This document shows, one piece after another, positions 1 through 64,000 of a stretch of DNA of 64,000 bases. The notes below the pieces were generated by a model, which searched no databases, was not told the origin of the DNA, and saw only the letters and a program-made list of their open reading frames with translations. The stretch lies in contig CAWDSK010000002.1 in the NCBI GenBank assembly GCA_963804995.1, positions 734,443-798,442 of the forward strand, read 5' to 3'. Source of the DNA: an uncultured Acidobacteriota bacterium. GTDB taxonomy: Bacteria; Acidobacteriota; Terriglobia; UBA7540. Position 1 is the first letter of the stretch. Each line of letters begins with the position of its first letter. The translations under genes and the position numbers were made by a program.

Positions 1-612
1 TACATTTCGATCGCCCAGGTTTATTCCCAGGCCAAGCGCTTCGAAGATGCCGAGCAAGCAGTGCACAAATCGCTGGAACTGACACCCAATACGGACGATC
101 AGGAATACGCGCTTTTCGTGCTCGCTTCCATTTACGAACGGCAGAAGAAATACGAGGTGGCGGAAGAGACGTTCAAGAAGGTGCTCGCGGTGAATCCTCT
201 GAATGCCTCTGCCTCAAACTACCTCGGCTATATGCTGGCGGACCGCGGCATCCGGCTGGAGGAATCGGTCAAGTACATCAAGAAGGCCGTGGATCTGGAG
301 CCCAATAACGGCGCCTACCTCGACAGCCTGGGCTGGGCGTACTTCAAGATGAACCGCTACGACTTGGCGGAACCACACTTGGAAAAGGCCGCCCGCCTGA
401 TTCAGAATGATCCGACTATCCACGAACACCTGGGCAATCTCTATCTGCGCATGGGTAAGTCGACGATGGCTGAGGAAGAGTGGGAGCGCGCCCTGAAGGA
501 ATGGCCCGAGGCGGTTTCCAGTGACTTCGATGCCGGGCAGGCCGCCAAGCTCCAGAAGCAGCTTGACGATTTGAAGGCCCAGGCGAAGCACGATAAATCC
601 GCGCATAAATAA
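1..612 (+). CDS. Tetratricopeptide repeat protein, C-terminal part (5' truncated by window)
   Basis: Repeated TPR helices with NYLGYMLADRG and YLDSLGWAYFK motifs; the frame is open from base 1; this type of TPR gene is commonly found upstream of ispE. Confidence 0.85.
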   Translation, partial: YISIAQVYSQAKRFEDAEQAVHKSLELTPNTDDQEYALFVLASIYERQKKYEVAEETFKKVLAVNPLNASASNYLGYMLADRGIRLEESVKYIKKAVDLEPNNGAYLDSLGWAYFKMNRYDLAEPHLEKAARLIQNDPTIHEHLGNLYLRMGKSTMAEEEWERALKEWPEAVSSDFDAGQAAKLQKQLDDLKAQAKHDKSAHK

Positions 613-781
613 ACATTCGGCATTTCCCAACGCTTCTCCCATCGCGGCGCAAAGTGGACCGCGCCGCGTCTTTCTGAGGTAAGATTCACCTGCCTGTACT
701 TGCTTCGCACCTTGCGTGCGGAGCCATCCGGAGATCATCCCGGGCTGGCCGCATGGGGTCCCGCCCGGCTGCGCACCTGCC

Positions 782-1675
782 TTGAAAAAGACACTACGCC
801 TTCGCGCTTTCGCCAAGATCAACGCGGGTCTGAAGATTCTCGCCAAACGGCCCGACGGCTATCACGAAATCCACACTGTTTACCAAACCATCGCGCTCCA
901 CGATCGCCTGAAAATCACCTTGGCGAAACCGGGGAAGGGGATTGTTGTTGAGTGCGATGACCCCAGCGTGCCCGCCGGGCGCGGCAATCTGGTTTACCGC
1001 GCCTGTGAGTCCTGGGCGAGCGCGCTCAACTGGCATGGCGGCATCGAAGTTCAAATTCAGAAGAGAATCCCGGTCGGCAGCGGGTTGGGCGGGGCTAGCA
1101 CCGACGCGGCCGCCACGCTCCTGGGCCTCGAGCGCCTCACTCGCGATCGTCTGGATTCATCCGCACGCCACAAGCTTGCAGCCGCGCTCGGCTCCGACGT
1201 TCCGCTGTTTCTGCTGGGGGGCCGTGTCCTGGGCTGTGGCCGTGGTGAGGAGATCTACCCGCTCAGCGACCTTCCCTCGCGGGCCTGCCTGGTGGTCTTT
1301 CCAGGTTTCGCGGTTTCCACGGCGGAGGCCTACCGCGAGGCTGGATTGCGGTTGACAGGGCAGGCCGGAACCGCTTACATTGGTAGTGTCGGTGCGTGGC
1401 CACAATTTCCCCTGATGAGCTGGGGACCGGCCGAGAACGACTTCGAGTACGTCGTTTTCGCGAGGTGGCCTGAGCTGGCGCGCTTGAAGCGCCGGCTTAT
1501 CCGGGCCGGGGCCGAAGTTGCTTCCTTGACGGGCAGCGGGTCTGCTGTGTACGCCCTCTTCTCTTCCGCTCGTCAAGTGGCCCACGCCTCGAAACTCATC
1601 CCCAACGGATGGCTCTCGTTCCGGACGCGCACACTGACGCGCCCCGGCTACCACCGGAAGGTATTTGTGGATTGA
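782..1675 (+). CDS. ispE: 4-diphosphocytidyl-2-C-methyl-D-erythritol kinase
   Basis: AFAKIN, DGYHEI, IPVGSGLGGAS GHMP motif, LGSDVP, LTGSGS; start uncertain (GTG 716 or TTG 782). Confidence 0.93.
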   Translation: MKKTLRLRAFAKINAGLKILAKRPDGYHEIHTVYQTIALHDRLKITLAKPGKGIVVECDDPSVPAGRGNLVYRACESWASALNWHGGIEVQIQKRIPVGSGLGGASTDAAATLLGLERLTRDRLDSSARHKLAAALGSDVPLFLLGGRVLGCGRGEEIYPLSDLPSRACLVVFPGFAVSTAEAYREAGLRLTGQAGTAYIGSVGAWPQFPLMSWGPAENDFEYVVFARWPELARLKRRLIRAGAEVASLTGSGSAVYALFSSARQVAHASKLIPNGWLSFRTRTLTRPGYHRKVFVD

Positions 1676-1768
1676 CCTATTGCATCATCGGGTCAATGAA
1701 TTATTGAATGCCTGGGGACGTGGATCGAGCCCCGCAATGGCTCAATGACCCGATGGCTCAATTTTTTT

Positions 1769-1842
1769 TGGGAGGTCGTCCAGTGGTAGGACACATGCCT
1801 TTGGAGCATGGAACTCTGGTTCGAATCCAGGCCTCCCAGCCA
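1769..1842 (+). tRNA. tRNA-Gln(TTG)
   Basis: Acceptor stem TGGGAGG/CCTCCCA, anticodon arm CATGC-CTTTGGA-GCATG, T-loop GGTTCGAATCC, encoded CCA; usual ispE-tRNA-Gln-prs position. Confidence 0.95.
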
Positions 1843-1881
1843 GTTTATGTCCCAAGTTGATAGGTTCGCGCGTGAGGTGAA

Positions 1882-2838
1882 ATGAATTCCGAAAGGGTTC
1901 GGCACACGCTCAAGGTTTTCACAGGAAACGCACATCCGGCGCTGGCGCGGGAGATCTGTGCTGACTTGGGGGTGCCGTTGGGGAAGGCCCACGTGGGCCG
2001 CTTTCCGGATGGCGAAGTGCGGCTGCAAATCCAAGAAAACGTGCGCGGCGCCGACGTTTTCGTCATTCAGCCCACTTGCCGCCCCGTGAATGACAACCTG
2101 GTGGAGTTGCTGGTCATGCTCGATGCCTTAAGCCGTGCCTCCGCCAATCGCATCACGGCCGTGATGCCTTATTTTGCTTACGCCCGCCAGGACCGCAAGG
2201 ACCGGCCGCGCGTGCCCATCTCTTCGAAACTGGTGGCGGACCTGCTGACCTCCGCGGGAGCTGACCGCGTGCTGGCGCTGGAACTGCACACGGGCCAGAT
2301 TCAGGGATTCTTTGATATTCCTGTGGATCACCTCTACGCCACGCCGGTCACGGTGGCTTATTTTCGCCGCTTGAAGTTGAAGAACCTGGTGGTGGTTTCG
2401 CCTGATACCGGCGGTGTGGATCGCGCCCGGGGCTTTGCCAAAAAGATGAGCGTGCCTCTGGCGATTATTGACAAGCGCCGGGAAGACGCGAACGTCGTGG
2501 AAATGTTCAACGTTATCGGCGAAGTCGAAGGCATGACCTGTTTGATTGTCGACGATATGGTGGATACCGCCGGGACGCTGGCCAAGGGCGCCCAGGCGCT
2601 GATCGACAAAGGTGCAGCAAAAGTTTACGCCTGCTGCACGCACGGAGTCTTCGCCGATAATGCCATCAAGAAGATCAGCGCGGCGCCGCTGGAGCAAGTG
2701 GTGGCAACGAACTCCATTCCCCTTACTGCGGAAGCGGAGCAGTGCGGCAAGATCAAAGTTTTAAGTGTGGGCAAGTTGCTGGCGCACGCCATCCGTTCCA
2801 TTCATGACGAGACTTCCGTTAGCAAGCTCTTCATTTGA
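1882..2838 (+). CDS. prs: Ribose-phosphate pyrophosphokinase
   Basis: FPDGE, PYFAYARQDRK, VSPDTGG, IVDDMVDTAGT PRPP-binding motif. Confidence 0.97.
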   Translation: MNSERVRHTLKVFTGNAHPALAREICADLGVPLGKAHVGRFPDGEVRLQIQENVRGADVFVIQPTCRPVNDNLVELLVMLDALSRASANRITAVMPYFAYARQDRKDRPRVPISSKLVADLLTSAGADRVLALELHTGQIQGFFDIPVDHLYATPVTVAYFRRLKLKNLVVVSPDTGGVDRARGFAKKMSVPLAIIDKRREDANVVEMFNVIGEVEGMTCLIVDDMVDTAGTLAKGAQALIDKGAAKVYACCTHGVFADNAIKKISAAPLEQVVATNSIPLTAEAEQCGKIKVLSVGKLLAHAIRSIHDETSVSKLFI

Positions 2839-2885
2839 AGAACCGAAGGCGCGAGCACAACCCTCACGACGAGGAGTAGAAAGCC

Positions 2886-3599
2886 ATGAGCCAAGCATTT
2901 ACTGTGGAAGCTGAGCCCCGCGAGGATTTCGGCAAAAACGCGGCGCGGCGCACGCGGCGCGCGGGACGCATCCCCGGCATCGTCTACGGTGGAGGCGGCC
3001 CCGTGATTCCGGTCACCGTGGATCCGGAGGGAATACGCGAAATCCTCCACTCGGAATCGGGCCACAACGCCATCTTCACGTTGGAAGTTCGGGGTAAAGC
3101 GCCGGCGCGCGCCATGATTCGCGACTGGCAGTCGGAGCCTATACGCGGCGGCCTCCTGCACGTCGATTTGGTGCGTATTGCGCTGGATACCAAACTGAAA
3201 TTGAAGGTTCCGATCCACATTACCGGCGAGCCCCAGGGCGTGAAAGTGCAGGGTGGAATTCTTGAGTTCATCCTGCGCGAGATCGAAGTTGAGTGCCTCC
3301 CGGACAACATCCCGGAGGCCATCACCGTGGACGTCACGCCGCTCACTATCGGCCAAAACCTGCGCGTAGCGGATCTGCCCTTGGGGCCTAAGGTGAAAGT
3401 CCTGACCGATGCAAACCGCGTCGTGGCGCATGTGGTCGTCTTGAAGGCGGAAGAAGAGAAGCCGGCGGAGGTGGCGGAGGCCGCGCCCGCCGAACCTGAG
3501 GTCATCCGCAAGGGTAAGACAGAAGAAGAAGGCGCCGAGGAAGAAGCCGGCGGAGAGAAGAAAGAAAAGGGCAAGGAAAAGGGCAAGGAGAAGGATTAA
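2886..3599 (+). CDS. rplY: 50S ribosomal protein bL25 (long Ctc type)
   Basis: GKNAARRTRRAGRIPGIVYG, LLHVDL, GVKVQGG, acidic C-terminal tail; GAGGAG RBS. Confidence 0.95.
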   Translation: MSQAFTVEAEPREDFGKNAARRTRRAGRIPGIVYGGGGPVIPVTVDPEGIREILHSESGHNAIFTLEVRGKAPARAMIRDWQSEPIRGGLLHVDLVRIALDTKLKLKVPIHITGEPQGVKVQGGILEFILREIEVECLPDNIPEAITVDVTPLTIGQNLRVADLPLGPKVKVLTDANRVVAHVVVLKAEEEKPAEVAEAAPAEPEVIRKGKTEEEGAEEEAGGEKKEKGKEKGKEKD

Positions 3600-3666
3600 C
3601 CGCGGGCATGAGCCCGAATTTCGAGTTTCCCTTTTCGAGTTTCGATTCTCAGGTTTCGGGTTCTGT

Positions 3667-4248
3667 GTGAAGCTGATCGTTGGTTTGGGGAACCCCGGCT
3701 ACGAGTACCACCGGACACCTCACAACCTGGGGTTCATGGCCATCGACCGCTTGGCAGATGCTTGTGGCGTGCAATTGGCGCGCCGCGAAGCACAGGCGCT
3801 GACGGCCTCTACGGAACTCGCGGGTGTGCGCGTGGTGCTCGCCAAGCCGCAGACCTACATGAACCTGAGCGGTCTGGCGGTGGCGCGATTGCTCCAGAAC
3901 CACGAACTTGCTTCGCGTGACCTGCTGGTGCTGGTCGACGAGATTGAATTGCCGCTGGGCACGCTGCGTATACGCCCGCGCGGCAGCGCCGGCGGGCACA
4001 ATGGATTGAAATCCATCATCGGCGCGCTGGAGACCGATGATTTCACGCGGCTGCGAATGGGTGTGCGGCCGGACCGGCAAGTGGAAGATTACGTCTCCTA
4101 TCTCCTGGGGGCGTTCCGCCCGGCGGAGTGGGAGTTGGTGACGGAAATGCTCGACCAGGCCAGCGAGGCCGTCCGGGTGATTCTTTTGGAAGGTGTGCAA
4201 AAGGCGATGAACCGCTTCAACCGGCGTGTTCCATCCCCAGAGTCGTGA
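3667..4248 (+). CDS. pth: Peptidyl-tRNA hydrolase
   Basis: LIVGLGNPG, TPHNLGF, KPQTYMNLSG, GGHNGLKSI. Confidence 0.97.
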   Translation: MKLIVGLGNPGYEYHRTPHNLGFMAIDRLADACGVQLARREAQALTASTELAGVRVVLAKPQTYMNLSGLAVARLLQNHELASRDLLVLVDEIELPLGTLRIRPRGSAGGHNGLKSIIGALETDDFTRLRMGVRPDRQVEDYVSYLLGAFRPAEWELVTEMLDQASEAVRVILLEGVQKAMNRFNRRVPSPES

Positions 4249-4254
4249 GGTCCC

Positions 4255-4668
4255 ATGCGTAATTACGAGATGATTTTTATTGTGCGGCCCGATGTGGCTG
4301 ACGATGACGTGCAAAAGCTCATCACGCAGATGGAAGGCGTAGTGGGCTCGGCAGGCGGCAAAGTGGAGAAGGTCGAAAAGATGGGCCGCCGCCGGCTGGC
4401 TTATCGCGTCCACAAACAGCGCGAGGGTTTCTACGTGCTCTTCTACGTGCAGGGCACGGGAGACACGATCCGCGAATTTGAGCGCCGTCTCAAGGTGACC
4501 GACACCGTGATCAAGTATCTCACCGTGTGCACGGACGAGATTTTACAGCGCGCGGAGAAATTTAAGGCTCTGCGGACCAAGCAGGAGGCCAAGCGTCGCC
4601 GGAGCAAGCCTGCTCCCGCTCCGGCACCCATGCCCCCCGTCGCTCCGGCTGAAACCGCGCAGGCATAA
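4255..4668 (+). CDS. rpsF: 30S ribosomal protein bS6
   Basis: [24 protein letters not shown]. Confidence 0.95.
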
Positions 4669-4682
4669 AGGAGTCAATAACC

Positions 4683-4982
4683 ATGGCTTATCCCAAAGAA
4701 AACGCGCCCCCCGGAGAACGCCCGCCCCGGCGGGAAGGGGGAGGAGGCGGCGGAGGCCGAAAGCAATACTTCCGCCGGCGCAAGGTCTGCAAGTTCTGCG
4801 AAGAGAAAATCGATGTGATCGATTTCAAGGATGTGCGGCTGGTTGGTGAGTTCATCGCCGAGCGCGGCAAGATTCTGCCCCGTCGTCTGACCGGCACCTG
4901 CTCCACGCATCAACGCGCGCTGTCCGAAGCCATTAAGCGCGCCCGGAATATAGCCCTGCTGCCGTTCGCGGCGGGAACCTAA
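4683..4982 (+). CDS. rpsR: 30S ribosomal protein bS18 (Zn-ligand form)
   Basis: [37 protein letters not shown]. Confidence 0.96.
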
Positions 4983-5079
4983 ACGCCAGCGGCGCACTGT
5001 TGCCGCCGGGAAAGGACGCCCCAGCCGGGGCGTTCCCCCGCCCGCGCCGCCGTGCCGTTTCAATTCAGGGAGTCTCCGT

Positions 5080-5661
5080 ATGGAAGTTATCCTTTTAGAG
5101 AATATTGATAAAATTGGAACGCGCGGCCAGGTGGTGAAGGTGGCCGCGGGATATGGGCGCAACTTCTTGTTGCCCAAGAAGCTGGCCGTGGCGGCCACTC
5201 CGCAGAACCGCAAGTGGGTGGAGCAGCAGCGCGTCCGCTTCCTCAAGCTGGAAGCCAAGGAGAAAGCTGACGCCGCCGACCTCGCTACACTTCTTCAGGA
5301 TGTTAGCGTCACCTTGATCCGCAAAGCCGGTGAAAAGGGTAACCTCTTCGGCTCCGTCACCTCGATGGACGTTGCGGAAAAGCTGCTGGCCCAGGGCTAC
5401 CATATTGACAAGCGCAAGATCCAGATCAGCACCCCCATCAAGGTGCTGGGCGAGTATGGCGTCCCCGTCAAGCTGCACCGGGAAGTGACGGCGACGGTCA
5501 AGGTGCTTGTCGAGCCCGATGAGGAATCGCGAGCCAAGATCCAGACCGCCGCGGAAGCCAAGGCGAAGGCGGCTGCCAAAGCACCGCCCCCCCCGGCCCA
5601 GGAAACTGCGGTTGCCCCTGCGGAGGCTCCTGCCGCCGAAGCTACTCCAGAAAACGAGTAG
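5080..5661 (+). CDS. rplI: 50S ribosomal protein bL9
   Basis: MEVILLE, GYGRNFLLP, LFGSVT, VKLHREV. Confidence 0.96.
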   Translation: MEVILLENIDKIGTRGQVVKVAAGYGRNFLLPKKLAVAATPQNRKWVEQQRVRFLKLEAKEKADAADLATLLQDVSVTLIRKAGEKGNLFGSVTSMDVAEKLLAQGYHIDKRKIQISTPIKVLGEYGVPVKLHREVTATVKVLVEPDEESRAKIQTAAEAKAKAAAKAPPPPAQETAVAPAEAPAAEATPENE

Positions 5662-6146
5662 CCGTACCCGCTCCGCCTTACCCCAACTCACCCCTCTGCC
5701 TCTGGCAGAGGGCGGGTGAAGAGTTTCCTTGCCTCTGATGAGAACTCTTATTTCCTAAAGTCGGCTGAACATCCCACCCCACGCCTCCTCAGCGACCCTC
5801 ACGAGAAATCCACAGCCCCGCCTGACTTCTCCACAGGTATTCGAGGCCTTGCACAGGAATTCCACAACCCGTGAGCACCTTTTCCTGTACTCCATCCTTG
5901 GGATGCTGCACACTTCATGACCAGTAGAGTCAGAGCACGTATCAAGAAAAGACATTCGCTTTGGCAGCGGGCGCCCCGAACTCCTCCGGGCCGGGCCATG
6001 AGGTGGCACGCCAGAAAGGCTGCCGCAATTTTCGCCGCGCTTGAAGCCAGCGCTGGCGGGTGTACGGTGCGGGTCATGCAATCTTCCCCCGGCCGTTGCT
6101 GGGGTGACCACAGCGGGTCGAGATAGTGTAAAATTGGAATCAGCCG

Positions 6147-7526
6147 ATGCCCACCGCGACGATCAACGACCGGACTGTTCCTCATAATCTGGAAGCGGAA
6201 CGCGCTCTGTTGGGCTCGATTTTGCTCAACAACAGCGCCCTGAACTCCGCCCTGGAAGTCCTCTCGAAGGAAGACTTCTATTCGGAATCCCACCGCCTGA
6301 TCTTCGAAAAAATGGTTGTGCTGTCGGAGAAGAGCCGCCCCATCGATTTGGTAACGCTCTCAGAAGAGCTTTCGAGGGACGGCTGGCTGGAAAAGTCCGG
6401 CGGGGCGGCGTATCTCGCTGCGCTTACGGACGGCGTCCCCATCGGTACCCTGGCGGCGGTGGGAGAATACTGCCGCATCGTCAAAGAGAAATCCACGGTC
6501 CGCCGCTTGATCAACGCCTCCAGTAACGTGATCTCGAGGTGCCTGGAAGGCACGGATGACCCCGAGACGCTGATCGACCTCGCGCAGACCCAGGTTTTCG
6601 ACATCGCTGAGCAGCGCGTGCAATCGGGGTTCTCAACCATCCGCGAAATCGTCAAAACGAGCTTCGGTCAAATTAATGTCTTGTTCGACCGCGGCCAGCG
6701 TGTGACCGGCATTGAGACGGGTTTCGTGGACCTTGATAATATGACCTCCGGGTTGCAAGCGGGTGAGTTGATTGTGGTTGCGGCGCGTCCCTCCTTGGGC
6801 AAAACTGCGTTGGCCCTCAACATTTCCGCCCACGCTGCCATCGAAGGCCGTAGGAAAGTGGGGGTCTTTTCGCTCGAAATGAGCAAAGAATCACTGGTCA
6901 TCCGCCTGCTCTGCTCGGAGGCGCGCATTGACAGTCACAAGCTGCGCACCGGCTTTTCCAACCGTGACGACTGGAAGAGGATGACCGACGCTTTGGGCAG
7001 GCTGTCGGAAGCGCCGCTTTATATCGATGACACGCCCGCTCTGAGTATCATGCAGATTCGCGCCAAGGCCCGGCGCATGAAAGCGGAAAAAGGACTTGAC
7101 CTGCTTATCGTGGATTACCTGCAACTGGTTTCCGGCCATGGCCGTTTTGAGAACCGCACCCAGGAAGTCAGTTACATTTCACGCGGCCTGAAGAGTATCG
7201 CCAAGGAACTGCACGTCCCGGTGTTGGCGCTCTCACAGTTGAGCCGTGCCCCGGAGCAGCGCCCCGGCCAGCGCCCGCAACTTTCGGACCTCCGTGAGTC
7301 CGGGTCAATCGAACAGGATGCCGACGTGGTAATCTTCATCTTCCGGGAGCGGAAGTCAGCCGAGGAGCAGGAGGGCGAAGAAGAGTTTGTGCACGGCGGC
7401 TCCGAAACTCGGCTGATCATTGGTAAACAGCGCAACGGTCCCACCGGAGAAGTCCCGGTTGTCTTCCTGAAGCCCTATGCTAAATTCGAAAACAAGGCTC
7501 ACGAAGACGGTGGGGCCTACGCGTGA
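6147..7526 (+). CDS. dnaB: Replicative DNA helicase
   Basis: PHNLEAERALLG, AARPSLGKT Walker A, FSLEM, VDYLQL, LSDLRESGSIEQDAD, KQRNGPTG. Confidence 0.97.
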   Translation: MPTATINDRTVPHNLEAERALLGSILLNNSALNSALEVLSKEDFYSESHRLIFEKMVVLSEKSRPIDLVTLSEELSRDGWLEKSGGAAYLAALTDGVPIGTLAAVGEYCRIVKEKSTVRRLINASSNVISRCLEGTDDPETLIDLAQTQVFDIAEQRVQSGFSTIREIVKTSFGQINVLFDRGQRVTGIETGFVDLDNMTSGLQAGELIVVAARPSLGKTALALNISAHAAIEGRRKVGVFSLEMSKESLVIRLLCSEARIDSHKLRTGFSNRDDWKRMTDALGRLSEAPLYIDDTPALSIMQIRAKARRMKAEKGLDLLIVDYLQLVSGHGRFENRTQEVSYISRGLKSIAKELHVPVLALSQLSRAPEQRPGQRPQLSDLRESGSIEQDADVVIFIFRERKSAEEQEGEEEFVHGGSETRLIIGKQRNGPTGEVPVVFLKPYAKFENKAHEDGGAYA

Positions 7527-7683
7527 GCAAGCCGGCACCTGGCGAGGAAACAAACGCGCTACGGTTGAGTGATCTGGAATTCTGAATCTTGAATCTGACA
7601 TTTCAGATCTCAAATTCTGAATCTTATTACTGGAAGGCCGACGTAACGTCCTGGGGCTATCCTATCTGAATAATACGTTTTCT

Positions 7684-8835
7684 GTGAGCCACCCAACTGA
7701 TAAACTCCTCCGTCCGACCTGGGTCGAGATTTCGCTCTCCAAGCTGCGGCGCAACTATCAGCGTGTCCGTGATCTGGCCGGCGCGCGCAAGGTCATGGCC
7801 GTCGTAAAAGCCGACGCCTACGGCCATGGCGCCGTACCAGTCGCGATGTGTCTGGCTGCGTGCGGTGTGGATTGGTTCGGCGTGGCAACGGTCGAGGAGG
7901 CCCTGGAACTGCGCGCAGCGGGAATCCAGCAGCCGGTGCTGCTGTTGGGCGGGCTTTACATGAGCGACCCCGCCCACTTGATCGAATACCGGCTGACGCC
8001 CTCGATATCCTCCACTATGCGCCTCGACACTTACGCGGAGTGCGCGCACCGCTACGGCCGGCCGATAGAATTTCACTTGAAAGTGGATTCCGGGCTGGGG
8101 CGTCTGGGCTTGCCGCTTGACCGTGTCGCAGCGTTCGTTGAACATTACCGCGAGCTGGAGGGGCTGCAAATGAAGGGGCTCTTTACGCATCTGGCATCGG
8201 CAGAAGACCTCGTAGCCTCACAGACTGATGAGCAAGCGCAGCGCTTTACGGCAGTGCTCGAGCAAATGCATAGGCTGCGAGTTGAACCGGAATGGATTCA
8301 TGTCTCGAACAGTGCGGCGCTGCTGACCGGCCGGAAGTTCTCTGAAAACCTGGTGCGTGCGGGTGCGCTGCTTTACGGCTATTGTATGCCGCTGGTGGTG
8401 CTGCCGGGGCAGGAGCTTCCCAAGGTCCCGGAATTTGAACCCATTCTGACTTTCAAGTCCAGGATTGTCTATATGAAGGATGTTCCCAGCGGCACCCCGT
8501 TGGGTTATGGCGCAGCGTTCTTCACTCGCCGGCCATCGCGCATCGCTACGGTGCCGGTTGGTTACGCCGACGGTCTCAGCCATGCGCTTTCTAACCGCGG
8601 CTATGCCATTGTGCGCGGCAGGCGCGCGCGCATCGTGGGCAGCGTCAGCATGGACCTGTCGCTCCTCAACGCCACTGACATTTCCGGAACGGACATCGGC
8701 GACGAAGTTATCCTGATCGGCGAATCAAACCACAGCTCGATTACCGCCATCGAAATCGCCCAACTGCTCGATACGGTTCCCTACGAAGTCCTCTGCTCTA
8801 TCGGCAAACGCGTGCCGCGGATTTATGTGGATTGA
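7684..8835 (+). CDS. alr: Alanine racemase
   Basis: AVVKADAYGHG PLP lysine motif, HLKVDSG, VGYADG, VSMD, YEVLC. Confidence 0.96.
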   Translation: MSHPTDKLLRPTWVEISLSKLRRNYQRVRDLAGARKVMAVVKADAYGHGAVPVAMCLAACGVDWFGVATVEEALELRAAGIQQPVLLLGGLYMSDPAHLIEYRLTPSISSTMRLDTYAECAHRYGRPIEFHLKVDSGLGRLGLPLDRVAAFVEHYRELEGLQMKGLFTHLASAEDLVASQTDEQAQRFTAVLEQMHRLRVEPEWIHVSNSAALLTGRKFSENLVRAGALLYGYCMPLVVLPGQELPKVPEFEPILTFKSRIVYMKDVPSGTPLGYGAAFFTRRPSRIATVPVGYADGLSHALSNRGYAIVRGRRARIVGSVSMDLSLLNATDISGTDIGDEVILIGESNHSSITAIEIAQLLDTVPYEVLCSIGKRVPRIYVD

Positions 8836-8981
8836 TTACGGTGCGCCTCAACGGACGGAAGCACCACGAACACCCCACCCAGTCCCAGGGGAGAGGGTGC
8901 CCGATGGACGATGGCGGGTGGGGGGTTCTTCTTAACTTGCCCGATTACCCCTGGAATGATTGCCCACCTTGGGACGCAATT

Positions 8982-9689
8982 TCAGTTCCCCCCGGGATTA
9001 CGCTCTGCAAAGAATTCCGGAAAGACCTTTCGGTAGATCGCCATCCCCAGCGCCGCGTGCATACCGAGTTTTTCGAGCGCCAGGATTTCTTCGTCGGTGG
9101 TGATGCCGCCCGCGGCGGTGATAGGAAGTTCGGTGACAGCGCGCAAGCTGCGGAACCAATCTAAATTTGTTCCTTGAAGCCTTCCTTCCGCATCGATATA
9201 CGTACAAAGGAATCCCGAACAATAGGGCTCAAGTTGCGGCAACGCCTGGGCGGAGGTGATCGGCAGGGTTTCCCGCCAGCCGCGAATGGCCACGCGGTCG
9301 CCCAGAGAATCCACGGCGATCAGGATTCTTTCACGCGGTACGGCGGCCACGAGGCTGCGCAGGAATTCATCATTGACGCCCTGCGAGGTGAAGGCGCTGC
9401 TGCCCACAATCACCTGCGACGCACCGTCATTAACCACTGCCTGCGCGCGCTCAACGGTGCGAATGCCGCCGCCCACCCGGCAGGGCTTGCGTCGGCAAAG
9501 CTCGCGGACGATCGCCTCGTTGTTCTCCGCCTTGCCCATCGCCGCGTCGAGATCAATTACTTGGATTTCCGGGTAGCTCGAAAATTTCTCAAGCACGGCC
9601 ACGGCGTCAGGCAATTCCAGGAATTTCTCTTTGCCTTGGACAAGTTGCACGACCTTGCGAGCCATCAAATCGATGCAGGGGATGATCAT
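8982..9689 (-). CDS. hisA: ProFAR isomerase HisA (divergent type)
   Basis: IIPCIDL, VIDLDAA, VGGGIR, AAGGI; last gene of the his operon. Confidence 0.85.
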   Translation of the reverse strand: MIIPCIDLMARKVVQLVQGKEKFLELPDAVAVLEKFSSYPEIQVIDLDAAMGKAENNEAIVRELCRRKPCRVGGGIRTVERAQAVVNDGASQVIVGSSAFTSQGVNDEFLRSLVAAVPRERILIAVDSLGDRVAIRGWRETLPITSAQALPQLEPYCSGFLCTYIDAEGRLQGTNLDWFRSLRAVTELPITAAGGITTDEEILALEKLGMHAALGMAIYRKVFPEFFAERNPGGN

Positions 9690-9724
9690 GGAGACACCGG
9701 TTTTAGGTTCTTGGGACTGGGGCC

Positions 9725-10579
9725 TTAAATCCTAACCGGCACGCCTCGCGTGCGCAGGTACTCTTTCAAACTGCGAATCGTGTGCGTCTCATAGTGAAAA
9801 ATCGACGCGGCCAAGGCGGCGTCGGCGGCGCCTTGCAAAAACACTTCGGCGATATGCTCCGGGCTGCCTGCCCCTCCGGAGGCAATGACTGGGATGTGCA
9901 GCGCGCGTGCGATGGTTGCGGTCAAGGCGCAGTCGAAGCCCGCTTGCGTTCCGTCCGCATCCATCGAGGTCAGCAGGATTTCGCCCGCGCCCAGTTCCTC
10001 AACGCGACGCGCCCACTCGAGAGCGTCGATGCCCGTGGGTTTCGTCCCGCCGTAAGTCACGACTTCCCAGTGAGGTGATTGCTGATCTGCCGAAGGCTTT
10101 GAGGAATTCTCCGACTCGATATGCGAAGCCCCGCTCTCCGCTGCCAGCGAGTCCCGAGTTTCGGGCGTCGCCTTTCGAACCCGCCGCGCATCGATCGCTA
10201 CCACGATAGCCTGCCGCCCGTAGTTTTCCGCGATAACTCGGACCACCTCAGGCGATTCCACGGCCGCCGTGTTGATGGCAACCTTGTCGGCCCCGGCGGA
10301 AAGTAATCGCCGCGCGTCATCGAGCGCCCGAACTCCCCCGCCCACGGTGAGGGGAATAAAGAGCCGTCGGGCCACACGCCGCACAGTGTCCATCAGTGTC
10401 ACACGGCCTTCGCGCGAGGCAGAGATATCGAGCATCACAAGTTCGTCCGCGCCCTCGCGGTTGTACATCTCCGCCAGGTCACCAGGGTCACCGGCATCGC
10501 GCAGATTGACGAACCGGATGCCCTTGACCACACGGCCGTCCTTGCAGTCCAGGCACGGAATGATGCGTTTGGCGAACAT
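9725..10579 (-). CDS. hisF: Imidazole glycerol phosphate synthase cyclase subunit
   Basis: [43 protein letters not shown]. Confidence 0.96.
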
Positions 10580-10662
10580 GGTTTGGCCGTCAGCAATCAG
10601 CGCGCAGCTTTCAGCTAAAGCTTTTGCCGCTTTGGGCTGACCACTGACAGCTCTCGCTCCCC

Positions 10663-11256
10663 TCACATATCCAGAAAGTTTCTCAGCACCCGCAGCCCCA
10701 CCTCGCCTGACTTTTCCGGGTGAAATTGCACGGCCCGGATATTCTTCAGCTCAACGCCCGCGGCGAACGTTTGGCCATACTCCGTTACGGCACAGCTTTC
10801 CGGGGTGACGGGTCCATAATAAGAATGGCAAAAGTAAACGAAGCTGCCAGACGCGACACCTTGGAACAATCCACCATCACGGCGCAACTCAAGCTGGCTC
10901 CAGCCGACGTGCGGCACTTTGAAGACCCCTTGGAAGCGCGTCACGCGGCCGGGCAGGATTCCGAGGCCGGCAACGTCGAGCGCTTCTTCGCTGGTCTCGT
11001 AGAGCGCCTGCAGGCCTAGGCAAATGCCGAGAAAAGGTTTGCCTTCGGCAAGCGACTCGCGCAGCGGCTCCAGCATCTTGCGCTCCGCAAGAGCGTTCAT
11101 CATGGCGCCGAAGTGGCCTTGCCCGGGAAGAATGATTTTGTCGGCGGAACGGAGCCCTGCACCCTGATCGACCGGCCGCCCTTCGAAGCCCAGGTAGTCG
11201 ACCGCCTTGAGCACCGAACCAACATTGCCGGCGCCGTAATCGAGCACGGCAATCAT
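10663..11256 (-). CDS. hisH: Imidazole glycerol phosphate synthase glutaminase subunit
   Basis: DYGAGN, GICLG, PHVGW, QFHPEKS. Confidence 0.96.
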
Positions 11257-11846
11257 AGAAGCCCCTTCGTGCTGGGGAGCTGCGACTTCAGACGGCGGTC
11301 GCGCGAGCACGCGTAGCGCAGGGCGCGCGCAAACGCCTTGAACACGCCTTCCACCGCGTGGTGACTAGAGCGCCCGTACATCACCTTCAGATGGACGTTC
11401 GCCGCCGCACTGGTTGAGAATCCGTGAAAGAAATCTTCCAACAGCTCAGTTTGGAGATCGCCCACGTACCGTACCTTGAGAGGAGCATTCAACACCAGGT
11501 AAGGCCGTCCGCTCAGGTCGATGGCGGCAATCGCCAGCGTTTCATCCATGGGCATCAGAAAGTAACCGGCGCGGTTGATCCCCTTCTTTGAACCCAGCGC
11601 CTCGCGTAGGAGCTGGCCGAGCACGATGCCCACATCTTCCACCGTGTGGTGCTGGTCCACATCCAGGTCGCCGCGTGCCTGGAGGTCCAAATCGAAACCC
11701 CCATGCCGCGTGAAGAGTTCGAGCATGTGATCGAGAAACCGAATACCCGTTGAGATGTGATAGCGGCCGCGTCCATCCAGATTCAAGCGCGCGCGGATAT
11801 CTGTTTCCGCGGTCTTGCGTTGCAATGTGGCGATGCGCGCTTTCAT
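11253..11846 (-). CDS. hisB: Imidazoleglycerol-phosphate dehydratase (monofunctional)
   Basis: [24 protein letters not shown]; no N-terminal phosphatase domain. Confidence 0.96.
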
Positions 11847-12971
11847 GCAAACCATCCCGTGGAGGAGTAGGAGGCCGTATTCTTCCAGGCCTTCGCGGCG
11901 TTGCGTGTTTCAATCATTTGCTCAAGACGCTCAAGCTCCGCCATCAGCCGGCGTGTTTGGGCCACAGAGCCGATGGTGAAGCGCAGGTAGCCCTTCAGGT
12001 GCGGATCGTAGCTCCAATCCCTAACCAGAATACCTTCGGCACGTAAGAGCTTGGCGATTTCCGGAGCCCTCTCGCCCACGCGAGTCAGGACAAAATTCGC
12101 GGAACTCGGGACGTATGGGATTCCTCGGGCCTCAAGCCAGCGGGAGAAACCCGTTCGATTCTTGCGAATTGACTCTGCATACTTACGCACCTGCGCGTCA
12201 TACTTAATCGCGATCCCCGCGGCGATCAAAGCCAGCGTGTTCACGGCAAATGGGTTCTGCCCGCGCTGCAGCGACTCAATGAGCGGTGCGTTCGCGAACA
12301 GGCACCCCAAACGCAGCGCCGCTAGGCCAAAGGCTTTTGAGAAGGTGCGCGTTACGATCAGGTTCGGATATTTGCGAATCCAGGTCAAAATCGACTCGCC
12401 GGAAAAATCGTGATAGGCCTCGTCGATCAGCACCACTGTCTCTGGGGCGGCTAGCAGAATTGTTTTCAGATCCGTCTTGGGTATCTGCGTGCCGGTGGGA
12501 TTGTTGGGATTGGCCAAGGCTACCCAGCGGACCTTCTCCTTCTTCAACGTCGCGACAAAGGCATCGGTGGGCAGACGGAAATTCTCATCGTAGCGGATGC
12601 GCAGAGTTTTTCCGCCCGACACGTTGTTGAAAAATTCGTATACGGGAAAAGTGGGGGCGGGAACCAACAGCGCGTCATCGGGATCGACGAAGGTGTCGCA
12701 GATCGTTTTGATGGCGTCGTCGGTGCCATTGGCGAGGAGTAACTCCGCCGGCTCGACGCCAAAATAGGTGGCCAGGGTGTTACGGCTTTCGTCGTATTCC
12801 GGGTAACGCGTCACCATTTCAGGGGTCAGGGCACGTCGCAGAGCGCGAATCACCTGGGGGGGGCAACCGACGGTATTTTCATTGAAGTTCGAGCCGCATC
12901 TTGCCGCCCCGGCCCTCCTGGGGAGGCCGATACTTTTTCAGGCGTTCAATGGCTTTGCGCGGTCGAATCAT
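11843..12971 (-). CDS. hisC: Histidinol-phosphate aminotransferase; one extra base near 12888 splits off the first ~28 codons
   Basis: [30 protein letters not shown] at 12971 gives [27 protein letters not shown]; removing one base restores [11 protein letters not shown] in the main frame. Confidence 0.9.
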
Positions 12972-14257
12972 CGCTTCCGGGTCCTCCCTTGGCCGGCAGG
13001 CCTTAACCTGGCCTCGACGGAATAGGCGTGTGCTTTCAGGCCTTCGGTTTGGGCAAGCGTAACGATGGCCTTTCCGAGACCTGCCAGCCCACGACGGCTG
13101 AGGCGCTGTACGGACACGGCCTTCACAAAATCCGCGGCGCTCAGTCCCCCCCGCAATCGCGCCACACCACTTGTAGGCAGAATGTGATTAGTTCCAGAGG
13201 CATAATCACCAGCTGCAACAGGGCTGTAGCCGCCGAGGAAGATGGAGCCAGCAGATTGGACACGGTTGAGCAGCCCGGTCGCGCCCTCAAAGAGGGTAAG
13301 GTGCTCAGGGGCCAGGCGGTTCACGAGCTCAGCGGCCTCTTGGAGGTTCCGTGTCACAACGATCGCACCCTGGGCCTCCAGTGCCTGCTCCGCCACGGGC
13401 AGCCCCAGCCGCGCCAGGATTCCGCACACTGCTGCCTGCACCTGGAGCGCCAGCTTGGGCGAAGGCGTAATGAAGATCGCCACCGCGTCGGGATCGTGTT
13501 CAGCTTGCGCCACCAGGTCGGACGCGATCCATTCCGCGTTGCCGCGTGCGGCGACCAGGACGAGCTCCGATGGTCCAGCGATAAAATCGATACCACACTC
13601 GCCCGCCACCAGCTTCTTGGCGGCGGCAACGTAACGATTCCCCGGACCGACAATCTTGTCGACCCGCGGCACGGATTCGGTGCCAAAGGCAAAGGCAGCC
13701 ACCGCCTGCGCGCCTCCGAGACGGAAAATCTTCTTCACTCCCAAGAGGTCGGCGGCAACAAGAACGGCCGGCGCGGGCCGCGGTGAGGTGACGATGACCT
13801 CGCGCACGCCGGCTTCCTGGGCGGGGATGACGCTCATCAGCACCGTGGAGGGCAGCGGGAAGCGCCCACCGGGAACATAGCAAGCCACGCGCTCGAGCGG
13901 CCGGATGATCTGTCCAACGCTCACGCCCGCGCTGGTGCTTGACGTCCATGGCCGGGGCAACTGGCGGCGAGCCGCTTGGCGAATGTTCGCAGCAGCCACC
14001 TGTACGGCGGCCACAAAACCGCGAGGAACCTTGCGACAGGCGCGGCGAATCTCCTGGCGGGTCACGGTGAAGCCGGTCTTGCGGAGGTTGAGGTGGTCGA
14101 ACTTTTTCATGTAACGCAGCAGGGCGCGATCGCCGCGCCGCCGGACGTCGTCAAGGATGGGGCGCACAACCGCCTCAGCTTCTGCCATGGTGTTGGTTCG
14201 TGCCCGCAGCAGCCGGTTAATGGCTGCTGCATCGCTGCTGCGAATAATATCAAGCAT
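12968..14257 (-). CDS. hisD: Histidinol dehydrogenase
   Basis: YVPGG, GGAQAVAA, KIVGPGNRYV, AGPSE, QAEHD, GDYASGTNHILPT. Confidence 0.97.
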   Translation of the reverse strand: MLDIIRSSDAAAINRLLRARTNTMAEAEAVVRPILDDVRRRGDRALLRYMKKFDHLNLRKTGFTVTRQEIRRACRKVPRGFVAAVQVAAANIRQAARRQLPRPWTSSTSAGVSVGQIIRPLERVACYVPGGRFPLPSTVLMSVIPAQEAGVREVIVTSPRPAPAVLVAADLLGVKKIFRLGGAQAVAAFAFGTESVPRVDKIVGPGNRYVAAAKKLVAGECGIDFIAGPSELVLVAARGNAEWIASDLVAQAEHDPDAVAIFITPSPKLALQVQAAVCGILARLGLPVAEQALEAQGAIVVTRNLQEAAELVNRLAPEHLTLFEGATGLLNRVQSAGSIFLGGYSPVAAGDYASGTNHILPTSGVARLRGGLSAADFVKAVSVQRLSRRGLAGLGKAIVTLAQTEGLKAHAYSVEARLRPAGQGRTRKR

Positions 14258-15129
14258 TAGACGACGATCTTATTCAGAGGGTATTCCACAATGCCCTGCG
14301 CGTTGGCGGCTTTGAGACGTGGAATGATTTCGCGCACGGTTTTTTCCTCAATTACGGTGTTGACGGCGACCCAATCGGAATCGCTCAAGTTTGAAATTGT
14401 GGGGCGCTTCAAAGCGGGAAGAACGGAGAGCACGTTTTCCAGATCGGCGCGGCGCACGTTGAGCATCAGGCCGACCTTGCCCGCGGCCTCGATGGCACCT
14501 TCGAGCAACATGACCAGAGTTTGGATCTTCTGGCGCTTCCAAGGATCTTCCCAGGCCGCCGGGTTGGCAATGAACTTGGTGTTCGATTCCAGCACCGTCT
14601 CGACGATCCGCAGGCCGTTGGCGCGCAGCGAAGAGCCCGTTTCGGTGACTTCCACAATGGCATCCGCCAGCACGGGGGGCTTCACTTCTGTCGCGCCCCA
14701 GGAAAACTCCACTTTGGCTTTGACGCCGTTCCGGGCGAGGTAGCGCTGGGTCACCCCCACCAGCTCCGTGGCGATGATTTTTCCCTCCAGGTCCTTGACG
14801 CTCTGGAAGGGAGACTTCTCCGGCACCGCCAGCACCCAGCGCACTTTGCCGAAGGTCTGCTTGGCGTATACCAAGTCAGCCACCTCCGCCACGTTGGCGT
14901 CGTTTTCAAGGATCCAATCCTTGCCGGTCAGGCCGGCGTCCAGGATGCCATCCTCGACGTACCGCGCCATTTCCTGCGCGCGGATCAGCATGCACTCGAT
15001 TTCATCATCATCGATGGAGGGGAAATAGGAGCGCGAATTGACACTGATGTCGTAGCCCGCGCGGCGAAAGAGCTGCAACGAAGCTTCCTGCAGGCTGCCT
15101 TTAGGCAATCCCAATTTCAATACGTTCAT
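14257..15129 (-). CDS. hisG: ATP phosphoribosyltransferase (long form)
   Basis: [39 protein letters not shown]-terminal regulatory domain. Confidence 0.96.
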
Positions 15130-15521
15130 GTCTGGCTCTCCGGGTTTTTGTCACCATAGACTTTGGCAGGATCGAATTCGCGCGTCAGGATGATTTCCTC
15201 GCCTGTCCCGGTAAGTTTGCGGAAGAAGCAGGAGCGGTAACCCATATGGCAGCAGCCCGGGCCGCCCAGGTCAGCCTGGATCAGCAGTGCATCGTGGTCG
15301 CAGTCCACCCGGATTTCGCGCACCAGCAGCCGATGCCCGGAGGTTTCACCCTTGGTCCAGAGCTTCTGCCGCGTGCGGCTGAAGAAGGTCACGTACCCGG
15401 AGGTCAGGGTCTGCTGGCACGCCTCGGCATTCATGTATCCGAGCATCAAGACTTTTCCACTGTGACGGTCCTGAACGACGGCGGGAATCAGCCCGTCCGA
15501 TTGAAACTTAAGCTCTAACAT
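15126..15521 (-). CDS. hisI: Phosphoribosyl-AMP cyclohydrolase
   Basis: [33 protein letters not shown]; no fused HisE domain. Confidence 0.95.
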
Positions 15522-15540
15522 ATAGTGCTCCGATGGTTGG

Positions 15541-15578
15541 AAATAAAAAAGCCCGCTGAGTCCACGTGCCAGCGGGCT
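15541..15578 (-). terminator. Attenuator terminator of the his leader
   Basis: Minus strand AGCCCGCTG...CAGCGGGCT followed by TTTTTATTT, just upstream of hisI. Confidence 0.85.
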
Positions 15579-15602
15579 GCTTCGTTAATCAAGCTTGGTG
15601 GC

Positions 15603-15677
15603 CTAAGCATATGCCCACTGACACGCCACCTCAAACCTGCAATAATGATGATGGGTGTGTGCCAGTGCGCTCAACAT
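15603..15677 (-). CDS. hisL: his operon leader peptide MLSALAHTHHHYCRFEVACQWAYA
   Basis: 24-aa ORF with four His codons in five positions, followed by competing antiterminator and terminator stems. Confidence 0.8.
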   Translation of the reverse strand: MLSALAHTHHHYCRFEVACQWAYA

Positions 15678-15835
15678 GAACTTCCAAACTACAATGGTAG
15701 TCGCAATCTGTCAATACGAAATCGCGGAAATCCCTTGGAGGGCGCGCGCCTGAGATTTCGGGTCGCGTCAACACTCCTTCGGCAGATACTCTTGCAGGGC
15801 GCGGTCGCAAGAATTTTCTTGCGACCGCGCCCTGC

Positions 15836-16234
15836 CTATTGTTGGGTCAAAACCTCGTGGCTTTCCTCGCCCTTAGCTCTGCCTACCAGGTAGCCATCGG
15901 CGTTATCAGGTGGCCAGAACTCGGAAAGAGTTCTCACATCCCCGACTTTATCGAACACCACCTGCGCGTGGTGCTTCTCTTCCGGGTGGGTCTCCGCGAG
16001 CCGCTCGATAATGGGAAGAAACATCGCTTTTTTGGTATCCAGGTTGCGAAGTACCAGGGTGGCTCGCTGGCCTGAGGTGAGCACAAATTCGTACTTCCCG
16101 GTCGGCATCTCCTTCTTGCCCACCATAAACTTGAACGGGACGTCCAACGGTATAGTCAGCGTACTCTGCCCGAAAACTAACCCCGCAGCCATGAGGCAGA
16201 GGAGACATAAGGTGATCAGAACCTTGCATTTCAT
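15836..16234 (-). CDS. Hypothetical secreted protein
   Basis: Signal-peptide-like N terminus, VPFKFMVGKKEMPTGKY motif, AGGAGG RBS. Confidence 0.75.
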   Translation of the reverse strand: MKCKVLITLCLLCLMAAGLVFGQSTLTIPLDVPFKFMVGKKEMPTGKYEFVLTSGQRATLVLRNLDTKKAMFLPIIERLAETHPEEKHHAQVVFDKVGDVRTLSEFWPPDNADGYLVGRAKGEESHEVLTQQ

Positions 16235-16734
16235 TAGTTAACCTCCTAAGTTTTTGAGATTTCGACGGGGATTTTCTGAACCCCACCCACCTTGCCACTC
16301 AGCCGGCCAGGGCAAGCGGCGCAGGTCCGGCATTCACTGAGACACCCTCACGGCATTTGCACGCATGTGGGAATGAACGCGCAATCAATCAAAAAATTTG
16401 CCCAACTGGTTCAAATAATACGACCCTGAATGATGCCAACTGATGCAGAAAGCATACCATAACCACAGGAATATCCTGAAAATTTATTGAATCGACGAGC
16501 GGGCATACCGGGTATTGGGTTTATGGATTATCAGAACGGCGCCGCTTGGGCAGTCGTTTACGGATCCGAGGACTACGGCGTGTCCAGCAGCATTTGGGGC
16601 AGGGTTTTTGCTGCCGGCGGAATAGGACATGTTGGGGGGCGTCGCAGGCGTCCTTGCGGCGCCCGTCCCGGAAAAGGGAACCAGATAGAAAGGGAGGGCG
16701 GTCGAAGCCCTCCCCGTAGAGCTGTGGAGGCGAG

Positions 16735-18045
<1,311 letters not shown>

Positions 18046-18312
18046 TTAGGACCCGCGATTCTAACACACCGGGGCTTCGAAATAACCGGGCAAACAATTG
18101 GGGCGGCATTCTGTCGCCTCCTCAGGCTACCGAGCTTCAGTCCCCGCACTCTTCGGCAGAGGTTGGATTTTGAAATCGGCGGCGGCGTGTCCATAATGTG
18201 GGAGTGGGTCGGCCTCGGAAAGAGTGCGGCAGAAACCCCGCAAGTGCACGCTGGGAGCTGGGTTGAGAAGCGAGTTGCGGTTGTGCAGTGAGCGCTAATC
18301 TGGGAGGTAGCC

Positions 18313-20008
18313 ATGAAGAAAGTTGGCAAGATTATTTTGGTGGTGATCGGCGTCGTTGTGGCGTTGCAAGTGGTGGTTTTCGCTATCGTATCCTTCGCCC
18401 GGCGCGTGAAACCGGAAACGGTTCTCTCCTTTCGCATTGAGGGCGAAATTCCCGAGCAGGCGCCGCAAGACTCCATCCGGGATTGGCTGGTGGGCCCCAC
18501 GACCACGGTCACCGACCTCACGGAGGCGATTGACAGGGCGCGTACGGATCCGCACATCACCGGGCTTGAGATCCGCATCAGCGAGACGACGATGAACATG
18601 GCCAAAATCCAGGAAATCCGCGACCGGATTCGCGCCTTCAACCGCACCGGCAAGTTCAGTGTTGCGTATCTCGAGTTCGCGACCGATCGTTCCTATTATC
18701 TCGCTGCGGCCTGCCAGACCCTCCTCATGCTCCCCAAGTCGGAGCTCTATGTTCGAGGGCTCATGGCATCCACCACCTTTCTGCGGGGCACGTTCGACAA
18801 GCTAGGCATCTTTCCTGACTTTATCCACATTGGCGATTACAAGAACGCCACGAACGTTTTCACGGAAAAGAAGTACACGCCCGCCCATCGCGAGGCGACG
18901 CAGGCGCTGGTGGAGGACTGGTATCACGAGTTCTTGCAAGGTACGGCGGAGTCTCGAGGGCTGAAGGTTGAAGACATGGAGAAGACGATCGCCGCCGGGC
19001 CGTTCACTTCGGACGCTGCCCCGGCCGCGCACCTGGTGGATCGAGTGGCCTACTGGGGAGACGTTCCGCAAACTTGTCGATGAGAAGAACCACGGCCACG
19101 ACCGGCGCATCAGCCTGCACAATTACCTGGATCGGACGAACAGTGAGAGCGGCACAAAACTTGCCGTGATTTACGCCGTGGGCACCATCCTGCCCGGCCA
19201 CAACGGTCATACGCCGTTGGGCGAAGAAGTGATGGGCTCTGAGACGATTGCGGAGCAGTTCAAGCACGCGCGCGAGGACGACGCCGTGAAGGCGGTGATC
19301 CTGCGTGTGGATTCGCCGGGGGGCGCGGCTTTCGCGTCCGAGGTGATCCGCCATGAAGTGGAGCTGACGAAACCCTCGAAGCCCGTGGTGGTTTCGATGT
19401 CGGACGTCGCCGCCTCCGGGGGCTACTGGATTGCCATGTCGGCCAACCGGATTGTGGCTGAGCCCGGCACGCTGACAGGTTCCATAGGAGTCTTTATCGG
19501 GAAGTTTAATATCCTGGGACTGTTTGAGAAACTCGGTCTGAGCGAGGATACTATTACCACCACGGAGAATTCCACGCTCGAATCTCCCTTCCAGAATTTC
19601 ACTCCGGCGCAACGGCAGGTTGTGATGAAGAATATGCGCTCGACCTACGACGAGTTTCTCCGGGGTGTGGCGGCGGGGCGCCACATGACGGTGGAAGATG
19701 TGGATAAGATCGCCCAGGGACGCGTGTGGACCGGCGAGCGGGCCAAGCAGCTCGGCCTGGTGGACGATCTTGGCGGGTTGCACACGGCGATCACCCGCGC
19801 CCGCGAGCTGGCCAGGATCCCCGCAGATGAAAAGGTAAGCCTGGTGTTTATGCCGCCGCACCGCTCGCTGCTGGACCGCCTCCTGAATCTTTCGGATGAC
19901 GACGCCTCCGCCGTCACGCTCTCCCCCCGCGCCTGGCTGGGCAGGCTGGAATCACTCGCCAGCTATCCGGCCTGGGCGCTGCTGCCGGAAGTGCCTAAAG
20001 TACAGTAG
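18313..20008 (+). CDS. sppA: Signal peptide peptidase SppA (67K type), split by one extra base near 19055-19066
   Basis: N-half YYLAAAC, IGDYKNA; C-half LRVDSPGG, SMSDVAASGGYWIA, GSIGV, AQGRVWTG; halves join as AYW..RKLVDEK. Confidence 0.88.
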
Positions 20009-20175
20009 GCAGAATGCAGCAAGCAGTAGGCAGCGAGCACTTTGTGCGAGTCCCGACAAAGTCGGGAAAAGCCGCAGGCAGCGAGCGTTCGCTGCCTATC
20101 TCAAATTTGTCTGGACTCGCACAGGACGCTCGCCGCCTTCTGCCTACTGCTTTCTGCCTTCTGTTCTACTCCGGC
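20005..20175. repeat. AGGCAG-rich inverted repeat cluster; related copy at ~24549-24611
   Basis: GCAGTAGGCAG...TGTGCGAGTCC arm and its inverse GGACTCGCACA...CTGCCTACTGC. Confidence 0.55.
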
Positions 20176-20362
20176 TCTTCAAACATTCCTTGTTCAGGGA
20201 CGACGACAATTCCGGTTGACGACGTGCCGTTGCCGTGACGGTATCGAACGTGAGAAAATTTCGGGGTTGGTGGCCGCCATCAAGATCGGTGGACTTTCGG
20301 CCGTGGCGACCCGTGGTTACCCGCTTTCAAGATGTTAGGGCATATAACAGGCTGATGAAGAA

Positions 20363-20441
20363 CGACGTAGCGGCGGGTTTACCCCGCCATACGCTGTCGA
20401 AATCGTTGGCGATATGGCGGGGTAAACCCGCCGCTACGTCG
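20363..20441. repeat. GTAG-type REP doublet (REPIN-like)
   Basis: Perfect 29-bp inverted repeat CGACGTAGCGGCGGGTTTACCCCGCCATA; each arm is itself a hairpin. Confidence 0.8.
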
Positions 20442-20492
20442 CACCGTTAGGGTTTTCCACAACCTGTTAAGATACTAAGGAGATAAACCGCC

Positions 20493-21457
20493 ATGAATGC
20501 TGCTGTCGTCAGTGCCTTTGATGCACCTCCCCGCTACAGCGTGTTTGCAGAGCCTGTCGCTGCCGAAGGAGAAAAGATTGTGACCGTAACCGCAGCGGGT
20601 CTCCATCCGATCGTAAAAGCGCTGGCGAACGGAACTCACTACGGCAGTCCGGCAGAACTGCCGTTCATTGCCGGAGTCGACGGAGTGGGGCGTTTGCAGG
20701 ACGGCAGGCGCGTTTATTTTGGCATCTCACGAGGACCGTTCGGTACTTTCGCTGAGCGCGCGCCCGCGGCCAGCCGGATGTGCCTGCCGCTGCCCGACGG
20801 GATCAGTGACGTGACCGCCTGCGGGAATTGCGAATCCGGCCATGTCTTCCTGGGTGGCACTTAAGGTGCGGGCAAAGTTTGTGGCGGGAGAAAGCGTTCT
20901 GATCCTGGGCGCCACAGGAGTTGCCGGGCGGCTGGCAGTACAAATCGCCAAACGCCTGGGGGCGCGACGCGTCATCGCCGCTGGTCGTAATCCCCAAGCG
21001 CTGGATAAGCTGCACGAACTGGGAGCAGACGCAACCCTATCGACTCGAGCAAGAGCATCAGGATCTGCTGTCGGCATTTCGTCGCGAGTGGGCAGAAGCG
21101 GGGGTGGATGTTGTGCTCGACTATCTCTGGGGCCATCCCGCAGAGAGCGTGATGGAAGCGATCTCTCAAAAGGGGCTCCGCATCGCTCCATCCCGTGTCC
21201 GGTTTGTACAGATTGGCGCGAGTGCGGGCAATCCCATCTCGCTCGGTGCGGATACTCTGCGCAGTTCGGGCCTCGAACTTCTTGGAAGCGGCTTCGGAAG
21301 CGCGTCGCTCGATCAGATCTGGCAGGCCCTGGCGGAGTTTTTCAACGCGGCAGTGCAGGAGCCGTTTCAGTTCAATACCAAGGCCGCGCCCCTCGGTGAT
21401 GTTGAAGCGCTCTGGAACACTCCTGAACAAGGTGTGCGGCTGGTGTTCCAACCGTGA
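20493..21457 (+). CDS. Zinc-binding alcohol dehydrogenase / quinone oxidoreductase (MDR) family protein, two frameshifts (~20820, ~21044)
   Basis: GVDGVG, ANPAMSSW, VLILGATGVAG, DVVLDYLWG motifs lie in three consecutive frames. Confidence 0.8.
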
Positions 21458-21739
21458 TTCGGTTTGAGCAGGCCAGGATGAAGCGGCCCGCCGACGCCCC
21501 GGTAGCAAACGTAGCGTAGGGTCCGCACTTGTGAGTCCGCCAATCCTTATGGCGGACGGCTTTTCCATCGCGACGTGGTTTTGACTGCGCGGTTGAAGTT
21601 GTGATGATTTCATTTCGGTAAGCTTAGAAAAATCAAGATTGCCCAGGGTGCGACGCGGAAAAGGCCAAGGATTGGACGTGGCAACAGAGATGTTGCCTCG
21701 GTTCGTGGGGTGCCCGATGCATCGGGCGCCCTACGTCAA

Positions 21740-22042
21740 TTATGGAGTGGTTTCAACAGTGAGCCTGAGCCCGATTGCCTTGGTGACGGCAACTAATGTA
21801 GACAAGCGAGGATTGCCGTGCGCTGACAAAGCCCGGTAAAGGCTCTCGCGCTCAATGCCGGCGGCCTTAGCAACTTTGGCGATGCCCTGGGCTTGGGCGA
21901 GGTGGCGCAAGGCAATCAACAGAACGCGGGGTTCGTCCTCGTCCTCCAATGCCGCTTTCAGGTACTCGGCGGCAAAATCCGAGTCCTTGCGGAGCCGCCG
22001 AACGATGGCGTCGTCGTGGCTGACGCTGGCTTTACGTTTCAT
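21740..22042 (-). CDS. Addiction-module antidote protein (HTH antitoxin)
   Basis: FAAEYLKAALE, GIAKVAKAAGIERESLYRALS.GNPRLSTL. Confidence 0.88.
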   Translation of the reverse strand: MKRKASVSHDDAIVRRLRKDSDFAAEYLKAALEDEDEPRVLLIALRHLAQAQGIAKVAKAAGIERESLYRALSAHGNPRLSTLVAVTKAIGLRLTVETTP

Positions 22043-22125
22043 GAGGTTTCGCTCCTTTCTTTATAATCTCTATCGTCAAAGACATCTTTTCCGGCACGGC
22101 TGAGGTAGTGGCGAATCTCGATCAC
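22039..22125 (-). pseudogene. RelE/ParE-like addiction-module killer toxin with internal in-frame deletion (28 aa remain)
   Basis: MIEIRHYLSRAGKDVFDD joined directly to RDYKERSETS; stop overlaps the antitoxin ATG (ATGA). Confidence 0.75.
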
Positions 22126-22132
22126 AGTTTCT

Positions 22133-22161
22133 ATTGTAACTTATAAATCACAGGCTGGCAA
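22133..22161 (-). promoter_or_regulatory. Sigma70-type promoter with overlapping palindromic operator for the TA locus
   Basis: TTGCCA-17 nt-TACAAT ending 7 nt before the GTG start; imperfect palindrome TGTAACTTATAAATCACA. Confidence 0.65.
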
Positions 22162-22172
22162 ATCAACAAAGT

Positions 22173-22287
22173 CGCTCGCTCCAAGAAGGGGAGCCAAGGG
22201 CGCAGGCGACCAGAAAGCGCGGTGTGCGCCTCCTTGGCGGTGAGAAACCCGCAAGCGGTGGAAAAAGCCTTCATCAACAAGTCGTGA
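22173..22287 (+). pseudogene. XRE/YiaG-like HTH antitoxin C-terminal remnant, copy 1
   Basis: RSLQEGE/QGRRRPESAVCASLAVRNPQAVEKAF resembles the WEQGRRxP...AY L...NP.AV pattern. Confidence 0.6.
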
Positions 22288-22496
22288 GATGCGAAGGGTA
22301 TCAGGCATGAGAAAAGCCCACAGTCAGGAATGCGCTGACTGTGGCTACCTGCTTTCCGACCTGGATTCAAGTGAAGCCATACTCGCAGGGCATGCTCTTG
22401 CCAACAAGGAAGAACCCACGGTCAGCGAACCACTGACCGCGGCTACCCGCTGCACAGACGCCCATTCTCCTGCGGCGCACCGATTTTCATGACACG

Positions 22497-23249
22497 CTAG
22501 CCATGGCCAAGCAGCCGCTGGATGTTCCCCCCTAACACTTTGGCTTCCTGCTCGGGCGGCAGCTTGAGCAATTTGATGGCGTAAATTTCCACCCGCGGGT
22601 CGCACTCCGGTGCATACGAACCGAAGACGATCTGCTCTGCCGGAAGCTCCTGCGCGGCCATTTCGAGAAATGAATGAGTGTCGATTCCGGAAGCTTCGAG
22701 GTGAATATTGGGATGCCGCTTCGCCAAGTCGATCGCCACAATATGGTCCCACCAAGGTGAGGTTCTATAGCTTCCCAGGTGCGGCAGGATGAATTTCACG
22801 GAGGGATAGGTGGCCGCCATGAGGTGATACATTCTGATGAGCTCGGAGCCAGGATTGGGCACGGGATAATAAATCACCGGTATGTTCAACTCGGCCACCA
22901 CGTCCAAAATCTCGCGCGTGGGATGCCCGTCGGTCTTCAGCCCCTTGAGCCCCATTGACTTCACTTCCTCGGTCAGCATGGTCTTCAGGCGCCCCGTCTC
23001 GCTTTGCGGATTGTGCACCGCAAACCCGATTATTTTGTCAGGATATTTTTCCGAGAGTCGGGCCACCCGCAGGTTCGCTTGTTCATAGGAAGGATTCTGG
23101 GGAGCGGTCACGCAAGAGCGGTCAATGCCCGCCTGGGCAGCGCGCTCCAGGACCAGTTCTACTTTATAATCCACCGGCCGCTTCGGCTCCGCCCAGGTTT
23201 CTCCTTCCCCCACCTGAGTGTGACAATCAATCACCAAGGTTCTGGCCAT
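22497..23249 (-). CDS. Amidohydrolase family (TIM-barrel metallohydrolase)
   Basis: VIDCHTQ, GLKGLK, ILPHLG, IVFGSYAP, VLGGNIQRLL; GGAGG RBS. Confidence 0.85.
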   Translation of the reverse strand: MARTLVIDCHTQVGEGETWAEPKRPVDYKVELVLERAAQAGIDRSCVTAPQNPSYEQANLRVARLSEKYPDKIIGFAVHNPQSETGRLKTMLTEEVKSMGLKGLKTDGHPTREILDVVAELNIPVIYYPVPNPGSELIRMYHLMAATYPSVKFILPHLGSYRTSPWWDHIVAIDLAKRHPNIHLEASGIDTHSFLEMAAQELPAEQIVFGSYAPECDPRVEIYAIKLLKLPPEQEAKVLGGNIQRLLGHG

Positions 23250-23260
23250 GGTTCCTCCCC

Positions 23261-24142
23261 CTATAACCGGCCTCCGAGCAGCCGGAGCATGTTCCCACCC
23301 AGAATCAACTCTTCCTTCTCTTTGGGTAACTTCTGTACCCGGATTTTGTAGATCTCCAGGCGCGAGTTGTCGGGCGAGTCCGATCCGAAAATGAGCTTCT
23401 CCGCAGGAAGCTCGCGAAGCGCTTTTTCCAGGTATGGCGTAATGACCACCGTGGAGGTGTCCATGTACACGTTCGGGTAAGTCTTGGTCAGTTGGATACC
23501 CGCCAGGTGTTCGCGCCAGTCGCCGGAAGCGTCGCTTCCCAGGTGGCAAAGGATGAAGTTGACGTCGGGATAGTCAGGGACGAAATCCTGATAAAGCGCC
23601 ACGCGTGCCGGATGGTACAGAAGCGGGATGCCTAACTCTCTAACAGCATCCAGCATCTCTGGGCTCGGTTCCTCGTGGATCTCCCCTAGTCCCCGGAGCC
23701 CCATTTCGTGCACCTCGCGAAACAGCAAGGAGCGAATCCGTCCTTTTTCGCGCTCGGGATCATGCCGGGCAAAGCCAATGAACTTTCCCGGATAGCGACG
23801 GCATATCTCCGCAACTTCTTCGTTGGCCTTTTCATAGGTGACGTTCTCAATTGAGCAGATGATGCTTCGGTCGATCCCCGCTTCTTCCATGTGTCGAAGA
23901 ACAAACTCCGGGTCGTTGAAGGTGTACCACGGATCCGTCAGATCCCAGGGACTCCCGGCCAGCCTGGCAACGCCCACATGAGCATGACAATCAATCACCG
24001 GCGCCTTGGAGGGAAGGGGCGCGGGAGGCGAAGCCGGCGCCTCCCCCCAGGCGGGTGGAATCCGGGCCGCGAGAGGAGCGCCGAACAGCCCCCCAGTGGT
24101 TTGCAAGAATCTTCTTCTCGAAGCATTGAATCTATCAGTCAT
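23261..24142 (-). CDS. Tat-exported amidohydrolase family protein
   Basis: SRRRFL twin-arginine signal, IDCHAH, ILCHLG, LIFGSDSP. Confidence 0.85.
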   Translation of the reverse strand: MTDRFNASRRRFLQTTGGLFGAPLAARIPPAWGEAPASPPAPLPSKAPVIDCHAHVGVARLAGSPWDLTDPWYTFNDPEFVLRHMEEAGIDRSIICSIENVTYEKANEEVAEICRRYPGKFIGFARHDPEREKGRIRSLLFREVHEMGLRGLGEIHEEPSPEMLDAVRELGIPLLYHPARVALYQDFVPDYPDVNFILCHLGSDASGDWREHLAGIQLTKTYPNVYMDTSTVVITPYLEKALRELPAEKLIFGSDSPDNSRLEIYKIRVQKLPKEKEELILGGNMLRLLGGRL

Positions 24143-24818
24143 GGCTCGTCCCCCTGTGTTGAGGAAATGTAGCGCAGCAGAGTCAGGCGCGGTTTGCCTC
24201 ACTCTGCGGCCCTTCACCTCGCCGCCGTTGCTGAAGGTATTTCACATGGCAATCAAAAGCGAGCGTTTTCGTCTCTGGAGGTTGATAAAAAAGCTACCAT
24301 GTTATAAACTGCGGGGCGGGTAGCGCGGCGGGGCCGCAAGCAAAACGAAACTCTCTGTGTTCTCTGTGCATCTCAAGCTTTCACACAGAGCGCATAGAGC
24401 AGCTCAGTGACCTCCGTGTTAAAGCTCTTCTGTACGCAGAGGACACGGAGAAATGCGTGCTAAGAAAGCAAGAATTTACGGTATTGCATTGCAGAGGTAG
24501 GTGCGGCCTTGGGCTGCCTGCATGGACTGTAGCGGCAAGCCCGGCGCGCCGGAGAGTAGGCAGTAAGCTGAAGGCGGTAGGCAGAAGGCAGCAAGCGTCT
24601 TGTGTGAGTCCCGGCGCGCAGGGATAGGCGCTACAAACAGGCTCGGTCGCATTCGCGGCCGAGCCTGTTTGCTTTGGTAGCTTGGAGTTGTCGCCTTGGC
24701 GACTTGACGTGGCGAGTTCTGGAACCCGGCGGATTGCATCCGCTCGTTTCTTTTCCTGTGCTTTGGCCAGCTAATGAGAACGCGAGGATTTGAAACCGCA
24801 AGCTGCCCCGATGCTTTG

Positions 24819-24952
24819 GGGCGCTACGTCGTTAGCCCGCGATCGCTTAAGGAATGGGAGCCAGGGCGCAGGCGTCCGGAAAGCGCGGTGCGCGCCTACT
24901 TGACGGGAGAAACCCGTAAGCGGTGGAAAAAGCGCTCATGAACAAGTCGTGA
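24819..24952 (+). pseudogene. XRE/YiaG-like HTH antitoxin C-terminal remnant, copy 2
   Basis: GRYVVSPRSLKEWEPGRRRPESAVRAYLT, then a frameshift and RNP*AVEKALMNKS. Confidence 0.65.
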
Positions 24953-24955
24953 GAT

Positions 24956-25034
24956 GGTAGCACAGGCACTCCTGCCTGTGTCCTATGCATGGAATGCATC
25001 AGCCCTAGCCACAGGCAAGAGTGCCTGTGCTACC
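24956..25034. repeat. GTAG-type REP doublet
   Basis: GGTAGCACAGGCACTCCTGCCTGTG ... CACAGGCAAGAGTGCCTGTGCTACC. Confidence 0.8.
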
Positions 25035-25210
25035 GAAGCCAGAACCGGCCACGGATTGGATGCGGTGACAGAAGTGTTGCCCGGGTTTGTGGGGCACATT
25101 CATATAAAGGCAATGTATTCGCTCGTCGCTCGATGTTAGACTATGTGGGGGCAGCGCAATCTCCGACGTGCTTGCCAAGTGCCCCATGAGACCCGGAGGA
25201 CGGTGACACC

Positions 25211-25501
25211 ATGGCAAAAGCAACCCTGAATCGGCGGTCGAAGGTTGGCATGTCGCGCAATTCCAAGCCGGCATCCAAGCGTGGCGCCATCGGGAGGACT
25301 GGCGGAAAGTCGGCGGCGGGTCTTTCGGAACGAAAGTCCATTGCAGAGCTCGCGGCGGAGCAAGGCGTCAGGCTGGAGGGTCAGCTCGAAAGGATTCTGG
25401 GCGCCGGCGCTGATCTCTGGACGAGCGACGAAGAGTTTGAGGGATTCGTCCGGGGGATATACGACCGGCGCAGAGAGGGTCTGAGCCTCGGCAAACCGTG
25501 A
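25211..25501 (+). CDS. Putative antitoxin (VapB position)
   Basis: 96 aa with basic N terminus and acidic C terminus; GGAGG RBS; stop overlaps the start of a PIN-domain gene. Confidence 0.65.
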   Translation: MAKATLNRRSKVGMSRNSKPASKRGAIGRTGGKSAAGLSERKSIAELAAEQGVRLEGQLERILGAGADLWTSDEEFEGFVRGIYDRRREGLSLGKP

Positions 25502-25627
25502 ACAACCTGCTATTGGACACGAATATAGTCTCCTACCTGATGAGGAGTGATCCCCTCGCCCGCCTTTATAGGCCGCATCTGGCCAATCACTCGCTGGCAA
25601 TTTCCTTCATGTCCCTGGCTGAACTAT
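25498..25627 (+). pseudogene. VapC/PIN-domain toxin, N-terminal 43 codons only, cut by the IS
   Basis: MNNLLLDTNIVSYLMR...LAISFMSLAEL matches the PIN motifs DTN and S..AEL. Confidence 0.8.
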
Positions 25628-25649
25628 CTGGCCTTTGGCCTTTTGCAGT

Positions 25650-27277
25650 TCAAGCATTGGCGTAGCAGAGGGCGGAGGCGAGGGGGAAGGTACAATTCTG
25701 GGGCTTCGTTGTAGAGGGTTGGGGAGGCGCGAAGCCGGAGAAATGATCGAGACCCAGTCCCCGGCCCCAGACCTCGGCGCGCAGTTGATGGATGGCGTGT
25801 TGGGTGGAGATGCGGGCAGTGGGGGCAGCGTGGATCCACTTGGGGCGCGGCAGCAGGCCGTGGCGGGTACGGGCGAAGGCGCGATGGGTAGCGAGGAGCA
25901 AGAGGGCATAGGCGGCCACGGTGAAGGCGGGGGCAGACTCGACCGAATGGGGGGAGCGGACCTGGGCTTGGCCCACTCCCAGCAGAGTTTTTTCATCGCG
26001 GAAATTAACTTCAATGTCCCAGCGTTGGAAGTAAGTTGTGATGAGGAGTTGGGGGTCGAGGTTTTCGTCGGTGCAGAGGAGGAAGGCGGGTTGGCGATAG
26101 AGCAGCTTGGAACCTTGGCGCAGACGATAGGCGAGCGGCGCGATGACGACAAGTTGCAGGAATTGGTGGGCGCCGGCGGCACGCCACAGGAGGCCGGTGC
26201 GGCGCTTGAAGCGGAGTTGATGGGGAATGCCGTGATGGGTAAAGGTCAAGGTCTGCCAGGGAGCATCGTCGGTGCGGACCTGCTCGGGAGTGGGAGCGGG
26301 AGGCCCGTAGCAGAGACGGCGACCGCGCGCCTTTTGGGTTTGGGGATCGGGCCGGAACAGCAACTGAGCATCTTTGCGGAGCCGGCCGATGGCGGTGGTA
26401 TGGGGAGGAAGGCGTTTGAGGACGGTGCGGTTGGTGTATCCGCCATCGAAGGCGACGAGGAGAAGGCGCGAAGCGGAGGCGGGATCGGAGTCAAGGGCCG
26501 CACGCAGATCGTGGATCTGTTCGCTGGCGCGTTGACCGAGGCGGGCAGCGCGCGCTTGGGTGCGGTACTGCTGCTGCTCGGCGGCGGGGGCCTGCCGGGA
26601 AGGCTTGCGGGGCGTGGGGGCATGGCGGAAAGCAATGGGGAGCAAGCGGCAGGAGCCGTCGGGAGTGGGGAGCGCGAGGGAGGTTTGAAGAAAACGCTGG
26701 GCGCGCACGAAGTTGGTTTGAAAGCGCGGGCCCAGCGGGTCGCGGCGCCAAGCCACCCCGGGAGTGCGCCGACCGGAACGACGCAACAGCGAGTCATCGA
26801 GGAGGGCGCAGACGGGAGCGCCGGGTGCGAGTTCGCTCACCACCGCGCGGCGCACCACGGAGAAGAGCGCCTCAACCCGCAGACGGTGCTGGGAGAAGAG
26901 CCGGTAACTGGAGGTCCAGTCACGGAACTGCAGGCCGCAAGTGGTGAGCAGACCGGTCACGGTATGGCGTCCCAGACAAAGCAAGGTGCTCAGCGCGAGG
27001 GCTTGGGCGTGCGCGGCAACGCGGCGCTGGCGGAAGCCCGGGAAACATTGGCTCCAGAGTTGTTCGAGTTCGGCGAGGACGCCGGTAGAGTTTTTTTTAG
27101 CACGGAAGGCGGCGGCGAGGCTCGTCGCAGGGCCAGCAGACCTTTGTTTTCGACGAACCATTCGACCGATTCGCCGCGCGCAAACTCCATGGCTTGGGCG
27201 AGGGCGGAAGGAAAGTTGATGTACCACTGCTCGCTCGCCTGGCGTTTGATAAGCTGTACTTTGGTAGGGAACCCCAT
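25650..27277 (-). CDS. DDE transposase, probably OrfA-OrfB fusion via -1 frameshift at the A8 run 27091-27098 (~542 aa)
   Basis: LLDDS, AFDGGY and YFQRWDIEVNFRDEK (Y-x2-R-x3-E-x6-K); the clear AAGGAGG RBS precedes ATG 27277. Confidence 0.8.
26990..27277 (-). CDS. IS OrfA, AbrB/MazE-like DNA-binding protein
   Basis: TKVQ...QWYINFPSALAQAMEFARGESVEW fits the swapped-hairpin pattern I.IP......L....G..V. Confidence 0.6.
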   Translation of the reverse strand: MGFPTKVQLIKRQASEQWYINFPSALAQAMEFARGESVEWFVENKGLLALRRASPPPSVLKKTLPASSPNSNNSGANVSRASASAALPRTPKPSR

Positions 27278-27487
27278 GAGAAAAGCCTCCTTGAGGAATA
27301 TCTAGTCATATAACTAGATATCAGAAGACTGGCTTTTCTGCAAGTAAATACTTTCCGACAGCCTTTATCTAGTTAAAGGCCAAAGTCCAGGCGGCGGTCT
27401 CCGACCGCCGACTTTTGATTCTATAAATTCCGGCGCTTATGGAGTGCCGCTACAGCAAACGGCACAACCGCCCACCTGTTTATTATC

Positions 27488-27516
27488 TTGACAGCCCCCA
27501 CCCCATAGGCTAAAAT
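27488..27516 (+). promoter_or_regulatory. Near-consensus sigma70 promoter
   Basis: TTGACA-17 nt-TAAAAT. Confidence 0.6.
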
Positions 27517-27945
27517 GAAAGTGTGAAGGGAGGCTGCTTCCGCCCGCTGGCCAGCGCCCCACCCCTTCGGCGCCTTCGAGCGGAGCAAGATCAGTGGCAG
27601 GGGTTGACTGACAAAATGGCACAATGACATTGTGACAGATTGTCCCTGAATGTAAAAGATACACAAAGCTGAGAACTTATAGAAAACAAAGGCTCCGAAA
27701 CAAGGTTTTTGCTCCTCCCAAAGCTGAGAACATACTGAAAGAAAACCCACTTACAAACAATTCCAAAAAGGGAAATTCACAGGACATATTGCCCGACGTA
27801 GGGGACGCCAAATTGTCGGTGCTAGACGGCAGAAAAGTACCTAGCGCGGACCCGTTTCTGGTGTACCGTTGTTGATTCCAGCGTTGGATGAAATCGAGTT
27901 ATCTTCAACGGCACCGCACAAAAAATAAGTGAGCTTGTGCGCCAA

Positions 27946-28833
27946 ATGAAATCAGAATCCACATCGCGGGGAACTTCACAAGCCGTTTCCAGCCAGGCGC
28001 CGGGCGATGGCGCGCTGCCGCGGCTTGCGAATCTCGGTCACCAGTGTCCGCCCCTGCTGCGCCTGGGACTCGCGACGCGGGGCAATACGCATCTCGCCGC
28101 AGACGATGTGGCGCATGCCGTGGCCCAGGGAGTGAATTACCTGAACTGGTGTAGTTATGACAACGGTTTGGCGAAGGCGATACGCGAAAAGCGATTCGAC
28201 CGGCAGAATGTTGTCCTCGCCATGCAGCTCCATGGACGAACCCGTTCCGCCGCCAGCCGCGAACTTGCCAGAGCCCTTCACACTTTGCGAACTGAGCGGA
28301 TCGACGTGGTGACGTTCTATTACGTGGAGGAAGAAAATGAGTGGGAGGAAATCAGCGGGCCGGGAGGGGCGCTCGAAGCTCTGGAGGAGGCACGCAGGCA
28401 CGGCCTGATCAGGGTGGTCGGTCTAACCACGCACCAACGGGCGCTCGGAGCAAAATGGGTGGAGAGCAGAAAGCTGGATCTCCTGATGATTCGCTACAAC
28501 GCTGCCCATCGCGGTGCGGAACAGGACGTGTTTCCCGTTACTGACCGACTGGGAATTCATGTGGTGGCTTACACCGCGCAACGCTGGGGAGCCCTGAGGA
28601 AGTGTACGACGGACAACCCCGCGGGCTTTGTTCTACCCCCTGCCCCGGAGTGGTACCGGTTTGCTCTGGCGAATCGCTCGGTAAGCGTCGTCCTGATGGC
28701 GCCCGGGAATCGACGTGAACTGGAAGAAGATTTGCGCTTACTCAACGATTGGCGAGCGCCCCATCCGGAGGAGTTTGAGAAGTTGTCAGCCTATGGCCAG
28801 CGCGTCCGGCGGCATGGGGGGTCGTTTCCCTGA
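27946..28833 (+). CDS. Aldo/keto reductase family protein
   Basis: LRTERIDV, GLIRVVGLTTH, MIRYNAAHRGAE, WYRFAL; start 27937 or 27946. Confidence 0.8.
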   Translation: MKSESTSRGTSQAVSSQAPGDGALPRLANLGHQCPPLLRLGLATRGNTHLAADDVAHAVAQGVNYLNWCSYDNGLAKAIREKRFDRQNVVLAMQLHGRTRSAASRELARALHTLRTERIDVVTFYYVEEENEWEEISGPGGALEALEEARRHGLIRVVGLTTHQRALGAKWVESRKLDLLMIRYNAAHRGAEQDVFPVTDRLGIHVVAYTAQRWGALRKCTTDNPAGFVLPPAPEWYRFALANRSVSVVLMAPGNRRELEEDLRLLNDWRAPHPEEFEKLSAYGQRVRRHGGSFP

Positions 28834-28895
28834 CCCGTTAGCCACTATGCGTCTTGATTTCTTTTGCGGTTCTACCGCGCGGCGACCGTGCCTTC

Positions 28896-29621
28896 TCAAG
28901 TCCCCGGCGCAAGCGGCTGTTGGAGCTCCCCGTATCCCGCGAGCGTGGTGAGCAGTTTCTTCAGGTCGGAGCCCACTTCCTGGAAGACGGCCTCCAGATC
29001 ACGCGCGCGCTCCTCGGGACTTGCGGAAAGGAATTTTTCCGCCGGGATATAGAAGGGGTTGTCACGCACCAGCGTGCCTTCGACCAGAAGATGCCGATGC
29101 ACGGCGATGGCTGAGAACAGGTTGGGAAGTTCGAGGTCATCGATGTCGTACTGGCACAAAGCCACGCTGGGGTAGTGCTTGACGAGGTAGTTTAAACGGG
29201 CGTGGAACTCGAAGAACTGCGGGGCCGGAATATCCTTGGGTTCCGGCCAGATTCCCTCTTCCATCCAGCGGACGGCGGGAGCGTGCGCCGTCTCGGCATC
29301 GGCAAAAAAACTCTGCGCCCATTCCTGTAGACGGCGTGGGTCCTCCATGTTCTGGGGGAATTGCAGAATCCGATCGTGGAGATAACGTTCCACGTCCACA
29401 CCGAAATCGCGCAGCCGGGCAAGCATATGGTCGTGTAGGCCGCTGGGCGCCAAAAAGCAACACCAGTTTCCCAGGCGTAAACCTTCGCTCACAAATCCCG
29501 CCCAGCGCAGGGCCGTTGCTTGTCCACGATGGAGAATGGCCACGTGCTCATGAGCGCGCAAGGGCGTCCGGGAGTCGAGAAAGGTTAAGACATGCGGCGA
29601 TGTTGATGGCTGGTCCGGCAA
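28896..29621 (-). CDS. Stand-alone MEDS (DcmR-like sensory) domain protein
   Basis: HEHVAILH, FVSEGL..G, ALCQYD, NPFYIPAEKFL. Confidence 0.75.
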   Translation of the reverse strand: MPDQPSTSPHVLTFLDSRTPLRAHEHVAILHRGQATALRWAGFVSEGLRLGNWCCFLAPSGLHDHMLARLRDFGVDVERYLHDRILQFPQNMEDPRRLQEWAQSFFADAETAHAPAVRWMEEGIWPEPKDIPAPQFFEFHARLNYLVKHYPSVALCQYDIDDLELPNLFSAIAVHRHLLVEGTLVRDNPFYIPAEKFLSASPEERARDLEAVFQEVGSDLKKLLTTLAGYGELQQPLAPGT

Positions 29622-29986
29622 CCGGGATTCTCCCCCCGCGGGTTCTTCCGTTTTATGGGCGCGGCCCGCGGTAAACAGGGCCAGAGGGCGATCGGCCCTC
29701 TAAAACTCTGCGGGTTTATAGACCACAACCTCCGCAGGGTTTCGCGAACCATGGATTACCCAAACCCGCGCGAGCTCCCCGCCGGTTCTGCCCGCGCGTT
29801 CTACTTGGCCGCGATTATGCGTTCGATAGAATAAGGTGTCAAGCAGCGCGGGGCAGCATTTTCAAGACGTCGCCTGCCATCGGCCCAGGTTCTCGGGATT
29901 CGCGCGACTCGCCAAGCCATAACGGCAGGTCTGGCGGGGTGCTTCAAATCTCCTCCACAGCTAAGGCTCCACAACCAAGCGCCAAC

Positions 29987-30002
29987 TTGGCATGGCAATT
30001 GC
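29987..30002 (+). promoter_or_regulatory. Sigma54 (-24/-12) promoter candidate
   Basis: TTGGCATGGCAATTGC fits GG-N10-GC, ~75 nt upstream of ATG 30076. Confidence 0.55.
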
Positions 30003-30075
30003 CACCAATGGGCTCTTGAACCGTATCGGCTGTGGGGGATCCAGCAGTTTCTGACCAACACAGGAGGAGTTTCAA

Positions 30076-30990
30076 ATGAGCAAAATCTGTCGCCGTGACA
30101 TGCTACGGAATTCTCTGGGGCTTTCTGGCGCTATCTTGGGCGGAATCGGCTTGGAGCAAAAGGCTCTTATGGCCCAGGCAGCGGCCCAAACCCCGCCCGC
30201 GAAAGTCGAGGAGCCCATTACCGGACTGCCACGCGGAAAGTTCGGCAAGTATGAGGTTTCCCGCCTCATCATTGGTGGCGACCCGGTCTCAGGTATCGCC
30301 CATGCCGGCGAGCTTGTCTACCAACAGGACTTCATGCTGCAATACTTCACCACCGAAAAGATTCTTCAAACCCTGGCGCTGGCGGAGCAAAACGGCATCA
30401 ACACCCTCCTGATGCGTGCCGATGACCGCATCATCAAACATTACAACCTGCACAAGAAGGATGGCGGAAAGCTCCAGTGGATTGCCACCTCGGCGCCCGA
30501 GACGGGTGACCCGGTGGAGAATGCCAAGCGCGCTCGCGACAATGGCGCTATTGCCATGTACCTCCACGGCGGGGTCGCGGATCGCATGGTGACGGCCGGT
30601 AAAGTGGACGAAATCGGTGAGATCGTGGAAGGCTTCAAGAAGGTAGGCATCATGGGCGGTATTGGCTGCCATTTGACAGCAACCTCGCGCGCCTGCTTGA
30701 CGGCCGGGCTTGACCCGGACTTCTTCATGATGACCATCAACCGGGTGAATTACTGGTGTAGCGAAGCGGCCGAGGTCGGCAACTTCATGAGGTCATTTAA
30801 GAAGCCATGGATTGCCTTTAAAGTCCTGGGTGCCGGCAGAGTGAAGGCGGAGGAAGGGTTCCATCTCGCTTTCCGGAGTGGTGGCGACTTCATTGCCGTC
30901 GGGATGTTCGACTGGCAGGTGCGGCAAAATGCTGCCATGGTTAAGGAGATGTTGGCTAAGGGAATTGAGCGAGACCGCGAGTGGTCCTAA
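30076..30990 (+). CDS. Tat-exported aldo/keto-reductase-like hypothetical protein
   Basis: CRRDML signal, VSRLIIGG, KPWIAFKVLGAGR, VGMFDWQV; AGGAGGAG RBS. Confidence 0.75.
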   Translation: MSKICRRDMLRNSLGLSGAILGGIGLEQKALMAQAAAQTPPAKVEEPITGLPRGKFGKYEVSRLIIGGDPVSGIAHAGELVYQQDFMLQYFTTEKILQTLALAEQNGINTLLMRADDRIIKHYNLHKKDGGKLQWIATSAPETGDPVENAKRARDNGAIAMYLHGGVADRMVTAGKVDEIGEIVEGFKKVGIMGGIGCHLTATSRACLTAGLDPDFFMMTINRVNYWCSEAAEVGNFMRSFKKPWIAFKVLGAGRVKAEEGFHLAFRSGGDFIAVGMFDWQVRQNAAMVKEMLAKGIERDREWS

Positions 30991-31247
30991 TGAGCCGGTG
31001 AAGTTTGTCTAGTCCAAATTGAGGTTCCTTAGCTCCGCAAATGGCAAAGCGGCAGAGTCGGTAGTGGATAGCTCAACAATCCCCCATAATCCCCTGATAA
31101 GGCGTGAAAAGCCTCAATAGGTACCACCGTAACCAGCGCCGACATTTCGTCATGTGACAATTTGTCAGTCTCGCACTGTTCATTCCCCTCCCGCGCCCTT
31201 CCTTCCCCTTACCTGGATGGTCTTTCGGTTGCATAACCTTTCCTGCT

Positions 31248-31808
31248 ATGGGTCATAACGCGATTTATAGTCGCCGAAAATTCATGCAGATGGCCGTGGT
31301 GGCCGCGGCTGCGGGACCCATTGTGTCCTGCATTGGCACCAGCAATCCCTGGCGTCATCTGAGTGAGGACGAAGCTCGCACCCTTGAAGTCCTGTGCGAC
31401 CGGATCATCCCCGCCGACCAGGATCCCGGGGCGGTCTGGGCCGGAGCCGTCAATTTTATCGACCGGCAATTGGTGGGGTCGTACCGGAAGCTTCAGAAGA
31501 CCTATCACCTGGGCCTGGCGGGTGCGAATGAAACCAGCCAAGCGATGTTCGGCAAACGTGTCGCGGCGCTCACCGGGGAGCAAGCCGATGAAGTGTTGCG
31601 CAAGCTGGAAAAAGGTCAGGCGCCGGGCGACACGTGGAAACAGCTCCCGGCCAGGCAGTTTTTTGATCTGGTGTTGAACCACACGATGCAGTCGTTTTAC
31701 GGTGACCCGCGGCACGGCGGCAATCGCGAAAGGGTGAGCTGGAAGATACTGCGCCTGCCCTATCCGCCGATTCGCGGTCGGCTGCAGTATGACCTGACGA
31801 AGGGCTAG
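31248..31808 (+). CDS. Gluconate 2-dehydrogenase subunit 3 family (Tat small subunit)
   Basis: SRRKFM Tat motif, RIIPAD.DPGA, FIDRQL, FYGDPRHGGNR. Confidence 0.88.
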   Translation: MGHNAIYSRRKFMQMAVVAAAAGPIVSCIGTSNPWRHLSEDEARTLEVLCDRIIPADQDPGAVWAGAVNFIDRQLVGSYRKLQKTYHLGLAGANETSQAMFGKRVAALTGEQADEVLRKLEKGQAPGDTWKQLPARQFFDLVLNHTMQSFYGDPRHGGNRERVSWKILRLPYPPIRGRLQYDLTKG

Positions 31809-32008
31809 GAGTCAGGAGCGAGGAGTTAGGAGCTAGAAGTCAGGAGTCAGGAGACAGAAGTCAGGAGATAGGAGTGAGAAGCTAGTAGTAACAAGTCAGA
31901 AAGTGGTGAGAGGCATTCCACAAACGGGTCGGATACTCAAATACCACCTCCTGACTTCTGACTCCTAGCTTCTAACTTCTAACTCCTAGCTCCTAACTTC
32001 TAACTCCT
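31805..32008. repeat. Inverted arrays of degenerate heptamers (AGGAGTC/AGAAGTC vs CTCCTAG/CTTCTAA)
   Basis: 7-nt periodic arm ~31805-31901 and complementary arm ~31948-32008. Confidence 0.75.
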
Positions 32009-32024
32009 TTCAGAATTAATTGCC

Positions 32025-33677
32025 ATGTCCCTCAAGCGCGTCAACGCGGTGGTAGTAGGAGCGGGAGCCGGCGGCGGCATTGTCGCCAAGGAGCTTTCCG
32101 AAGCCGGCCTATCCGTCGTGTTGCTCGAGCGCGGCAAATGGTACACGGCGGCTGACTGCCACAAAGACGACCTGCGCAATCAGCGGACCTCCGTGCTGGG
32201 CTGCGCGTTTGGTCCTGACGACGAGCGCAATCGCCGCGTGGCGGTGGACGCAAACGGCAAAGAGCGCGTGGTGGTGCCGAGTGAAGGCGCTTACCAGAAC
32301 GATGCCGCGTGCGTGGGCGGGGGCACGTTCAGTTACGGCGCCATGGCGTGGCGTTACCTCGAAAAAGACTTCCGCATGCGCACGACCTACGGCGCCGTGG
32401 CAGGCAGCACGCTCGACGACTGGCCCTGGAGCTACCAGGATCTGGAGCCTTACTACACCCAGGCGGAATGGGAAATCGGAGTATCGGGCGACGACACGAA
32501 CAACATTTTCAAGGGACCGCGCAGCCGGCCCTTGCCCATGCCGCCTCCGTTCCCCAGCCGCGAGCACCTGATTCTGAAGGCCGCCGCCGAGCATCTGAAG
32601 CTTCACCCCTTTGATCTTCCCATGCTGCGTAATACGGTTCCCTACAATGGCCGCGGAGCCTGCATGCGCTGCCGCTGGTGCGTGGGATTTGCCTGCGAAG
32701 TGGACGCCAAGTGCGGCACGCACAACACGGTGATCCCGCGCGCGCTCGCGACCGGCAATTGCACGCTGCGCACGGAATGCGTGGTGAAGGAAGTCCTGAC
32801 TGACGGGCAGGACCACGTGACAGGCGTTACCTACTTTGACGAACGCGGGAAACTTCAAGAGCAACTTGCCGATTTTGTCGTGGTCTCCGCCTCCGCCACG
32901 GAAACTCCGCGCCTGCTGCTCAACTCCAAAAGCCGCCTTTTCCCCAATGGCCTGGGCAATCGCTACGACTGGGTGGGTCGCAATCTGATGGGCCACGCCT
33001 ATGCGGGCGCTTACGGGCTGTTTGAGTCTGACACTTACGACGACCTTGGCCCCGGCGCTTCCATTGCCCTCTGCGATTACAACCACGGAAATCCGGGTCT
33101 GGTGGGTGGCGCGATGCTCTGCAACGAATTCATCCGCCTGCCCATTCACTTCGCCGCTTTGCGCCCACCGGGAGTGCCCACTTGGGGCGCCGCGCACAAG
33201 GAATTCATGCGCAAGTTCTTCAATCGCTGCATCGCAGTGCACGGACCGGTGCAGGAAATGCCGGTGTTCGATGCGCGCGTGCAGGTTGATCCACGCGTGG
33301 TGGATGATTGGGGAATCCCGGTGGCGCGCCTTTCCGGCACGCGGCACCTCCAGGACTTGGACGTGGCGAATTACATTTCGGGGAAGGCCGACGCCTGGCT
33401 GAAAGAAGCGGGCGCCATCACGACTTGGCCCAAGCTTCCCGGCAAGGGTCTGAGCGGCGGACAACACCAGGCCGGAACCTGCCGCATGGGGAACGATCCC
33501 AAGACTTCGGTGGTCGATCGCTATTGCCGCGTGCACGATATGCCGAATCTGTTTGTGGTCGACGGCAGCGTGCACGTCACGAACGGAGGCTTTAATCCCG
33601 CGCTGACCATCATGGCCATTGCCTACCTGGCCTCCCAACATATGGTTGAGACCTGGAAGGGCACGCAGATGAGGTAA
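32025..33677 (+). CDS. GMC family FAD oxidoreductase (dehydrogenase large subunit)
   Basis: VVVGAGAGG, LLERG, VGGGT, CMRCRWCVGFAC, HQAGTCRMG, NPALTIMA. Confidence 0.93.
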   Translation: MSLKRVNAVVVGAGAGGGIVAKELSEAGLSVVLLERGKWYTAADCHKDDLRNQRTSVLGCAFGPDDERNRRVAVDANGKERVVVPSEGAYQNDAACVGGGTFSYGAMAWRYLEKDFRMRTTYGAVAGSTLDDWPWSYQDLEPYYTQAEWEIGVSGDDTNNIFKGPRSRPLPMPPPFPSREHLILKAAAEHLKLHPFDLPMLRNTVPYNGRGACMRCRWCVGFACEVDAKCGTHNTVIPRALATGNCTLRTECVVKEVLTDGQDHVTGVTYFDERGKLQEQLADFVVVSASATETPRLLLNSKSRLFPNGLGNRYDWVGRNLMGHAYAGAYGLFESDTYDDLGPGASIALCDYNHGNPGLVGGAMLCNEFIRLPIHFAALRPPGVPTWGAAHKEFMRKFFNRCIAVHGPVQEMPVFDARVQVDPRVVDDWGIPVARLSGTRHLQDLDVANYISGKADAWLKEAGAITTWPKLPGKGLSGGQHQAGTCRMGNDPKTSVVDRYCRVHDMPNLFVVDGSVHVTNGGFNPALTIMAIAYLASQHMVETWKGTQMR

Positions 33678-33679
33678 AG

Positions 33680-33901
33680 CAGTGGTTAGTGGCTAGTGGT
33701 TAGTGGCTAGTCACTGAGCCCCGAAGGGGCGGTCCTCTAAAGCCCAGGCCAACGGCCTGAGTGAAAGCAGTGGTTGGTGGCTAGTCACTTGTTTTGCATT
33801 TGGGGAATGCGCTCATCCGTGGCGCCGCTCTTTAGGGCGGCACATGCCGGGCGGAAGGCCGGCGGTATTTTTCTAGCCACTAGCCACTAACCACTAACCA
33901 C
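33680..33901. repeat. Inverted AGTGG(T/C)T heptamer arrays
   Basis: AGTGGTTAGTGGCTAGTGGTTAGTGGCTAG at 33681; CTAGCCACTAGCCACTAACCACTAACCAC at ~33872. Confidence 0.75.
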
Positions 33902-33908
33902 TTTTCTT

Positions 33909-35024
33909 ATGGAAGAATCGCCAACATCTCGGCCACGTCCCAAATCTCGCCGCTTAAGAATTCTCCTAATCGCCCTGGGAGCGACGATTCTCGCCTTCCC
34001 CGGCGCCAGCATCTACTACGAGTATTCCGGCGGGCAGGCCTGCGCGCGTTGTCACGAAATCTGGCAGCCTTACACGGACTGGCACACCTCAGCGCACCGC
34101 AACATGCAGTGCGGAGCATGCCACGGCGACGTCTTCACGCTGGACGCGGGGTTCCACATCAATAACATGCGGCGGGTGGTCAACCACTTGAGCGGTGACG
34201 TGCCGGAACAAGTACGCCTCCAAACCAAAGACGTGTTCCGCATCGTGGAGCGTTGCAAGACCTGTCACCAGCAGGAGTATGCGGCCTGGGGATCGGGCAG
34301 GCACAGCGCCACCTATGGGGAAATCTTCCTTGACCCCAAGCAAAACCGTCAGCAATTGCTGATGGACGATTGCCTGCGCTGCCACGGCATGCACTACGAC
34401 GGCGGCATCCGTGACCTCGTGACCCCGGTCAATACCAAGGGCCCCTGGAAACTTCATGACCCGGCGATTGCCAACCGTCCGGCCATAAACTGCCTCACCT
34501 GCCACCAGATGCATCACCATGGAATGCCGCTGGCGCGCCCGGCGGTGAAGCCCGCGACCTCAAAGAACGAGGAAGTGAACACCCCTTCGCTCTCCCTCTT
34601 CGACCGGAGAGAATTGGATTCCGTGGCCGTTTCGAAGCTCTCCTTGCCCGTGATGCTCGAAGGCGAGCGCCCGGTGAAGATCAGCCCCGACCAGCGCCAG
34701 GCGCTCTGCTACCAGTGCCACGCGCCGCTCGGCACGCGCCAGGTGCACTCGGGCGACGATCGAACCCCCATGGGCGTGCACGAAGGCCTGAGTTGCTTTG
34801 CCTGCCACGAAAAGCACGGCGAACACACCCGCGCCTCCTGCGCCACCTGCCATCCCCGCCTGTCAAATTGCGGCCTGGACGTGGAGACCATGGATACCAC
34901 GTTCAAATCCACCCAGAGTCCGCACAACGTCCACTTCGTGAAATGTATCGACTGCCACACCAAAGGCATTCCCAAGAAACACCGCCCCGACGCACCCGTC
35001 AGCCTCACCTCCGCCGCGAGATAA
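33909..35024 (+). CDS. Membrane-anchored multiheme cytochrome c (9 CxxCH)
   Basis: N-terminal TM; CARCH, CGACH, CKTCH, CLRCH, CLTCH, CYQCH, CFACH, CATCH, CIDCH. Confidence 0.9.
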   Translation: MEESPTSRPRPKSRRLRILLIALGATILAFPGASIYYEYSGGQACARCHEIWQPYTDWHTSAHRNMQCGACHGDVFTLDAGFHINNMRRVVNHLSGDVPEQVRLQTKDVFRIVERCKTCHQQEYAAWGSGRHSATYGEIFLDPKQNRQQLLMDDCLRCHGMHYDGGIRDLVTPVNTKGPWKLHDPAIANRPAINCLTCHQMHHHGMPLARPAVKPATSKNEEVNTPSLSLFDRRELDSVAVSKLSLPVMLEGERPVKISPDQRQALCYQCHAPLGTRQVHSGDDRTPMGVHEGLSCFACHEKHGEHTRASCATCHPRLSNCGLDVETMDTTFKSTQSPHNVHFVKCIDCHTKGIPKKHRPDAPVSLTSAAR

Positions 35025-35347
35025 ATGGAGGAAGGAGCTAGGAGTTAGAAGCAAGGAGCTAGGAGTCAGGAGCAAGGATTTGGGATTGAGGATTCAGCGC
35101 GTCCTGCCCGCGCCAAAAAACCTAACCTGATAACAGCCTTCTCCGAGCTTAGCCTGATAACGGCCTTCTCCTAACATAACCTGATAACAGCCTTCTCCCA
35201 GGGGAGAAGGTGGCCGAAGGCCGGGTGAGGGGTCACTTCCAATCCTCGTAGAGCTCTGAATTCAGGAGTAAGTGTAGCGCGGGCTAGTCGCCAATAAAAA
35301 CTCCCGCTAGAATGGAAATTCCGATTAACTTGCCGTGGGGGTTTTGA

Positions 35348-36157
35348 ATGCATCTACTGCCATGGAGAGCCGCTGGGATCAGGCAGTTCTGCGTAGTTTT
35401 CATCGCCCTTACGACGTGCTTAACTTCTCCGCTATCTGCCCAGATGAAACCTCAGGGTTCGGGCCATAAGGCCGCTGTCGCTCACGTTCCATTCGTCGGA
35501 TGCGCTTCGGACGGTCAAGTGGGGCCAGTGGAAGCGCCCAAGGGCGTCGAAGTAGAAGAGCCGATAAATGCGAAGGCAGCCCAAAGGCTCGCGTATTACC
35601 AATCCGAAAGCTCGGTAGGTGTTCTGGCTCCCCGCGGTTGGTTCTGCTTTGGAACGTATGGCTCAAGCGGCTCAAACTTGTTCGTTACACCCCAACCCAT
35701 CAAGAGAGATGACTTGTTCTCTTCAACCTGGGGCGAGTTTACCGGGCCGGCCATTCAGGCCTCTAGAATATCCGGAGGGACATCGGGGAGATTTGAGGTG
35801 GCGCGGGTTATGGCGCAGGTCTTCCCGGCACATAAGGCATTCGTCGAGAGAGTCATCAAAGAGGGATTGGAACCGGCAAGCGATTTTCCCTCCGGCCCTT
35901 ACCCACAAGATAAATTGATTTCTCAAAGTGACCGGATCGTCGAATATGAAACGCCTCCGCATGCAGAGGGACTGGGCACCAAAACCAGTCTATTACGGGC
36001 GAACTACGATCCTATCAGCGGGGTTGTAATTCTTCAGGGTGAAGAGCCAGACCTGCTGTTCTTAGGGGTGCGCTTACCGTCCAGCATGCATGACCTCACT
36101 TCCTACATCATCCAGCAGATCGAGCGAGATAACGCCGCAACCCCATCCGAGAAGTGA
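35348..36157 (+). CDS. Hypothetical secreted protein
   Basis: 269-aa ORF with signal-peptide-like N terminus; no family recognised. Confidence 0.65.
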   Translation: MHLLPWRAAGIRQFCVVFIALTTCLTSPLSAQMKPQGSGHKAAVAHVPFVGCASDGQVGPVEAPKGVEVEEPINAKAAQRLAYYQSESSVGVLAPRGWFCFGTYGSSGSNLFVTPQPIKRDDLFSSTWGEFTGPAIQASRISGGTSGRFEVARVMAQVFPAHKAFVERVIKEGLEPASDFPSGPYPQDKLISQSDRIVEYETPPHAEGLGTKTSLLRANYDPISGVVILQGEEPDLLFLGVRLPSSMHDLTSYIIQQIERDNAATPSEK

Positions 36158-36658
36158 ATGGCGTATCGCCGTCCTGGTCCGCTACAGGGGCTCAACGGAC
36201 CAGCTATACTCTCCCCACGAGCATCCCTACTCAGCGTGTCCGTGAACTACGCCACAACCAAACCTAGGCTGAAAAAGCCGCATGGTATTTGCTGCGCGGT
36301 CGGCTGAGTTCGTACTGAAAGTGCAACAAGAGATTTGGGCGGCGATGCTTGAGGACGCGCGAAGATGAACAAGTGACCCTCATCCGCTTCGTACCTCAAG
36401 CACCTTCTCCCGCCAAGGCGGATCTGCGACCCCTGGGAGAAGGTTGGAAGTCAAACCGCCCTCTCCGAGGGGAGAGGGTGGACCGCCGCCGGCGTTTTCA
36501 TCAGCCGGGGCGGGACGGGTGAGGGGTTACTTCACCACCCGATGAGCGGGACCCGCACCCAACTACGGAACGAGCAGCGCCTTTTCCAGTTTGGTTGCGG
36601 CCCCGCCACGTTTTTCCTCCGCTTGCTTCCCTCCCTAGCTTCGCGGAATAATGGGCTG

Positions 36659-39600
36659 ATGTCATCCCCGCTCAAGCTGAACCCCGCACAACTCAAAGCT
36701 GTTGAGCATGGGGAAGGCCCTCTGCTGATCATTGCCGGCCCGGGCAGCGGCAAGACTCGCGTCATTACACAGCGCATCGTTCACCTGTTGGCGGGCGCGG
36801 CAGCGGAAGATCCTCCCACGCTCATGGAGGCTGCGAACGTGGTGCTGTCGTCTGGCGAAGTGTCGGGTGAGACCCTTCAGCCTGAAAATTTGCTCGCGTT
36901 GACGTTTTCAGACAAGGCGGCGGCGGAAATGCGCCGTCGCGTGCGTGAAGCTCTGCCGGAGCTTGAAACACTCCCCAACATTTCTACCTTCCACGCCTTC
37001 TGCTTCAAGATGCTGCGCAAGCGCCATTTTGAGCGCATGCTCCTTGACAAGGTCGATGTGTGGATCTTCCTCCGCAAGCGCATGGAGCAGCTCGAACTGG
37101 AGTTCTACCAGAAGCTCGCGGAGCCGGGAGCGTTCCTCCACTCGCTGAATGAGTTCTTCTCGCGTTGCCAGGATGAGCTGATTGAGCCCGCGGATTTTGA
37201 ACGCTTCGCGGACGCGTTGGAAAAGGATTACCTCGAGCAGGCGCCTTCGCTCAACTCCGCCGAGCGCCTCCTGATGCAGCAGGAAATCCAAAAGAAGCAG
37301 GAACTCGCGCGCGTCTTCCGCAACAGCCGGAAGTTGCTTGAAGAGGCCGGCTGCTCCAGCCTCGGCAGCCTGATTCCGGAAGCGGTGCGCCTTTTCGATC
37401 GCGAGCCTGAGGTGCTGGAATCCTATCGCCAGCGCTTTCGCTATGTGCTGGTGGATGAATTTCAGGACACGAATTACGCGCAGGTCGAACTGCTGAAGCG
37501 TCTGGTCAAGCCGCCTTCGAATATCACCGCGGTGGGTGACGACGACCAGGCCATTTACCGCTTTCGCGGCGCCTCGCACGGCGCCTTCAGAATGTTTGAC
37601 GAGGCCTTCCCCGGTCACGAGACGGTTTTTCTCGACACCAATTATCGCTCAACCCGGCGCATCCTGCGCGTGGCCGACGTGGTGATCACGAAGAACGATC
37701 GCTACGAGGCCAAACCGAAACTGCGCGCGAGCCACGAGGAGGGCGGGCCCGTCTACCTGCTGCAATCCTCCGACTACCTGAGCGAGGCCGCGTGGATTGC
37801 GGATGAGGTCGCGCGCCTCGTGAAACAGGGCACACCCGAAGGTGACATCGCCGTCCTCTATCGCGCCCACAGCCATCGTGACCCGCTGGTCGAGCAATTC
37901 CACCGGCACAAGATCCCCTTTGTCATCCGCGGACTGTCGATCCTTTCCACCATCATCCTGCGCGACCTGCTGGCGTATCTGAATATCATCGCGTCGCCGC
38001 ACGATAACATCAGCTTGACGCGCGTGCTGCTGGAGCCGCGCTGGAAATTCCCGGAAGAGCTGGCGCTGGAGGTGCGCAAGCAGGCGGCGCGCGACCGCTG
38101 CTCGCTCCACGAGGTTCTGCAATCCTGGGAGAAGGCTGGGGCGGCGAATCGTCTGGAGCAGACCGGCTGGCCGGAACTCGCGCGCCTGCTCAACGAATTG
38201 CGCAAGTACGCGGAACACGCCCCGGTTACGGCGCTGTTCCGCCGGTTGATCGGCCGCCTGGAATTAACCTTCCTGCCGCATGATCCCGACGGCGGTTATG
38301 TGGAGGCTTTCCGCAAATTCCTGGAGGAATGGGAAGGCAAGAGCGCGTCGTGGAAGCTCGCGGAATTTCGCGAATACTTCCAGTACTTTGTCGAGGCCGG
38401 TGGCTCGATTGAAGCGCCCGGTCCTGAGAACGCCGCGAACGCCGTCCAAATGATGACCGTGCACGCCGCGAAGGGTTTGGAGTTTCCCGTTGTGTTCATC
38501 CTCAGCGTCGCCCCGCGGCGGTTTCCCCACAGCGAGCAGAAACCCGTCATCGAATTCCCCGACGCGCTGCGCAAAGGCCCTCAGCCCCCCGCCGACATCC
38601 ATCAGCAGGAAGAGCGGCGGCTTTTTTACGTGGCCCTGACGCGCGCCCAGGAACGGTTGTACGTTTCAAGCGTGTCGAAGTCGGGGAAAAAGACCTCCAT
38701 TTTTATCGACGATCTGCGCTCGAACCCCGCCGTGACGGCGCGCGACTTGGAGTTGATCCAAGTTCCCGATGTCCCACTTGATGCGGCTCCCAGCGGCTCC
38801 CAGCGCCTTGTCCCACCAGAAATCCCTGCCTCCCCGAAACCACAAGCCAATTTGTTTGGCGATGAGCCGAATCCGCCCGCCATCTATCCGCCCCTTGCGG
38901 AGTGGGCCAGTCAGCCGCAGCCGGTGAGCGCCGGGGAGAAACTTCAGCTCAGCGCGTCTGCCATCGAGACGTATGAGAATTGCCCGCAGAAATTCAAGTT
39001 CAGCCACTACCTGAAAATTCCCACCGGTCCGCAGCCGACTCTGACGTTCGGCAACATCATGCACCAATGCGTGCGGCACTACTTCGAATTGCGCAAGCAG
39101 GGCCCGGTGAAATTCGAAAAACTCGAAAGCCACTTCGAACAAATCTGGAAGAGCGCGGGCTTTGAAGATGAGTACCAGGAGCAGGCCTACAAGAAAGCGG
39201 GGCTTGAGCAGTTGCGCGACTTCGCAAAGAAACACGAAACCAGCAACACGCTGCCACTTGGCGCAGAGGCGCATTTCTCGCTCGATTTGGGCGACGTGAT
39301 CCTGGAAGGGCGTATCGACCAGATCAATCCACTTGAACAGCATTCCGTGGAACTGATCGATTACAAAACCGGCCGGCCGCCTTCGCAAAAGGACGCCGAC
39401 AAAAGCCTGCAGCTCTCCGTATACGCGCTGGCGGCGCGCGACCAGATGCGCTTGAATCCGGCGCGGCTCACGTTCTATAGCTTGACCCAGAACGCGCCGG
39501 TCTCAACTGTGCGGACCAACAAAGATCTGGATAAGGTGCTCACTGAGATTCGTGAAGTGGCGGCGCAAATCCGCCAACAACTGTTTCCACCCAAGCCCGG

Positions 39601-39661
39601 GTTTGTGTGCAAGTATTGCGACTACGTGCTGATCTGTCCGGCGCACGAAGAAGCCTTCTAG
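36659..39661 (+). CDS. UvrD/PcrA-like SF1 helicase fused to a C-terminal PD-(D/E)XK nuclease
   Basis: AGPGSGKT, VDEFQD, GDDDQAIYRFRGA, TVHAAKGLEF, LFYVALTRA; nuclease GRID, IDYKTG, QL..Y; Cys in ENCP and CKYCDYVLIC. Confidence 0.92.
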   Translation: MSSPLKLNPAQLKAVEHGEGPLLIIAGPGSGKTRVITQRIVHLLAGAAAEDPPTLMEAANVVLSSGEVSGETLQPENLLALTFSDKAAAEMRRRVREALPELETLPNISTFHAFCFKMLRKRHFERMLLDKVDVWIFLRKRMEQLELEFYQKLAEPGAFLHSLNEFFSRCQDELIEPADFERFADALEKDYLEQAPSLNSAERLLMQQEIQKKQELARVFRNSRKLLEEAGCSSLGSLIPEAVRLFDREPEVLESYRQRFRYVLVDEFQDTNYAQVELLKRLVKPPSNITAVGDDDQAIYRFRGASHGAFRMFDEAFPGHETVFLDTNYRSTRRILRVADVVITKNDRYEAKPKLRASHEEGGPVYLLQSSDYLSEAAWIADEVARLVKQGTPEGDIAVLYRAHSHRDPLVEQFHRHKIPFVIRGLSILSTIILRDLLAYLNIIASPHDNISLTRVLLEPRWKFPEELALEVRKQAARDRCSLHEVLQSWEKAGAANRLEQTGWPELARLLNELRKYAEHAPVTALFRRLIGRLELTFLPHDPDGGYVEAFRKFLEEWEGKSASWKLAEFREYFQYFVEAGGSIEAPGPENAANAVQMMTVHAAKGLEFPVVFILSVAPRRFPHSEQKPVIEFPDALRKGPQPPADIHQQEERRLFYVALTRAQERLYVSSVSKSGKKTSIFIDDLRSNPAVTARDLELIQVPDVPLDAAPSGSQRLVPPEIPASPKPQANLFGDEPNPPAIYPPLAEWASQPQPVSAGEKLQLSASAIETYENCPQKFKFSHYLKIPTGPQPTLTFGNIMHQCVRHYFELRKQGPVKFEKLESHFEQIWKSAGFEDEYQEQAYKKAGLEQLRDFAKKHETSNTLPLGAEAHFSLDLGDVILEGRIDQINPLEQHSVELIDYKTGRPPSQKDADKSLQLSVYALAARDQMRLNPARLTFYSLTQNAPVSTVRTNKDLDKVLTEIREVAAQIRQQLFPPKPGFVCKYCDYVLICPAHEEAF

Positions 39662-39698
39662 CGACAATTCAGTTATCATCTGTTCCCGGAAAGCCGAG

Positions 39699-41234
39699 GT
39701 GATGGCGATGAACTCAATCCTGCTGGTCGTGCTGGGTGTGGCCTTGGGCGCGCTCATCGGTTGGCTGCTGGCGGCGACCCGCACCAAGTCAGAACTGATC
39801 AAAACCCAGGTTGAAGCGGAAGGCCGCGTGAAGGCGGCGGAAAGCTCGCGCGAGGAGGTGCGCGCGCAGTTGGGCGCGCTCGAAGCATCGCTCGATAATC
39901 GCAGCAAGGAAATCGACGGCCTTCAGCAAAAGCTGCGCGAAGAGGGCGAGCAGAAGGTTCGGGCGCAGACGGAACTCGAACAGGTCAGGAGTGCGCTTGC
40001 GGATCTGGGAGAACTGCGGGAACGCCTGAAGGGTGAGGGTGAGTCGCGGGTGGCGGCGGAGACCAAGCTGCGAGAGACCCAGGCGAGCCTGGAAGAGCAA
40101 AGAAAAGTGTTGGAGGAGGCCAAGAAGAACCTGACGGAAACCTTTCAGGCGCTCTCCTCCGAAGCGCTTAGAAACAATAACCGGGCTTTCCTCGAGCTTG
40201 CCAACAGCAAATTTGAAACTTTGCAGGCACAGGCGAAGGGCGACCTGGAGACGCGGCAGAAAGCCATCGACGGCCTGGTCGCCCCGCTCAAAGAATCGCT
40301 GGGCCGATACGAGCAACAGATCCTGGAGATGGAGAAGACGCGGCAAAAGGCTTATGGCACTTTGGATGAGCAACTGCGATCCCTTGCCCAGGCAAATCAG
40401 AAATTGGAGGAAGAGACCAAGCATCTGGCGAATGCGTTGAGTTCACCTCTGAAAGTCCGGGGCCGTTGGGGGGAACTCACGTTGCGTCGAGTCGTGGAGC
40501 TGGCGGGCATGTCGGAGCATTGTGACTTCACAGAGCAAGAGACGATTGCGACAGAATCCGGGCGACAGCGGCCTGACATGATCGTAAATCTCCCGGGAAA
40601 GCGACGCATCGCGGTCGATGCGAAAGTTCCGCTGCAATCCTTCCTCGATGCAGTCGACACTGAGAAGTCAGATGAGGAAAGAAGAAAGGCGCTCGCGACT
40701 CATGGGGAATTAGTGCGGGATCACATGAATCAGCTCGCGGAGCGCCGGTATTGGGAGCAAGTCGGCCCGGAGCTGGAACTGGTCGTGTTGTTCCTGCCCG
40801 GCGAATCTTTCTTCAGTGCGGCGCTGGAACAGGACCGGCAATTAATCGATGATGGGATGCAGAAAAAAGTCGTGCTGGCGACGCCCACGACTCTTATCGC
40901 TTTGTTGCGATCGGCAGCTTACCTCTGGCAGCAGGAAAAGATTACTCAGAACGCGCAGGCCATCAGTGATCTCGGCAAAGACCTCTACGACCGCATCCGC
41001 ACTTTCCTGGGCCACTTCAAGGCTATGGGCGGATCGCTGGAGCGTGCCGTGGATTCCTACAACAAGGCCGTGGGTTCGATGGAGAGCCGCGTGTTGCCCT
41101 CCGCGCGGAAGTTCAAGGAACTGGGCGCTGCAACGGGCGAAGAGATACCCGAACTCGAACCGGTGGATGAAGCGCCACGCGCCTTGGCGGCGCCGGAGAA
41201 GGAGCAAGGAGTGGGAAGCGAGGAGTCAGAATAA
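39699..41234 (+). CDS. rmuC: DNA recombination protein RmuC
   Basis: TM plus coiled coil, RGRWGELTL, RPDMIVNLP, VDAKVPL, LFLPGE, TPTTLIALL. Confidence 0.93.
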   Translation: MMAMNSILLVVLGVALGALIGWLLAATRTKSELIKTQVEAEGRVKAAESSREEVRAQLGALEASLDNRSKEIDGLQQKLREEGEQKVRAQTELEQVRSALADLGELRERLKGEGESRVAAETKLRETQASLEEQRKVLEEAKKNLTETFQALSSEALRNNNRAFLELANSKFETLQAQAKGDLETRQKAIDGLVAPLKESLGRYEQQILEMEKTRQKAYGTLDEQLRSLAQANQKLEEETKHLANALSSPLKVRGRWGELTLRRVVELAGMSEHCDFTEQETIATESGRQRPDMIVNLPGKRRIAVDAKVPLQSFLDAVDTEKSDEERRKALATHGELVRDHMNQLAERRYWEQVGPELELVVLFLPGESFFSAALEQDRQLIDDGMQKKVVLATPTTLIALLRSAAYLWQQEKITQNAQAISDLGKDLYDRIRTFLGHFKAMGGSLERAVDSYNKAVGSMESRVLPSARKFKELGAATGEEIPELEPVDEAPRALAAPEKEQGVGSEESE

Positions 41235-41282
41235 AGCATCGCGGCTTCTCACTTCTCGCTTCTAGCTACTCACTCCTGCTAC

Positions 41283-41318
41283 AAAAAAACTTCGGGGGTG
41301 CATCTCTGCACCCCCGAA
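41283..41318 (-). terminator. Intrinsic terminator
   Basis: Minus strand TTCGGGGGTGCA-GAGA-TGCACCCCCGAA followed by G and T7. Confidence 0.85.
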
Positions 41319-41345
41319 CGTTCCTTTCAATTTTCCGAAAACAAC

Positions 41346-41381
41346 TTACCTCTTCTTCTTTGCTTTCTTTTTGGCTGCCAT
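41346..41381 (-). CDS. 11-aa lysine-rich micropeptide MAAKKKAKKKR
   Basis: GAGGAG RBS at 41388-41393, own promoter upstream and terminator downstream. Confidence 0.7.
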   Translation of the reverse strand: MAAKKKAKKKR

Positions 41382-41446
41382 TCTATTCTCCTCAGTTCCT
41401 GAATTCTCGCGCCAGCATTGCTGGCGGAGCGCGTATTCAATCATCA

Positions 41447-41475
41447 TGTATAGAATTACAGAATTATCTTGTCAA
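41447..41475 (-). promoter_or_regulatory. Sigma70 promoter of the micropeptide unit
   Basis: TTGACA-17 nt-TATACA in AT-rich context. Confidence 0.65.
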
Positions 41476-41729
41476 GAGGAAAGTGATTGATGACAACGAA
41501 AAAGTGCAGCATGAGAGGTTCGTAAGAATAGTCGCGTGGGGTTGACGGGGACGTTTGCACAGGTCAGTGAGCACAGAAATGGACTCGCCAACCGCGAATT
41601 CGTTGGGTGGGAGTAAGAATTTCTGACCTTTGCGCTGACACGCGAGGTAAACTGGATACCATGCGCCGGCGCGGGAAGAAGAGCCTCGACGGCGCGACTG
41701 AAGAATCGAACCAGACGTGAATCCTTCCG

Positions 41730-42788
41730 ATGGCATCCAAGCAGAGAGATGAGGTTGCCCGAAAGATGACGATGCGCAACGCCCCCCGAACTACAGGATC
41801 TCAACCTGAAACCCTGCGATATATCCTCTGCTCAATCTGCGTCTTTTTGTTGGCCGTATCCTTCGCGTCCCTCGAAGGGCAGCAAGAAGTTCCTGCGCCC
41901 GGCCAGACTTTGAAAATCACGACGGAAGTCGTCAACGTTTACGCCGTCGTAAGGCAGAAGGGCGGCCGACTGCTTCCCGATCTCAACAAAGACAACTTTG
42001 CTCTCGAAGAGGACAAGCAGCCCCAGACCATCAAGTACTTTTCGCGGGAGACGGATACGCCACTGACCATGGGTATCCTGGTAGACACCAGTCCCAGCCA
42101 GGGCCGCGTGCTGGATGTGGAGAAGGAGGAGGCCAAGGCATTTCTTCGGCAGGTCCTGCGTCCCAAAGATCTCGTCTACATTCTGCACTTCGACGTGGAC
42201 GTGGAGTTACTGCAGGATTTCACGGCGGACCTGCGCCTGCTCGACAAGGCCATCGATGAAAACGTTATCAACGGCGGCGGGGGTGGTCCGACTCCGGGAC
42301 CTTTTCCCACCAGTAGCTCAGGCGGGGCGACGCACCTGTACGATGCGGTTTACTTGTCGGCGCGCGAACTGCTTAAGAACGAAGTCGGCCGCAAAGTTCT
42401 CATCCTGCTCACCGACGGCGAAGATCAGGGCAGCAGAATAAAACTTGAACAATCGATCGAGGCGGCGCAGAAAGCCGACATCATCGTCTATTCTGTCGAC
42501 ATCAGCGACCGCGCCTTCTATTACGGGCGCGGGATGGGTTTCGGCGGCGACTCAGTGCTGAAGAAGTTTTCCGATGAAACCGGCGGCCGGGTGCTGGAAG
42601 TCAATCGTGTCAAGGACACAGGCGCTGCGTTCCAGCAAATCGCCAGCGAACTCCGTACGCAGTATCTGCTTGGCTACACGCCCACCAACACCAAACTGGA
42701 TGGAACCTACCGGAAGATTCAAGTCAAAGTCCGCAACGGTGACTACAAGGTCCAGGCCCGCCGCGGATATTACGCTCCGGAAGGATAA
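41730..42788 (+). CDS. VWA domain protein (Acidobacterial VWFA-related type)
   Basis: ILVDTSPS MIDAS, THLYDAV, LLTDGED, ETGG, QYLLGYTP, RRGYYAP; start may be further downstream. Confidence 0.9.
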   Translation: MASKQRDEVARKMTMRNAPRTTGSQPETLRYILCSICVFLLAVSFASLEGQQEVPAPGQTLKITTEVVNVYAVVRQKGGRLLPDLNKDNFALEEDKQPQTIKYFSRETDTPLTMGILVDTSPSQGRVLDVEKEEAKAFLRQVLRPKDLVYILHFDVDVELLQDFTADLRLLDKAIDENVINGGGGGPTPGPFPTSSSGGATHLYDAVYLSARELLKNEVGRKVLILLTDGEDQGSRIKLEQSIEAAQKADIIVYSVDISDRAFYYGRGMGFGGDSVLKKFSDETGGRVLEVNRVKDTGAAFQQIASELRTQYLLGYTPTNTKLDGTYRKIQVKVRNGDYKVQARRGYYAPEG

Positions 42789-42853
42789 GAGGATTTGGTA
42801 GAGAGATTCAGGTCACTCGCCATTCACGGACTCAGCGGGAGCTGTGTGCGCAG

Positions 42854-43804
42854 CTACTGGGAGGGCGCGAAGTAGCCTGCCTTGGCGCGAACGTGCACGT
42901 TCTTGTCCAGGGGATCAATCGCGATCTTGCGGAAGGTCCCGTCGTGGGCATTGTTCGTGGAGAAGTAAGCCAAGCTGTACTGACTGCGCAGCTCGCGTCC
43001 GATGGCTTGGAAATCCACCGCCAGGTCACTCTCTTCGAAGGGAAAGAAGGCGCGCCCGCCGGTTTCCTGCGCCAGCCACTCCAGTACTTTATCCCCCCGG
43101 CTCTCCTGCCTGCTGCGGTTCGTGCTGATGGGGAAGATCGTCACTTCCGAGCGCTGCGCCATGGCCATCGCTTCATCGCGCCCGCGCTGGCTGTAGTTGT
43201 CCTGGCCATCGCTGATTACGATCATCACGCGCCGCAGGTAAGGCTCCGGCGGAGGGAACCAGTACAATTTATCTTTGCAGGAGAAGAATATCGCGTCATA
43301 GAGGCTCGTGACGCCACCTGCCTGCAAGCTGTGAATGGCGTTGGCGAGTTTCTCTTTGTCGTCGGTGTAGTCTTGTACGAGTTGGGGCTCCGCATCGAAA
43401 CTCACCACGAAGGCCTGGTCTTTCCCCTTGCGGATATTAGTCGTCAGGAAATCGATGGCGGCTTCCTCCTCAAAGCGCAGCCGGTCGCGGACGCTGTTGC
43501 TGGTGTCAATCAGGATGCCGATGCGCAGGGGCAGGTCTGACTCGCGGCTGAAGTAGCTGACGGTTTGTGGCTTGTTGTCTTCAAATACGTGGAAATCGTC
43601 CTTGGTCATATTGATGACCGTGCGATTCTTCTTATCCGTCACGGTCATCAGCACGTTGACCAGTTCGACGCGAGACTTAATCACCTGGGAACTGGTCGCG
43701 GTTTGCGTCGCAGCCGGAGGGGTGCCGGGCTTGGACTCTTGCGCTGCCAGCCACCCCGGCAGGGTAGCGAGCAGCATCATGATTGCGAGAAGTCTTTTTG
43801 CCAT
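42854..43804 (-). CDS. VWA domain protein (Acidobacterial VWFA-related type)
   Basis: Signal peptide, ILIDTSNS, TSLYDAI, ISDGQD, ETGGRAF, GYFAP. Confidence 0.9.
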   Translation of the reverse strand: MAKRLLAIMMLLATLPGWLAAQESKPGTPPAATQTATSSQVIKSRVELVNVLMTVTDKKNRTVINMTKDDFHVFEDNKPQTVSYFSRESDLPLRIGILIDTSNSVRDRLRFEEEAAIDFLTTNIRKGKDQAFVVSFDAEPQLVQDYTDDKEKLANAIHSLQAGGVTSLYDAIFFSCKDKLYWFPPPEPYLRRVMIVISDGQDNYSQRGRDEAMAMAQRSEVTIFPISTNRSRQESRGDKVLEWLAQETGGRAFFPFEESDLAVDFQAIGRELRSQYSLAYFSTNNAHDGTFRKIAIDPLDKNVHVRAKAGYFAPSQ

Positions 43805-44019
43805 TCAATACTCCACTTCCAATGAAGAATTATAAGAAGCGCTCCGCGGTCCGTCAACGAACACCGGCGAGCGGTAGTGGGTCATTTTGAAGTGCCACGG
43901 CCATCTTGGCCGTGACCGGGCACGGGCGGGACGCCCGTGGCACATCAAAATGAGTCACCACCCCGCGAGCGCGTACCGGCGCCGGCGATTTGCCTTCCGC
44001 CCCGGACGCCTTCGCACCG

Positions 44020-45318
44020 TCACCTGGTGGGAAGCCCCAGCACGGACGGCGGGTTGCCCCGTGGCGCCTCTCTGGTACCCAACGAAGTTCCAAACTCCAG
44101 GCGGCGGTGCGTGCCTTCGTGCGCCGTTACTTCACCTCTCTCGAACTTGTAATCGATTGAAGTCGTCCCCTCCAGTCCCAAGCGCACCAGAGCCTCGATG
44201 TCGAGACCGGCCTCGGCGCGGTCGAGTTCCTGGGGCCTCGCGAAAATCGCGGGAGCGCGGGGCATGAAACGCGGACAACAATCTTCAAACGGTTCGCAGG
44301 AGATCTTGTAGGTCCCGATCTGCCGGGCGAGACGCAGGATTTCCGCCTTGTCGTCTCCGGCGAGTGGCCGATAGACGGGCAAATCCAGGCCGCAATCGAT
44401 GGCCGTAAGGTTGTGCAGAGTCTGTGAGGCCACCTGCGAGACGCTGTCACCGGTGACGAGGCCCAGAGCACGCTCCGCGCGAGCAATTTCCCGCGCAATG
44501 CGCCCCATCATGCGGCGATAGAGCAAAACTCGATAGCTCTCGTGCGCACCCGCCACAATCTGCCGCTGGACGGCGTCAAAGGGAACAAGATATAGGCGCG
44601 AGGTGAATTGATACGGCGTGAGGGTGCGGACCAGGTCTTCCGCCACACCTTGCGAAGAATTGCTGGAGGGCGAGGGGTTGCCGAAGAAATGCACGAAGCT
44701 GACGTGGCAGCCGCGGCGCATCATCTTATAGGCCGCCACGGCGGAATCGAACCCGCCGGAAAGCAGCGCCACCAAACGTCCACTGGTAACGGCGGGCAGC
44801 CCACCGGGGCCTTCCACACGGTCGGCGTAAAGCAGCGCCCTTCCCGGAATGATTTCCACCTGGCAGGTAACCTCAGGCTCGTTGAGCTTGACGCGGACGC
44901 TCGAGTCGCGAGCGCGCAGATGTTCCAGCACGACGCGGCCCAGTTCGCGCTCCAGTTCCATGGAGTTCATGCCGTAGGCCGAGTCTGCAATTTTGGCGCG
45001 CACGGCAAAGTTGCGCGGATTCTTCTCAACCATCATCTCGCACGCCGCCGGACCCAGCGATTCTAGGGGGCTGTCCACCTCGCGCGCGAGGGCAATGTAG
45101 GCGAGGCCGAAAACGCGACGCAGGCGCTCGATGATGCGTGGCAGGGTAGCTTCGTCACCGGGCGTGAGAATGAAACGTTCGGAACTACTCTCCAGCGACT
45201 TGATGGGCAGATCGCCCAGGCTTTGGCGAATAGCGGCGCGCAGCCGGCTGAGAAAGTAATTCTTGTTGCCGCCTTTCAGCCAGATTTCGTGGTAGTGAAG
45301 AATCAGGACTCGCTTCAT
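44020..45318 (-). CDS. thiI: tRNA 4-thiouridine synthase (no rhodanese domain)
   Basis: HEIWLKGGN, THUMP region, LLSGGFDS PP-loop, GDSVSQVASQT, YRPL, DCC. Confidence 0.93.
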   Translation of the reverse strand: MKRVLILHYHEIWLKGGNKNYFLSRLRAAIRQSLGDLPIKSLESSSERFILTPGDEATLPRIIERLRRVFGLAYIALAREVDSPLESLGPAACEMMVEKNPRNFAVRAKIADSAYGMNSMELERELGRVVLEHLRARDSSVRVKLNEPEVTCQVEIIPGRALLYADRVEGPGGLPAVTSGRLVALLSGGFDSAVAAYKMMRRGCHVSFVHFFGNPSPSSNSSQGVAEDLVRTLTPYQFTSRLYLVPFDAVQRQIVAGAHESYRVLLYRRMMGRIAREIARAERALGLVTGDSVSQVASQTLHNLTAIDCGLDLPVYRPLAGDDKAEILRLARQIGTYKISCEPFEDCCPRFMPRAPAIFARPQELDRAEAGLDIEALVRLGLEGTTSIDYKFERGEVTAHEGTHRRLEFGTSLGTREAPRGNPPSVLGLPTR

Positions 45319-45526
45319 GCTACGGCGCCTCGGTCCGAGGCCAGGAAGATAGGTCAAGCCTGCGGGTGCTTCGAGCAGAATCTAGAATATAGGTTTTCCC
45401 CCGGGGCCGCAAGCGGATGGCCTGAGGCATAGGGTGGGGCACCGCTTGACACCTCTTCTATCCCTCGGTACGATGCCCTTCAAGTACGTTGGTTCCCGTG
45501 GTCCGACATTCGTGAGGAGGTGCCCT

Positions 45527-45955
45527 ATGGCGGCAATCAGCCGAGCCCGCATAGCAATGGGTACACTGGCAGGAGGGGTTGTTTGGGGAATCTGGAGCAC
45601 CATCATCAACATGGTGATCCTGGAGCCAAAATACGCGTCCTCGCAAAAGGCGGGTTGGCTCCTGGTCCAACCGCGCTACCCGCTGTTTTTTGTTTACTGG
45701 TTCGTGCTGCTCTTCGTACTGACCTACATTCTCACCTGGGTGTACGTGTCAGTGCGCAGCACGCTGGGACCGGGACCTATTACGGCGCTGCGCGTGGGAT
45801 TCCTGGCGGGCTTTATGAGCGGCTTCCCCATCAGTCTGTCGCTGGCTGCGTGGGCCCCGTTCAGCCGCGCCATTCCGCTCTTTTGGATGCTTGACCTCTG
45901 GGTGGGCGCGATGCTGGCCACGCTCGTTTCAGCCTGGCTCTACAAAGAGGCGTAG
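45527..45955 (+). CDS. Hypothetical four-TM membrane protein
   Basis: GAGGAGG RBS; four hydrophobic segments with GPGP.TA. Confidence 0.75.
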   Translation: MAAISRARIAMGTLAGGVVWGIWSTIINMVILEPKYASSQKAGWLLVQPRYPLFFVYWFVLLFVLTYILTWVYVSVRSTLGPGPITALRVGFLAGFMSGFPISLSLAAWAPFSRAIPLFWMLDLWVGAMLATLVSAWLYKEA

Positions 45956-46065
45956 CGTCGCACCATCACGGGGCAAGGCCTTCCACTCCCCGCAGCGTGA
46001 GGAGCAATTCGCCCGCGCCATCGCAAGGTGACCTGCGGATGAGAGTTGGAGTCTGATGGGAAGGC

Positions 46066-48597
46066 CTACTCCGCCACAGAGAACTCCAATTTATTGCCGC
46101 TTCGCTCAATGCGGTCGAGTCGCACGCGGATACGTTCGCCGAGGTGGAACGCGCGTTGGGTGTGTTGGCCAATGATAGCTCGCTCACGCTCGCGGTAGAC
46201 GTAGTAGTCATCGCCAAGGCTGGCGAGAGCTACCAGACCTTCTACAAACAGGTCTGTGAGCTCCACGAAGAATCCGAACTTGGCCAAGCCGATGATGAGG
46301 GCGTCGAACTCATCGCCGACGTGCTGCGCCATAAAGGATACTTTCTTCCATTCCATGAGCTCGCGCTCGGCGTCTGCGGCGCGACGTTCGGCTTCGGACG
46401 TCGCCAGCCCGAGGGAGTGGAGTTCCTGCGGAAAGATGAACGCCCCGCCGGGGAGATTCTGTCCAGCGCCCGCCGCTCCAGGGCTGGTCAAAGGCGCGGC
46501 GGCGTGTCCATGGGCAGGCTTCACGTGAGCATGTGGGTGCGATCCTGCGGCCGCTTTCTCCCGGGCGCGGGCTTGATCGCCTTCCCTCGCTAACGCGGCC
46601 TTCAGAATTCGATGCACGATGAGGTCTGGATAACGGCGGATCGGCGAAGTGAAGTGGGTGTAGGTCTCGGCCGCGAGCGCGAAGTGGCCGACGTTCTCTT
46701 CGGAATAGCGAGCTTGCTTCAGCGAGCGGAGCATCAGGTAAGAAAGGATGCGCTCCTCGGGTTTGCCCTCCAGGCGCTGGGTAAGCCGCTGGTAGTGGCG
46801 CGGGCTGATCTCGAGTTCCTGGGAGTCCAACTGCTCCAGGAAGCGCGGATAGCGGTCGCGCTCGCCGCGCTTGCTGACCGGCAGGCGCCGCGCGGGAGGC
46901 AGTTCCACACCCAGTGAGTAGCCAAAGGTCGCGGCGATCTCTTCAAACTCCACTACCTTTTTGGGTTCGGGCTTCTCGTGAATGCGGTACAACGAGGGAA
47001 TCTCGCGGCTCTCCAGATACCCCGCCACGGTTTCGTTTGCGGCCAGCATGAATTCTTCGATGAGGCGGTGGGCGATGTTGCGCTCCGAGCGCGTGATACC
47101 GACCATGCGGCCGGACTCGTCGAACTCAATCAGCGGCTCAGGCAGATCGAAGTCAATGGAGCCGCGTTGCTCGCGCCGGCGGTTGAGAATCAGCGCGAGT
47201 TCCTCCATCAGTTTGAAATTCGGGACGAGCGCTCGATAGCGCTGGCAAGCCGCGGGTTCGCCCACCAGAACGTCACGAACGGCCGTGTAAGTCATGCGCT
47301 CCATGCTGCGGATAATACCCGGCACCAGTTCGTGCTTGACGATGCGCCCGCCGGGATCGATTTCCATTAGCGCGGACATCACCAGTCGATTGACGTGCGG
47401 ATTGAGGCTGCAAATGCCGTTCGAAAGCTCGAGGGGCAGCATGGGCACGGCGCGATCGGGAAAGTAAACGGAGGTGCCGCGCAAGCGTGCCTCGCGGTCG
47501 AGCGCTGTGCCGGGCCGCACGTAGTGCGCCACGTCCGCAATGTGGACCTGCAGCAGATAATTGCCCCCCGCCAGGCGCTCCACCAGAACCGCGTCGTCAA
47601 AATCCTTGGCAGTCTCGCCGTCGATGGTCACGATGGGCAGTTCACGAAAATCGCGCCGGCCCTCGCGATCGTGCTCGGGAAGATATTGGGGGGCGGCGCT
47701 GGCTTCCGCCAGCGCTTCCGGAGGAAAGCGGTGCGGCAGGTGGAATTTACGGATGACGATTTCCACATCCACGCCAAACTCGTCGCGCCGCCCCAGGACT
47801 TCAATCACCCGTCCGCGTGGCAACGCAGCAGGACGTGGAAAGGTAGTGATCTCAACATCCACGATCAGCCCGTCCAGGTCGTGTGCGGTGCGGCGGGTTT
47901 TCGTCTCCTGTGCGGCGCCGCGGCCTTCCGACTCGCCCCCAAACTGGCGATCACGACTCCGGGCCTTGGCGGGGTGCGTGGCGTCGAACTCCTCACCGCC
48001 GGGCCACTCCTGCCCGCGCGGAATGACGATCTCGAACGGGATGCGCTGATCAAACGGCAGAACGAAGTTGTAACGCGCGCCGCAATGGAACTGGCCCACC
48101 ACCGTCTTCTGCGCGCGGTCGGTAACGCGCAGGATGCGGCCTTCCACACGCCCATCGGGTTTGGCGCGAAGGACCTGCACTTCCACGCGGTCGCCATGCA
48201 AGGCCGAACCCATGCCGTCACGGGAGATGTAGATGTCCTGGTCGGTTCCTGCCAAGGGTTGGTCAGACACCACAAAGCCGTAGCCATCGCGATGGCCGAT
48301 CAGGCGGCCGGTGACCACGTTCGGCCCGCGGGTCCGCGCCACAGGAAGTTTTGCAGCCGCAACCGGCGGACTCTTGCCCGGATCGGCGCGGCCATCCCGC
48401 TGTGCCAGCGCGAAGTGATTCTTCTTCAGATAAACGATCTGGCGGTGGCGCGAGAGGTCTTTAAGCGCCGTCTTGAGCTCGCGCGCCTGGCTCGAACGCA
48501 AGCCGAGCTCGACCACCAGTTCGCGGAGGCGGTACGTCTTGCCCGGATCGCGCTCGAAGACCTTCAGAATCTCTTTTGACAACGGGAATTCGCGCAT
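46066..48597 (-). CDS. rnr: Ribonuclease R
   Basis: HRDGYGFV, TIDGETAKDFDDA, HIADV, IEEFMLAAN, HFTSPIRRYPDL, S1 domain. Confidence 0.96.
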   Translation of the reverse strand: MREFPLSKEILKVFERDPGKTYRLRELVVELGLRSSQARELKTALKDLSRHRQIVYLKKNHFALAQRDGRADPGKSPPVAAAKLPVARTRGPNVVTGRLIGHRDGYGFVVSDQPLAGTDQDIYISRDGMGSALHGDRVEVQVLRAKPDGRVEGRILRVTDRAQKTVVGQFHCGARYNFVLPFDQRIPFEIVIPRGQEWPGGEEFDATHPAKARSRDRQFGGESEGRGAAQETKTRRTAHDLDGLIVDVEITTFPRPAALPRGRVIEVLGRRDEFGVDVEIVIRKFHLPHRFPPEALAEASAAPQYLPEHDREGRRDFRELPIVTIDGETAKDFDDAVLVERLAGGNYLLQVHIADVAHYVRPGTALDREARLRGTSVYFPDRAVPMLPLELSNGICSLNPHVNRLVMSALMEIDPGGRIVKHELVPGIIRSMERMTYTAVRDVLVGEPAACQRYRALVPNFKLMEELALILNRRREQRGSIDFDLPEPLIEFDESGRMVGITRSERNIAHRLIEEFMLAANETVAGYLESREIPSLYRIHEKPEPKKVVEFEEIAATFGYSLGVELPPARRLPVSKRGERDRYPRFLEQLDSQELEISPRHYQRLTQRLEGKPEERILSYLMLRSLKQARYSEENVGHFALAAETYTHFTSPIRRYPDLIVHRILKAALAREGDQARAREKAAAGSHPHAHVKPAHGHAAAPLTSPGAAGAGQNLPGGAFIFPQELHSLGLATSEAERRAADAERELMEWKKVSFMAQHVGDEFDALIIGLAKFGFFVELTDLFVEGLVALASLGDDYYVYRERERAIIGQHTQRAFHLGERIRVRLDRIERSGNKLEFSVAE

Positions 48598-48823
48598 GCG
48601 TGTGCCCCACTGATTCTACCATTCACCGGCCAGGCTCGCGACTTCCCACCTTCAATCGCACGCGAGCTCGCTATGCTTTCGAACTTCCTCAACCGATTGA
48701 CGCCGTTGTATATAAGCCGCTCTTTGCGATCGACAGAGAATTGGAGAACAACAATTTGTTATCACTTGGGAGGAAATCCATTATGATCACGCAGACTTAA
48801 TTCCAGTAAAGGAAAGGGTGGAG

Positions 48824-51247
48824 ATGGTCCCTTCCGGGCGAACATACGCAGGTCTGTTCCTGGTTACTCTGAGCACGCTGATGTACGAAATCCTGCTGAC
48901 GCGGGTCTTCAGCGTGGCGATGTGGTACCACTTTGTGTTCCTGGCCATCTCTATTGTGATGTTCGGGCTGACGGTGGGTGGGCTGTTGGTTTATCTGGCG
49001 CCTGCGCAATTTCCACCCGCCAACGTCCACAATCATCTTGCCACTACAGCCCTTTGCTTTGCCTTGAGCATCGTCGCCAGCTTTGTAATGTTCCTGGTAA
49101 GACCAATTTCGTTCCACCTCTCGGTGCAAGCGATAATCACTGTTGTCCTGACGCTTCTGGTGGTCTCGATCCCGTTCGTTTTTAGTGGCATCTCGGTCTG
49201 CCTGGCACTTACCCGTTTCCCCCAGAAGGTAGGACGACTTTACGCCGCCGACCTCGCCGGGGCTGCGACCGGGTGCATTGTGGTGGTCTACGCGCTCCGA
49301 TATTTCGACGGGCCCTCGGCCGTCATTCTGGCCGCAGCGCTGGGCGCCGTGGGTGCATTCTGCTTCTGGCCTCATGAGTCTCCCCGAAAATTTCGAACAC
49401 TTACGTTGGCTTGCGCCGCACTTATGGGAATTTTCGCAGGCGTGAACGCGCTCCTTGCCCGAAAGCTCGAGGCGCCGCTCCGTATGGTATGGATGAAGGG
49501 TATCGATGCTCCTCCCCCCGTGTATGAACACTGGAATTCCTTTTCACGGGTCTTCGTTTACGGCGCCCCCTTAGTGTCCGAAGAGCCTACAACCTGGGGG
49601 CTGAGCACTGCTTACACGGACAACGAAAGGGTGCGCCAGCTTCACCTGCTCATCGAGTCCGGAGCCGCAACGGTGCTTACAAACTTCCACGGCGACTTTC
49701 AAGGGTATAACTATCTGAAGTACGACATCACCAATTTCGTGCATTACCTGAGGCCGGGGTCAAGGGTGGTCGTCATCGGCGTCGGCGGGGGCCACGATGT
49801 GCTTTCCGCTCTCGCTTTCAACCAGAAATCCGTGGTCGCCATCGAAATGAACGAAGGAATCCTGAGCGCCCTCAACCAAACTTTCGGGGAGTTCACGGGA
49901 CACCTGGATCGCGACCCCAGGGTCAGCTTCATCCATGACGAGGCCCGAAGTTATCTGGCGCGGTCGAAACAGCCCGCCGACATCATTCAAGCGTCGCTGA
50001 TTGATACCTATGCGGCCACGGCGGCGGGTGCCTTCGCCTTGACGGAAAACTCCATTTACACGGTCGAAGCCTGGCATCTGTTCCTTTCGCGCTTGACTCC
50101 GCGGGGCGTCTTGTCCTTCACACGCTGGGTCTATCTTTCCAATCCGGTGGAGGTTTACAAGATTATTGCTTTGGCCACCACCGCCGTGCGCTCCCTCAAC
50201 ATCTCAGATCCTCGCGGTCACATTATCCTCGTGCGGTTTCTTTTTCCTAACAAGGCCGCGGAACATCTCAACGGACTCGCCACCATCCTGGTCAGCCCGC
50301 AAGCGTTCTCGGCGGAGGATTTGCAATTGGCAAGCCAGGTCGCGGACCGGATGAAGTTCGAGATCATCCTGAGCCCCACACAAGCTGCGGACCCAATGCT
50401 TGAAGCCTTGGTGTCGGATGAGAGCTTCACGCCTGCCTCCCCGCAATGGCCGCAGAATCTGCGTGTGCCCACTGACAACTCCCCATTTTTCTTCTGCGGC
50501 TTCCGGGTGCGGGATGTTTTCCGTCAGCTTGTTTACGGCTGGCATTCGGAGGAAACGCGGAGCATGGGCCCGATCTTCACGCTGGCGTCGCTCCTGTTGG
50601 GGGTCACGGTTCTGACAGTGTTATGCATCGTGGTGCCCCTCTTGTTGACCCGTCGCGGGGATTCGGTGCGGGGCGCCATGCCGCTGTTCCTATTTTTCGC
50701 CGCCATTGGCCTGGGGTTCATGCTGGTTGAAGTTTCCCAACTCGAACGGCTGATGGTTTTCCTCGGTCATCCCACCTATTCGCTCTCAACGGTGCTTTTC
50801 ACGTTGTTGCTCTGAGCGGATTGGGAAGCTACTCGAACGGGTGTCTCCTGGTTCCCCCGGTCGCTCGGTGGACCTGTCCAACGCCTCGTGGCTCTGCTCA
50901 TTACGCTCGTTCTCTTTGGACTATTGACGCCGCTGGCCACGGCCGCCTTCGCGTCCTCCCCCACCCCCGTACGTTTGGCCGTCGCGGCAGCCATCCTATT
51001 CCCCCTGGGCTTCTTTATGGGCATGGCATTCCCCGTCGGGATGCAGTTGGCCTCAGCCCGCTCGGAGGCGCTCACGCCTTGGCTCTGGGGATTGAATGGG
51101 GCAACATCCGTCATGGCTTCCGTCTGGGCCTTTCTCATTGCGCTCGGTTGGGGAATCTCCTTCGCCTTCTGGACGGGCGCCGCGTGTTACGCCCTCGCCG
51201 CTTTGAGCTGCGCCTGGATTTCCGCACAGGCTCCGCGTAGCGCTTGA
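48824..51247 (+). CDS. Multi-TM spermidine-synthase-like SAM-dependent transferase, interrupted at 50813-50836
   Basis: LYAADLAGAA, VIGVGGGHDV, IHDEARSYL, YTVEA, GLGFMLVE, GMAFPVG, WGLNG. Confidence 0.8.
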
Positions 51248-51336
51248 CCTCCGCCGATGTTTCCAGTTGAGTGCCTTAGGGCAACAACGCAGTGGCGCCA
51301 TTTGCCATCTAGGGTCTTCACCGGTAAACTGCAGCC

Positions 51337-53049
51337 ATGCTTAGAAAATCCACGCTTCTGGTCATGGGGATAGCGATGACTTTGGCTTCTTCCGGTCCTA
51401 CTGGGGCTCAACAATCCAGCGAGCCTCCCGATCGCACGCAGGCGCGCTCGATGGTCATTACCCGGCAGGGCATTGTTGCCACCAGTGAGGTGCTGGCTTC
51501 GCAGGCCGGCGCACAAATCCTGGCACGCGGAGGCTCAGCCGCCGATGCCGCCATTGCCGCCAATGCCGTTCTGGGCGTGGTCGAGCCCATGATGGATGGC
51601 ATGGGTGGCGACCTCTTCACCATCGAGTTTGACGCCAAGACGAAAAAACTTTCGGGGCTCAACTCCAGCGGCTGGGCGCCCGAGAAACTCACACCGGAAT
51701 TCCTGAAGCAAAAGGGCATCACGCACATGCCGAGTGCGGGGATCTATTCGGTCACCGTGCCGGGCTGCGTGCGCGGCTGGGAAGCGCTTCACCAGCGATT
51801 TGGACGCCTGCCGTGGTCAGATCTTTTCCAGCCCGCCATTTACTACGCGCAGAATGGCTTTCCCGTCGCGGAAATTATCGCTGCCGAGTGGAAAGCGTAC
51901 GAGAACGCTATAGCTGCAGATCTTAACGCCCAGAAAGTCTTTCTGCCCAATGGCGCGGCTCCGGAGACCGGCGTGATCTTTCGCAATCCCGGATACGCGC
52001 GCGCCCTGGAGCTCGTGGCCAAGGAAGGTCCAGAGGCGTTTTATCGCGGCGCCATCGCCGCGGCGTTTTTGAAAACGTCGGACCGCCTGGGTGGAGTGAT
52101 GACCCCGGCGGATCTGGCTGACTTCCGGCCCGAGTGGGTGGAGCCCATCTCCACCACTTACCGCGGTTGGAAGGTTTACGAACTGCCCCCCAACGGCCAG
52201 GGCATGGCCGCGCTCGAAATGCTGAACATCATGGAGCGCTTTCCGCTGGCGCAGTACGGCCCTGCGAGCGCCGAGGCTCTCCACATCAAAATGGAAGCTC
52301 AACTGCTCGCTTACGCGGATTTGCGGCGTTACCTGGCTGACCCGAAGTTTGCCGAAGTTCCATGGCGCGGGATCATCTCCAAAGAATATGCCGCAGAGCG
52401 CGCCCATACGATCGACATGAATAAAGCTCATTGCGACGTCGAGCCCGGTGAGCCTGGCCGATTTGGCAGCGATACGGTTTATCTCAACGCGGTCGATAAA
52501 GAGGGCAACATCGTCTCCCTGATTCAGAGCCTGTCGGGCGCGTTTGGGTCCGGCGTAGTGATAGATGGTTTCGGTCTGCTGCTGCAGAATCGCGGCGGAG
52601 GATTCCAACTTGACCCCGCTTCGCCGGATGTGCTGGCTCCGCACAAGCGCCCCTTCCACACCATCATTCCGGGCTTCCTTGAGAAAGGTGATCTGCACAT
52701 CGGCTTTGGCATCATGGGCGGATTGAACCAACCGCAAGCGCATGCGCAGTTCGTCTCGAACGTCGTGGATTACGGAATGAACATTCAGGCGGCGCTGGAA
52801 GCACCACGCTTCACCAAGCTCAACTTTGGCGGCTGCACCTTTATGATTGAGGACCGCGTGCCGGAAGCAGTTCGCAAGGCGCTGATCGACAAAGGCCACA
52901 TCCTCGATTTGCATGGAGCGTTTTCAAATCGCATGGGCGGTGGGCAAGTGGTGATGCACGATTCCGCCACCGGCGTGAATTACGGCGCCTCTTCTCCGCG
53001 CAAAGATGGCGCCGCTATTCCCGAACCCGATCCTTATTTTCACAAGTAA
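51337..53049 (+). CDS. ggt: Gamma-glutamyltransferase
   Basis: GGSAADAAIA, GMGGDLF, VTVPG, ELPPNGQG, SDTVYL (Thr nucleophile), PHKRPFHTIIP, GIMGG. Confidence 0.95.
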   Translation: MLRKSTLLVMGIAMTLASSGPTGAQQSSEPPDRTQARSMVITRQGIVATSEVLASQAGAQILARGGSAADAAIAANAVLGVVEPMMDGMGGDLFTIEFDAKTKKLSGLNSSGWAPEKLTPEFLKQKGITHMPSAGIYSVTVPGCVRGWEALHQRFGRLPWSDLFQPAIYYAQNGFPVAEIIAAEWKAYENAIAADLNAQKVFLPNGAAPETGVIFRNPGYARALELVAKEGPEAFYRGAIAAAFLKTSDRLGGVMTPADLADFRPEWVEPISTTYRGWKVYELPPNGQGMAALEMLNIMERFPLAQYGPASAEALHIKMEAQLLAYADLRRYLADPKFAEVPWRGIISKEYAAERAHTIDMNKAHCDVEPGEPGRFGSDTVYLNAVDKEGNIVSLIQSLSGAFGSGVVIDGFGLLLQNRGGGFQLDPASPDVLAPHKRPFHTIIPGFLEKGDLHIGFGIMGGLNQPQAHAQFVSNVVDYGMNIQAALEAPRFTKLNFGGCTFMIEDRVPEAVRKALIDKGHILDLHGAFSNRMGGGQVVMHDSATGVNYGASSPRKDGAAIPEPDPYFHK

Positions 53050-53411
53050 GTTTGCGGACGTGGGACTCGAAAAGCGCAATTGAAAAGTGGGAGGATAAAA
53101 AGGGAGGGCTTTGGGGAAGTAAGTGGGACCTCGCTCGCTATGCCCCGCTAAGAGCTACAACTGGGACATGTCCCACCACGACAAAAAGTCGCCGGCCGGC
53201 GAAATCGTGTCGGAGGAAAAGCGGTGCCGAGCCTGACCTCCACGCCCCTCGTTCACCCTGACCTTCTCGCCCCACGTCAATCCCACCGATAACCGATACG
53301 GGAGAGTGTCACGGGCGGGGCGGGGAACGAGGGATTCGGAATTTGGGACTCGGAATTTGGGATTGGGAATTCGGGATCTACGATTCGGAGTGGGGGATAA
53401 GAGCTTTTAGT

Positions 53412-53509
53412 TTGTAGCGCGGGTGTCCCCACCCGTGGTTTATGTGCTTCGTTACCCCGAAGACGCGGGTGAACGCGGGTGAACGCGGGTGGGGACACCC
53501 GCGCTACAA
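53412..53509. repeat. GTAG-type REP doublet
   Basis: TTGTAGCGCGGGTGTCCCCACCCG ... CGGGTGGGGACACCCGCGCTACAA. Confidence 0.8.
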
Positions 53510-53865
53510 CCAATCTGAAAGCTGAGAGCTGTCAGATGTCGGCTGTGAGCTGTCAGCGCCGAAGAGTGCGTCACGGCCAGGGCGAAGTCGGTCAGGCTGT
53601 GTGTCACTGGGCGATCCTTTGAGTGTTGAGCCTTCGGCCCAATTTCCTCATCCTGGGTCGCCAATCTGCCGATAACCGAAGCGGGGGAGTGTGTCACGGT
53701 GGGGGAGGCGTCGGTGGGGAGACTGGGCTATCGGTTCATTAGCACAAAGCGAAAATTCATAGCCCTCTCCGAGCGGAGTCCGATGGTTGGAACCCCGATG
53801 GGGTCTATTGGAACCGAGCAATCGGGGAGGGTGGTGTGACACGGCAGAGCCCAAGCCAAACCTGA

Positions 53866-54296
53866 AAGGGCGCCGCCGAAAAGTGGAGCGAAGAAGGCAA
53901 GCAAGCGGTGAAGATGACGCGGCTGAGCTGCCATCGTTTCCGGTCCAACGAGGCGCGGCTTTGGCTGAGCATGATCACTTACAACCCGGGCAACCTCTGG
54001 CGGTGGCTGGTGCTGCCGAAGAGGATCGCCAACTGGCCGCCGACCCGTCTGCAGCGTGGTAGCGCAGACCTCCGGCTTTGAGGTCTGCGGTTCTTCCTTA
54101 CGTTCACGCCACCGAATCCGAGGGCAGCGGAGGTCTGAGTTTTTTCCCAGGAAGGGCCGCGGACCTCAAAATCGGAGGTCCGCGCTACGCTCCTTCTCGC
54201 TATTATTGGCTGCCCTCGGCAGAGGATCATCTGACGAGGCGGCTCTTCCGAAGCATGCTGTGCAGGATCCCAGGACGACCATTACCAGAGGGGTAG
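53866..54296 (+). pseudogene. IS1380-family transposase C-terminal relic interrupted by a REP doublet
   Basis: AEKWSEEGKQAVKMTRLSCHRFRSNEARLWLS..YNPGNLWR.LVLP, then RYYWL..AEDHLTRRLF after the insertion. Confidence 0.75.
54059..54188. repeat. REPIN-like element A, copy 1 (copy 2 at 57820-57958)
   Basis: GTAGCGCAGACCTCCG..GAGGTCTGCGG ... CCGCGGACCTC..CGGAGGTCCGCGCTAC. Confidence 0.8.
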
Positions 54297-54429
54297 GCGA
54301 GCTGCAGACCGGAGCAGATTTCGGCGACGAGGGAAGTAGGGGAAGGTATAGTGTCGGGGCAAGCGGAGGGAAAAGCGGCAGTCTCTCGCTTTGGAATTAA
54401 GGAACACCGGCACCTTCCGTGATAAGCAT

Positions 54430-54624
54430 GTAGCGCAGAGTCTGTGCCTTTCAGACTCTGCGGTTCTTAATATGATAAACATGCACTGTATTATTAACAC
54501 GCGGATTAACCACCAAACGGGGTGATCCAGTTTCCGTGGGGGACACAAGTGGTGATCGGGAGTCGTGCGCAACAAACGAAAAGCCGCAGAGTCTCGGAAA
54601 GTGCGAGACTCTGCAATGCAATAC
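54430..54624. repeat. REPIN-like element B, copy 1 (copy 2 at 57565-57757, partial copy at 57962-58073)
   Basis: GTAGCGCAGAGTCTG..CAGACTCTGCGGTTCTTAATATGATAAACAT ... GCCGCAGAGTCTC..GAGACTCTG. Confidence 0.8.
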
Positions 54625-54863
54625 CGTAAATTCTTTTTTTTTGACAAGTAAATGTTGCTCCGAACTGACCCCTCACCCGCCTGCGGGCCGAAGCCCAAGC
54701 CGAAGTCGTTCGCGGCTTCCAAGTGGCCCTTCGGTGGGCGCAGGCCCGTCCCGCGCCAGCTCGTGAAAACACTGGCCGCGGTCCACCCTCTCCCCTGCGG
54801 AGAGGGCTATGATTCTCTTTTGGTTGCGGCCCCGCCGCGCTGCGCTACCTACTGGAGGAAACC

Positions 54864-57518
54864 TTGAATCGTCGCGATTTCGTATCGACCCTTCTGGCCT
54901 CGACGGTGCGTTACGGCTATGGGCAGGGTGAAGCCGAGGTTCCCATCGTCGTATCTCCGAGTGCTGCACCGTTGACGAAATTTGCAGCCTCCGAGTTGTC
55001 GAAGTATCTCCCCCTGCTTTACCCCGGCAGCGTCTTCCGCGTCCGCGAGTCTCCTCCCCAGGCGGGCCTCTACATTCGTCTGGGCACACTTGAGGACAGT
55101 CCGCAATTAGGCAAGTACCTCGCACCTGGTGAGCAGCGGCGTCCGGACAGTTTCAGGGTGACCACCGCCCGGGAGGGCCAAAGCGCGGTGGGTGTTATGG
55201 TGGGCGCCGACGCGCGCGCCACGTTATTCGCCGTCTATGCCTTACTCGAAAAGCTCGGTTTCGGCTTCTATCTTTCCTACGATGCTTATCCCGATCCTCA
55301 TAGCGGTCCGTTCGGTCTTGAGGCGTGGCAGTTCGCGGATGCTCCTCTATCCCCGGAGCGCATGGTTTTCAATTGGCATAATTTCCTGAGCGGGTGCTCA
55401 GGCTGGAGCCTTCCCGATTGGCAAAGCTGGATTAGCCAGGCCGCCAAGATGCGATACAGCTCCATCATGGTGCATGCTTATGGCAATAATCCCATGTACT
55501 CATTCACGCACAATGGCCAGCGGAAGCCGACAGGTTTCTGGCCGACCAGCGCGCGAGGCCGCGACTGGGGCACCGTGCATGTTAATGATGTGAGAAGGAT
55601 TTTCGGTGGAGAGAAGGTTTTCCCAAGTCCCGTCTTCGGGTCGAGTGCGGCGCTCGTGCCGGCTGAGAAAACTGTGGAAGCCGCAACCGCTCTGATGCAG
55701 CAAGTATTCGCCTTTGCCCGGAGTCGCGGCCTGGGTGTCAACTTCGCTGTGGATCTGGACACTTTTTCGAGCAATCCGCAGAACATCATCGCCACGCTGC
55801 CTGAGAGCGCCACCTTCCGCAAGGGTGAATACCGCCTGCCGAATCCCGATACGCCGGAGGGGTTCGCTTATTACCGCAGCCAAGTGCAGCAACTGCTGAA
55901 CACCTACCCTGAAATCGACAGGATTGTCGTGTGGTTTCGGGAGGAGACTGACCCCTGGAGTCCCTGGCGTGTCCTGCAAGTCCAGGACTTTCCGGCGCCA
56001 TGGCAGAGTGAGTTTCGCGAGGCTCTGGAAAAGCTCCCGGCCCGGGCGGATGATCCGGGTCTTTTTGCCATCAGCAAGATCGTGAAGGCCTTGCGCCAGT
56101 CTCTGGACGATCTGGGCAAGGGGCATGTGCAATTGGCCACGGGGTGTTGGAGCTATCACTACCTCTTCGCGGCGGACGCTTTCATGCCTGCCGGCGTGTC
56201 GATGATCTGCATTGACCAGTACAACCTCTTGTTCGAGGACCAGGACGTGCAACGGGAGATACAGGCCGTGAGTGCCCGCCGCAAGGTCATTCCCATCCCC
56301 TACGCGCAGGACGATGACGGCCATTACGCGGGCCGGCCCTTCACCCCTGGCCCGCGTCTGGCCTGGACGCTGCAGGACTGTCGTTGTGCCGGAAACGGCA
56401 TCATTCACTGGACCACGCGGCCGTTGGATATCTACTTCAAGAGCTTCTCTGCACAGGTCTGGAGCGCGACCGAAGATCAAGCTCTCTCCGAGACTTGCGA
56501 CCAGATGGCCGAGCGTACCTTCGGCAGGACAGTCCGCGAGGAGGGCGGACGCTATTTGCTGCATTGGATTAGGGAAGCACCCATGTTCGGGTGCGAAAGC
56601 ACGGATAAGTTCATCGAACATCCCCTGGGCGATGCGCAGGCTGCGATTTTCGACTGCCAACAGCGGCTGCAAACCCTCGACAAAATCTCCCGCCTGCCTC
56701 TCTCCGCCAAGAGGGCAGAACGGGTTGCCTATTATCGGGACTGGGAGAACTTCGTCCTGGGGTTCTATCGCAGCCATTCTGCCTGGGAGCGATCGGTAGC
56801 GTTGGGCAAGGAGGGTAAAGTTGCCAGGGCGCGGGAGGCGCTGGCGGACTGCAAACCGGAAGCGGTGCTCGAGCAGTATGCCCGCATGGCCTCTAAGGGG
56901 GGCATGACGTCGGGTGAAAAGGGTTTGCTCGTCTCGATGAACCTTCATTGGTTGCCTTATATCGTTTCGCAACGCCAGGCTCTGGGTTTGGAAAGTGTGC
57001 GCGTGAAGTTCATGCCCACCCGGCATGAGCCTTTGGCCCAGTCTCCCGGCCGCTACACGTTCTTCATCGACCGGGATCACCACCTGTGGATCGGGTGGGG
57101 TGAGAAGGAAACTGGGGTAGCCGCCTTCGAGCGGTCCGAGCCGCCGGAGGAGGTCAGCGATGCGGGTCTTGAAAGCGACAGGCCGTTCTCCCTGACCCTG
57201 CGCTGCATGATGGGCGAACCGCTGTTGCCGAGCTCCTACAACGCCCAGCTACTCTTCGCCCGTCCCTCCGTGGCGGAGCGAGAAAGTGCGCTGGATTTGG
57301 AACTCCATGGTTCGAACGACGCCGACGCCATCAAGGACCATGTCGATCTTGCTCAGAAGCTGGCTGGCGGGTTGCCTTTGGTATCGCTGAGCTACCCGGT
57401 GAAGGTCCAACACGGTGACCTGCGCATCGATATCAAACCGGAAAAGGGAAGGGTCTTCTTGTGTGGTGTGGTGCTCGAGCCCGTCCTGACATCTTCGCCA
57501 GGCCAGGCCCTCTCCTGA
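54864..57518 (+). CDS. Large Tat-exported hypothetical protein, possibly glycoside hydrolase-like
   Basis: NRRDFV signal; FAASELSKYL and LFAVYALLEKLG resemble N-domains of GH20/GH67-type enzymes; GGAGG RBS. Confidence 0.75.
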   Translation: MNRRDFVSTLLASTVRYGYGQGEAEVPIVVSPSAAPLTKFAASELSKYLPLLYPGSVFRVRESPPQAGLYIRLGTLEDSPQLGKYLAPGEQRRPDSFRVTTAREGQSAVGVMVGADARATLFAVYALLEKLGFGFYLSYDAYPDPHSGPFGLEAWQFADAPLSPERMVFNWHNFLSGCSGWSLPDWQSWISQAAKMRYSSIMVHAYGNNPMYSFTHNGQRKPTGFWPTSARGRDWGTVHVNDVRRIFGGEKVFPSPVFGSSAALVPAEKTVEAATALMQQVFAFARSRGLGVNFAVDLDTFSSNPQNIIATLPESATFRKGEYRLPNPDTPEGFAYYRSQVQQLLNTYPEIDRIVVWFREETDPWSPWRVLQVQDFPAPWQSEFREALEKLPARADDPGLFAISKIVKALRQSLDDLGKGHVQLATGCWSYHYLFAADAFMPAGVSMICIDQYNLLFEDQDVQREIQAVSARRKVIPIPYAQDDDGHYAGRPFTPGPRLAWTLQDCRCAGNGIIHWTTRPLDIYFKSFSAQVWSATEDQALSETCDQMAERTFGRTVREEGGRYLLHWIREAPMFGCESTDKFIEHPLGDAQAAIFDCQQRLQTLDKISRLPLSAKRAERVAYYRDWENFVLGFYRSHSAWERSVALGKEGKVARAREALADCKPEAVLEQYARMASKGGMTSGEKGLLVSMNLHWLPYIVSQRQALGLESVRVKFMPTRHEPLAQSPGRYTFFIDRDHHLWIGWGEKETGVAAFERSEPPEEVSDAGLESDRPFSLTLRCMMGEPLLPSSYNAQLLFARPSVAERESALDLELHGSNDADAIKDHVDLAQKLAGGLPLVSLSYPVKVQHGDLRIDIKPEKGRVFLCGVVLEPVLTSSPGQALS

Positions 57519-57564
57519 ATGTCAAACCTGCGGATTTATGCCGGGGTGACGGACGCTGCAGGAG

Positions 57565-58073
57565 GTAGCGCAGAGTCTGGCCCTTTCAGACTCTGCGGTT
57601 CTTAATATGATAAACATCCACTGCATTATTAACACTCGACTTAACTACCTGACCTGGTGATCCAGTTTCCCTGGGGGACACAAGCGGTGAACGGAAGCCG
57701 CGCCCAACAAACGAAGAGCCGCAGAGTCTCAAAAAGCACGAGACTCTGATGCGCTACCTGCTACGGCTACGACACCGAGAACAATCTGGCGCACATTACC
57801 GACGCGGCCGAATGGTGTGGTAGCGCAGACCTCCGGTTTTGAGGTCTGCGGTTCTTCCTTGAGTTCACGCTACCGAATCCGAGGGCAGCCCCCATCATGG
57901 CCATCTGTGATTTTTCGCAGGAAGGGCCGCGGACCTCAAAATCGGAGGTCCGCGCTACGTTCCTTTCAGACTCTGCGGTTCTCAATATGATAAACATGCA
58001 CTGTATTACTACTACCTCGTGTGTTTATCAAATCATGAGCCGCAGAGTGTGAAAGGACCACACTCTGCGCTAC
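57565..58073. repeat. Cluster of REPIN-like elements B-A-B'
   Basis: Diverged copies of the 54059 and 54430 elements. Confidence 0.8.
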
Positions 58074-58174
58074 CCATACTGCCCCCGCTTACATCTGCCT
58101 AAGCGAATTCATCCTCACGCGACGGTGGTTTTCGGCCATGCCGCGCAGCGCACCACGATTTGAAACGCACGGCA

Positions 58175-59482
58175 CTAGAAATCATTCAGCAGACCCTGGG
58201 GGTCGGGCCGTTTGGAGGCGCGAACCAGCAGCACAAACACGGCGGTCGCCACACACGGGATGATCGACGCGGCGATGATCACGGGCTGGAACGAGAAGGT
58301 GTCGGTGACGCGGCCGATCAAGTAGGTGGAAATCAGGGTTCCAATGCCCGCGCCGGTCCCTCCCAATCCGCTCACCGACGCCACCGCGCGGCTTTGAAAG
58401 GCGTCAGCCGGCAAGGAAAGGAACATGGTCGAGCACGCCGAATACGCGAAGGAGGCAAAGCCGAAGAGGCCGACCAGCAACATGTAATTCGACGTGAGCA
58501 CGGCGGTCATGAGCACGAGCATGCTGGGCCCAAAAATCATCAGCACGGTGCGCCGGGAGCGTCCCACGGGCCAGCCGCGGGAAATCCAGTAGCTGGAAAG
58601 CGCGCCGCCAAAAAAGTTGCCGATGTCGGCAGCCAGGAAAGGGATCCAGAATCCCAGGATACTCTGTTCGAGCTTGAATCCCTTGCTCACCAGAAAAATG
58701 GCAAACCATTCGGTCATGAGATACCAGTAGGGGTCGAGCAGGAAACGTCCGAGGACGATCCCCCACGTTTGGCGATAGCGCAGCAGGCGAAGCCAGCCTA
58801 CGGAAGTCGTGGAACCTTTGGGAGGCTCTTGAGATCCGCGACCTTGCTTTATATAGGCAAGCTCTTCCGGCGAAATCCGTGGATGAGTCTCGGGCGTGTA
58901 GTAAATCATTCGCCAGAGGACAACCCAGAGGAATCCCAAGGAGCCCGTGACCAGGAAGACGGGGCGCCAACTATGGAAGGTATGGTAACCCCAAAGCACG
59001 ATGAACGGCGCCACGGCGCCACCAATCGAGCCGCCACTATCAAAGAGCGCCACCGCCCAGCCGCGCTCTTTACTGGGGAACCATTCGGAGACGGCTTTCG
59101 TGGCGCCCGGCCAGTTGGGACCTTCGCCCGCGCCCAGCAGGAATCGAAACACGCTGAAGCTCAAGACCCCCTGGCACAAGGAGGTCAGCGTCGCCACCGC
59201 GGAATAGAACGTCACGGTAATCGAAAGTCCCTTGCGCGTTCCCAGCCAATCCAGAATCCGCCCTCCCACCGACTGCATAATCGTGTAGGCAATGCGAAAG
59301 GCGATCAGAATGAAGGCCAGGTCCGTGTTGGTCCACTTATACTCGGCCTTCAGGATGGGCGCCAAAGCGTTCAGTGATTGCCGATCGATGAAGTTGACGA
59401 TGGTCGAGGCAAAGAGAATCCCCCCAATCCACCAGCGAAGGTGACGGATCGGAGATTTGCGCGGCGTGTTGGTTTCGTCCAA
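58175..59482 (-). CDS. MFS transporter, ACS/ExuT-like sugar-acid family
   Basis: VNFIDRQ, FRFLLGAGEG..WP, EWFPSKERG, RFLLDPYWY; about 12 TM. Confidence 0.9.
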   Translation of the reverse strand: MDETNTPRKSPIRHLRWWIGGILFASTIVNFIDRQSLNALAPILKAEYKWTNTDLAFILIAFRIAYTIMQSVGGRILDWLGTRKGLSITVTFYSAVATLTSLCQGVLSFSVFRFLLGAGEGPNWPGATKAVSEWFPSKERGWAVALFDSGGSIGGAVAPFIVLWGYHTFHSWRPVFLVTGSLGFLWVVLWRMIYYTPETHPRISPEELAYIKQGRGSQEPPKGSTTSVGWLRLLRYRQTWGIVLGRFLLDPYWYLMTEWFAIFLVSKGFKLEQSILGFWIPFLAADIGNFFGGALSSYWISRGWPVGRSRRTVLMIFGPSMLVLMTAVLTSNYMLLVGLFGFASFAYSACSTMFLSLPADAFQSRAVASVSGLGGTGAGIGTLISTYLIGRVTDTFSFQPVIIAASIIPCVATAVFVLLVRASKRPDPQGLLNDF

Positions 59483-59766
59483 GGCTCACCTGCTTTGGTC
59501 CCAAAGGAAATGTCCTGTGGGGGGAGTGGTGCTTTGATTTTTTGTAGCAGCGGGCACGCTATGGCGTGCCCAACTTGTCAGCACCACCCCGGCGGTCGTA
59601 GACCGCCGCTACAGTTTATGGCGCCCTGCATGGCTGATGGAACCCCCCCAGTTTTCAATCCCAGGAGCCGCCGAGAGGCAAGGCGAGATCATATTTCCCC
59701 TTGGGGAATTTCTCAATAGAGAATGATGGGGTAGCGTCCTGAGTCAGAAGTTCGCTGATTAATAGA

Positions 59767-59896
59767 CCCCCTCCCCCCGGCCCCTCTCCCCCAAAGGGGC
59801 GAGGGGAGAGTTGAACTTACTCCCTCGCCCCCTTGGGGGAGAGGGTGGACCGCTGCCGGCGTTTTCACCAGCCGGGGCGGGCCGGGTGAGGGGGTC
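59767..59896. repeat. CCCTCTCC/GGAGAGGG palindromic repeat family (related copies ~36458-36530, ~54669-54808, ~35190-35235)
   Basis: Shared GGAGAGGGTGGACCGC.GCCGGCGTTTTCA.CAGCCGGGGCGGG.CGGGTGAGGGG. Confidence 0.75.
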
Positions 59897-60352
59897 TTAG
59901 CGTTGAGCCGGAACCAAGAGAGCTTAAGTAAAAACTATTCGGGGTTCCCACGCACTCGACGCGATTTTTCGGGCCTTGGCTTCATTGGGAAGGCAGGTTG
60001 ACAAGAGGCTCCAACCCCGCATTATCAGGCACAAAGACCGCAATTCCATGATGGGTAGCTGCCCTCAGTGATTAAAAAGTCACAAAACGAAAAATCGCTT
60101 GACTGCGTATCCGTTTGGCGCAATATTTGCACCACGGGTCGATGTTTTTTTGCGTGGATGGGTGGTTGGCATCGTCAAGTTCTCGGGTATGGGCCGAGTG
60201 TTACTTGACAGGGGATTCGGAGTCCCTGCCTTCGACCACATCACCAGGTAGCTTGGTGATGCACTTACTGCCCCTTCCACCTGTTTATCGCGTCGGCAAT
60301 TCCAGTCTGTTGGGTCCTTGGGCTAAGGAAACTTTTTCAGAGGAGGAATCCT

Positions 60353-63300
60353 ATGGACCGTAGAGGTGCATACATACGGGCGGTGGTGTGGGTGTTCGCA
60401 TTCTTACTCATGGCGCCACTTGCCTGGGGAAGCGTAGGCGGAAGTATATCCGGGCTGGTCACCGATACTTCGGGTGCGGTCATCATCGGCGCGGAAGTGA
60501 TGTCGCGCAACGTCGCGACAGAGATCAAACAAACGACAAAGACGGACACGGCGGGGTTCTATTCGTTCCAGACCTTGCCCATCGGGCACTACGAGGTCGT
60601 CATCCGTCAGACCGGATTCAAGGAGTTTCGTGCCACAAATTTAGTGATTGACGCCAACACGGCGCTGAGGGTCGACGCGGTGCTCGAAGTGGGCGTCGTG
60701 ACTCAGGAGGTCAGTGTCTCCGCTGCGGCGGTACAAGTTGAGACGACCAACACGCAGATGGGCGAAGTGATTGGCGACATGAAGATGGAAATCACTCCCT
60801 TGAATGGGCGCAGTTACACCGACCTGATCTCCCTGCAACCCGGCGTCGTGCCGATCCAATCGGGCGACTACAACAGCAATAGTCCCTCCGGAGGCCTGAA
60901 CACGGGGACTTTCTCAGTCAGCGGGCAGCGCGAATCCGCCAATGGGTTCATGTTGAACGGCGGGAACGTGGAGGAGAGCATGTGGATGGGCACGGCCATC
61001 GTTCCCAACCTCGACTCCATCGCGGAATTCCGCATCATCACCAACAACGCGGACGCCGAGTACGGCAACTATGCCGGTGGGCTGATCAACGCCATCACCA
61101 AGTCCGGCACCAACCGCTACCATGGAGACCTCTTCGAATTCCTGCGCAATTCGGACCTGGACTCGCGAAACTTTTACGATTCCAAACGGGGCACCCTGCA
61201 CCAGAACGAGTTCGGTGCCACCATCGGCGGCCCCATCAAGCATGACCGGTTGTTCTTCTTTAGTGATTATCAAGGACAGAGGCTGGTCACCGGGCTTTCC
61301 AGCTCTCTAACCTCCGTCCCCTCCAATCCCGAACGCAGTGGGAACCTGGCCGATATCGCGAGCCAGCTTACCGGCATGGTCAAAGGCTCCTATTGGGCGG
61401 GCATCCTTTCGAACCGTCTGGGATACACGGTGACCCCCGGCGAGCCCTACTACACTACCGGATGCACCAGCTCGGCGAATTGCGTTCTGCCCAACGCGAC
61501 GATTCCGCAGTCGGCTTGGGATGCCCCTTCCTCGAAGCTGCTCGCTTACATCCCCGGGCCCGATATCGGCGCCACCAACTTCCAGACCTCCGCCTTCGAC
61601 AATACGACGCGGGACGACAAGTGGAGCTCCCGCATTGACGCGAATACGGGGATTGGGATGATATCCGGCTACTATTTCTTTGACGACTTCAGCCTGGTTA
61701 ACCCCTATGGCGGAGCGCCCTTTCCGGGGTTCTCGGCTTCGAGCCAGGGCCGCGCGCAGAATTTCAACTTTGGCGTGACCAAATCCTTTGGCGCAGGGTC
61801 GGTGAACGAATTCCGCGCCAATTACGTCCGCGACATCATCTTTTCGGGGTACCCGATCGGCGGACGGGGACCCACCGCATCCTCCCTGGGCTTCACGGTG
61901 GGATCGGGTTCGGGTGCTAGTTTCAACGGGGGATTCGTCCCCATTGACGTGCATTACCCAGGTGTTCCTACGATCGCTCTCAGCAATTTCAGTTTTGGCA
62001 TGGACGGAAACACCCGCCTGCAATACAACAACACCTATCAGCTCATGGACAACTTCTCCATTGTGCATGGAACGCATACCTTGAAGATGGGCGGCGCCGT
62101 GCACTACATGCAGATTGAAAACAATCCCACGGGCGGCGGAAACTGGGTGGGAGAGTTTATCTTCAACGGGACCGAAACCGGGAATTCCTTTGCGGATTTC
62201 CTGCTGGGATCCTCGGATGAGTATGAGGGCGGAGTGGCCCTGCCGATCTGGACCCGCAGTTGGTATTATGGCGCCTATATCCAGGATAGCTGGCGGGCCA
62301 CGAAGAATCTCACGGTCAACTACGGCCTGCGCTGGGATGTAAGCTCACCGTGGTCGGAAGCACACAATCAATTTGAGACCCTGGTTCCGGGCAAGCAGTC
62401 CCAGGTATTTCCGGGGGCGCCGCTGGGCTGGGTCTTCCCGACTGATCCCGGAATTCCGGAAACCATCGCCCCGGTGCGCCACCACAATTTTGCACCGCGC
62501 CTCGGCGTGGCTTATTCTCCCACGTGGCAGAACGGCTTCCTGGGCAAGCTTTCGGGCGGACCCGGGAAAACCAGCATTCGCGCCTCCTGGGGCATGTTCT
62601 ACACCGCTTATGAAGACGCCAACAATCTGAACGTGCAGGGCGATGCACCCTACGGCAACTTCTATGCGAGCCCCTTCAACAACCTCCTGGACTCGCCCTA
62701 TGTTAATCGCCAGACGGGCGCCGTCTCCGCCAACCCGTTTGCGAACCTTACCATCCCACCCTACAACACCAGCATCAAGCACCCGGACACCACGTTTGAC
62801 TGGTCGCCGGATGTCTATCCCGGCGGACAAATCTCCAGCTCTCCGGGTTTTGGGATTCACAATCAACTGCCCTACACCGAGCACTGGAGTCTGTCCATCG
62901 AGCGACAGTTAAGCTCCAACACGCTGTTCAGCATCGCTTACGTAGGCAGCGAATCGCATCATCTGGTAGCGGGGTTGGAGTCCAATCCCAGCAATGCCGC
63001 GCTCTGCCTCAGCTTGAGCCAACCCGCTGGGAGTGCAGCAGCTATAGCGCTAGGTATCCCCGGGGTTGTGCCTGGGACCGCAACCTGCGGGCCTCGCGGT
63101 GAAGATACTGCCTTTCAGCCCGCTGCGGGAGGGGTGGTTTTAGGCACACGCTACCCCTTCGGGATTGATTTCGGCAGTAACGATTACGTGGAATCCATGG
63201 CCAACTCCTTTTATGAGGGCATGGAGGTGTCGCTGCGGAAGACCTCGGGCCGATTGGAATATCTGTTGGGTTACACTTACAGCAAGTCTCTGGACAACTC

Positions 63301-63955
63301 GTCCTCCAACGGAAACAATGGCTCGCCCAACGGCGGGGACATGGTCAACTTTATGAACCCCAATCTCAGCCGGGCGCTTTCCGCTTTTGACATGACTCAC
63401 GTGTTCGTGGCCAGCTACAGCTACCGCATACCGTTCGACAAACTTGGCGGCCCCAAACGCTTGACCGAGGGCTGGCAGATTACCGGCATTACGCGTTTCA
63501 CCACCGGGTTGCCGATCAGCATGGAGGAGTACGACAACCATTCCCTGCTCGGCACCAACAGTGCGGGTGGCGTAGGTGTGCTGGATGTACCGAATTACCT
63601 TGGCGGAGCCCTGCATTTCACCAATCCTCGCCTGGCCAATACCAACGCCAAGACCAATCCTTACTACGACATAACCCAGTTCCCCAAGGAAGCGCTGGGT
63701 CAGCTCGGCGATGCCAACCACCGATTCTTCCATGGTCCCGGCCTCAACAACTGGGATATGGCGTTGCTGAAGGATGTACGTTTGACTGAGACGAAGCGGC
63801 TGGAGTTCCGCGGAGAGTTCTTCAACACCTTCAACCACGCCCAATTCGCGGTGCCCTCCAGACCCATCGGCTACCGAACCAATAGCTTGTTTGGTTTTGT
63901 GACCGCGGCCGAAGCTCCGCGCATCGGGCAAGTCTCTATGAAGTTCATTTTCTAG
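60353..63955 (+). CDS. TonB-dependent receptor / Oar-like outer-membrane protein with carboxypeptidase-regulatory-like N-domain
   Basis: GSISGLVTDTSGAVI, PLNGRSY, TKSGTN.YHG.LFEFLRN, QDSW, NFAPRLG, EFFNTFNH, C-terminal F. Confidence 0.92.
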   Translation: MDRRGAYIRAVVWVFAFLLMAPLAWGSVGGSISGLVTDTSGAVIIGAEVMSRNVATEIKQTTKTDTAGFYSFQTLPIGHYEVVIRQTGFKEFRATNLVIDANTALRVDAVLEVGVVTQEVSVSAAAVQVETTNTQMGEVIGDMKMEITPLNGRSYTDLISLQPGVVPIQSGDYNSNSPSGGLNTGTFSVSGQRESANGFMLNGGNVEESMWMGTAIVPNLDSIAEFRIITNNADAEYGNYAGGLINAITKSGTNRYHGDLFEFLRNSDLDSRNFYDSKRGTLHQNEFGATIGGPIKHDRLFFFSDYQGQRLVTGLSSSLTSVPSNPERSGNLADIASQLTGMVKGSYWAGILSNRLGYTVTPGEPYYTTGCTSSANCVLPNATIPQSAWDAPSSKLLAYIPGPDIGATNFQTSAFDNTTRDDKWSSRIDANTGIGMISGYYFFDDFSLVNPYGGAPFPGFSASSQGRAQNFNFGVTKSFGAGSVNEFRANYVRDIIFSGYPIGGRGPTASSLGFTVGSGSGASFNGGFVPIDVHYPGVPTIALSNFSFGMDGNTRLQYNNTYQLMDNFSIVHGTHTLKMGGAVHYMQIENNPTGGGNWVGEFIFNGTETGNSFADFLLGSSDEYEGGVALPIWTRSWYYGAYIQDSWRATKNLTVNYGLRWDVSSPWSEAHNQFETLVPGKQSQVFPGAPLGWVFPTDPGIPETIAPVRHHNFAPRLGVAYSPTWQNGFLGKLSGGPGKTSIRASWGMFYTAYEDANNLNVQGDAPYGNFYASPFNNLLDSPYVNRQTGAVSANPFANLTIPPYNTSIKHPDTTFDWSPDVYPGGQISSSPGFGIHNQLPYTEHWSLSIERQLSSNTLFSIAYVGSESHHLVAGLESNPSNAALCLSLSQPAGSAAAIALGIPGVVPGTATCGPRGEDTAFQPAAGGVVLGTRYPFGIDFGSNDYVESMANSFYEGMEVSLRKTSGRLEYLLGYTYSKSLDNSSSNGNNGSPNGGDMVNFMNPNLSRALSAFDMTHVFVASYSYRIPFDKLGGPKRLTEGWQITGITRFTTGLPISMEEYDNHSLLGTNSAGGVGVLDVPNYLGGALHFTNPRLANTNAKTNPYYDITQFPKEALGQLGDANHRFFHGPGLNNWDMALLKDVRLTETKRLEFRGEFFNTFNHAQFAVPSRPIGYRTNSLFGFVTAAEAPRIGQVSMKFIF

Positions 63956-64000
63956 TGGGGATTTTTTACCTCACTGGAACTCGATCGGTAGTTCCTGGAA

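Follow-up and report, generated by a model that had tools for sequence, protein, structure and literature searches.

The window analyzed here is a 64,000-nt stretch of contig CAWDSK010000002.1 from an uncultured Acidobacteriota bacterium. On its minus strand lies a compact putative transcription unit for an 11-residue peptide, MAAKKKAKKKR, in which seven residues are basic (six lysines and one arginine), as a sequence-only reading of this DNA had counted. That reading had also described a promoter, a leader hairpin, a ribosome-binding site (RBS), the ORF and a terminator, all convergent with rmuC; the five signals and the neighboring gene are present where it placed them (Table 1). We refer to this unit as copy A and to a paralogue in the same genome (MAAKKAKKKKR, G000:C2:523882-523917) as copy B.

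Table 1. Features of the copy-A unit (window 41,283-41,506, minus strand) and of its genomic context.
Feature	Position in window	Strand	Basis or remark
UP-element-like T-tracts, CACTTT..CACTTT, 21 nt apart	41476..41506	-	conserved in alignment; putative role
-35 box TTGACA	41470..41475	-	sequence; invariant in 30/30 loci
-10-like box TATACA, 17-nt spacer to -35	41447..41452	-	last base non-consensus
Leader motif ACGCGCTCCG, family-specific	41425..41434	-	columns invariant across 27 sequences
5' leader hairpin CGCCAGC-AAT-GCTGGCG	41410..41426	-	sequence and folding
SD GAGGAG (41388..41393) with conserved spacer (GGAGAATAG)	41382..41393	-	sequence, alignment
Copy-A ORF, MAAKKKAKKKR-stop	41346..41381	-	sequence, homologue alignment
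Intrinsic terminator: 12-bp stem with GAGA (GNRA-type) loop (41291..41318), then G, T7	41283..41318	-	
rmuC, convergent neighbor (context)	39699..41234	+	Pfam PF02646, E 9.5e-103
UvrD-like helicase/nuclease (context)	36542..39661	+	synteny marker common to family f10
VWA-domain gene, divergent neighbor (context)	41730..42788	+	

The proposed TTGACA-17-TATACA promoter is present and its spacing is conserved, with the pattern TTGAC[AT]-17-TA[TA]ACA retained among homologues, but the -10 box lacks the consensus final T and was therefore not listed by a consensus promoter scan. The 161-nt copy-A RNA folds with z = -4.9, the terminator contributing most, and no Rfam family that might explain the locus came near its gathering score. 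Covariation in the leader, which the sequence-only reading had suggested as a check, is slight, with few compensatory changes in the hairpin; the terminator stem covaries more, with compensatory changes in four pairs. ACGCGCTCCG is invariant over the genera of family f1, more than hairpin pairing requires. Pairing of this motif with the SD, as in a switch that sequesters the SD, is not supported: the CUCC:SD pair called by RNAalifold is invariant without covariation, and its median probability across 33 single-sequence ensembles is 0.0. The GAGGAG-type RBS GGAGAATAG also marks orthologues in family f10, and the distance from stop codon to terminator is fixed at about 30 nt. The copy-A promoters of family f10 (L036, L040, L165 and others) share a conserved GTGACTTTGGT in the interval that separates the micro-gene from a divergent thiolase-like gene, some 30-35 nt ahead of the -35 box.

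Homologues of the locus keep both reading frame and RBS. A DNA similarity search over 61 genomes (E <= 0.01) matched 35 of 36 same-family genomes, some weakly or partly, and the SD, ATG, frame and stop are all retained in each of the 30 loci fetched, this genome's included. Promoter and RBS served as anchors for 33 loci (one of 34 was left out), in which the ORF measures 33, 36, 39, 42, 45 or 54 nt, always a multiple of three with in-frame indels; leader lengths of 65-71 nt are spread over all three frames. Codon variants among 14 distinct 36-nt haplotypes comprise eight synonymous and two conservative changes (A>T, R>K), against a synonymous:nonsynonymous ratio of 17:73 for possible single changes. 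Ribosomes slip on A-runs, and AAA-AAA dicodons occur four times versus 40 expected in 73 distinct ORFs, a count that is only indicative because the sequences are related; the baseline for long ORFs of this genome is an observed/expected ratio of 0.62. This deficit fits selection against slippage. A 33-codon reading from an upstream in-frame ATG was discarded, since 16 of 33 homologues carry that ATG in a different frame. As judged by comparative sequence analysis, copy A is a real, conserved and unannotated gene whose frame is under purifying selection.

Synteny and length variation place copy A within a broader series of Lys/Ala-rich polypeptides. In families f1 and f10 alike, the gene that copy A faces is rmuC or the UvrD-like one, and copy A is thus orthologous across both; its downstream neighbor is convergent in 58 of the 60 loci that have one, and the neighbors of copy B vary. 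At the orthologous A locus the peptide is 10-17 aa long within family f1 and reaches 26 aa in family f10, where KKAAKK/KKPAKK repeats appear, and stand-alone versions of 80 and 118 aa begin identically to the micro-peptide. A continuum of length therefore runs from the 11-residue peptide into histone-H1-like Lys/Ala repeats. The micro-peptides are composed of 57% K, 21% A and 3% R, and what is conserved is charge and K/A composition, not length. Separately, a genome screen showed a single long H1-like ORF, G000:C9:2185 (-), which encodes a 124-aa protein with an acidic N-terminal half and a K/A/P-rich, H1-like C-terminal half. Palindromic REP-like repeats adjoin copy B (L031:5200-5420) and also the non-coding element described below (L437:260-460).

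The closest resemblance is to H1-like proteins, namely chlamydial Hc2 (PF07382, NF038052), its Burkholderia-type counterpart (NF038053) and Pseudomonas AlgP with its C-terminal KPAA repeats, which in the accessible portions of PMC2848022 and PMC11894788 share K/A(P) repeats whose number sets protein length. Such variable Lys/Ala repeat number is found in the micro-gene as well. Unlike the 165-237 aa of Hc2, copy A has 11 residues, with one or two lysine tracts and no folded domain, and one micro-gene copy, unlike the H1-like proteins, stands under an NrdR-type operator. PF07382, NF038052 and NF038053 gave no hits to the 33-codon frame that holds the peptide or to relatives of 22, 25, 26 and 80 aa; a 118-aa relative matched HC2 weakly, below the cut-off (E 0.014, 16 bits versus a cut-off of 40). 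In the ESM Atlas the 80-aa relative falls among hypothetical clusters with a low recognition score, and HC2 appears weakly, in 15% of one cluster. Because the H1-like profiles failed, we do not file the gene as an Hc2- or AlgP-type member, but it may represent a minimal form of the H1-like Lys/Ala polycations. That the peptide belongs to no named family, as the sequence-only reading had stated, holds across the profile libraries and literature searched: neither the peptide string nor the gene class and its NrdR control was found described in the open-access library searched.

The gene is common in two families and sparse elsewhere in the phylum. The ORF pattern was found in 89 of 117 family-f1 genomes and in none of four sister-family genomes, and the reversed pattern gave no match in any of the 122 genomes of that set, seven of which are unpublished. 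One f1 genus, g230 (G426-G439), has the pattern in none of 14 genomes, with no tiny ORF found in two members by a looser pattern; natural loss is possible. Class-wide, the pattern occurs in 18/18 genomes of f1, 5/18 of f10 and 1/17 of f7 and in no other family, including Terriglobia families sampled at 0/19, 0/19 and 0/18. A looser start pattern matched 58 of 61 family-f10 genomes, and 27 of 30 translated f10 loci encode K/A peptides of 12-26 aa (one from the unpublished G761). Most other Acidobacteriota sampled lack the pattern, which is rare elsewhere in the phylum. Basic micro-ORFs of a different type (with RPKKKK) occur as a tandem pair, with an SD for each, in an Acidobacteriaceae genome (L179:2420-2555).

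A scan of GTDB returned at least 120 matches, and 119 of those listed are in-frame ORFs of 11-14 aa, mostly titled Acidobacteriaceae or Terriglobia. Twelve of the matches listed are credible outside genomes of that type: four DPANN-type or unassigned archaea, two Patescibacteria, two Nitrospirota, and representatives of Limnocylindria, Binatia, FCPU426 and Nevskiales. Two genome hits carrying Dormiibacterota and Eisenbacteria titles were excluded as likely misbinned, given their leaders of Terriglobia type, and a Bacillales hit proved to be a long protein. Within the Nanoarchaeota, 19 of 121 genomes matched; 14 of these matches (centre genome included) are stand-alone ORFs of 9-15 aa with AT-rich, TATA-like DNA upstream, an SD and a T-rich tail, and two are long K-repeat proteins sharing the start. 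Among 120 Patescibacteria genomes sampled, no tiny ORF was found beyond the centre genome. At Nitrospirota-type loci (L201, L209, L515, L520, L522), one or two micro-genes follow a same-strand HARE-HTH gene (PF05066), and at high-GC loci (L457, L467, L482, L486, L504) two K/A micro-genes of 12-23 aa directly follow an AbiEi_2-like HTH gene.

A metagenome scan gave at least 114 distinct matches; all of those listed are in frame and encode 10-16 aa, and several lie in tandem as separate genes with individual SDs. Viruses were rejected as a source of further members: nearly all of 120 loose-pattern matches fall at internal starts or in phage proteins of greater length, and one is an 11-aa ORF without a clear SD. 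MA[AT]KKK starts are frequent in unrelated phage proteins. A collection of 15 billion proteins contains none of eight relatives of 20-80 aa. Homology across phyla is unprovable for so simple a sequence, and convergence of short K/A peptides is possible.

The promoter of copy B offers the clearest clue regarding function. The genome encodes nrdR (TIGR00244, 199 bits), and its ribonucleotide reductase (RNR) promoter carries two NrdR boxes 31 bp apart. An NrdR matrix was derived exclusively from the RNR promoters of relatives, where a pair is present in 22 of 30, using 35 distinct boxes (this genome's included); box pairs spaced 30-33 bp were counted when the pair scored above 12 bits. Micro-gene loci were sorted into classes B1, B2 and A by RBS and terminator rather than promoter, with four unclassified loci left out. 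Pairs are present at 14/14 B1 and 55/59 B2 loci (69/73 B-type), at none of 72 copy-A type loci, the window's included, and in 3 of 436 background promoters. Copy B of this genome has a pair of 28.8 bits with a spacing of 33, lying over its -35 and -10 boxes. Loss of boxes does not track loss of nrdR, as all four genomes with box-less B2 loci keep nrdR.

In the accessible text of PMC13584703, NrdR requires two boxes, in which C4, A6, A8, T9, T11 and G13 are conserved. Copy B shares with the RNR operons of the NrdR regulon tandem 16-bp boxes of this kind and 14-17-bp spacers over a sigma-70 promoter, but differs from them in its target, a micro-peptide gene, and copy A lacks the boxes altogether. 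Our spacings of 30-33 correspond to spacers of 14-17 bp. Since NrdR, by the available portion of PMC12051234, binds at spacers of 14-17 bp and represses in vivo at 15-17 bp, a spacing of 33 fits well and one of 30 lies at the edge; B-locus spacings are more often 30 and 33 than the typical 31-32. Overall, the promoter of copy B is a predicted NrdR target.

Only six pairs above 20 bits occur genome-wide, with copy B ranking third; the others lie at RNR, a D12 adenine methyltransferase operon, an N6/N4 methyltransferase, an MT-A70 methyltransferase and a non-coding element. The methyltransferase pairs (D12, N6_N4 and MT-A70, at G000:C6:379895, C3:1235557 and C6:1011354; L439, L438 and L440) suggest that NrdR may couple methylation or restriction-modification to dNTP supply, and we found no open-access paper linking NrdR boxes to restriction-modification or methyltransferase genes. 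The sixth pair precedes a stretch of about 400 nt with no obvious long ORF and a terminator at its end (L437:463-900; G000:C2 ~341960-342400, minus), which shows partial conservation in 12 of 18 genomes of the same genus and has no Rfam match at gathering score, which makes it a candidate NrdR-controlled ncRNA or small gene.

Among metagenomic micro-gene promoters, 27 of 111 have an NrdR-box pair, versus 1.3% of shuffles. Twenty-five of the 27 have the same leader as L202, which is titled Binatia (a name that rests on the unpublished G443), and two belong to a high-GC lineage, so that the pair is found on the micro-gene in a second phylum as well. Kin are not independent, and the signal amounts to about three or four lineages; most lineages have no NrdR boxes on the micro-gene. 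DnaA boxes, at 4 of 111 metagenomic micro-gene promoters, gave no general signal.

To the anatomy, coding constraint, paralogy, length continuum and NrdR-type motif established here, the model that we favor, with moderate confidence, adds presumed transcription, translation, NrdR binding and DNA as the ligand: the peptide would be a non-specific polycation that neutralizes and compacts DNA, supplied constitutively from copy A and boosted from copy B when NrdR releases RNR. Copy A would act as a monocistronic housekeeping gene giving a stable mRNA of about 160 nt, with a 5' hairpin, a strong SD and a terminator, from which an 11-residue Lys/Ala peptide, probably of 10 residues after Met removal, would be made. 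This product would be unstructured and polycationic, comparable to histone-H1-like Lys/Ala tails cut down to one repeat, and may neutralize DNA and aid its compaction in a polyamine-like manner without sequence specificity. Derepression of copy B together with RNR when dNTPs are needed would tie peptide supply to DNA synthesis. The window's copy has no NrdR boxes, so its link to DNA is borrowed from the paralogue. Polyamines and protamines are likewise short polycations that neutralize nucleic acid; unlike them, the micro-peptide would be ribosomally made, with Lys/Ala instead of amine or Arg chemistry.

Purifying selection, a paralogue in the same genome and the continuum into H1-like repeats bear out the sequence-only reading in its view of a real gene for a putative nucleic-acid-binding micropeptide. 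Among its functional options, a histone-tail-like peptide fits best; its analogy to eL41 and bTHX is weakened by the range of 10-26 aa at one locus, the near absence of Arg and the paralogue's NrdR-type operator, and a dual-function sRNA is a weak option given that the peptide is retained across lineages whose leaders and terminators diverge.

We consider it unlikely that the product is a tiny ribosome- or RNA-bound peptide filling an rRNA groove, analogous to bS22 (PF08213), eL41 (PF05162) or bTHX (PF17070), although such proteins are also very small, basic and often unannotated, and strong housekeeping expression signals and occurrence in both domains would suit that role. The site could be free in most carriers tested: this genome has no bS22 or THX match, bS22 was not found in four of four Terriglobia tested, and eL41 was not found in five of five DPANN carriers, where the control never passed the cut-off. 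Yet one Nitrospirales carrier also holds bS22, and the micro-gene loci have no conserved ribosomal-operon context. The known proteins are longer, contain Arg and occupy a fixed rRNA site (bS22 has 30 aa and is rich in Arg and Lys in the accessible text of PMC12123416), whereas K/A repeat indels vary the length of this nearly Arg-free peptide at a single locus. The ORF-containing frame gave no Pfam hit, and the peptide departs from the Arg/Lys-rich composition and the ~25-30 aa of that class, whose binding site lies between 16S h44 and h45. The NrdR-type operator of copy B also argues against a ribosomal role.

A peptide of +7 charge would bind any polyanion, and it might act more generally as a counter-ion, or modify condensates, with polyphosphate, nucleotides or RNA rather than DNA as partner, much as AlgP does for polyphosphate granules, to which this KPAA-repeat protein localizes according to the available part of PMC11894788. 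Conservation of charge only and tandem dosage copies are compatible with this role, but the neighbors show no link to polyphosphate genes and the NrdR-type control points to DNA synthesis; we regard it as improbable. Still less probable is that the RNA is functional, as an sRNA, a translation-dependent cis element or a lysine sensor, and the peptide incidental. The invariance of ACGCGCTCCG in family f1, the structured leader and the fixed stop-to-terminator spacing speak for it, and against it stand the retention of the peptide while leader and terminator differ among A, B, archaeal and other lineages, the lack of an Rfam match and the negligible SD-sequestering pairing; the convergent neighbor downstream of copy A excludes an attenuator or leader peptide. 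Chance alignment of signals, for which the non-consensus -10 might be cited, is effectively refuted by conservation in all 30 loci and in most family genomes against a reversed control of zero, and of the 2,560 TTGACA sites that the 7.55-Mb genome contains only three lead an SD, an ORF of 6-25 aa and a hairpin/T-run, namely copy A, copy B and one unrelated ORF.

Returning to the DNA-neutralizing polycation, the NrdR-box pair is the first functional handle found for the peptide, and it renders the choice between DNA and ribosome directly testable through the predicted co-induction of copy B with RNR. It also likely extends the NrdR regulon to a micro-peptide and DNA methyltransferases. More tentatively, we propose that many uncultured bacteria and DPANN archaea encode a 9-17-residue polyamine-like or minimal linker-histone peptide, with some lineages splitting it into constitutive and NrdR-wired copies. 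If true, such split copies would parallel, in prokaryotes, the division between replication-coupled and replacement histone synthesis. The gene class lies far below the limits of gene callers and is unannotated, yet most genomes of two abundant soil families have it, and it also occurs in archaea. If the peptide coats DNA, it would add a missing, probably abundant component to the neutralization and packing of the chromosome.
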